Assembly (NCBI GenBank): GCA_963697995.1
Contig: OY969110.1
Location: 1,511,404 to 1,575,403 of the forward strand
Reading direction: 5' to 3'
Length of the DNA: 64,000 nt
Origin: an uncultured Chlamydiae bacterium
GTDB lineage: Bacteria > Chlamydiota > Chlamydiia > Chlamydiales > JAJFMB01
A model generated the notes under the pieces. It saw nothing but the letters and a program-made list of their open reading frames with translations, was not told the DNA's origin and made no database searches. Made by a program: the position numbers and the translations under genes. Shown here piece after piece: positions 1 through 64,000 of the stretch (positions are counted from its first letter, which is position 1; each line of letters starts with the position of its first letter).

Positions 1-925
1 AGTCTGAGTCAAAAGCGAGATACACTTTTGAGATATTGAGTTTTTTAAGTTCAATCACATGCCCTTCGGTAAACGCAGTTCCTTGGCTTGCCACGGTAAA
101 AGTAAATCCCGCATCGATTAACCTGAGGGTGTCGATCTGCCCTTCGACGATTAAGACTTTTCTTAATGTTGCAATCTGTTTTCTGCAAAAATTGAGACCA
201 AAAAGGACGCGCGATTTTTTAAAGAGGGGTGTTTCTCTTGTGTTGATGTATTTGCCCCCAAAAGTCTCTTCCTTGTATTTTCTTGCCGAGAAGCCGATGA
301 TTTGGTGGGAGGCTTCCTGAATCGGGAACATGATCCTATCGGAGAAAAAATCGCGCTTGGAAGGGGAGAGAAGCCCTGCTTCTTCGAGCACCTCATCGCT
401 GATTTTTTTCTCCTTCATAAATTCCCTAAAAAGGGTGGAGTGTTTTGGGGAGAGGCCGATCCTATATTTTTTGATAAAGTCTAAAGTAAAACCTCTGGAA
501 ATGAGGTAGTTAATCGCCTCTTGCCCCTCTTTTGTGTAGAGAAGGATGAACTCATATAAGCGGCAAGCCTCTTCAAGCGCCTCTTTTAAGAGTTGTTTGC
601 TCGGTCCCAAATACTTTTGGTGATCTTCGACCACTTCGAGATGGACTCCAAACTTTTGGGCAAGTAGTTCAACGGCCTGGTGGAAGCTTAATTTTTGCGA
701 CTGCATGAGAAACTGGATCCCATCGCCGTGAGCGCCACACCCAAAGCAGTGGTAATGTGCCTCCCCTCTTTGCACGGTGAAGGAGGCTGTTTTTTCATCG
801 TGAAATGGGCAAAGAGCTTTATAGCTTGTGCCCGCAGGTTTTAAGTCGACATAAGGGGTGAGCAGTTGAACTAAGTCAACTCTTTGCCTTAAACGTTCCA
901 GACTGTCTTTTTGATAGAGGACCAT
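1..925 (-). CDS. dnaG: DNA primase DnaG, N-terminal ~308 codons (gene runs off the window start)
   Basis: Absent from the ORF track because it is open at the window edge. My translation from ATG (925-923) gives MVLYQKDSLERLRQRVDLVQLLTPYVDLKPAGTSYKALCPFHDEKTASFTV..HYHCFGCGAHGD, a CHC2 zinc finger. A TOPRIM-type motif VLIVEGQIDTLRL follows later. Confidence 0.85.
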   Translation of the reverse strand, partial: MVLYQKDSLERLRQRVDLVQLLTPYVDLKPAGTSYKALCPFHDEKTASFTVQRGEAHYHCFGCGAHGDGIQFLMQSQKLSFHQAVELLAQKFGVHLEVVEDHQKYLGPSKQLLKEALEEACRLYEFILLYTKEGQEAINYLISRGFTLDFIKKYRIGLSPKHSTLFREFMKEKKISDEVLEEAGLLSPSKRDFFSDRIMFPIQEASHQIIGFSARKYKEETFGGKYINTRETPLFKKSRVLFGLNFCRKQIATLRKVLIVEGQIDTLRLIDAGFTFTVASQGTAFTEGHVIELKKLNISKVYLAFDSD

Positions 926-1020
926 AACAGATCGACTCTACCAAATTAGGTGATTATTTTCTATGGGTTGATTGAAATCAGCTTTTTGGATATCTTTCGT
1001 GCTTACTTAAGGTGACACTC

Positions 1021-1431
1021 ATGAAAAAAATCGTTTTAACGCGGCATGCAAAACCTGACTACTCCTCATCTTTAACCGATTCTGAGTTAAAAATTAGCGA
1101 TCAGGGGCGAAAAGAGCAGAGTGCCATGATCGAGCGTTTAAGATTCGAGGGGATTTTTCCTAACCTTATCTACCACTCCCCCTTAAAAAGGACAGCTGAG
1201 ACGGCAGAGCTTATTGCCGAAGCGTTTGAGTGCCCTCTTTTGGAGGAGCCAGCGCTATTTGAGTTTGACTTTGAGAAACTTCTTTTGTTGATTGAGGCAG
1301 CATCCGACGGGGAGTGTCTTGTCTTTGTGGGGCATGCGCCTAGTTTGAGGGAATTTTACAGCTTGTTGACAAAAGAAAGAGGGGGGAACATCTCTTTTGG
1401 CATGAGTAGCTATAAAGTGATTGAGATATAA
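1021..1431 (+). CDS. Histidine phosphatase superfamily protein, SixA-like phosphohistidine phosphatase
   Basis: N-terminal LTRHAK (RHG-type catalytic motif), HSPLKRTAETAE and C-terminal VGHAPSL. The size (~136 aa) is typical of SixA. ATG at 1021 is preferred over GTG at 1012. Confidence 0.6.
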   Translation: MKKIVLTRHAKPDYSSSLTDSELKISDQGRKEQSAMIERLRFEGIFPNLIYHSPLKRTAETAELIAEAFECPLLEEPALFEFDFEKLLLLIEAASDGECLVFVGHAPSLREFYSLLTKERGGNISFGMSSYKVIEI

Positions 1432-1573
1432 ACCCCAATCCACCCCGATTTTAGAGTTTTTACTCCAGAAAACTAATCAATACTCACTTGCATTAATATA
1501 TCTTTATAAATAATTAACTTGTTTTAGTTTATATATTGTAAGATAATATAGGTTATATTACAAGGAGGGGTTT

Positions 1574-2074
1574 ATGTCAGTAGGAGGTGCAACAGATGGA
1601 CCAGCTTTTAAAGGTTTATTGGATAGGGATAAAACGGCGCATTTTAAGAGAACACCATCAGCTAGTAGCAGTCTACATGTAAGTTTTTTGCCTGATGATT
1701 GTTCTTTTCCAGATGAAAAAGTTGAGCATTCAAAAGAAAATGTAAAATCAGTTTCCAAAAAGTCATTCGATTCTATTAAGAAAATGTTTAAGAAAATATC
1801 TGGAAAAGTTGACGCTATTTTTTTTAAAGCAAAACCCGTGAAAAGTGACATGAAAGTTCAAAGTGACATGAAAGTTCAAAGTGAGACGATTAACAAAGAA
1901 CACTTTGAAGTAGATGCAAGGGGAATACAGGGTGGTAATAAAGGAAAAAGTGAAGAAAATGTATTGGATATTTTTTTCACTTTGACTGATAAAGAGAGGA
2001 ATTATAAATATATAGAAAAAGATAAAGTAATAACTCAAAAAGAAGAAGAAGGGCCAGCACAACCTCACGATTGA
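1574..2074 (+). CDS. Hypothetical Lys/Ser-rich protein with an internal 18-bp tandem duplication
   Basis: Strong SD (AAGGAGG) 6 nt upstream of the ATG and an AT-rich upstream region. SDMKVQ is repeated twice (1844-1879). No recognisable domain. Confidence 0.55.
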   Translation: MSVGGATDGPAFKGLLDRDKTAHFKRTPSASSSLHVSFLPDDCSFPDEKVEHSKENVKSVSKKSFDSIKKMFKKISGKVDAIFFKAKPVKSDMKVQSDMKVQSETINKEHFEVDARGIQGGNKGKSEENVLDIFFTLTDKERNYKYIEKDKVITQKEEEGPAQPHD

Positions 2075-2169
2075 GGCTAATGGGTTAAAGAGGGGGCAAG
2101 GCTTTGAATCCGTCAAATCGCGATCAGCACGGCGTGTTTGGTTATAGGGACTCAAGTTATTATCGCATT

Positions 2170-3195
2170 ATGGCGACTTTTGTCCCCTTGAGAACCCATT
2201 CGCTTAAAAATTTTGCTGCAGATCTTTGCCTTCCAAATACCCTTTATCAAGTCTCAAAATCCGATAGAAAGATCTATACTATAGTCCCCTCTATCTTTAT
2301 CGATCTTTGCACTCTCCCCATAAGGATAGTAACCGCTCTACCTAGCATTATATGCAATCGAAATAGGGATGATGACGATGATTACTCTCCGATTTTTATT
2401 TTAAAAAATAAGATGTCCCCTCTTGTAAGCTCCATTAATGAAGTCACTAAGGTTTTAAAAGCAGGTAACCCAGGGGATTTACCAAATTCAGCAGGGATAA
2501 ATGAGGATCCGGAAGAAAAAATTAGTACAGGTCATTCAGATGATCAATCAATAATATCAGATTATCAATCAGCAATAGATGAAGATGATGGACAATCTTC
2601 TACAAAAGAGAAGGATGATGATTCCATTAGCGAACAAGAGGTGTATTATGATGCTTTTGAGGAGAAACAAATGAATAAAATTCCACCGCAAGGTGCAGTT
2701 AATCAAGAAGACCTTTTGAAAAAGTTTACTCAAGAGTTTGCTCCCTTAAAAGAGGCCATTGAAGCTAAAGATCCCATTTTTTTAGAGTTTTTTAGTGGTA
2801 TTTTATCAGATGTTTTTAAGAGAGAGGATATTGTCTCAGTAGAGGTCAAAAAAGATTCTGAGTTGGGCAGTATGATCAAGTTGGTTTTAAAGGAGCCCAT
2901 CGAAGTGACGGGAGGTATGGATAAGCAAATGGGATTTTTTAAAAGACGGGCTTTCTTTACCCTTAAAATTCCCCAAACACTTCAAATGAGCTTTGGTAAC
3001 GATCGATCGTTAAATTTTTATACTCCACTTGACTTAACCGTCGCCGTTCTCGGTATCTCAGCACAAGCCCTTGTCTCTAAGCTTGATGTGAATCTAAGTG
3101 AAGACAAACCTTTTTTTGATTATGAATCCTCAGTTCAAAATTCTGTTTTTAACAATAGCGAGCTTTTAACGCTTGCTGTAGTAAGAAATAAATAA
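2170..3195 (+). CDS. Hypothetical protein, paralog A of a tandem pair (effector candidate)
   Basis: Shares IVPSIFIDLCTLPIRIVTALPSII and FAPLKEAIEAKDPIFLEFFSGILSDVFKREDIVSVEV blocks with the next gene. The linker is acidic and Ser-rich. ATG at 2170 is preferred to the upstream TTG at 2104. Confidence 0.6.
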   Translation: MATFVPLRTHSLKNFAADLCLPNTLYQVSKSDRKIYTIVPSIFIDLCTLPIRIVTALPSIICNRNRDDDDDYSPIFILKNKMSPLVSSINEVTKVLKAGNPGDLPNSAGINEDPEEKISTGHSDDQSIISDYQSAIDEDDGQSSTKEKDDDSISEQEVYYDAFEEKQMNKIPPQGAVNQEDLLKKFTQEFAPLKEAIEAKDPIFLEFFSGILSDVFKREDIVSVEVKKDSELGSMIKLVLKEPIEVTGGMDKQMGFFKRRAFFTLKIPQTLQMSFGNDRSLNFYTPLDLTVAVLGISAQALVSKLDVNLSEDKPFFDYESSVQNSVFNNSELLTLAVVRNK

Positions 3196-3268
3196 TCAAA
3201 TAATAAATATATTGTAAAAAAATTAAAAAAGTATTAAAATCCCTTTTTTAAAAGGTGTTTTTTACTTT

Positions 3269-4159
3269 ATGAGTCAAGTTTCTTCTTTGTTACCTGAATA
3301 TTCTTTAATTTTTGATACTCTCTTTCCAAAAACAGAGAATTTGAGAGGGTTTGTTGTTTCCCTTTTTTGTCCCAATACTTCAAAAGTAAAAATTAGGAAA
3401 ATTGTAACGATTGTTGTACCTTTATTCTTAGATCTTATGACGCTACCTCTTCGCTTGACGACAGCAGTACCTAAATTTATTTTCGACAGGTGGAGAAGAT
3501 CTATTTCTTATTCGATTCCTTTTCCACGAAAACCAACAGAACCGACGAAACCCTTAAATCAGCAATCTTCATCAGCGGAAAATTCTGGATTAGATGATAA
3601 TGAGGAGGATGAGTTTCTCTCTGCTAAGTCAAGTGAGGAAAATTTTGAGGGTGATCTGTTTTTTGAATGTACAAATTTACAAACAATAGCCACTTGTTTT
3701 GCGCCTTTAAGATATAAAATTGGAAATGAGAGTCCTGCTCTTTTATCTTTTTTTGATATCATCTTACCCTTAGCATTTAAGGAAGAGTCTATTGAGAGTG
3801 TCGTAGAAAATGGGGACAGTTTTACTATAAATTTTAAAGAAAGATTTTCTGTTCAAGGGAAAATCAATAAGACGATCCATGGCTTTAAAAAAGAGATCGA
3901 CTTTGAAATTGGAATGCCGAAAGAGCTAAAGGTGACGCATCTTAAAGAACATCAATTGAAGTTTGATCCCCCAATCGATTTTGATGTAAGGGGATGCTTT
4001 ATTTCTACTCAATCAAAAGTGAAAGAGCTTCAGTTTAAGTTTAATAGTCAGAACGATCGTGAAGATATCGTTTATATGGAGTATAATTCGTCTCAATACT
4101 CTTCTAAATTGCACTACGACGAGCTTTTGAGTATTAAACTTGCTTCTCCCCGCTTTTAG
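3269..4159 (+). CDS. Hypothetical protein, paralog B of the tandem pair
   Basis: IVVPLFLDLMTLPLRLTTAVPKFI and FAPLRYKIGNESPALLSFFDIILPLAFKEESIESVVE align to the preceding gene. The architecture is the same: hydrophobic segment, acidic linker, C-terminal domain. Confidence 0.6.
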   Translation: MSQVSSLLPEYSLIFDTLFPKTENLRGFVVSLFCPNTSKVKIRKIVTIVVPLFLDLMTLPLRLTTAVPKFIFDRWRRSISYSIPFPRKPTEPTKPLNQQSSSAENSGLDDNEEDEFLSAKSSEENFEGDLFFECTNLQTIATCFAPLRYKIGNESPALLSFFDIILPLAFKEESIESVVENGDSFTINFKERFSVQGKINKTIHGFKKEIDFEIGMPKELKVTHLKEHQLKFDPPIDFDVRGCFISTQSKVKELQFKFNSQNDREDIVYMEYNSSQYSSKLHYDELLSIKLASPRF

Positions 4160-4178
4160 TTACGGGGAGATTCAAGAG

Positions 4179-4991
4179 TTAAAGCGAACTGATGCTTTTA
4201 AGGGAGTAGGAAGCTACGTAAGGAGTAAATCCTTGCGCTTTTTGCTTTTTAGCTATCTCTTTCATAAAGCTTTTATCATTCTCTTTCCAGTAATCAAGAG
4301 TCCAAATGGAAAGATGGGGAAAGCTTTTTTTCACGTTTTTAAGTTGCATCACTAACTGTTTCTGTTCTGTTTCCGGGACCATTTCATACTCATTTGAGGA
4401 AAAGTTAAAGCGGCTTAAGACATCCTCTGCGAGGATACAGGAGACTAAATCGCCAAGCTCGTCGACTAGGTCAAGGCCTCTGTTTAAGACGATGGGGGTG
4501 TTGGGGTAGCGGTTTCTTATCGCTTCGACTAAGTCGATTGCCGCTTCTCTCATTCCTTTAAATGAGATCGGGTCATTAGCTTCTAAGTAAAGGGCGTGGT
4601 CTAAAGTGTCTAATAGCAACCCTTGAAACCCTTGCTCGAGAAGTTTTGGAATCACTTGGTTCACTAAAAAGCGGTGCCATTTTTTTTCCCGAATATCGAC
4701 AAACCAGCTGCCGGGAAAGTTATTTTGTTCGTGTAACAGAAGGGAGCGGTCTCTCACGGTTTCAAAATACCATCTGCTCTCTGAAACTTCTCCTAAACTC
4801 AAATAAGCAAACGGCTTCACGCCATTCTCTAAAAGGGGTTTTAAAGAGGGATGCGCTTCGGGATCCAAAAGAAGGTGGTCGAATGCGGGAAGTGTCTCAA
4901 AATCTCTTTTTGAGTAGTAAGCGGCAAAACTGCCTTGAGTGGACTCAAGAGCCATAGTTGAAAAAAGAAGAAAAAAAGCGAAACGTTTCAT
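4179..4991 (-). CDS. Secreted TIM-barrel protein, GH114 / TM1410-like putative glycoside hydrolase
   Basis: Signal peptide MKRFAFFLLFSTMALESTQG. YLSLGEVSESRWYF, FPGSWFVDIREKKW and GFQGLLLDTLDHALYL resemble GH114/TM1410-family blocks as I remember them. Confidence 0.5.
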   Translation of the reverse strand: MKRFAFFLLFSTMALESTQGSFAAYYSKRDFETLPAFDHLLLDPEAHPSLKPLLENGVKPFAYLSLGEVSESRWYFETVRDRSLLLHEQNNFPGSWFVDIREKKWHRFLVNQVIPKLLEQGFQGLLLDTLDHALYLEANDPISFKGMREAAIDLVEAIRNRYPNTPIVLNRGLDLVDELGDLVSCILAEDVLSRFNFSSNEYEMVPETEQKQLVMQLKNVKKSFPHLSIWTLDYWKENDKSFMKEIAKKQKAQGFTPYVASYSLKSISSL

Positions 4992-5246
4992 TGAAAAACA
5001 CCTTTGTTATCAAAGACTCATTTTACGCTATGAGCCCCTCTAGAGTCAAGAATTTAGTACAAAAATAAAATATTTTTTATGTATTAACTTTTTAGATGAG
5101 TATTAGAGTTCTTTCGAAATTCGCGCTTGAGGTATCTTCAATGCCCTTTTTAATGCTTTAAGGTTATCGATCAATCGAAACAAAACGCGGAAGGCTAAGG
5201 AGTTCCGTCGATTGAGGTCATAAGATCTGAGCACTGCAAGGGAAAT

Positions 5247-6887
5247 TTAAACGTAAACTTTCTTGAAGCGATTTAGGAAAGAAAGCAGTGTAAATGACCC
5301 TAAAATACCCACTGGAAGGCAGATCCACAAAGCAGTTGTTTCCTTAACAAATAGAGTTAAAGTGCCAAGGAGCAAAAAGGTGAATCCCGTGGCAAAAATG
5401 ACGGGAACGGCGTAAGTCATTTGTGTTCTCACATGGTCGATGTGGTCAGCTCCTGTGCTAGTGGCTGACATCACCGTTGTGTCAGATATCGGGGAAATAT
5501 GGTCGCCTGCTACGCATCCGGATAAAACGGCTCCAAGGATAGGAAAGAAGAGGGGAATTGAGTCGAGGGTGACTGGGGTGACTTGCTCCGTGAGAGAAAC
5601 TGTCATCGGAATTGCTATCGGGAAAAGGATAGCAGCTGTTCCCCAAGAGGTTCCAATGGAGATCGCAATCAGGCTTGCTGCTGTAAAAAAGAGAAGGGGA
5701 AGAAGAAACTCTGGGACACTTCGAAGCATATGGTGCGCCAGGTAATCTCCTGAATGGAGGTCGTTTCTTAAAATGTCTCCCAAGCTCCAGGCAAGAAGAA
5801 GAATAATGATTGCGGGAAGCATGAGTTTGGTCCCCTCTAAAAAGAGCTCCGGTAGTTCCCGAAGTTCAACTTTTCCTCTCCATAGATAAAAGCAAGTGGT
5901 AAGAAATAAAGCTAAAAGACCCCCAGTAAAAAGAGCCGTTGCGGCAGAGGAGTGTTGAAGGGCTTCAAGGCAGCTCCTTGAACCACAGAAAATGTTAGCT
6001 TCCCCTGAGTAGAGAAGCCCTAATATCACAGAACCAAGAAGTATTGTGATGGGAATTGCGAAGTCTAATAGAGACGCTTTGTCTTTGTTTTTGTCGTGTG
6101 GGTCTCTAAATTTCTTTTGAGATGGCGAGGCTTTCCCAAAAAGATTACCCGTTTTTTTGGCAATTAACTCCTGTTCTTGCATCAGTCCAAAAGAGATCCT
6201 TCTTCTGACGATATAAAAAGAGCTCAACACCATGATAAAAGAGTAGAGGATGTAGGGGATCATGTTGAGGTAGACAGAGAGAGGAGAGCTTAAGATCAGC
6301 GTGTTCGCTTGGGCCTCTGCTGAGACGCCGTTTTCTCTTAAAAAGCCGATAATTGCAGCGACCCAGCTTGAAAAAGGGCAAAGAATCGCAAGAGGAGCTG
6401 CCATTGAATCGACAAGGAAGGCCAGTTTTACTCTTGGAACTTTTCTTTCATCGGTTAAAGGATGCATTACCGAACCCACCGTTAAGCTGCTAAAATAGTC
6501 GTCCATAAAAAGCATGAGAGACAACATTAAAGAGGAGGTTTCAGCTCCTTTTGCATCGTGGATATATTTTCCAGCTGTTCTTCCGTAAGCGTAAGCCCCA
6601 CCAGAGTGACGGATAAGGGTCACAAAAATTCCTAAAACAATCAGAAAAATACAGATAAACGAGTTCCAACTTTCCCAAAAATGGGTTGGTGAAAAAAAAG
6701 TGGTGAGGTCGAGGTTATCCCAAACTCTTGTTCCTATAAGTTGAACGGTTTCAAGAGGTGAGCCGTTTGTTGCAATAAAAGCGCCCGTTGCGATTCCAAC
6801 AAGAAGGGAGAGCCAGATGTTTCTTGTCGCATATCCCAAAATGAGAACTATGATGGGGGGAAGTAATGAAAGGTAGGAATGAGACAT
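5247..6887 (-). CDS. nhaC: Na+/H+ antiporter, NhaC family
   Basis: 546-aa polytopic membrane protein. The N-terminus SLLPPIIVLILGYATRNIWLSLLVGI is typical of NhaC-family transporters. Confidence 0.75.
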   Translation of the reverse strand: MSHSYLSLLPPIIVLILGYATRNIWLSLLVGIATGAFIATNGSPLETVQLIGTRVWDNLDLTTFFSPTHFWESWNSFICIFLIVLGIFVTLIRHSGGAYAYGRTAGKYIHDAKGAETSSLMLSLMLFMDDYFSSLTVGSVMHPLTDERKVPRVKLAFLVDSMAAPLAILCPFSSWVAAIIGFLRENGVSAEAQANTLILSSPLSVYLNMIPYILYSFIMVLSSFYIVRRRISFGLMQEQELIAKKTGNLFGKASPSQKKFRDPHDKNKDKASLLDFAIPITILLGSVILGLLYSGEANIFCGSRSCLEALQHSSAATALFTGGLLALFLTTCFYLWRGKVELRELPELFLEGTKLMLPAIIILLLAWSLGDILRNDLHSGDYLAHHMLRSVPEFLLPLLFFTAASLIAISIGTSWGTAAILFPIAIPMTVSLTEQVTPVTLDSIPLFFPILGAVLSGCVAGDHISPISDTTVMSATSTGADHIDHVRTQMTYAVPVIFATGFTFLLLGTLTLFVKETTALWICLPVGILGSFTLLSFLNRFKKVYV

Positions 6888-6955
6888 GCACTTTTCTATT
6901 TTTTTTAATCTATTTTAAGATAATCTCCCTTTTAATCCCAGTAAAAAAATAGTGT

Positions 6956-7891
6956 TTAAACAGGGATTGCTCCACTCTTTTTTTTGTAAGAGAGTTCAAG
7001 CTCTTCTTCAGAGAAAAGGTAAAGGGCTACAAAAACTACAATAAATGAGAGGTAAAAAGAAGAAGGAACTGCTTCTGCTAAAAAAAGTTTACCAAAAAGA
7101 GGGGTAAAGAGTTGAGTGATGAATCCGGCAAAAGACATAAAAGTTGCAGAAAATTTTTTGAGCAAAAACCCGTAAAGGTTGTAGCAAACAAAATTAGAGA
7201 TGATCACCATGAGAAGGGAGTAAAAAAGAAAAATGTTTAAATTAATGATAGGTGAGGGGATCCAGTTTTCTGAAAAATAGGAGTGGATAAAGGCAAAGAA
7301 TGCTCCTAAAATCATGCTCACTCCGTTTGCGACAAAAAAAGGACACTCCATGTCATCGATCAGTTGCTTTAGGACAATCCAGCCGTAAACGCTACTGATC
7401 ATCGCAATGAACATCGCAATTTCCGGAGCGGATAAAAGGAAAAGGGAGGCCGATTCCCTCTCAATGGCTGTTTTTTGGAGTAAAAGAGGAATGATCCCTA
7501 AAAATCCGATGACTAGGCCAAAAAACTTTTTGATTGAAAGGCGCTCTGAAAAAATAAAGTAGGACAAAACCGCTGCGCTAAAAGGGGAGAGGGAGTAGAT
7601 AAACGAGGTTTTGAAAGCGGGCATTCGAGAAAGGGCCCAAGCTTCTAACCCATTGGTTAGGTAGATATTGAAAAATCCTAGAAGGAATAATTTCCAAAAA
7701 AATTTCTTTTCTAAATGAAACGATTTTTTTGCGAAAAAGAGATGAAACCCAAGCATTAGAAGTCCAGAAAAACCCATGCGGCAACCCATAGAAAAGAGTG
7801 GTTCAGCGTATTGCAACAAGGTTTTTTCGATGATAAAGACACTTGCAAAAAGAGCATAGAGGAAGATCACGCCAACAAAGGGTAAATTCAT
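6956..7891 (-). CDS. DMT superfamily (EamA-like) 10-TMS transporter
   Basis: Two EamA-like halves of 5 TMS each. ATG at 7891 overlaps the stop of the upstream methyltransferase (ATGA), so I prefer it to the longer ORF start at 7927. Confidence 0.7.
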   Translation of the reverse strand: MNLPFVGVIFLYALFASVFIIEKTLLQYAEPLFSMGCRMGFSGLLMLGFHLFFAKKSFHLEKKFFWKLFLLGFFNIYLTNGLEAWALSRMPAFKTSFIYSLSPFSAAVLSYFIFSERLSIKKFFGLVIGFLGIIPLLLQKTAIERESASLFLLSAPEIAMFIAMISSVYGWIVLKQLIDDMECPFFVANGVSMILGAFFAFIHSYFSENWIPSPIINLNIFLFYSLLMVIISNFVCYNLYGFLLKKFSATFMSFAGFITQLFTPLFGKLFLAEAVPSSFYLSFIVVFVALYLFSEEELELSYKKKSGAIPV

Positions 7892-8787
7892 TTTTTCCTC
7901 GCAACAACATGAAAAAGAGCGCCCCATGGGGGCGTGTCCCCTCCATAAACTTTTCTTAATTCATCTCTATCTTCTTTATGGAACCAAACCATTTCGAAGT
8001 CTTTCTCTACAAGCTCTTTCACTTCACTCTCAGTGTGGTATGTCATCGCTGTATCTTTTATGATGGGAGGACCAAAAAAATGGGTAGCAATAAGCCCTCC
8101 TTTTTTTAGTAAACCAAGTATTTTTTCCCAGCAGGGAGTAAACTCCTCTGTTGGTCTATAGGGAAGGGTGAAGCTTGCAATAAAAAGATCTACTTGTGTT
8201 TGGCTTGTGTAACTCATAAAAGGAAGATTATAGCATGTTAGGCGACTTTTTTCCTCTTCATTTTCTATACTATTTTTTAATGACGCTAGCGGATCTTTTT
8301 CAGCATCAATGGCTGTCACAAAAAAACCCTTTTTTTTTAATAGGGGAATGGTGTCCTGACCTAAGCCCGCTCCAAAATCGATCACTTGATATGGGGGGGC
8401 CTCCATGCATTTAAGCGCTGTCGCAACCGTTTCTCGTAAGCTGAGTGGTGTTTCTTTTTTTTCCTTATAGTAGTTTTGCCAATTGGTGTAGACGGGACCA
8501 AAAGGGGTTCCTTTTTCATTTGAAACCTTAAGGCCTTTACGCAAGTTACAGTTAATGATTTTAAGAAAAACTTCCTTTTGCTCAGGAGAAAGAGTCGCTT
8601 CAGAAATAATGATTTCTTTCACTTGAGTTGTTTGAACAAGATTTATAAAGGTGTTAAAAACAGTTTCACAAAACCTTTTATTCTCTTTTATTTCAATGAT
8701 TTCTTTATTAGGGGAAAAATAATCGGTGATTTCTTCAATTGTCCAAAAATCGGCAGTCTTTGTGATCGCTTTCATAGCACTTTGCAA
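7888..8787 (-). CDS. Class I SAM-dependent methyltransferase
   Basis: Motif I VIDFGAGLGQDTIPLLKKKGFFVTAIDAE, followed by post-I and motif II-like spacing. Confidence 0.7.
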   Translation of the reverse strand: MQSAMKAITKTADFWTIEEITDYFSPNKEIIEIKENKRFCETVFNTFINLVQTTQVKEIIISEATLSPEQKEVFLKIINCNLRKGLKVSNEKGTPFGPVYTNWQNYYKEKKETPLSLRETVATALKCMEAPPYQVIDFGAGLGQDTIPLLKKKGFFVTAIDAEKDPLASLKNSIENEEEKSRLTCYNLPFMSYTSQTQVDLFIASFTLPYRPTEEFTPCWEKILGLLKKGGLIATHFFGPPIIKDTAMTYHTESEVKELVEKDFEMVWFHKEDRDELRKVYGGDTPPWGALFHVVARKK

Positions 8788-8843
8788 CTAAATTTGAGGT
8801 ATTCTAGTATTGCAAGTGGTTGAAAGTCAATAGATTTTTAACC

Positions 8844-9116
8844 TTAGAACCGATTTGAAACGTATTCGTAGATCGGCCAGGTTCTTTGGCCTGGAAAGGT
8901 GCGCATTTGGTACCAGGCTCTTGGGGCATCATACGAGTAGAAACAGGAGCGTGGATAGCAGTTGTTTTGGTTTTGGCAAGTAGAAGGGCAAGGGTAGAGG
9001 AGAGCGTATCTAGAGTAGTATTTAGGAGTGCAGCAAGGAACGCCCTCTCTTTTCCTGGCCTCAAGTGGTGTGTTTATGGCCAAAATAAATAAAACAACTC
9101 CGATAAAAATCCTCAT
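8844..9116 (-). CDS. Small secreted cysteine-rich protein (90 aa)
   Basis: Signal peptide MRIFIGVVLFILAINTPLEA, then 8 Cys in 60 aa (CCTPKYY..CPSTCQNQNNCYPRSC). It is chosen over the overlapping 8804-9064 ORF, which lacks a signal peptide. Confidence 0.5.
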   Translation of the reverse strand: MRIFIGVVLFILAINTPLEARKREGVPCCTPKYYSRYALLYPCPSTCQNQNNCYPRSCFYSYDAPRAWYQMRTFPGQRTWPIYEYVSNRF

Positions 9117-9230
9117 GTTTCCCCCCCTTTTTAAGTCCCTTTTTTTCTTATGACGTATTTTTTAATAGGAGAAAACAATTTTTTTTAAGAAACTAATTTA
9201 TTGTCTTAATTGATTGATGATGAGTTCATT

Positions 9231-9258
9231 AGAAAATGGGATGCCGTTAAGGCATCCC
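9231..9258 (-). terminator. Rho-independent terminator candidate downstream of the porin gene
   Basis: GGGATGCC-gtta-GGCATCCC hairpin (9238-9258). On the minus strand it is followed by ATTTTCT. Confidence 0.45.
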
Positions 9259-9272
9259 AAAATTGATTTAAA

Positions 9273-10337
9273 TTAGAAGGCGAAATTGGCTCCGAAGAAC
9301 AGGCCATTGAAACCTAAGTTTCTTCCTGTTCTTGTCGTTGACACAAGAGGTCTATCGGAGAAAATCTCTCCAATAAAATGTCTTGTGTTTGGGACATTTA
9401 ACCACTCGACAAACTCATAACCTATGTGTAAATCAACGGCACATCGGTAAATAGAGACTAAATATCTGGTCCCTATTTGGAGTTGGAAGCCAGGCATCAT
9501 GTGAGTGCATCCATTCTCGCAAATCTCAATTTTTGGTTTTTCGTAGCAGGCCTCAAACGATTGATCATCTTCCGTTACACCTCTTTGAAACCAATGCTTG
9601 ATAGTAGGTTCGCCAGAAACCATTGAGAGTGAGCCTCTTCCAAAGATTTTAAGGCAAGAAATCAGATTGTATTCGTAATCTGTTCCAACTTTAATTCCCA
9701 CTCCCCAAACATCTCCTTTAAAATGACCATCGACTTGACTTGCCTGGTAGTAATCAAAAGGATTTGAAAGGACGGTGTTCATTTGCTGTCTTAGATAAAT
9801 TCCTTCAACACCAAAGAATGGCATCGCGTTAAAGCAGGGGTTGCTGCAAATCGGGAAGGTGAATAAAAGGTCTGCGGCCTGATAAGTTGAACTCCAGTTG
9901 GATCCCACGATTTCAAAACGTCTATTTGTGGGAATCAGGGAAGTCACGGCAGATCCGCTAAAGCTGCCTTCATCTGAGTGGCGAATAAAGACGTATGAGC
10001 CTCTCAAATTAGCATTGCTTAAGAAGTTGCGGATCGAAAATTGCGCTCTGACTCCCGGTTTCCACTTAGGACAGAGGGTGTTGATCATGTATACACCCGT
10101 TGTAGCTTCTCTTGTTTTTCCCTTTTCAGTCGGACATTCGCAAGGGACTGATCTTGAGCTAAATCCAAAATCTAAATTATCAGCTGATTGTTTCCACCAA
10201 AGAAAATCTGCTCCTGCTTCAAAGCAGCACCCACAGTAGGCGGCATCGAAGGGGTTGTTTTCAAAGTAAGCTTTTGCCGGATTTGGAAAAGCTAAAATTG
10301 TTACTGCAAACATTGCAGCTCGTATCCATAGTCTCAT
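9273..10337 (-). CDS. MOMP-like cysteine-rich outer-membrane beta-barrel porin
   Basis: Signal peptide ending AKA and a Cys cluster CGCCFEAGADFLWWK, similar to the FLYWK motif of chlamydial/Legionella MOMP-family proteins. The sequence has an alternating beta pattern and the C-terminus is GANFAF. Confidence 0.7.
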   Translation of the reverse strand: MRLWIRAAMFAVTILAFPNPAKAYFENNPFDAAYCGCCFEAGADFLWWKQSADNLDFGFSSRSVPCECPTEKGKTREATTGVYMINTLCPKWKPGVRAQFSIRNFLSNANLRGSYVFIRHSDEGSFSGSAVTSLIPTNRRFEIVGSNWSSTYQAADLLFTFPICSNPCFNAMPFFGVEGIYLRQQMNTVLSNPFDYYQASQVDGHFKGDVWGVGIKVGTDYEYNLISCLKIFGRGSLSMVSGEPTIKHWFQRGVTEDDQSFEACYEKPKIEICENGCTHMMPGFQLQIGTRYLVSIYRCAVDLHIGYEFVEWLNVPNTRHFIGEIFSDRPLVSTTRTGRNLGFNGLFFGANFAF

Positions 10338-10469
10338 AAATTTAAACCTCCTCTACAGGGTACGTGAAATCTTATAGCGAAGTGGCGAATTTTATTGGTA
10401 GTAAAATCCTTAAGTTTTAAGATCTTTCCTTCGTACATGTTTTGAAAAATTTGGTTTTAAGGTTTTTAG

Positions 10470-12638
10470 ATGGATACCATTAAGGGGTGTTTGGAGAGGA
10501 TCACTTACCACAACCCAGAGACAGGCTTTACAGTGGCTAAAATGGTGCTTCCTCAAAAAAAAGAGGAAGTGTGTGTGGTTGGCACCATGATGGGTGTTCA
10601 GCCAGGGGAAACTTTGTGCTGTGAAGGGCACTGGAAAAGACATCTTTTACACGGCTGGCAGTTTGAAGTGGTCACTTGCCAAATCGCAACTCCAACAGAT
10701 ATTTTTGGGATTGAAAAGTATTTAGGTTCAGGTCTTGTCAAAGGGATTGGTCGCCATTTTGCCTCAAAAATTGTGGCCACTTTTAAAGAAGAGACTCTCG
10801 ATGTGATCGATAAAACGCCCGAGCGATTAAGGGAAGTTGCTGGAATTGGTTTGAAGCGATTAAATACATTGATCGCCAGTTTCAAATCTCAGAAAGACGT
10901 TAGAAATGTGATGGTTTTCCTTCAGGGAAACGGCGTCTCTCCAAGTTTTGCTGCAAAAATTTATAAGCATTATGGACAAAAAAGTATCGAGATTGTCAGG
11001 CAAGATCCTTACTGCTTAGCTCGTGATATTCATGGAATTGGGTTTAAGTCAGCAGATAAAATTGCTGAAAAATTAGGAATTTCAAAGGAAGATCCTCAAA
11101 GAATTGATGCGGGAGTTGAGTTTGTTTTATTTGAGCTTTCAAACGAAGGGCACGTGTGTTTTCCTCTTGAGCTTTTTATAAAACAGGCTGAAGAGATTTT
11201 AGAGGTAAAAGCCTCTTCTATTTATCCCCGTCTACCCGTTTTAATCGAGATGCGTCGCATCATTATTGAGCCTTTAGTCGACAAGGGTGTTAACACCGAT
11301 TTTATTTGGGTCAAACGCCTCTACTATTCTGAGAGAGGAATCGCTAATGAATTAAAAAGGCTTCAATTTGGGGTCAGTTCCTTAAGGAGTATCGATAAGG
11401 GTAAAGCCATTGATTGGGTTCAAGCCCATTTAGGGATTGAGCTTGCTAAAAATCAGCAAAAAGCGGTTTCTGAGGCCCTTACTGAGAAAGTTATGGTCAT
11501 TACAGGGGGACCGGGAACGGGAAAAAGTACCATCACAAAAGCAATTCTTCAAATCACTAAAAAACTCACCCCCAAAATATTACTCACAGCTCCAACGGGA
11601 AGAGCTGCTAAAAGGATGAGTGAGATCACAGGTTTTGGTGCAAAAACGATCCATAGCCTTCTAGAGTTTGATTTTCAAAAGGGGGGCTTTAAAAGAAATC
11701 AAGAATCCCCCCTTGAGGCAGACCTTATCATAGTCGATGAGGCCAGCATGATCGATACTGTTTTGATGTTTAGCCTCTTGAGAGCGATCCCAAGTTCTTG
11801 CCGCTTAATCATTATAGGAGATGTCAATCAGCTTCCAAGTGTCGGTCCTGGAAATGTTTTAAAAGATATCATCACCTCCCATTCAGTTCCCCTTGTTGAA
11901 TTGACAGAGATTTTTAGACAAGCTAAGGGATCTAAAATCATTGTGAATGCTCACCGCGTCAATCAGGGGATCATGCCCGATTTAAAGGCTGAAAAGGGAT
12001 CTGATTTTTTCTTTATCGAAACAGAGGAGAAAGAGGATGTTCTTAAGGAAATCGTGAATCTTGTTTCGACAAGGCTTCCCAAGACATACCCTTTTAATCC
12101 GGTCGATCAGATTCAAGTCTTAAGCCCCATGCGAAAGGGGGTTTTGGGGACGGAAAATTTAAATACGGCTCTTCAGAAGGAGCTTAATCCTAACTCTTCC
12201 CCACAATTCATTGGCGGTAGTTTTTTTGCAAGCGGTGATAAAGTGATGCAAATTCAAAACAACTACGAGAAAGGGGTTTTTAATGGCGATATTGGGCGGA
12301 TTGTAGAGATTGATCAGAAGGATGGGATTGCAAGAGTGGATTTTGATGGTCTGATTGTGGAGTACTCGTTTTCAGATTTGGATGAATTGGTTTTGGCCTA
12401 TGCGGTTTCAATTCACAAATATCAAGGGTCTGAGGCTGATTGTGTAGTGATTCCTATCCACACGACCCATTTTATGATGCTTAAAAGAAATTTGATTTAT
12501 ACCGGGGTTACAAGGGGGAAAAAACTTGTCGTTCTTGTGGGGACTAAAAGAGCTTTGGCTATTGGAGTCAGCAATGACGATGTGAAAAATCGGTACACAG
12601 GGCTTGTCCAAGCCTTGATCAATAAGGTGTTGGTATGA
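10470..12638 (+). CDS. recD2: RecD2-type SF1B ATP-dependent DNA helicase
   Basis: The N-terminus GCLERITYHNPETGFTVAKM is typical of RecD2. Also present: HhH region, Walker A GGPGTGKST, DEASM, and C-terminal SIHKYQGSE..YTGVTRGKK. Confidence 0.85.
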   Translation: MDTIKGCLERITYHNPETGFTVAKMVLPQKKEEVCVVGTMMGVQPGETLCCEGHWKRHLLHGWQFEVVTCQIATPTDIFGIEKYLGSGLVKGIGRHFASKIVATFKEETLDVIDKTPERLREVAGIGLKRLNTLIASFKSQKDVRNVMVFLQGNGVSPSFAAKIYKHYGQKSIEIVRQDPYCLARDIHGIGFKSADKIAEKLGISKEDPQRIDAGVEFVLFELSNEGHVCFPLELFIKQAEEILEVKASSIYPRLPVLIEMRRIIIEPLVDKGVNTDFIWVKRLYYSERGIANELKRLQFGVSSLRSIDKGKAIDWVQAHLGIELAKNQQKAVSEALTEKVMVITGGPGTGKSTITKAILQITKKLTPKILLTAPTGRAAKRMSEITGFGAKTIHSLLEFDFQKGGFKRNQESPLEADLIIVDEASMIDTVLMFSLLRAIPSSCRLIIIGDVNQLPSVGPGNVLKDIITSHSVPLVELTEIFRQAKGSKIIVNAHRVNQGIMPDLKAEKGSDFFFIETEEKEDVLKEIVNLVSTRLPKTYPFNPVDQIQVLSPMRKGVLGTENLNTALQKELNPNSSPQFIGGSFFASGDKVMQIQNNYEKGVFNGDIGRIVEIDQKDGIARVDFDGLIVEYSFSDLDELVLAYAVSIHKYQGSEADCVVIPIHTTHFMMLKRNLIYTGVTRGKKLVVLVGTKRALAIGVSNDDVKNRYTGLVQALINKVLV

Positions 12639-13642
12639 AGGCGCGTCAGCTGTTTCTTTCGTTTGTGTTTTTGTTCGTTTTTTTACTTGTGCTCGAGCAA
12701 GTCTCGGCAAGAAAAGCGCCCGTTGTGGGAGAGCCGGCCGAGTTTTACTCAAATGAATTGAGAGATGATTTAAGAGCCTATTATTTAGCGGCCATTCAAA
12801 GAGCTGAATCCTCAATTCTTGTCGCCACTTACACCATGACCGATTACAAATTGATCGATGCGTTAAAGCATAAAAGCGAAAAAGGGGTTTCAGTAAAAGT
12901 GATTTGCGATCCTGAGGCGTGCTCAAAAGAGAATGTTGAGCGGTTAGGAGGGAAAGTTGTCACCTTGCCCTCTGTCGAAAAGGGGTTACTTCACAGAAAA
13001 ATTTTAGTGATCGATAACAAAGAAGTGTGGCTTGGTTCCGCTAATTTGACAAGAGATTCTTTAAGGGTGCATGGCAATTTAGTGGCAGCAATAAACAACG
13101 AGGAGTTAGCTGAAGAGATTAGACTTCGGTTGGAGGAGAAAAGGGCAAAAAAGCAGCATTTTTTGGTGGGGGGACAAGATATTGAGCTTTGGTTTACCCC
13201 GTATGATCGGGAGGCTACAGAGCGTTTAAAAGAGCTTATTCGGTCGGCTAAAAAGACATTACGGGTTGCTATGTTTACCTTTACGAGAAAAGACTTAGCC
13301 TGGGAGCTGATCGAGGCTTATAAAAGAGGTGTTGATGTCGAGGTCGTCGTTGACGGAAACTCTGGAAAAGGGGCAAGCAAAAATATTGTCAATCTGCTAG
13401 AGCGAGAGGATGTTCCTGTTTTTTTAAGTCGAGGATCGGAACTTCTTCATTACAAATTTATGGAGATCGATGGTAAGATTCTCGTCAATGGTTCTGCTAA
13501 TTGGACTTTAGCTGCCTTTACAAAAAATGCCGATTGTTTTTTAGTAATTCACGACTTGAATGAAAAACAAAGAGACACCCTCAACCATTTGTGGCAAGTG
13601 ATTGTAGTGGAATCGGAACAAGTGAAAAAGAAGGTGAGATGA
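12635..13642 (+). CDS. Phospholipase D superfamily protein with two HKD motifs and an N-terminal signal/anchor
   Basis: HRKILVIDNKEVWLGSANLT and HYKFMEIDGKILVNGSANWT. N-terminal hydrophobic LFLSFVFLFVFLLVLEQVSA. The start overlaps the recD2 stop (ATGA). Confidence 0.8.
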   Translation: MKARQLFLSFVFLFVFLLVLEQVSARKAPVVGEPAEFYSNELRDDLRAYYLAAIQRAESSILVATYTMTDYKLIDALKHKSEKGVSVKVICDPEACSKENVERLGGKVVTLPSVEKGLLHRKILVIDNKEVWLGSANLTRDSLRVHGNLVAAINNEELAEEIRLRLEEKRAKKQHFLVGGQDIELWFTPYDREATERLKELIRSAKKTLRVAMFTFTRKDLAWELIEAYKRGVDVEVVVDGNSGKGASKNIVNLLEREDVPVFLSRGSELLHYKFMEIDGKILVNGSANWTLAAFTKNADCFLVIHDLNEKQRDTLNHLWQVIVVESEQVKKKVR

Positions 13643-14343
13643 AGCTGTTTATAATGGGATTTGGAAAGCTTGGACGAGAGGTGCATAAAGTTGCTCTCGA
13701 AAGAGGGCATGAGATCGTCGGAGTGGGAACCTCTAAAGACCCTTGTTTTAAGGCTCTGACTCAAGCTGATGTGTGCATCGATTGCACAAGTAGGGAAGCT
13801 TTTGAAAAAAATTTACCCGAACTTATCGCCTCAAAGAAGCCCCTGGTGATAGCTACAACCGGTATCGAGTCGTTTTTGCCAACTTTGAGGGAAAGGGAAG
13901 TAGGTTGTCTTTACTGCCCTAACTTTTCGATTGGATTTGCTTGTTTCTCCTATATTGTTCGCGCAGCCGCTTTGATGGGCGATCTGTTTGATGTGGCGGG
14001 CCTTGAGATTCATCACAGCGAAAAAAAAGATGCTCCGAGTGGATCGGCAAAAAAATTGCAGGCCCTTTTTGGAAAAGAGATTCCGTTTTCTTCTGTGCGA
14101 GTTGGCAACTCCTTTGGCACTCACACCCTGTTTTTTGAAGGGAAAGACGATGTGCTCACACTAACGCATCAAGCCAAAGGGCGAGAGGGGTTTGCAAAAG
14201 GGGCCGTTTTAGGAGCTGAGTGGATTTTAAAACGAGATGGTTTTTTTACAATGGAGGATTTTTTTCATGACGCAATCGGTACCTCTTTCGGGGGTTTTCA
14301 CAGCTTTGGTGACTCCATTTTGTCAAAAGAATCAATCTATTGA
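13639..14343 (+). CDS. dapB: 4-hydroxy-tetrahydrodipicolinate reductase
   Basis: MKLFIMGFGKLGREV Rossmann start, EIHHSEKKDAPSGSA and GREGFAKGAV motifs. The ATG overlaps the PLD stop. The 3' end overlaps dapA by ~77 nt. Confidence 0.8.
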   Translation: MKLFIMGFGKLGREVHKVALERGHEIVGVGTSKDPCFKALTQADVCIDCTSREAFEKNLPELIASKKPLVIATTGIESFLPTLREREVGCLYCPNFSIGFACFSYIVRAAALMGDLFDVAGLEIHHSEKKDAPSGSAKKLQALFGKEIPFSSVRVGNSFGTHTLFFEGKDDVLTLTHQAKGREGFAKGAVLGAEWILKRDGFFTMEDFFHDAIGTSFGGFHSFGDSILSKESIY

Positions 14344-15136
14344 TTGGGCAAGTTTTGAACATCTGCTGCTTAGGCAAGAGGGAGTGTCAGGAGTTGTTCT
14401 TCTTGGAACGACAGGAGAGGCCCCTACCCTGGAGGAGGAGGAGAAACGAGAGCTGATACGGCGAGGCAGAGCCCTTGTTCAAATTCCCCTTATAGTGGGA
14501 ACGACCTCGTTTGCAACAAAAGAGGTCATCGATCGAAATCAAGTCGCTTTTGATTTAGGAGCTGATGCCGTTATGGTGGCCTCCCCCTATTATAATAAAC
14601 CTTCTCAAGAGGGGCTTTATCGCCATTTTATGACCATTGCGGACAAATCGCCTCTTCCTGTGATTCTCTACAATCATCCTGGAAGGACTGGGGTGACTAT
14701 AGAGAAAAAAACTTTGAGTCGTTTAAGTCGTCACGAAAACATTATAGCCCTAAAGGAAGCTTCAGGACGTATTAGCGGTTTTGTCGATGCCCTTGAAGCC
14801 GCTGCCGATTTACCTTGTTTTTCAGGAGATGATTCGTTGATAGAACCTGCGATTGCTTTAGGTGCAAAAGGGGTGATTTCAGTGCTGAGCAATTTAATCC
14901 CTAAGAGAATCGTGGAAATTGTCGATTTACTTCTTAAACAAACAAGTGTTGATTTATCAGACTTAAATCCCTTTCTCGATGTTTTGAGATTAGATACAAA
15001 TCCGGTACCGATCAAAGCGCTTTTGTCAACAATGGGTCTTTGTTCTAAAACGGTGAGATTGCCTCTTTGTGAAATGGATGTCGAGGTGAATCTCAAAGCT
15101 ATTTGTGAAAAGAGCCCCTTGTTAGTGTCGATTTAG
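14267..15136 (+). CDS. dapA: 4-hydroxy-tetrahydrodipicolinate synthase
   Basis: GVFTALVTPF, LLGTTGEAPTL, SPYYNKPSQEGLYRHF, ALKEASG (catalytic Lys context). Confidence 0.85.
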   Translation: MTQSVPLSGVFTALVTPFCQKNQSIDWASFEHLLLRQEGVSGVVLLGTTGEAPTLEEEEKRELIRRGRALVQIPLIVGTTSFATKEVIDRNQVAFDLGADAVMVASPYYNKPSQEGLYRHFMTIADKSPLPVILYNHPGRTGVTIEKKTLSRLSRHENIIALKEASGRISGFVDALEAAADLPCFSGDDSLIEPAIALGAKGVISVLSNLIPKRIVEIVDLLLKQTSVDLSDLNPFLDVLRLDTNPVPIKALLSTMGLCSKTVRLPLCEMDVEVNLKAICEKSPLLVSI

Positions 15137-15144
15137 GAGTATAT

Positions 15145-16320
15145 GTGAAGAGAAATCCTTGTTTTGCCAAGTTGGTAACAAATTATCTATTTCAAGAGAT
15201 AGCAAAGCGAAAAAAAAAGTTTATCGAAGCTCATCCTGAAGCTCGCGTGATTTCATTGGGGGTTGGGGATACGACTCTTCCTCTTGTGTCTGAAGTTACT
15301 GAAGAGATGAGTAAAAAGGCTAAAGCTCTTGGGACAACTGTTGGGTATACAGGTTATCCCGATCTACAGGGCAGCTTGCCTTTGAGAGAGGCGATTGTTA
15401 AAAGATTCTACAAGGGACTTATCGGGGTAGATGAGGTGTTTTTGCAAGATGGGGCAAAGCCTGAGATAGGAAGATTACAACTTTTTTTTGGTAAAGACAC
15501 AACCCTTGCTCTACAAGACCCCACTTATCCAGCTTACCGCGACACAGCAATCGCTGTAGGATATGAAAATTTGACCTATATGGATTGTTTGGAGGAGACT
15601 CATTTTTTTGGCCAGCTTAAAGGGGCAGCCGATTTGATTTATTTTTGTTCTCCAAATAATCCAACGGGTGTTGTGGCGACTAAACCTCAGCTTGAAGAGT
15701 TGATTTCAGAGGCGAAAAAAAGGGGGGCTTTTATAGTTTTTGACAGCGCTTATGCCAGTTTTATTCAGGACAAGACACTGCCAAAATCGATTTTTGAGGT
15801 GGAAGGGGGCTTGAAGGCTGCAATAGAGGTGGGCTCTTTTTCAAAGCTTGCCGGTTTTACTGGGGTCCGCCTGGGATGGACCGTGGTCCCTAAACATTTA
15901 CAGTTTGAAGATGGAACCTATGTGATAGACGATTTTAAGAGGCTTCACGCCACTTTTTTTAATGGGCCTTCAAATGTAGCAGAAGCTGGAGCCTTGGGCG
16001 CTTTAAGCGATAAGGGTTTTAAGGGGGTCATCGAAGGGGTTAACTATTATATGGAGAATGCTAAACTTATAAAAGAGTGTTTAACGGGGCTGAACTTAAA
16101 GTGTTTCGGGGGTGAAAATGCTCCTTATGTTTGGGTAAAAGTCAATAAACCCTCTTGGGAGGCGTTTGATCTCTTTTTGGAAAAATACCAGATCGTGACG
16201 ACGCCAGGAGTTGGTTTTGGGCCTTGTGGGGAAGGGTTTTTGCGCTTTAGCGCTTTTGGAAAAAGAGAAGATGTAATAGAGGCAATTAAAAGAATGGAAA
16301 ATACTGCTGCACTTTTTTAA
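15145..16320 (+). CDS. dapL: LL-diaminopimelate aminotransferase (DapL type)
   Basis: N-terminal NPCFAKLVTNYLFQEIAKRKKKF..ISLGVGDTTLPL matches the DapL signature as I recall it. SFSKLAGFTGVRLGW is the PLP-Lys region. GTG start sits 5 nt after an AGGAG SD. It lies next to dapB-dapA. Confidence 0.8.
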   Translation: MKRNPCFAKLVTNYLFQEIAKRKKKFIEAHPEARVISLGVGDTTLPLVSEVTEEMSKKAKALGTTVGYTGYPDLQGSLPLREAIVKRFYKGLIGVDEVFLQDGAKPEIGRLQLFFGKDTTLALQDPTYPAYRDTAIAVGYENLTYMDCLEETHFFGQLKGAADLIYFCSPNNPTGVVATKPQLEELISEAKKRGAFIVFDSAYASFIQDKTLPKSIFEVEGGLKAAIEVGSFSKLAGFTGVRLGWTVVPKHLQFEDGTYVIDDFKRLHATFFNGPSNVAEAGALGALSDKGFKGVIEGVNYYMENAKLIKECLTGLNLKCFGGENAPYVWVKVNKPSWEAFDLFLEKYQIVTTPGVGFGPCGEGFLRFSAFGKREDVIEAIKRMENTAALF

Positions 16321-16338
16321 AGAGACAGCAGTATTTTT
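16300..16338. terminator. Hairpin between convergent dapL and the Gly-rich gene (bidirectional terminator candidate)
   Basis: AATACTGCTG (16300-16309) pairs with CAGCAGTATT (16326-16335) and is followed by a T run. The loop is rather large (16 nt). Confidence 0.35.
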
Positions 16339-16346
16339 AGATGAAT

Positions 16347-16679
16347 CTATCTTTTTAAAAGAGCATCTCTGATGACGCCAACAACTCCTGTTAAGCCACC
16401 ACCAGTTAAGGCACTAACGCCCACGTTTAACAAAAGAGATGTCAAGTCAAAATGACTCTCTCCTGTAGCGCCAGTAGCAGCAGCTGCAGCTGTTGCGCTA
16501 GCTCCGCTTGAAGCTAAAAGTCCTAAAGCCTTAAGAGCGAAATCTCCAAGACCACCACCGATAAGACCTGAAACTGTGTTTCCTGCCGTTCCAAGGCTTT
16601 TGTCTCCCAAAGCCTTACCTGCAACGTTTCCCCCAACAGCTCCACTCAATAAAGATAGAACAAGATTCAACATATCCAT
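16347..16679 (-). CDS. Glycine-zipper small membrane protein
   Basis: GAVGGNVAGKALG..GLIGGGLGDFALKALG repeats. AGGAG SD 8 nt upstream of the internal ATG (MDMLNLV), so I use the shorter start. Confidence 0.5.
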   Translation of the reverse strand: MDMLNLVLSLLSGAVGGNVAGKALGDKSLGTAGNTVSGLIGGGLGDFALKALGLLASSGASATAAAAATGATGESHFDLTSLLLNVGVSALTGGGLTGVVGVIRDALLKR

Positions 16680-16832
16680 TTTTTTTCTCCTTGGTTGCCA
16701 AAGCTTTTTTTTATCCAAAAATGATTATTTTCGTCAACTTGTTTTTAAAAAAAAATAAAAGGTTCCTCTTTCTTTTCTTTTTTTTCCAAAGATGGTATAC
16801 GGGCCCGGTTAAAAAAAGGGAGGTTTGTAAAA

Positions 16833-17243
16833 GTGTCTCAGTCAGTTTTTTTAAATTGTGTGGCCGATGGGTTGTTGCTCGATGTTTTTGGGATGGCATG
16901 TCTTGCAGGGGGAGCTGCCCAAGGAGCTCCTCTTCTTGTCATGGGGGTGACCTTAAGTGTCGTTCAACTTGCAAAAATTAAGTTAAACCAGTACACTTCA
17001 CAAGGATGTCTTAAGCTTCAGAAGTGTTTGAGCGGCGAAAGGGTGAAAAAATTTAGGGTTTTAGCGGCCTGTTTTTCTTTACTTGTTTGTGAAATTTCGA
17101 TCCCAGTCAGTGTTATTGTCGCTTTTGTCGTGGCAATTTTGACTGCCGTCACTCTTCCTGTTGTTCTCGCTCAAAGACAGAAAAAAGTTAAGAAGGTTTT
17201 TGTAAGTAAGGGTTTTACTCCTCCCCCTGCGGGTTTTTTTTAA
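16833..17243 (+). CDS. Hypothetical membrane protein
   Basis: GTG start 10 nt downstream of an AGGGAGG SD. Two long hydrophobic segments (LLLDVFGMACLAGGAAQGAPLLVMGVTL; VLAACFSLLVCEISIPVSVIVAFVVAILTAVTLPVVLA). Confidence 0.5.
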   Translation: MSQSVFLNCVADGLLLDVFGMACLAGGAAQGAPLLVMGVTLSVVQLAKIKLNQYTSQGCLKLQKCLSGERVKKFRVLAACFSLLVCEISIPVSVIVAFVVAILTAVTLPVVLAQRQKKVKKVFVSKGFTPPPAGFF

Positions 17244-17254
17244 GGAATTGAAGA

Positions 17255-17845
17255 ATGTCTGAATCGGTTTTTGTCATAGCTAACATTTTCTTTTTCGTCA
17301 CAAACCCGATAGGGAATGCACCTGCGATTTTGGCTATGTTGAAAGATTTTGACGTCAAAACGCAGATGAAAATTCTTTTTAGAGAAGTGCTTGCAGCTTT
17401 CTTAATCGCCGTTTTTTTTCAGTTTTTTGGGGAAGTGTTTTTTGGAAATCTCTTGCAAGTAAAACCGTATGCCACTTCTATTACTGGAGGAGTGTTGCTT
17501 TTTTTGGTCGCCTTTGAGATGATTTTCCCAAAACATCAAGCTGAAACTGCAGCCCTTAAGAAGGAGCCGTTTATCGTTCCCATTGCAACCCCCCTTCTTT
17601 CAGGTCCTGGGCTTTTAACGATTATTATGCTTTATTCAACCCAAGAGCAAGATAATCTCAAAATCTTTATGGCGATCACTCTTGCCTGGATTGGGGTCAC
17701 CGCGGTGCTTTTTTTAACTCCTTTCCTCAAAAGGTTATTAGGGGACAGGGGGTTAGTCGCCCTTGAGCAACTCATGGGGATGTTGCTGTCGATGATGGCG
17801 ATGGAAATGATTATCAATGGAATAAAACTGTTTTTAAAAACTTGA
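17255..17845 (+). CDS. MarC family (UPF0056) integral membrane protein
   Basis: NPIGNAPAILAML near the N-terminus, FIVPIATPLLSGPG in mid-protein, ~196 aa, 6 TMS. Confidence 0.8.
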   Translation: MSESVFVIANIFFFVTNPIGNAPAILAMLKDFDVKTQMKILFREVLAAFLIAVFFQFFGEVFFGNLLQVKPYATSITGGVLLFLVAFEMIFPKHQAETAALKKEPFIVPIATPLLSGPGLLTIIMLYSTQEQDNLKIFMAITLAWIGVTAVLFLTPFLKRLLGDRGLVALEQLMGMLLSMMAMEMIINGIKLFLKT

Positions 17846-17855
17846 GAGGTCTTTA

Positions 17856-18455
17856 ATGTCACTTTTCCCAATCGCCCTTGTTTTATTTTTGATAATGGAT
17901 CCCTTTGGTAGCGTCGCAAGTTTTTATAAAATGGTGGGGCATCTGCCGAGGAAAAGGCAGTTTGCGATTCTCTTAAGAGAAATGGCAATTGTTTTGATTC
18001 TTGCCTACCTTTTCTTATTTTTAGGGGATGTGATCTTTCAGTTTTTAGGTATAAGCGAGACCACAGCGCGCCTCTCCTCAGGTGTCATTTTATTTCTTGT
18101 AGCCCTTGGAATCCTTTTTAGAGGAAGTAACTACATCAGGGGGAAAATTAAGGAAAGAGAGGAGCCTTTTATTATTCCTCTTGCGATCCCTTTGATCGCA
18201 GGTCCCGGTTTTTTGGCAACTGTTATGCTTTATTCAAACATCCAACCGGACACCGAGATTTTGCTTCTTGCAGTACTCATCGCCTGGATCAGTTCATTTT
18301 TAGTTTTAGCTCTGACGCCAGAGCTCATTGGCTTTCTTGGGGTGAATGGTCTTTTAGCTGTTGAAAAATTAATGGGAATGATCTTGATCTTTTTAGCTGT
18401 TCAGCGTTTTTTAGATGGAGTGAAACACTTCATGACCCACTATCTCAATGCATAA
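17856..18455 (+). CDS. MarC family (UPF0056) integral membrane protein, tandem paralog
   Basis: DPFGSVASF and FIIPLAIPLIAGPG motifs. Same length and topology as the preceding gene. Confidence 0.8.
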   Translation: MSLFPIALVLFLIMDPFGSVASFYKMVGHLPRKRQFAILLREMAIVLILAYLFLFLGDVIFQFLGISETTARLSSGVILFLVALGILFRGSNYIRGKIKEREEPFIIPLAIPLIAGPGFLATVMLYSNIQPDTEILLLAVLIAWISSFLVLALTPELIGFLGVNGLLAVEKLMGMILIFLAVQRFLDGVKHFMTHYLNA

Positions 18456-19185
18456 TTTAAAGTTAATCGTCTGCTACGATGGGACTGATTTTTTTGGGTT
18501 TCAAGAAGCCTTGAGCGGAAGAACCGTGGTCTCTGTCTTAAGAGAGGCTTTTTTTCAGATTTTTCAAATGAGTTTATCGATTGAGGGGGCAAGTCGCACC
18601 GATAGAGGTGTTCATGCAAAAGGGCAGGTGGTTTCTGTTTTAGTCCCAAGAATGGTTTCAGATCTGCAATACCATTTAAATCGGTTGTTGCCAAAAGATA
18701 TTGTCGTATTATCGTGTGTTGAGGTGGAACTGTCATTTCATCCCACCTTGGAGGCTATCGGTAAGGAGTACCACTACAATGTCTCTTTTGCCCCTTTCCA
18801 GAACCCCTTTGAGAGGTTTACCCACTGGCATGCACCGATAAGAAAGATTGATTTAAGGGGACTTGAAGAGGCAAGAGAGTTTCTTCTTAAAACAACCGAT
18901 TTTTCAGGATTTACCCCCACAAAAAAAAGAGAGGAGTATTCTCACTGTAGGAGAACTCTTTGCCGTTTAGAGATTCTCTTTAAAGAAGACACCTTTCAAA
19001 TCCAAATTGTTGGAGACGCTTTTTTGTATCGGATGGCAAGAATTATTTCAGGCACCCTTGTTATGGCCGCCTCCTCTCGGTTAAATGATTTAGAGAAAAA
19101 AATAGAAAAGGGAGATCGCTCTCTTCTTGGAATAACAGCTCCTCCTCACGGATTAACTTTATTTAAGGTGTTTTATAATAATTAA
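18448..19185 (+). CDS. truA: tRNA pseudouridine(38-40) synthase
   Basis: LIVCYDGTDFFGFQ and catalytic RTDRGVHA. YRMARIISG near the C-terminus. The ATG overlaps the marC stop. Confidence 0.85.
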   Translation: MHNLKLIVCYDGTDFFGFQEALSGRTVVSVLREAFFQIFQMSLSIEGASRTDRGVHAKGQVVSVLVPRMVSDLQYHLNRLLPKDIVVLSCVEVELSFHPTLEAIGKEYHYNVSFAPFQNPFERFTHWHAPIRKIDLRGLEEAREFLLKTTDFSGFTPTKKREEYSHCRRTLCRLEILFKEDTFQIQIVGDAFLYRMARIISGTLVMAASSRLNDLEKKIEKGDRSLLGITAPPHGLTLFKVFYNN

Positions 19186-19226
19186 TAAACCAATTATAAT
19201 TGCATTGTAATATATAATTGGTTTAT
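19185..19226. promoter_or_regulatory. Perfect 14-bp inverted repeat between the truA stop and the LRR-kinase start
   Basis: ATAAACCAATTATA (19185-19198), a 14-nt loop, then TATAATTGGTTTAT (19213-19226). It ends 2 nt before the ATG at 19229. The structure is certain; the function (operator, terminator or translational hairpin) is unknown. Confidence 0.4.
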
Positions 19227-19228
19227 AA

Positions 19229-21055
19229 ATGAATCCTTTAACTATTCTTAATAAACTAGAGGCTCGATCGTTAGAGGTCGACGCTCTTGGTGAAGATCAG
19301 CTTATAGAAGTTGTTGAGGCAGCTCTCTCAGACGAGGCCTGGAGAGCTTCAAACCTCGATTTGACCAAGAAATTGATTCTACGCGTCGAGGATGTGGCAG
19401 CTAGCTCAAAGCCTGTAGCTCTTACCTTCTCTCCCCAAGAGGAGACAGATATTCAGAAGGTGATTTCCCTTTGCAAAGGTTTAATTAAAAAACTCGATTT
19501 AAGTCAGCTTGGTTTTTTAGGGGTGGACCTTCCTAATATTCAGGAGCTTAAGAATTTAGAAGAGCTTTCATTAGTCGGTTGGGAAGAGTTAGAGAAACTA
19601 CCCGATTTAACAGAGTTTAAGCACTTAAAAAAAATGGATTTGGGTGGTTGTAAAAGTTTAAAAGATTTTTCTTTTTTGAAAGAACTTAAAGAGTTAGAAG
19701 TTCTTGATTTAACGGATTGTTCGATAACCGATTTTTCATTTTTAAAGGAATTGAAACACTTAAAAGTTTTGGATTTAAGTGGGTGTCGTATTAAGACTTT
19801 TCCCGATTTAGGAGAGTGTAAAAACCTTGAATCAGTGACTCTTTGGGGATCTCAAGTTTCGACTCCTCTTTGTTTTAAAAATTTGAAGAGTATAAATTTT
19901 GAGAACTCAAATATCGTTTTTACGGAAGAGGAGTGGAAGGAGTTTAAACGAGATAATCCCGATTGTTTGGTAAAAATCAATGAAAAGACTATAGAACCTT
20001 TTGTGAAAGCTATTTTGGGTGTGGAACTGGAAGGAAAAAAAGGGTTGATCCCTTACTCTTTAGCAAAAAAGATGGCCGAGTACTTTTTTCTGCATCAAGT
20101 TAGAGAAAGGGAAGGGTATACGTATTATAACAAAGAGATGAGTGGATTGCCCTTTAGTTTTGAAGTTCAGGATAAGAGGATTATCATCTTGTTAAAGCAG
20201 GAGTTTAAAAAGGGGCATCAGTTGCTTTTAAATCTTCCCCACTTTTGTAAGAGGGGAGATTCAAAAAAAGTGACCATTGGATTAGATATTACGGACGGGG
20301 TTCCTTGCGCCTATCTTAGTCTGAATCTGTCTTTAGAAGAGAGATTAAAGGGAGCTTTTGGAAAAGAGCAACTGGCTAAAGAGCTTGATTATTTGAAAAA
20401 ATATGGAGGGGTGGAGTTTTTGACTCGAGGGTCCCACAAGGCTAAACGAGGGGGAAAAGGTAAAGTGAAAGGGGATGAGATTGAGACGTTTACGATGTTT
20501 TTGGCTAAAGGAACAGGGAATGATCTTAAGGCCCTTGGTTTAAATGAAAAAGAGATCAGGGTGTGCTTTTTTGACATAAGCTTAGCTCTTCAAAAAATGC
20601 ACCACGATGGGGTGATTCATCGAGATATCAAGCCTTTAAATATTCTTGTGGGAAAAGATCACAGAGCAAAGATCAACGATTTTGGACTTTCAGGTCCTGA
20701 ATTTATCGATGGTGGTCCTTTGTTATTCTTTTCCCCTGAAAAAGTTGAGAGGAAGAGAACACCTGCGCTTGATGAAGAGAAATCGGATGATCTTTTTGCC
20801 TTGGCATTGACGATCGTTGATATGGTTTCTAATATGGAGGGGTGGTCAAAGTTTTATTTTCTAAATTACAATAAGGAAAATCCTCGACTGGGGATTGAAA
20901 TGGCATTAAATGACTTTAAAAAGGCCCTTGCGGAAAATAAATCGGAAGACTCGGATGAGAAGAGAGTGTATGAGTGTGTTCTAGATATTTTGAATAATTA
21001 CAACAAACCAAGCTATACCATAGATAACGTCGTTAATTTCTTGTCAAGTTCATAA
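19229..21055 (+). CDS. Leucine-rich-repeat protein fused to a eukaryotic-like Ser/Thr protein kinase domain
   Basis: About 6 LRRs (LKNLEELSLVGWEELEKLPDL, LKHLKKMDLGGCKSLKDFSFL, LKELEVLDLTDCSITDFSFL, LKHLKVLDLSGCRIKTFPDL). Kinase catalytic loop VIHRDIKPLNILV, then INDFGLS (DFG) and FSPE (APE-like). Confidence 0.8.
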   Translation: MNPLTILNKLEARSLEVDALGEDQLIEVVEAALSDEAWRASNLDLTKKLILRVEDVAASSKPVALTFSPQEETDIQKVISLCKGLIKKLDLSQLGFLGVDLPNIQELKNLEELSLVGWEELEKLPDLTEFKHLKKMDLGGCKSLKDFSFLKELKELEVLDLTDCSITDFSFLKELKHLKVLDLSGCRIKTFPDLGECKNLESVTLWGSQVSTPLCFKNLKSINFENSNIVFTEEEWKEFKRDNPDCLVKINEKTIEPFVKAILGVELEGKKGLIPYSLAKKMAEYFFLHQVREREGYTYYNKEMSGLPFSFEVQDKRIIILLKQEFKKGHQLLLNLPHFCKRGDSKKVTIGLDITDGVPCAYLSLNLSLEERLKGAFGKEQLAKELDYLKKYGGVEFLTRGSHKAKRGGKGKVKGDEIETFTMFLAKGTGNDLKALGLNEKEIRVCFFDISLALQKMHHDGVIHRDIKPLNILVGKDHRAKINDFGLSGPEFIDGGPLLFFSPEKVERKRTPALDEEKSDDLFALALTIVDMVSNMEGWSKFYFLNYNKENPRLGIEMALNDFKKALAENKSEDSDEKRVYECVLDILNNYNKPSYTIDNVVNFLSSS

Positions 21056-21186
21056 GTTATATCTAAAATAATAATTAAATGAGTGTCTATTATCATGACT
21101 TCAAAAAAAACACATAATTTAATAAGATATTAACTATAAAAACACTCTGATTAATGATAATATAAAAATAAAGTTTTGGGGGGCGT

Positions 21187-22563
21187 ATGTCTTTTATAAG
21201 TCAGTTTGGTGTAACAGCTCAAAATAATGAGGTTCTTTTTCAAAAATTGAGTGGTTATAGCTCTGAGGATGCGATAATCTCCCATCTTAAAGATGATGCG
21301 GATGCCTTAGCGTTTGTGATCGCACATTTACCTGAAGCTTCTAAACAAAATGTAAGCTTGGTGAAAAAGCTTGTAAACATAGCTCCCAATAATGAAACCA
21401 TTAAACAAATTGCTTCAGCAATCATTGGTCAACCGGATGTTTTAAAGGAAAAAATAGAAGAGCGTCTTGCCGCCTTTAATCAAGAGAGTCGTCCAAATCA
21501 AGTAAAATTGCAAGAGGATTTAGTAACTATTTTGGTAGATGTTATAAAGGAAAAAGGTTCTTCCGATTCTCCAATGAGATCTTTTGAGAATATATTAAGG
21601 GAACAAAAAGGGGTTCGTCTAGGTGATGTAAAAGATAAAGTTTACGATAGGGCTTTTAAAGAGGCTCTTCAGGGAAATTTTACCTTAGCAAATCTTTTGG
21701 ATAAGTCGTATTCAAAAATAAATTTAAGTGAAAGTGATATTGAAAAGCATTTTACTCATGCCATTGCATTATTTAAAATGTTTCCTAACGCTAATAAAGA
21801 GGTGTTGAGGGGTGTGATGGGTAAGTTAAAAGGGGAGTACTTGCAAAAAGTTGCGCAAGTTCTTGCGGAAGGTTTACCTCCTCCAGAATTAAACCAGAAA
21901 CTTCAGATGCTAAAAGAATTGTTACCTGAAGATTTTAAACATTTAAAAGAAGATTGCACTAGATTAATAGCAAATTTAAAGGATACACAATTAGAACCTT
22001 TGGCTGGTTCGTTGGTAAATACTCATCCAGATCACAGCGGGGTTTTGCGATCATTGTCTACATTTGTTCAATTTTTAGGGAGTCCTGAAGCCTCACAGGA
22101 GGAATTTTTATTTAATTTACTGCCGGTGAATGATGACTTAAAAATTGATTTTTCACAAAAGGGTGAGAGCGATATTTTATTTGGAGCTTTAATGAGTTGT
22201 ACAGCAGAAGCTTTTGCGAAGGCTGTCTTGAAGGCAGAACAGTCAGGATCGAATGCAGTCCATCAATTTGATAACTTGAACGAATTGAGACAAGTTATTC
22301 AAGAGATTGGTGGAAAGCTGGGAAGGGAAGTCGATATTGAGGTAGAAATGCAGACAGGTGATGATGTCATGATGACAAACTTGATGAGATTAATACCTGG
22401 AACTGAGTACCAACAGGTGAGGGATGCTTTAACAGAGGTAGAAAATAAAGTGATGTTTGAGGGATGGCTTGCAGGTCAGGATGAAGAGCAGATTAGGGAA
22501 AATTATACGACTTTTGCTGAAATGGTTGCAGCTTATAAAGAGACTGGTTTTGATGAGTTTTAA
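21187..22563 (+). CDS. Hypothetical protein (orphan, effector candidate)
   Basis: 458-aa ORF with a GGGGG SD-like stretch upstream and an AT-rich promoter region. No signal peptide or motif recognised. Confidence 0.6.
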   Translation: MSFISQFGVTAQNNEVLFQKLSGYSSEDAIISHLKDDADALAFVIAHLPEASKQNVSLVKKLVNIAPNNETIKQIASAIIGQPDVLKEKIEERLAAFNQESRPNQVKLQEDLVTILVDVIKEKGSSDSPMRSFENILREQKGVRLGDVKDKVYDRAFKEALQGNFTLANLLDKSYSKINLSESDIEKHFTHAIALFKMFPNANKEVLRGVMGKLKGEYLQKVAQVLAEGLPPPELNQKLQMLKELLPEDFKHLKEDCTRLIANLKDTQLEPLAGSLVNTHPDHSGVLRSLSTFVQFLGSPEASQEEFLFNLLPVNDDLKIDFSQKGESDILFGALMSCTAEAFAKAVLKAEQSGSNAVHQFDNLNELRQVIQEIGGKLGREVDIEVEMQTGDDVMMTNLMRLIPGTEYQQVRDALTEVENKVMFEGWLAGQDEEQIRENYTTFAEMVAAYKETGFDEF

Positions 22564-22626
22564 TCAGACTGTTAATTGCTTTAAGAGAATTTTAAAGGAT
22601 AATCAGGATGGGAAATTCAGCGCTAT

Positions 22627-22908
22627 TTAGTCGGCCCTGAAAAAGTAAGGGTTCCTTGAGAAAAATTTGCAGTTAACGAGGAGGAGAGACATAGCCTATT
22701 TTGCAAGTTTTAATTATATGACAATGAGAAAAGCTCTAAAATTTCGCGAATGGAACACGCACTCTCCAAAGAAAAGGTGATCCTTTTGCAACAAAAAAAG
22801 CGGTGAACGACGCTTCCCCCTCCTTCTCAAGGTTTGGTGAGGAGTAAAACGCATTTTTTGTTAAAAGGGGCACTTTTTTTTGGAGAGGACTTTTTTAAGG
22901 GCCGACTA
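22627..22908 (-). mobile_element. MITE-like element, long form (282 bp), inverted relative to the copy at 51501
   Basis: Ends TAGTCGGCCCTGAAAAAG ... CTTTTTTAAGGGCCGACTA (imperfect ~18-bp TIRs). The interior is collinear, as reverse complement, with the copies at 51501, 51783, 58394 and 58733. Confidence 0.8.
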
Positions 22909-22942
22909 TTTAAAAAGACCTAGTACTATTTCCTTTTTACCC

Positions 22943-23743
22943 TTAGACACTCAATTTCTTAGTAGCAAGCGTGAGTCTTTTAAGACCAAACACGATAAGT
23001 GCTCCTAAAATGCATGAGAGGCATCCACTCATACTTGGGCTTTTAGGCACGATCATTTGAAGCGATCCCACCATAAATCCCGATAGAAGGCTTAAGGTGA
23101 TGTTTTCGTGCCTCTTTAGTAGGTATTTGATCACTTTCGTAAAAGTCATGGCTCCAGCTAAAATACCCATTAGTAAAAAACTTAAAAAACCGACCGAATT
23201 TAAAGGGGTCTTTCCCATTTGAACTAAAGCTTCGATTGCAGGTTCGTAGGCGTTAAAAAGATGAAGCACGTAGGAGCCTGATATACCTGGTAAAAGCATG
23301 GCTGAGATGCTAAAATAGCCTGCAATAATCAAATTAAGGGGTGTTATATTTGCGTGCTTTAAACAGGGTTCCGGAAGGGTAAAAGCTATTAAAAATCCCA
23401 GAATAAGGGGAAGAACCCTTACCTTTTTGATCTCTTTAATCAAAAAAAATGTCGAGGCTAAAATTAAGCCGCAAAACGTGGCAAAAAGAGATTCTCTGTA
23501 AAGAGACAACAGGTGATGAATCACATGGGAGAAGAGAAAAATCGATGTTCCCATTCCCGCTAAAAGGAAAAAAATAGGGTACCCCTTTTTTTTCTCCTTC
23601 TCTAAAAAGTTTGTCCCAAAAGAGCTTAAAGAGTCGATGAGATCTTCGTAGATCCCTAAAAGAAAAGCTACTGTGCCACCAGAAATGCCCGGAATTAAGT
23701 CGCAAGCCCCCATAAGCAGACCGCTTAAAAAATGCTTAATCAT
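22943..23743 (-). CDS. DUF368 family membrane protein (PopT-type undecaprenyl-phosphate translocase family)
   Basis: The duplicated GISGGT/GISGSY motifs (CDLIPGISGGTVAFLLGIYE; LLPGISGSYVLHLF) are characteristic of DUF368. The ATG overlaps the rodZ stop. Confidence 0.75.
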   Translation of the reverse strand: MIKHFLSGLLMGACDLIPGISGGTVAFLLGIYEDLIDSLSSFGTNFLEKEKKKGYPIFFLLAGMGTSIFLFSHVIHHLLSLYRESLFATFCGLILASTFFLIKEIKKVRVLPLILGFLIAFTLPEPCLKHANITPLNLIIAGYFSISAMLLPGISGSYVLHLFNAYEPAIEALVQMGKTPLNSVGFLSFLLMGILAGAMTFTKVIKYLLKRHENITLSLLSGFMVGSLQMIVPKSPSMSGCLSCILGALIVFGLKRLTLATKKLSV

Positions 23744-24192
23744 ATCACATTCAAATACTTAGCAAAATACCAGGCGGCTAAAAGAATCACTCCAAGCGCT
23801 GCTATCCAGACGCCGTTTGGAAGCGATTTGACGTGAGATCCGGGATGCCCTCTAGACTCTAAAGTTCCGATTCCGTACGAAAAATCTTGTTTTTGCTTTA
23901 AAGGTCTTTGAAAAATATCGGGATGCTCTTTCACTAGTTTCTCTGTGTCCATTCCAAGATATAAGGCGTATTGTTTGATAAACCCTTGTGCGTACACAGG
24001 AGAGATAAGTTTACTCATATCGCCCTCTTCGATCGCCTGGAGAAAATTCAGCCTGATCGAGGTTGCATTTTCAATCTCTCGTAAAGAGATCGCAAGCTCT
24101 TCTCTTCGCTGTTTGAACGACTGACCAATTTGTTTGACGTCATCCTTAATCATAAGCCACCTCTTCATTGGATTGGTATCATTAAACGGCAT
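23740..24192 (-). CDS. rodZ: RodZ-like HTH (XRE-type) cytoskeleton-associated membrane protein
   Basis: IGQSFKQRREELAISLREIENATSIRLNFLQAIEEGDMSKL..YAQGFIKQYALYLGMD, followed by a single C-terminal TMS. The start is uncertain. The longest ORF start (24243) would overlap divergent rnhC, so I use the internal Met. Confidence 0.6.
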   Translation of the reverse strand: MPFNDTNPMKRWLMIKDDVKQIGQSFKQRREELAISLREIENATSIRLNFLQAIEEGDMSKLISPVYAQGFIKQYALYLGMDTEKLVKEHPDIFQRPLKQKQDFSYGIGTLESRGHPGSHVKSLPNGVWIAALGVILLAAWYFAKYLNVI

Positions 24193-24288
24193 TTGGTAGA
24201 TTGAATCAAGTGGAAAATTCCTTGACTCATGAGAGGGGCCCATGAGATCATTGGGCTCATTAAAAACTTCGGGAAAAGGAGTCTTCAG

Positions 24289-25212
24289 TTGTCCTTTTTT
24301 GTCACAAAAATCGATTTGAATCTGGCTGCAAAGCTTAAAAACGATCTTAAAGAGAAAGGGTTTGTTTTAAGTCAGCCCGAACACACTCTTTTTTGTGGCA
24401 AAAAAAAAGGGGTGACTTTAGCTCTTTACACTTCGGGCAAGTTGGTCGTTCAAGGAAAAGAGAAGCAAGAGTTTATCGAGTTTTATCTAGAGCCTGAAAT
24501 TTTGAAAAATCTCTCCTTTACCAATCCCACCGTTTTTCTCGATAAAACTGCAAGGATTGGGATCGATGAGTCGGGTAAAGGGGATTTTTTTGGTCCCTTG
24601 TGCATCGCAGGGGTGTTTGCTCAAGGGGAAGAAGTCGTTGCTTTAAATAAAATCGGGGTGAGGGACTCAAAAGAGATTGGCGATAAAGAGATTTTTGTGA
24701 TCGCTAAACAAATTAGGGCGCAATTTGCGACCCATATCGTTAGAATCAGTCCAAAAAAATACAACGAGCTTTATCAAAAGTTTGGGAATTTAAATCATCT
24801 TCTTGCCTGGGGGCATGCGACCTGTATTGAGGCGCTTCAGTTAAAAACAGGGTGTCAAAACGTGATTATCGATCAGTTTGCCAAAGAGAGCGTTGTGGAG
24901 GGGGCTCTTAAGAAAAAAGGGATCTCTTTAAACATCACTCAACGAACAAAGGCTGAAGAGGATACCGTTGTAGCAGCAGCTTCCATTATGGCAAGAGCCT
25001 CGTTTTTAGAGGGGCTTGAAAGGATGGGGAAAGAGTATTCTTTTTTATTTCCTAAGGGAGCTGGAAGTGGAGTTTTGAAGGCAGGTAGAGAGTTTTTAAC
25101 AAGGTCTGGAGAAACGGCCTTGAGAGAGGTTTGTAAAGAGCATTTTAAGACGCTTGACCAAATACTTGGAAAACCAACACAATTGAAGAAATCTTTTTGG
25201 AGGTCATCATGA
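24289..25212 (+). CDS. rnhC: Ribonuclease HIII
   Basis: N-terminal substrate-binding domain (LYTSGKLVVQGKEKQEFIEFYLEPEIL) and catalytic GIDESGKGDFFGPL. TTG at 24289 lies 7 nt after an AAGGAG SD and gives an N-terminus like the chlamydial RNase HIII proteins I recall. Confidence 0.8.
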   Translation: MSFFVTKIDLNLAAKLKNDLKEKGFVLSQPEHTLFCGKKKGVTLALYTSGKLVVQGKEKQEFIEFYLEPEILKNLSFTNPTVFLDKTARIGIDESGKGDFFGPLCIAGVFAQGEEVVALNKIGVRDSKEIGDKEIFVIAKQIRAQFATHIVRISPKKYNELYQKFGNLNHLLAWGHATCIEALQLKTGCQNVIIDQFAKESVVEGALKKKGISLNITQRTKAEEDTVVAAASIMARASFLEGLERMGKEYSFLFPKGAGSGVLKAGREFLTRSGETALREVCKEHFKTLDQILGKPTQLKKSFWRSS

Positions 25213-25619
25213 GGCAAACAGTTTTAGCCGTTTTAGCAATGGCGCTTGTAGGGGTTCTGATTTTTTTAAATTACGCAAGCCCTGTGTTTTCAAAGCAGTT
25301 TATCGATCCTAACCAAATTCAAGGGGTTGATGTGTACTATAAAGGGATTCCCTACACTCTAAACATGTCTCAGCAAAATGCTCTTTTAGCTCTTGTCAAC
25401 AATAGCCTTACGATTCAGACCCTACCTGCACTTCAAGAGAATGCATCACAAGTCGATAAAGTTGTTTTTTATCCTTTGGGGCAGTCTAAGCCCCTTGTGT
25501 TAATTCTCAAAGGGGAAAATTCGGTCCATTTTACCTATTTTACTCTCGATGGTAAGGCGTTCAAAGAACCCCAACCAGGTCATTTAAAAGAGCTTTTAGA
25601 GACCACCTATGATAGTTAA
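25209..25619 (+). CDS. Hypothetical membrane-anchored or secreted protein
   Basis: GGAGG SD 5 nt upstream. N-terminus MRQTVLAVLAMALVGVLIFL. Translationally coupled to rnhC (ATGA) and to recN. Confidence 0.55.
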   Translation: MRQTVLAVLAMALVGVLIFLNYASPVFSKQFIDPNQIQGVDVYYKGIPYTLNMSQQNALLALVNNSLTIQTLPALQENASQVDKVVFYPLGQSKPLVLILKGENSVHFTYFTLDGKAFKEPQPGHLKELLETTYDS

Positions 25620-27216
25620 GTTGCTGATTGAAAATTTAGTTTTGGTCGAAAGGGCCGAAATGAATTTTTCTAAAGGGTTTAATGTCTTGACGGGAGAGAC
25701 CGGCGCTGGTAAGTCAGCTGTGATGGCCGCTCTCTCTTTTTTGATGGGCAAGCGCCAAGATGTCCAATTAATTCGAAAAGGGGCTGAAAAAGGGGTTGTC
25801 GAAGGGCATTTTGAGGCTCCTCTTAGCGTTGCTAATTATTTGAAAGAAAGGGGGATTTCTCACGATCCAGGCGATGCTCTGGTTATTAAAAGGGAACTTA
25901 AAATCGATGGGAAGGGTGCGATTTTTATCAATCAGCAAAGAGTCCAGGGGCATGTGCTTAAAGAGCTTGGTGGGTTGTTGATCACTCAGGTGGGGCAGCT
26001 TGCGATTATGACCCTTTTTGATCCGGAAAATCAATTGAAATTGCTCGACTTATTTGGAGAAATCGATTCTCAAAACTACAAAAAGGTGTATCTTGAGGAA
26101 AAGAAGTTAGAAGATGAAGTGGCTTATCTTAAAAAGGAAAACTTTAGCAAAGATTTGGCCCTTTCTTCACTTGATTTAGATATCGAAGAGATTGAGTCGG
26201 CTCATCTCAAAGAGGGAGAGGAAGAGGAACTTTTTCAAGAGTACACCAGGTTAAATCAATCTGAACAGTTAGCTAGTTTAGTTCAGGAGTGGCTAGCTCT
26301 TTTTTCTGAAGAGGGGGGAGGGCTTGAAAGAGAATTAAAGCGTGCCAAAAGAGGAATTGACCAGCTTTTTTCAATGGATGAGAGTCTTAAAGGGGCTGCA
26401 GAATCGGTAAAAACAGCTCTTTTAGAGCTTCAAGAGGTCGTTAATACCTTATCACATTATGAGAGTCGCCTCGAATTTAGCCCGAAGAGGTTAAACGAAA
26501 TCGATGAAAAATTAAGCCTGATTGCTCGTTTAAAAAGGAAGTGGGGGAAAAACACTGAAGAGATTCTTTCCTCTTTGGATGCCTTAAAAACCAAACGAAA
26601 AAAACTTCTCTTTTTAGAAGATGAACTGATTTCGTTAGAAGAAAAACTCTCCTCTTTAAGGGGAATAAGGCAGCTTTTGAGTCGTGAGCTGACTGAAAAA
26701 AGAAGAGAGGGGGCTTTAAAACTTACCCAACTCATGACAAATGAACTTAAAAAACTGAATATGCCAGGAGCTCACTTTAGTGTCGAAGTGAAACAGTCAA
26801 GGGGGAGCTGCACTGGTGAAGATTTTGTTGAATTTACCCTCTCTGCCAACCTTGGGGAAAAAGCGCTCCCTTTAAGGCAAGCGGCAAGCGGCGGTGAGAT
26901 CTCTCGGGTGATGCTCGCTTTTTATGCCCTTTTAGCGGAAAAAGAGGAAACCCCCATCTTAATTTTTGATGAGATCGATGCCAATATTGGAGGAGAAACA
27001 GCACAAATTATTGGAGAAAAGCTAAAAGAGATCGGGAAAAACCACCAGGTGCTTTGTATTACCCATTTCCCCCAAACGGCTAAGTCGGCAATCACTCATT
27101 TTAGGATAAGAAAAGTAGAGGAGTTTGGAAGGACTTTGACCAAAATAGAGCTTTTATCCAAAGAGATGAGAAGAGATGAGCTAAAAAGAATGGTAGGAGG
27201 AGAGGTTTTTGTTTAA
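25609..27216 (+). CDS. recN: DNA repair protein RecN
   Basis: LLIENLVLVERAEMNFSKGFNVLTGETGAGKS, a long coiled coil, then ASGGEISRVMLA and ILIFDEIDANIGG. Confidence 0.85.
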   Translation: MIVKLLIENLVLVERAEMNFSKGFNVLTGETGAGKSAVMAALSFLMGKRQDVQLIRKGAEKGVVEGHFEAPLSVANYLKERGISHDPGDALVIKRELKIDGKGAIFINQQRVQGHVLKELGGLLITQVGQLAIMTLFDPENQLKLLDLFGEIDSQNYKKVYLEEKKLEDEVAYLKKENFSKDLALSSLDLDIEEIESAHLKEGEEEELFQEYTRLNQSEQLASLVQEWLALFSEEGGGLERELKRAKRGIDQLFSMDESLKGAAESVKTALLELQEVVNTLSHYESRLEFSPKRLNEIDEKLSLIARLKRKWGKNTEEILSSLDALKTKRKKLLFLEDELISLEEKLSSLRGIRQLLSRELTEKRREGALKLTQLMTNELKKLNMPGAHFSVEVKQSRGSCTGEDFVEFTLSANLGEKALPLRQAASGGEISRVMLAFYALLAEKEETPILIFDEIDANIGGETAQIIGEKLKEIGKNHQVLCITHFPQTAKSAITHFRIRKVEEFGRTLTKIELLSKEMRRDELKRMVGGEVFV

Positions 27217-27268
27217 TAAAAAGGGGGGTAATGGTATAATAGATTTTTAAAAAAAAGATTTTTTTATT

Positions 27269-36176: not shown

Positions 36177-36504
36177 GGAGTTTAAGCTCTTTTTTTGATG
36201 GGGTGACTTGCAATCTTTTTAGGGGGGATTCGGTGTGAGAATTTAGTTTTGAAAAGGTGTATTTAGGAGTTTTGTATCGTATTAGGGTCAACTCATCTTC
36301 GTAAAAAATCGCTTTTGGGTACGTTAACCGATTGATATAAAGGGCGCTTGGAATAAAGAGGAAAAATTCTTGAATAAATGTCGACTTTTTTTCGGTTTGA
36401 GCGAGGGGGAAATCTGATTTCAGTTCAAATTGGAGATTATCGCGGAAATTGATATCCCCCTCATTTAAGTCGCGCCAGAAGCTACTTGTCCAAAACTCAT
36501 CCAT
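36109..36504 (-). CDS. Hypothetical protein (probably the N-terminal fragment of the same gene, separated by a 1-nt frame change in an A7 tract)
   Basis: The ATG overlaps the stop of the upstream porin gene (TAATG). The reading frame meets the 35088-36176 frame at the homopolymer 36190-36196. Confidence 0.45.
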   Translation of the reverse strand: MDEFWTSSFWRDLNEGDINFRDNLQFELKSDFPLAQTEKKSTFIQEFFLFIPSALYINRLTYPKAIFYEDELTLIRYKTPKYTFSKLNSHTESPLKRLQVTPSKKELKLLANIFRSTLRKRGTPYHTKQRC

Positions 36505-37685
36505 TAGAAATCGATGCTGCCTCCAACACGCAATCCTTGAAGAGTATAAGTTCCAAGACTTCTTTGAGTATCAGGCGTTAAGGTGATGAGTCTGTTGTGA
36601 TCAAACCACACTTGTGCTTCCCATGCGACAAGTCCCCGAATCACATAGCAGCCGCTGCAAATAGGCAATTCCCATCTTAGACCGATAGAGCTCTCAAGTA
36701 TGGGGAGAACATTTCTTGTGCAAGCGCTTGCCGAGAAAATTTTGTTGAAGTAACTGTAGCAGCTATTACAGGTGTTGCAATCGTTGCATCCATTTGAATT
36801 GTTGTTGCAGCTGTTGCATCCATTTGAATTGTTGTTGCAGCTGTTGCACGATTTGCCACAAGTGCTACACCCGTTGTTGCAAGAGTTTTGTACAGTCATC
36901 GCATCGTATAAGTTAGTGCAATCGTATCGACAATTTTGATAGCGGCTCCAAAGGGCCGAAAATGAAAAATCGGCAAAAATGGCTGTACACCATCCAAAGT
37001 GGGAGGCCATATCGAGTCCCACTCTTGGTCCCGCTCCCCAAACGGATTGTTTTTGGGTGATGTCGTAGTCATTAAAGAGATAACCAAAGTAGCTAACGGA
37101 ATAGTTTTGTTTATCCCAAACCCCTTTTGCACCAAAGTGAGGACGTACGGAAAACCAGTCGTTGACGAAAAACTCGTTGGCAATATCTAAATCGAGAATA
37201 TTGACGCGAGTTGACCAGGAGGCTTGAGCTTGATCGAGAAGCTCTAAGTTTCCTCTACAGTTAAGAAGAGAATTGACTGTGGCAAAGTAAGCGACGAGGT
37301 CAGTTCCTAGCTGATTATTTGTGATGCAGGAACTTGTTTTCTCATTAAATTGGGTATAAACAATCGAAAGATCCCATCCGGAGCAGTCGAAAAGCAGCCC
37401 AGCACCAGCTTTAAAGCCTGAGTTAAATTTCCAGTTCATGTCGTAAATGGTGCCTTGCTGACAAACAGCATAACTAAAAGGGGAATTGTTTCCAGAGTAG
37501 GCAAACTTGAGGCCATCTTCGCGAGCAGTCCAGTATAGGTATTCACCGCGTAAATAGAACGCAGGGTAGCTCCAAAGCACGGCACTTTTACAGTTTGAGG
37601 GAACTTCTGCGTAGCAGGGAACCCCTTGGGCCTGTAATAGGGTTGGAAAAAGGGCAAACATTGCGATAAGCGTGTGTTTCAACAT
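36504..37685 (-). CDS. MOMP-like cysteine-rich outer-membrane porin with a Cys/Asn-rich repeat loop
   Basis: Signal peptide MLKHTLIAMFALFPTLLQAQG, FYLRGEYLYWTAREDGL (MOMP-family FLYW-type motif), CNSCNNNSNGCNSCNNNSNGCNDCNTCNSC, C-terminus VGGSIDF. Confidence 0.7.
   Translation of the reverse strand: MLKHTLIAMFALFPTLLQAQGVPCYAEVPSNCKSAVLWSYPAFYLRGEYLYWTAREDGLKFAYSGNNSPFSYAVCQQGTIYDMNWKFNSGFKAGAGLLFDCSGWDLSIVYTQFNEKTSSCITNNQLGTDLVAYFATVNSLLNCRGNLELLDQAQASWSTRVNILDLDIANEFFVNDWFSVRPHFGAKGVWDKQNYSVSYFGYLFNDYDITQKQSVWGAGPRVGLDMASHFGWCTAIFADFSFSALWSRYQNCRYDCTNLYDAMTVQNSCNNGCSTCGKSCNSCNNNSNGCNSCNNNSNGCNDCNTCNSCYSYFNKIFSASACTRNVLPILESSIGLRWELPICSGCYVIRGLVAWEAQVWFDHNRLITLTPDTQRSLGTYTLQGLRVGGSIDF
36781..36840. 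repeat. 30-bp tandem repeat x2 inside the porin gene
   Basis: TCGTTGCATCCATTTGAATTGTTGTTGCAG / CTGTTGCATCCATTTGAATTGTTGTTGCAG, encoding CNSCNNNSNG twice. Confidence 0.85.
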
Positions 37686-37844
37686 CAGAATATCTCCAAA
37701 TCAAATTTGTGGTTTTTTTGTTTCAGTATACAGATAGAAAGATTGAAAGCAAACTTTGATTGAATTTTTTTCTTCTAACAGGTAAGATTGAATTTTCACC
37801 AAGGAGGAGCTTTTAAGCTCCTTTAAAAAAACTTTTAAGAGTTT

Positions 37845-39383
37845 ATGAAGTTAAAAATCAATACGCCTTTAGTTTTCATTTTTTTTGCCTTAGGGTTTTC
37901 CATAATGTTGTTAACGGCTGATTTTTCGGCCATTAGTGTCACCCTGCCTTATCTTTCGAAAGAATTTGCTGTTAATAAAGAGTCATTGAGCGTAATCCTC
38001 AATCTCTATTTAGTTTTTTTTGTGATTTTAATGATTCCAGGAGGGCGTCTTGCCGATTATTTGGGAAGAAAAAAGGTGTTTTTGTTTGGTCTTTTAGTTT
38101 TTGCCTTGGCCTCTTTGACAGCCGGTCTTGCGGACAATTTTAAGTTTTTTGTCGCAGCAAGAGCTTTTCAAGGTATAGGAGCCGCTCTTTTTTTTCCAGC
38201 AAGTCTTGGTATCTGTTACGGGGTGGTTCCCGAGCAAAAACAGAGTTTTGCAGTGGGGCTTCTTTTGGCAATGGCAGGTATTGGATTTGCCGCCGGCTCA
38301 TTTTTTGCAAATGCTTTAATCGATGCTGTTGGTTGGCGTTTTGTTTTTTTTGTGCCCGTTGGTGTGGCGACGTTTGCCTTTATTTTAGCTCTTTTTCAAC
38401 TTGAAAATGAGGGGATTGAGAGTAAGGAGAGTTTAGGGGACACCTTTGGTTTAATCACCTTGACGGTGGCTCTTTGTTCTTTTCTTTTTGCAATGCAAAG
38501 AACGGGCCTTTTTGGGCTGATCTCATTTCCTGTTCTTGGGTGGTTGCTGTTTTCCTTTCTTTGTTTTTTACTGATGTTTTTTGTCGAGAGAAAGGTCCCT
38601 TCTCCTCTTATTCCAAGGGAGCTTTTTTCCAATCGGCAATTTTGGGTAGCGACCCTTTTGATAACAGTGATTTCCCCCGCTTTTTTTTCAGAGCTTCTCT
38701 TTCTTCCTCAGCTTATGCAAAAATTTTTAGGTTTTAGTCCGATGCTCTCTTGCTTAGGCCTTTTGCCCATTTGGGTTGTTTGGGCGCTCATTTCACCTGT
38801 TGCCGGCGATCTTTATAGTTATTTTGGTGGAAAACTGTTGGTGGCTATGGCAACTTTTTTAATTGCCATGGGGGCTTTTGTGTTTGGATTTGTTGGTTCA
38901 GAGGATAGTTACTTTTTTCTTCTTCCTGGTTTAATTCTTTCAGGCATTGGGTTTGGTTTTGGATTTACGTGCATCACAAATCTCGGGATGAGTGCAGTCG
39001 ATGAGAGTAAATCGAGTTTTGCTGGCGGTGTCCTTTATACATTTTTAGTCCTTGGGGGACTTTTGGGGCTTGCTTTTTCCCGGGAGATTTTTTTAGTCGT
39101 CTCAAGGCTTGTTTTATCAAATGAGATAGAGCACCTCTCCTTTATCCTCGATGAGCCAAAAAAGAAAATGGCTGAGGACTTTTTGATAAACAATTCGAGC
39201 TTTTTCTCTTTTTCGCAAGACAACTATCTAATGGATCAGTTGCCGATGATGAACTTTTTAAAAATGGCCTTTTCGAAGGGTTTTTTTGCGAGTATGCTCT
39301 TTAGCGCTTTAAGCGCCCTTGTAGGGGCCCTTTTGGCTTTTTTCTATTTAAAAAATACAGATCACAATTTAAAGCCAAACTGA
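37845..39383 (+). CDS. MFS transporter, DHA2 (EmrB/QacA-like, 14-TMS) family
   Basis: PGGRLADYLGRKKVF (MFS motif A) and 512 aa with ~14 TMS. The last codons lie in the first relic of the downstream repeat array. Confidence 0.8.
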   Translation: MKLKINTPLVFIFFALGFSIMLLTADFSAISVTLPYLSKEFAVNKESLSVILNLYLVFFVILMIPGGRLADYLGRKKVFLFGLLVFALASLTAGLADNFKFFVAARAFQGIGAALFFPASLGICYGVVPEQKQSFAVGLLLAMAGIGFAAGSFFANALIDAVGWRFVFFVPVGVATFAFILALFQLENEGIESKESLGDTFGLITLTVALCSFLFAMQRTGLFGLISFPVLGWLLFSFLCFLLMFFVERKVPSPLIPRELFSNRQFWVATLLITVISPAFFSELLFLPQLMQKFLGFSPMLSCLGLLPIWVVWALISPVAGDLYSYFGGKLLVAMATFLIAMGAFVFGFVGSEDSYFFLLPGLILSGIGFGFGFTCITNLGMSAVDESKSSFAGGVLYTFLVLGGLLGLAFSREIFLVVSRLVLSNEIEHLSFILDEPKKKMAEDFLINNSSFFSFSQDNYLMDQLPMMNFLKMAFSKGFFASMLFSALSALVGALLAFFYLKNTDHNLKPN

Positions 39384-40110
39384 TTGCCCAACTCACACGG
39401 TCTTAAATCGATGTGAAAGACAAAACGCTTTAAGCAAAATGGGGTGCGGTGCCGAAGAGAAAGTCACAATCTGAAGCTAAAACTTCTTAAATCGATGTGA
39501 AAGACAAAACGCTTAAAGCAAAATGGGGTGCGGTGCCGAAGAGAAAGTCACAATCTGAAGCTAAAACTTCTTAAATCGATGTGAAAGACAAAACGCTTAA
39601 AGCAAAAAGATTGCAGTGCCGAAGAGAAAGTCACAATCTGAAGCTAAAACTTCTTAAATCGATGTGAAAGACAAAAACGCTTAAAGCAAAAAGATTGCAG
39701 TGCCGAAGAGAAAGTCTCAAACTGAAGCTAAACTGATTGCCCAACTCAAATCGATGTGAAAGACGAAACGCTTAAAGCAAAAAGATTGTAGTGCCGAAGA
39801 GAAAGTCGCAATCTGAAGCTAAAACTTCTTAAATCGATGTGAAAGACGAAAACGCTTAAAGCAAAAAGATTGCAGTGCCGAAGAGAAAGTCTCAATCTGA
39901 AGCTAAACTGATTGCCCAACTCATATCGATGTGAAAGACAAAACACTTAAAGCAAAATGGGGTGCGGTGCCGAAGAGAAAGTCACAATCTGAAGCTAAAA
40001 CTTCTTAAATCGATGTGAAAGACAAAAACGCTTAAAGCAAAATGGGGTGCGGTACTGATGACAAAGTCACAACCTGAAGCCAAACTGATTGCCCGACTCA
40101 TACCGTCTTA
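39362..40110. repeat. Array of 8 tandem 83-92-bp units plus a terminal relic, all derived from the 3' end of the ABC-2 permease gene
   Basis: ATCGATGTG recurs at 39407, 39491, 39575, 39658, 39750, 39833, 39925 and 40009, extended as ATCGATGTGAAAGAC in each unit. On the minus strand the units end in ..TTCAGATTGTGA like the true gene end ..TTCAGGTTGTGA. Confidence 0.9.
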
Positions 40111-40849
40111 AACCGAGATTAAAGATAAAAACACTTAAAGCTAAAAAGGATGCGGTACCGAAGATTAGAAGGGCTAAATTTAAAAACGAGAACTGTTTTA
40201 AAAGCTCGACGGGTAAATAACCAATGAAACCTGCTGGAATTACCGTAAACATCATCATCTCAAGCACTCCTGAGTAAATATTTGTGGGATAAAGTGCAAA
40301 TAGAAAAAGAGAGTCACAATACTTTTTAGAGACGCTTTCAATGGGACCGATCCAGAAGGCGAGGCTGTGAGCTATAATCCCCATAGAGGTGAAAACTAAA
40401 CTTCCACAAACCATGCAAAGAACGATTAAAGAAACAGCTTTAAGTGTTGTTAATCCCCCCATAAACATTAGAAAAGTGGTTGTTATCAGATACCCCCAAC
40501 CTTTTGAGTACGATTTTGAACTTGCAATCTGAAGAAGAATATTTTTAGGTTGCGTCATAAAAGGATCTAAATCACCGCTTAAGATCATCCTCGAGAGGTT
40601 TTTTATCCCACCGGCTGTGATTTGCATCAATCCATAGGCCCCCATTCCGATCGCATTAAGAGCTATCATGTCGTTAAAGGTCCAGCCACCTATCGTTTTA
40701 AACTGCCTAAAGAAAAGCCACCACATAAGAATAAAGATGAGGTTGTTGCCAAGCATTAAAACGCATTCGATGAGGAATGCTCCTCGTACACTGATAGACG
40801 ACCTAATACTTGTCTTAAGAAGAGCTAGAAAAAAAATAAGGGTTTTCAT
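40067..40849 (-). CDS. ABC-2 type transporter permease (subunit 2)
   Basis: 6-TMS ABC-2/DUF990-like permease. ATG at 40849 overlaps the stop of the upstream permease (TAATG). The longer ORF start at 40927 is rejected. Confidence 0.7.
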   Translation of the reverse strand: MKTLIFFLALLKTSIRSSISVRGAFLIECVLMLGNNLIFILMWWLFFRQFKTIGGWTFNDMIALNAIGMGAYGLMQITAGGIKNLSRMILSGDLDPFMTQPKNILLQIASSKSYSKGWGYLITTTFLMFMGGLTTLKAVSLIVLCMVCGSLVFTSMGIIAHSLAFWIGPIESVSKKYCDSLFLFALYPTNIYSGVLEMMMFTVIPAGFIGYLPVELLKQFSFLNLALLIFGTASFLALSVFIFNLGLRRYESGNQFGFRL

Positions 40850-41637
40850 TACCCCCCCTCGATGGTGACAATTTTTAACCCTTTTCGGTAAATGAGAGTT
40901 AAGATCAGGGTTGTCATCAAGATCCAAAGAAAAAGAGAAGCTGTCAAACAGACTGTTTCAAAGATGCCCCCGTTAAGTGCAAGAGCGCTTCTTCCCCCTA
41001 ATATAAGGGGAAAAGGAGTGAAATAGGCAATTTTTTGCAAAATTTTCGGGTAGAGGCTCAAAGGGATTAGTAGACCCCCAAACGCAAAGAGTAGCTTTTC
41101 TAAAATCCAGTAAAAGGGTCCGATATCTCTTAACCAAAAAGCTGAGAGTCCCACGATCATTTGAAGTAAAACCCCTAAAATACCTGCAAAGAGTCCAAGA
41201 AATAGGGTCACTGGTAAAACAGCTAACGAAAAGGGAAATCCCTCTGTCATCCAAAAGGTGAAGCTAAACGAAATCACCCCCAAAACGATGAGGTTCACCA
41301 CAAGTATGCCAAGCGCCTCAAAAAAAACCGACCCTAAGTAGGAGATCGGGCGAGGTAAAAGGTAGCTTAATTTTCCACTTTGTAAATCCTCCTCCATGGT
41401 GTCTTGTATCTCGGGCAAAGAGATTAAAACCCATTCGTTAAGAGCGATGTACCAAAGCAGTTGAATGGGTGTGAAAATCTCCTTTGCTGCCCCTGTTTGC
41501 TTCCAAAGATTTGCGAAAATAATCAAACACGTGACAAGGAAAAGACTTAATCCCATAAGAATTTTGTAGTTTTTTAACGAGTTGATGAACGAAAGACGAA
41601 AAATGGCGAAATATTTATTAATCATGCCCGTTGCCAT
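40849..41637 (-). CDS. ABC-2 type transporter permease (subunit 1)
   Basis: 262 aa, 6 TMS. Overlaps the ATPase gene by 20 nt, giving the operon order ATPase-permease-permease. Confidence 0.7.
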   Translation of the reverse strand: MATGMINKYFAIFRLSFINSLKNYKILMGLSLFLVTCLIIFANLWKQTGAAKEIFTPIQLLWYIALNEWVLISLPEIQDTMEEDLQSGKLSYLLPRPISYLGSVFFEALGILVVNLIVLGVISFSFTFWMTEGFPFSLAVLPVTLFLGLFAGILGVLLQMIVGLSAFWLRDIGPFYWILEKLLFAFGGLLIPLSLYPKILQKIAYFTPFPLILGGRSALALNGGIFETVCLTASLFLWILMTTLILTLIYRKGLKIVTIEGG

Positions 41638-42607
41638 AGAGATGTCGAATAATTTCCTCTAAAGAGGGGTCTTCGATGGTTACGTCTTTTAAGGTGGTCA
41701 GTTTCAGCGCTTCGTGAATCACTTGGTCGATCGGAGTCTGACTTAAAACAACCTCGCAAACAAAATGGTAGTGCGCATTTTCAAGCACTTTAAGGCCGGG
41801 TAGCCCCTTTAATGAAAGCACCTCTTCATCTGTTGTCAGGGTCAGAATTTTTTTCTTCACGTACATTTTTTTTAGCTCTCTTAAAGAGCAATCGAGGATA
41901 ATAGCCCCTTTGTCCAAAACGATCACTCGGTCTGAAACTTGCTCGATATCTGCTGTGTCGTGGGAGGTTAAAAAAAGGGTAGTTCCCCTCTCCTTCGAAA
42001 GTTTGTTGAGAAGCCCTCTTATTTTAAGTTTAGCGTTGATGTCAAGCCCAATCGTGGGTTCGTCGAGAAATAAGATTTTTGGGTTGTGTAGAAGGCTTGC
42101 CACAATTTCACACCTCATCCTCTCCCCAAGGGAGAGCTGCCTTACTGGCTTATCGAGATAGGGGGTGATTTCGAAGGCCTCTGAGAGTTCTAAAAGTTGA
42201 GAGCGGTAATTCTTTTCCCCAATTTCATAAATTTTTGAGAGCAGATCAAAAGTGTCTAAAGGGGGTAACTGACTCCAAAGTTGGGAGCGTTGCCCAAAGA
42301 CAGTGCCGATTTGAACCCCAAGCTCTCGTCTGTTTTTTGAAGGGACAAGGTCAAGCACTTTGATTTGCCCAGAAGAGGGGTAAAGAATTCCTGTAAGCAT
42401 TTTTATGGTCGTTGATTTGCCCGCACCATTTGGGCCAATGAAAGCGACCCTTTCAGCTCGTCTTACATTAAAAGAGATGTTTTTTATAGCTGGAATTTCA
42501 AACGTCTTAGAAGCAAAAAGTCCTTTTAAGGCTCCCAAAACCCCAGGGAAGTTTTCCCTTACGAGAAAGTTTTTGGTAAGGTTTTGGACAACAATGGCAT
42601 CTGACAT
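41618..42607 (-). CDS. ABC transporter ATP-binding protein
   Basis: Walker A GPNGAGKST, signature LSLGERMR, Walker B ILFLDEPTIGLD, H-loop TSHD. Confidence 0.9.
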   Translation of the reverse strand: MSDAIVVQNLTKNFLVRENFPGVLGALKGLFASKTFEIPAIKNISFNVRRAERVAFIGPNGAGKSTTIKMLTGILYPSSGQIKVLDLVPSKNRRELGVQIGTVFGQRSQLWSQLPPLDTFDLLSKIYEIGEKNYRSQLLELSEAFEITPYLDKPVRQLSLGERMRCEIVASLLHNPKILFLDEPTIGLDINAKLKIRGLLNKLSKERGTTLFLTSHDTADIEQVSDRVIVLDKGAIILDCSLRELKKMYVKKKILTLTTDEEVLSLKGLPGLKVLENAHYHFVCEVVLSQTPIDQVIHEALKLTTLKDVTIEDPSLEEIIRHLYGNGHD

Positions 42608-42709
42608 AAGATAATCTTGAAAAGGTGCCCGAATGATATCTTAAAAAACCGATTTTAATCAAGAAATGACGGGAGAAATTTTTTTTTCTCCCGTCAATAA
42701 GAGAATGAA

Positions 42710-43258
42710 TTACTCATCACCGATTTGAGGAGGCTTTGTCTCATCGATATTTCTTGAAAGAAATATCATCGAAAGACCTAAAAATAGCAGGTTGATACCC
42801 ACTAAAAGCCCTATCACCCAAGAAGCTGTTCCTGGAAATCCGCTCCAGATAATGGCTGAAATGATCACACTCAAAATACCACTGACTAACAACCAACCCC
42901 AGTTTTCGTAATTTTTAAGGCGAAATGAGAAGTAAATCTTAGCTATTCCTTCGATAAGGAAAAAGATTGCCAAGAAAAGTGTCAGCGTTAACATTCCACT
43001 CCAGGGGTGTGTTAGCAAAATTCCCCCTGCGGCCAGGTAAAGAAGAGATAGAACGATTGACCAAATAATTTCAAGAGCTCTTTTAAGCTCAAATGTTTTG
43101 ATCCCTTGCACTATTCCTCCAGCTACAAAGAGTGCTCCTACTAAAAGTTCAACACTTAAACTTGAAAGTGTTGGCATCGCAATAGCAAAGAGCCCTAGCA
43201 AGAAAAGAAGCACTCCCTCAAAGAGGAAGAGACCTCGTGTTTTTTGTATAATGTCCAT
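42710..43258 (-). CDS. HdeD/DUF308 family membrane protein
   Basis: 182 aa, 6 short TMS. The N-terminus GLFLFEGVLLFLLGLFAIAMP is typical of DUF308 repeats. Confidence 0.6.
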   Translation of the reverse strand: MDIIQKTRGLFLFEGVLLFLLGLFAIAMPTLSSLSVELLVGALFVAGGIVQGIKTFELKRALEIIWSIVLSLLYLAAGGILLTHPWSGMLTLTLFLAIFFLIEGIAKIYFSFRLKNYENWGWLLVSGILSVIISAIIWSGFPGTASWVIGLLVGINLLFLGLSMIFLSRNIDETKPPQIGDE

Positions 43259-43517
43259 AGATCCGCATCCCTTTTTTAAATAAACCTTAAAACCTTAAGC
43301 TTCAAGATTTTCAATTTTATCCAAGATAAGGAGCAAGTGGTGTGGACCCGCTTGCTCCTTTTTATGGCCTTTTCAACTAAATATTAATTAAACGTAACTT
43401 TCTATTACTAATTTATAACTAATAATTCGAAATGTCAAACTAATTATTTTAATTATTTTACATTGCTTAAAATGAGTGATTTGGAACAAATTAGGTCAAC
43501 TCCTTATAGAGCGATTT

Positions 43518-44597
43518 ATGAGAGTTTTAGTCATTAATTCAGGTTCTTCAAGTATTAAATGGTCCCTTTATCAAGAGGAGGAGTTACTTCTTTTTGGGCA
43601 TATTGAGAGAATAGGGCACCAGGGGGCTAGTTTTTTTATTGGTGAGAATTCTATCTTAGGTTTTGATTTATCAGACCATAAAAAAGCGTTCGAAGCGCTT
43701 ATTCACTCTATTAAGGAGGAGCTTCGAGGTGTCGATGCGATTTCTCATAGAATTGTGCATGGGGGAAGAAGCTTTGTGTACCCAACGGTAATCACCAAAG
43801 AGGTTTTGGAAGTTTTAAGGAAGTTAATTCCATTAGCCCCTGAACATATGCCGGCAGCTATTTTTGGCATTGAGGCGTTTCAAAACGAGTTTAAGGTCAT
43901 TCAGGTGGCATGTTTTGATACCGCTTTTCATGCCAATATGTGGGATGTTGCCAAAAGGTTACCGGTTCCGAAACAGCTCGATGAGTGGGGGGTGTGCCGC
44001 TTTGGGTTCCATGGCCTTTCGTATCAGTCTATTGTTTATAAGTTGCGCACTTTAAATCGGTTAAAGGAGAAGCTTGTTGTGGCCCATCTTGGCAATGGAT
44101 GTAGTTTAGCTGCAATCTTTAAGGGTGTAGGGGTCGACACGACGATGGGGATGACTCCTCTTGGGGGGGTGCCGATGGGAAGTCGCGCAGGCGATTTAGA
44201 CCCTGGTGTCTTGCTTTATCTGTTAAGAGAGAGGGGATATGATGAAAGGGGGTTAGATAAGCTTCTCAATGAAAAGTGTGGTCTTTTAGGGGTATCAGGC
44301 ATTTCTTCCGATATGAAGGAATTGCTTGAGTCTCCCAAGGGATCAGCTCAATTTGCAGTTGATTTTTTTTGTTACCAGGTGAGTAAAAGTGTGGCTGCTA
44401 TGACAGTGCCTCTTTCAGGGATTGACACCCTTGTTTTTACGGGCGGTATTGGTGAAAGAGCTGAAGCTGTTCGGGAAAATATTTGCAAACGGATTAAGTT
44501 TTTAGGCGATTTTGAGGTTTTAGTGGTCAAGACGGATGAAGAGTTGATGATGGTTAAAGAAACTCTAGAAATTTTGGAAAAAACTCCCAAGCCTTAA
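43518..44597 (+). CDS. ackA: Acetate kinase (acetate/propionate kinase family)
   Basis: MRVLVINSGSSSIKWSLY, HRIVHGG, GFHGLSY, AHLGNGCS, LVFTGGIGE. The internal ATG is preferred to the upstream start at 43476. Confidence 0.8.
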   Translation: MRVLVINSGSSSIKWSLYQEEELLLFGHIERIGHQGASFFIGENSILGFDLSDHKKAFEALIHSIKEELRGVDAISHRIVHGGRSFVYPTVITKEVLEVLRKLIPLAPEHMPAAIFGIEAFQNEFKVIQVACFDTAFHANMWDVAKRLPVPKQLDEWGVCRFGFHGLSYQSIVYKLRTLNRLKEKLVVAHLGNGCSLAAIFKGVGVDTTMGMTPLGGVPMGSRAGDLDPGVLLYLLRERGYDERGLDKLLNEKCGLLGVSGISSDMKELLESPKGSAQFAVDFFCYQVSKSVAAMTVPLSGIDTLVFTGGIGERAEAVRENICKRIKFLGDFEVLVVKTDEELMMVKETLEILEKTPKP

Positions 44598-44612
44598 AGA
44601 GCTTGGGAGTTT
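44578..44612 (-). terminator. Rho-independent terminator candidate for the Gly/Cys-rich peptide gene (embedded in the ackA 3' end)
   Basis: CTCCCAAGC (44584-44592) pairs with GCTTGGGAG (44601-44609). On the minus strand the stem is followed by TTTTTT (complement of 44578-44583). Confidence 0.5.
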
Positions 44613-44619
44613 AATAAGC

Positions 44620-64000: not shown

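Follow-up and report, generated by a model that had tools for sequence, protein, structure and literature searches.

The Wolbachia wMel loci VNTR-105 and VNTR-141 are intergenic tandem repeats in which some periods have lost 18-32 bp internally, with a copy number that varies between strains, and they have been attributed to slipped-strand mispairing (PMC3287509). Long-period intergenic VNTRs have been reported in Ehrlichia ruminantium too (cited via PMC3287509). In Yersinia pestis, 10 of 88 VNTR loci overlap the stop codon of an ORF (PMC3689786), while the mycobacterial MIRUs set units of 40-100 bp in tandem between genes and overlap the gene ends (PMC12548453). Here, we describe an array of eight head-to-tail units, 83-102 nt each, that occupies positions 39362-40066 on the minus strand, 3' of the stop codon of an ABC-2 family permease gene, in a window of 64 kb (that is, the whole 64,000-nt stretch of DNA that was analysed). 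We consider it probable, at roughly 80%, that this locus is a non-coding minisatellite (VNTR-type) that grew from the 3' end of the permease gene. The locus is real but an ordinary bacterial tandem repeat, without sign of function.

Other described systems keep partial copies of a gene beside the gene itself. Specifically, the Neisseria pilS, Borrelia vls and Anaplasma msp2 pseudogenes are truncated 3' copies in tandem near the expressed copy; these cassettes have open frames and conserved recombination flanks, and their targets are variable surface proteins. Both attachment-site integration and diversity-generating retroelements (DGRs) leave a near-copy of a gene 3' end downstream, and the template repeat of a DGR closely resembles the final ~100 bp of its target gene but is not coding.

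The array lies between the 3' ends of two convergent transporter genes, the place where it does least harm:

37845-39383, plus strand: convergent MFS transporter gene, 512 aa (Pfam MFS_1, E=4.2e-50), with its last seven codons inside the outermost unit, u0.

40067-40849, minus strand: ABC-2 family permease gene, 260 aa (ABC2_membrane_6, Pfam PF06182, E=2.9e-25), intact and the parent of the repeats.

40067-40171, minus strand: live 3' tail of the permease, LLIFGTASFLALSVFIFNLGLRRYESGNQFGFRL followed by the stop codon; this is the 105-nt segment that was duplicated, as judged from its alignment with the units.

The permease aligns over its full length with orthologues of 260-263 aa, the closest of those found sharing 70% protein identity, and the motif GL[KR][RK]YESGN.FG.R. 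in its live tail is almost unchanged across 23 orthologues. A copy of the tail was absent from all six of the distinct orthologous permease loci, and the array is lineage-specific.

The repeat structure was confirmed. The sequence ATCGATGTG recurs exactly at each of the eight positions named in the original prediction (39407, 39491, 39575, 39658, 39750, 39833, 39925 and 40009), and Tandem Repeats Finder reported 39401-40084 with a period of 84, 8.0 copies and 87% matches (score 902), along with a higher-order period of 175 nt (score 1049). The 15-mer GTCTTTCACATCGAT has eight exact copies, none of them elsewhere in the 64-kb window; at up to three mismatches, the window yields 11 matches where 1.73 are expected, and a 32-mer across a unit junction has seven against zero expected (100 shuffles). 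Counting the live tail brings the copies to nine. The units are contiguous in alignment, with no spacers, which is the head-to-tail arrangement of a minisatellite or VNTR; since the whole unit repeats and no unique sequence separates the copies, a CRISPR array is rejected, as had been argued from the start. Pattern search and blastn over the 64-kb window found no copy of the unit outside 39362-40171, which also argues against a dispersed intergenic repeat of the MIRU, REP or MITE type. Further afield, a 20-mer of the unit gave one chance match in genome contigs, eight single chance matches in metagenome contigs and none in viral contigs, and blastn extended none of these beyond 21-26 nt.

Listed from the MFS side toward the permease, the units are as follows:

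39362-39463, minus strand: u0, 102 nt, the outermost unit and the only full-length pseudo-tail, ending in HIDLRPCELGNQFGFKL and a stop codon.

39464-39547, minus strand: u1, 84 nt, subtype A, short junction.

39548-39630, minus strand: u2, 83 nt, subtype B, short junction.

39631-39714, minus strand: u3, 84 nt, subtype B, short junction.

39715-39805, minus strand: u4, 91 nt, subtype B, long junction, within a duplicated 175-nt two-unit block.

39806-39889, minus strand: u5, 84 nt, subtype B, short junction.

39890-39981, minus strand: u6, 92 nt, subtype A, long junction, with a 10-nt deletion relative to u0.

39982-40066, minus strand: u7, 85 nt, subtype A, short junction, directly 3' of the live stop codon.

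Along the minus strand, identity between the units and the 105-nt end of the permease gene (40067-40171), to which they align end to end, is 75-82%; between units it is 81-100%. The outermost unit matches the live tail at 80.6% over 98 nt (blastn, E=2.6e-19), is assigned to repeat family D5 (83% over 64 nt), and overlaps, through its last 22 nt and in antisense, the MFS ORF, which ends at 39383. The live tail, for its part, ends in TGA and can be aligned with the units from end to end, as in VNTRs that overlap a stop codon. Apart from one small correction, the original description stands in every detail: the outermost relic does overlap the end of the convergent gene, by 22 nt; the quoted unit translations (FALSVFVFHIDL, HRYELGNQFSFRL and CELGNQFGFKL followed by a stop) are all present; and the two sequence subtypes and two junction types both appear in the unit alignment. 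The units had been described as copies of the last ~95 nt of the permease; they are copies of its 3' end with the stop codon, but the segment is 105 nt long.

These alignments suggest an order of events. The first step would have been a tandem duplication of the last 105 bp of the permease gene, stop codon included. The proximal copy would have stayed with the gene, unchanged, leaving the distal copy redundant except for its last 22 nt, which the convergent MFS ORF uses, in antisense, as its own end. The spare copy then decayed: it carries two frameshifting indels and about 20 substitutions, and these changes disrupt residues otherwise retained across the protein family. All eight units have TTTCACATCGAT where the live tail has TTTAATCTCGGT, and all eight have the same 2-nt deletion near the 5' end. 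Because such changes are common to every unit and missing from the live tail, the units descend from one spare copy that had already decayed; the shared derived states thereby indicate that this copy, not the live tail, was amplified.

Two internal deletions followed. The short units keep TTAAGA and the long units keep GAGTTGGGCAATCAG, while u0 has both, which implies that the 84-nt and 92-nt types each arose by a separate internal deletion in a full-length unit like u0; two sequence subtypes arose as well. All four combinations of subtype and junction are present (A/short, A/long, B/short and B/long), and the two-unit block at 39570-39744 recurs at 39745-39919 (175 nt, 97%; family D1). Such a pattern shows growth by slippage or unequal crossing-over: slipped-strand mispairing or unequal crossing-over between units shuffled and re-duplicated them. 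Hence, the earlier proposals of amplification in one- and two-unit blocks and of a slippage or unequal-crossover hotspot both gain support, the exact repeats within the array reaching 92 nt. Further, u2, u3 and u5 differ from one another by 0-2 bases (u2 and u3 solely by one base in a T run, u5 from those two by 1-2 mismatches), which points to some very recent exchange between units. Higher-order blocks and mosaic units, the marks of unit turnover in a minisatellite, are thus both seen at this locus. The longest exact match between the live tail and the array is 18 nt, which leaves the live tail effectively insulated from the array.

No function is required to explain the array, which, given the absence of signals, is probably neutral, and its unit copy number is expected to vary between strains. 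The divergence of ~20% between the spare copy and the live tail indicates a long-lived locus. This long persistence could hint at retention by selection, but the continual turnover of a recombining array explains it equally. Among the ORFs of the 64-kb window, 2 of 62 have a tail that recurs downstream (last 90 nt searched); the second case is a duplicated tail of 51 nt at 100% identity, after the ORF at 57433-58386, and it is younger than the array.

An alternative that we regard as unlikely is that the array is a functional RNA element that couples or buffers the expression of the two convergent transporters. Transcription could enter the array from either gene: the permease operon would then end in a long repetitive 3' UTR, or the MFS transcript would run on into eight imperfect antisense versions of the permease mRNA 3' end. 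Neither stop codon is separated from the array by a terminator-like site, which makes read-through from both sides plausible, and on the plus strand the units show 75-82% complementarity to the live tail. The array itself holds no terminator, the sole terminator-like hairpins of the scanned stretch being inside the MFS coding sequence. Against a role as RNA, folding was no better than that of shuffled sequence, either for single units (z-scores of -0.08 to +1.75 for eight single units or strands) or for the whole array on its two strands (+2.1 and +3.0). Rfam returned nothing relevant, either at gathering scores on the whole window or at E<=1 on 39000-40500; no promoter-like site was found in the array, and the tRNA/tmRNA scan found none. 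In addition, the six orthologous loci have nothing similar, and the variation among units consists of deletions and substitution blocks with no compensatory pattern. The original suggestion of a structured 3' UTR or antisense RNA therefore draws no support from fold scores, family matches, promoters or terminators. A narrower version, that the array has been kept because it is transcribed (as an antisense RNA from MFS read-through, or as a repetitive permease 3' UTR of 700 nt that reaches into the MFS 3' end), strikes us as very unlikely. Were it true, the convergent transporters would be cross-regulated, with repeat number setting the dose, through a copy-number-tunable antisense regulator made from a gene's own tail. 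Repeat-number-tuned regulation of both transporters by a transcribed array would be interesting, but nothing that we found points there.

We also give little chance to the array being partly an assembly artefact, in which a real repeat would have been given the wrong unit number, unit order or homopolymer lengths. An independent assembly includes a short-read contig (L001) that matches window positions 40013-50849 at 100% identity; it stops 54 nt into the first unit, as is to be expected at the start of repetitive sequence. Several of the length differences between units are single bases in T runs. That same contig, however, agrees with the assembled u7 over the 54 nt that it covers, the T5 run among them, and errors of assembly would not create the coherent higher-order pattern in which the units' distinct substitutions and their two different deletions are arranged.

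The original prediction also raised the possibility that the units are a store of silent 3' cassettes able to convert the C-terminal helix of the permease by recombination, as in the pilS, vls and msp2 arrays. The layout is alike, with incomplete 3' copies arrayed in tandem just after an expressed gene, but the content of the units makes this reading highly improbable. Every unit is frameshifted relative to the live tail, and every unit deletes or alters GL[KR][RK]YESGN, the part of the tail almost unchanged in the 23 orthologues; judging from the unit translations, conversion would put Arg, His and Lys into the last membrane helix. Rather than a compatible frame and viable variants, we found indels that shift the frame, 10-19-nt deletions and, in each of the six frames, 8-16 stop codons, the longest open stretch being 66 codons. 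Nor is there flanking identity or any trace of exchange: identity with the live tail never exceeds those 18 nt, a poor substrate for homologous recombination, and the live tail fits the family consensus with no unit-type patch. Finally, the gene that would be altered appears to encode a subunit of an inner-membrane transporter rather than a variable surface protein. Small ORFs within the units (an 11-codon ATG ORF, read from the sequence, occurs in subtype A units only) were likewise rejected as a function, all six frames being closed.

It is barely credible that the units are leftovers of enzyme-driven copying of the gene 3' end, either through repeated integration and excision of an element at the permease tail or as DGR template repeats: one relative (L018) does have an integrase gene ~2.2 kb downstream of the orthologous permease, but the 2.5 kb downstream contain no copy of the tail, none of 47 ORFs in the 64 kb encodes an integrase, transposase or reverse transcriptase, the units abut with no cargo or anything else between them, and the unit has A at only 8 of 19 mismatches with the live tail, which, together with the indels, makes the pattern not adenine-specific. 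Both an attachment-site duplication and a DGR are thereby rejected. A replication terminus or skew switch was rejected as well, GC skew being positive throughout the window, as was a plasmid-type iteron or centromere array, with no rep or par genes among the window ORFs scanned.

As a minisatellite, the locus is of little importance for biology at large. It does, however, show cleanly how a bacterial minisatellite arises: the parent, the last 105 bp of a gene, can still be recognised, and the units record the course of events, from duplication and decay through amplification and internal deletions to exchange between units. In practical terms, the array is a likely strain-typing marker for the uncultured intracellular bacterium from which it comes, and a breakpoint for short-read assemblies.

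Set against the systems outlined above, the array resembles the pilS, vls and msp2 loci in its truncated 3' gene copies, in tandem near the expressed gene, but differs in having neither open frames nor conserved flanks and in a target that is not a variable surface protein. Like a DGR template repeat, each unit is a non-coding near-copy of a gene's last ~100 bp, placed downstream; unlike a DGR, the locus has no reverse transcriptase within 64 kb, mismatches that are not adenine-specific, indels, and eight copies rather than a single one. MIRUs occur at many scattered loci, are apparently mobile, and contain a short ORF that is coupled to the start codon downstream, whereas the unit described here is at a single locus in the 64-kb window, between two 3' ends. 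The array resembles the stop-overlapping VNTRs of Y. pestis in that the first repeat holds the coding end and the stop codon, so that a change in copy number leaves the protein unaffected (PMC3689786); the motifs there are 8-41 bp long and near-identical, whereas the unit here is 84-105 bp, with downstream copies ~20% diverged from the coding copy. The Wolbachia periods contain hairpins and are not described as copies of a neighbouring gene's 3' end, while here the hairpin signal is absent and the parent sequence is identifiable. In other respects the array is like the Wolbachia VNTRs: an intergenic locus in a small genome, with a period of ~100 bp, 4-8 head-to-tail copies, internal deletions in some periods, and periods that are highly similar within the array.

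We place a probability of roughly 80% on the reading that the array downstream of the ABC-2 permease stop codon is a non-coding minisatellite, confined to this lineage, that arose from the 3' end of the permease gene, is kept up and remodelled by slippage or unequal crossing-over, and most likely serves no function. The repeat is real and lies where it was originally predicted, with Tandem Repeats Finder (39401-40084, period 84, 8.0 copies, 87% matches, score 902, plus a higher-order period of 175 nt, score 1049) and exact-match positions in agreement. Specifically, ATCGATGTG has exact matches at precisely the eight positions at which it had been predicted to recur, and all 8 exact copies of the 15-mer GTCTTTCACATCGAT fall within the array. 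Further, a 32-mer spanning the unit junction gave 7 matches at ≤3 mismatches, versus 0 in 100 shuffles. The flanking genes are also those described, a convergent MFS transporter and a permease operon:

37845-39383, plus strand, MFS transporter gene
40067-40849, minus strand, ABC2_membrane_6 permease, operon member
40849-41637, minus strand, first permease, operon member
41618-42607, minus strand, ABC ATPase, operon member

The convergent pair does not sit at a skew switch, given that GC skew stays positive throughout the window (G+C ~40%).

Units were cut on the minus strand, each ending at the position equivalent to the stop codon, and aligned with the final 105 nt of the permease gene (the live tail). 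Nine copies, live tail included, align in register:

40067-40171, minus strand, live tail, 105 nt
39982-40066, minus strand, u7, 85 nt, subtype A, short junction
39890-39981, minus strand, u6, 92 nt, subtype A, long junction
39806-39889, minus strand, u5, 84 nt, subtype B, short junction
39715-39805, minus strand, u4, 91 nt, subtype B, long junction
39631-39714, minus strand, u3, 84 nt, subtype B, short junction
39548-39630, minus strand, u2, 83 nt, subtype B, short junction
39464-39547, minus strand, u1, 84 nt, subtype A, short junction
39362-39463, minus strand, u0, 102 nt, subtype A, full length

Translated, the live tail reads LLIFGTASFLALSVFIFNLGLRRYESGNQFGFRL up to its stop codon. Units are 75-82% identical to it and 81-100% identical to one another; judged from the alignments, the homology of the array to the permease gene is far beyond chance (for u0, 80.6% over 98 nt, E=2.6e-19). 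The final 22 nt of u0 overlap, in antisense, the seven 3'-most codons of the MFS ORF.

All eight units carry TTTCACATCGAT where the permease gene has TTTAATCTCGGT, and all share a 2-nt deletion near the unit 5' end that is absent from the live tail. Because these shared states are missing from the live tail, the units descend from a single, already decayed spare copy, rather than from repeated copying of the gene. Short junctions retain TTAAGA and lack GAGTTGGGCAATC, while long junctions retain GAGTTGGGCAATCAG and lack TAAGACCGTG; since u0 holds both retained segments, the two types arose independently, each by deletion from a full-length unit. Six neighbouring alignment columns distinguish subtype A from subtype B, and all four combinations of subtype and junction occur (A/short in u7, A/long in u6, B/short in u5, B/long in u4), which requires exchange between units. 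A two-unit block of 175 nt has been duplicated (39570-39744 versus 39745-39919, 97% identity), and only 0-2 substitutions separate u2, u3, and u5, so the latest expansions are recent. Their molecular mechanism would be slippage or unequal crossing-over. The longest exact repeat within the array is 92 nt, and no stretch of identity between the live tail and a unit exceeds 18 bases; the array is thus predicted to recombine with itself and hardly with the permease gene. Where units differ by a single base in a T run, the difference may be an error; the T5 run of u7 is confirmed by an independent short-read contig.

That contig (L001, Logan ERR11563597), assembled from the same organism, matches 40013-50849 at 100% identity (10,837 nt) and terminates 54 nt inside u7. 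The start of the array is thereby supported, and the array is seen to break contigs in short-read assembly. The same sample contains a 66%-identical permease homologue (P0061, from a 3.3-Mb genome). The nearest orthologue is 70% identical, and no copy of the gene's own tail was found downstream of the permease in six distinct orthologous loci (L002, L003-L005, L015, L016/L017, L018, L019), among which the downstream neighbours vary. Searches of genome, metagenome, and viral collections with the unit returned only isolated 20-26-nt chance matches. Together, these two negative results indicate that the array is specific to this lineage. At L018, the P0010 locus of one relative, a phage-type integrase gene (5549-5792) lies ~2.2 kb downstream of the orthologous permease, and no permease-tail copy occurs within the 2.5 kb fetched downstream.

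Among the alternatives, a transcribed regulator tuned by repeat number could act on the two convergent transporters between which the array lies, and only if this were true would the interest of the locus rise; we consider it very improbable. The structured RNA of the original prediction gains no support and is improbable: the whole array folds less stably than shuffled sequence (z-scores +2.1 for the minus and +3.0 for the plus strand; single units -0.08 to +1.75), Rfam gave no family at gathering scores and nothing relevant at E<=1, and neither tRNAs nor promoter-like or terminator-like sites were found within the array. The proposal of silent 3' cassettes for the permease was not borne out. 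The C-terminal motif GL[KR][RK]YESGN.FG.R. is nearly invariant in 23 orthologues (59-70% identity), and the live tail conforms to it; no unit preserves it, with HIDLRPCELGNQFGFKL in u0, HIDLRSFSFRL in the short and HRYELGNQFSFRL in the long units. Frameshifts further upstream in the units would bring Arg, His, and Lys residues into the final membrane helix, and unit/live-tail alignment revealed no unit-type patch in the live tail. All six frames across the array contain 8-16 stops, the longest open stretch being 66 codons. A retroelement template repeat is excluded by indels and by mismatches to the live tail that are not adenine-specific (8/19 at adenine). No reverse transcriptase, integrase, transposase, or other recombinase came up when 47 ORFs from across the window were scanned against Pfam.

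Of 62 window ORFs (>=100 aa), 2 have their own last 90 nt copied downstream, the permease and ORF 57433-58386. The last 51 nt of the latter (58336-58386, ending in KQWEMKKGLKLNPSAS and stop) recur 339 nt downstream at 58675-58725 with 100% identity, because a 340-nt tandem duplication unit spans the gene tail and a 282-nt inverted-repeat element. It is a second instance of a copied gene 3' end, younger than that of the permease, so gene-end-capturing tandem duplication has occurred more than once in this genome.

The 282-nt elements (51501-52064 and 58394-59186) form a second repeat family, unrelated to the array, in which two tandem copies follow ORF 49618-51498 and two and a half follow ORF 57433-58386. 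They carry 20-nt terminal inverted repeats (TAGTCGGCCCTGAAAAAAGT ... ACTTTTTTAAGGGCCGACTA), and an internal G run varies in length. The predicted fold of one element is much more stable than that of shuffled sequence (-84 kcal/mol, z = -4.56); no Rfam family matches it, and it resembles a MITE or a structured RNA gene. Elsewhere, two NodZ-like (fucosyltransferase-family) paralogues (32530-33402 and 34222-35091; 82% protein identity, one ORF between) have T-rich signal-peptide regions, reported by Tandem Repeats Finder as AAAAGAT repeats, with a T run that is one codon longer in one of them (T10 versus T7). A 30-nt repeat (2.8 copies, 36773-36855) encodes a Cys/Asn-rich stretch (CNSCNNNSNG...) in ORF 36504-37685, a Legionella_OMP-like outer-membrane protein with a second porin-family paralogue at 9273-10337. 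Short tandem repeats (a 15-mer x3.1, then TCCCCA x5) occupy 44671-44756, just past the acetate kinase gene (43476-44597). Besides the two porins and RNase HIII, the window encodes the following:

19229-21055, 27269-28921, 49618-51498, 53650-55194 (coordinates pooled across the four genes), LRR protein kinase, UCH deubiquitinase, HECT ubiquitin ligase, TLC ATP/ADP translocase

As annotated, the eukaryote-like genes (kinase, deubiquitinase, ligase) and the translocase point to an intracellular lifestyle; the porins and RNase HIII, too, are of kinds that intracellular bacteria usually carry. The source contig is 2.05 Mb long and comes putatively from an environmental member of the Chlamydiota or a similar symbiont.

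Compared with known systems, the array fails the defining tests of silent-cassette systems, diversity-generating retroelements, attachment-site duplications, and dispersed repeats of the MIRU, REP, or MITE kind, as well as those of CRISPR arrays, which it had rightly been said not to be. Closer parallels come from minisatellites. In Wolbachia wMel, VNTR-105 and VNTR-141 are intergenic, have periods near 100 bp, some internally deleted, vary in copy number among strains, and are attributed to slipped-strand mispairing (PMC3287509); Ehrlichia ruminantium is named, in a citation within that paper, as the extreme case. Of 88 VNTRs in Yersinia pestis, 10 overlap an ORF stop codon, where copy-number change is expected to affect the protein less than at start codons (PMC3689786). 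The array described here combines these two situations, an intergenic ~100-bp minisatellite of the Wolbachia type and a stop-codon-overlapping VNTR of the Y. pestis type.
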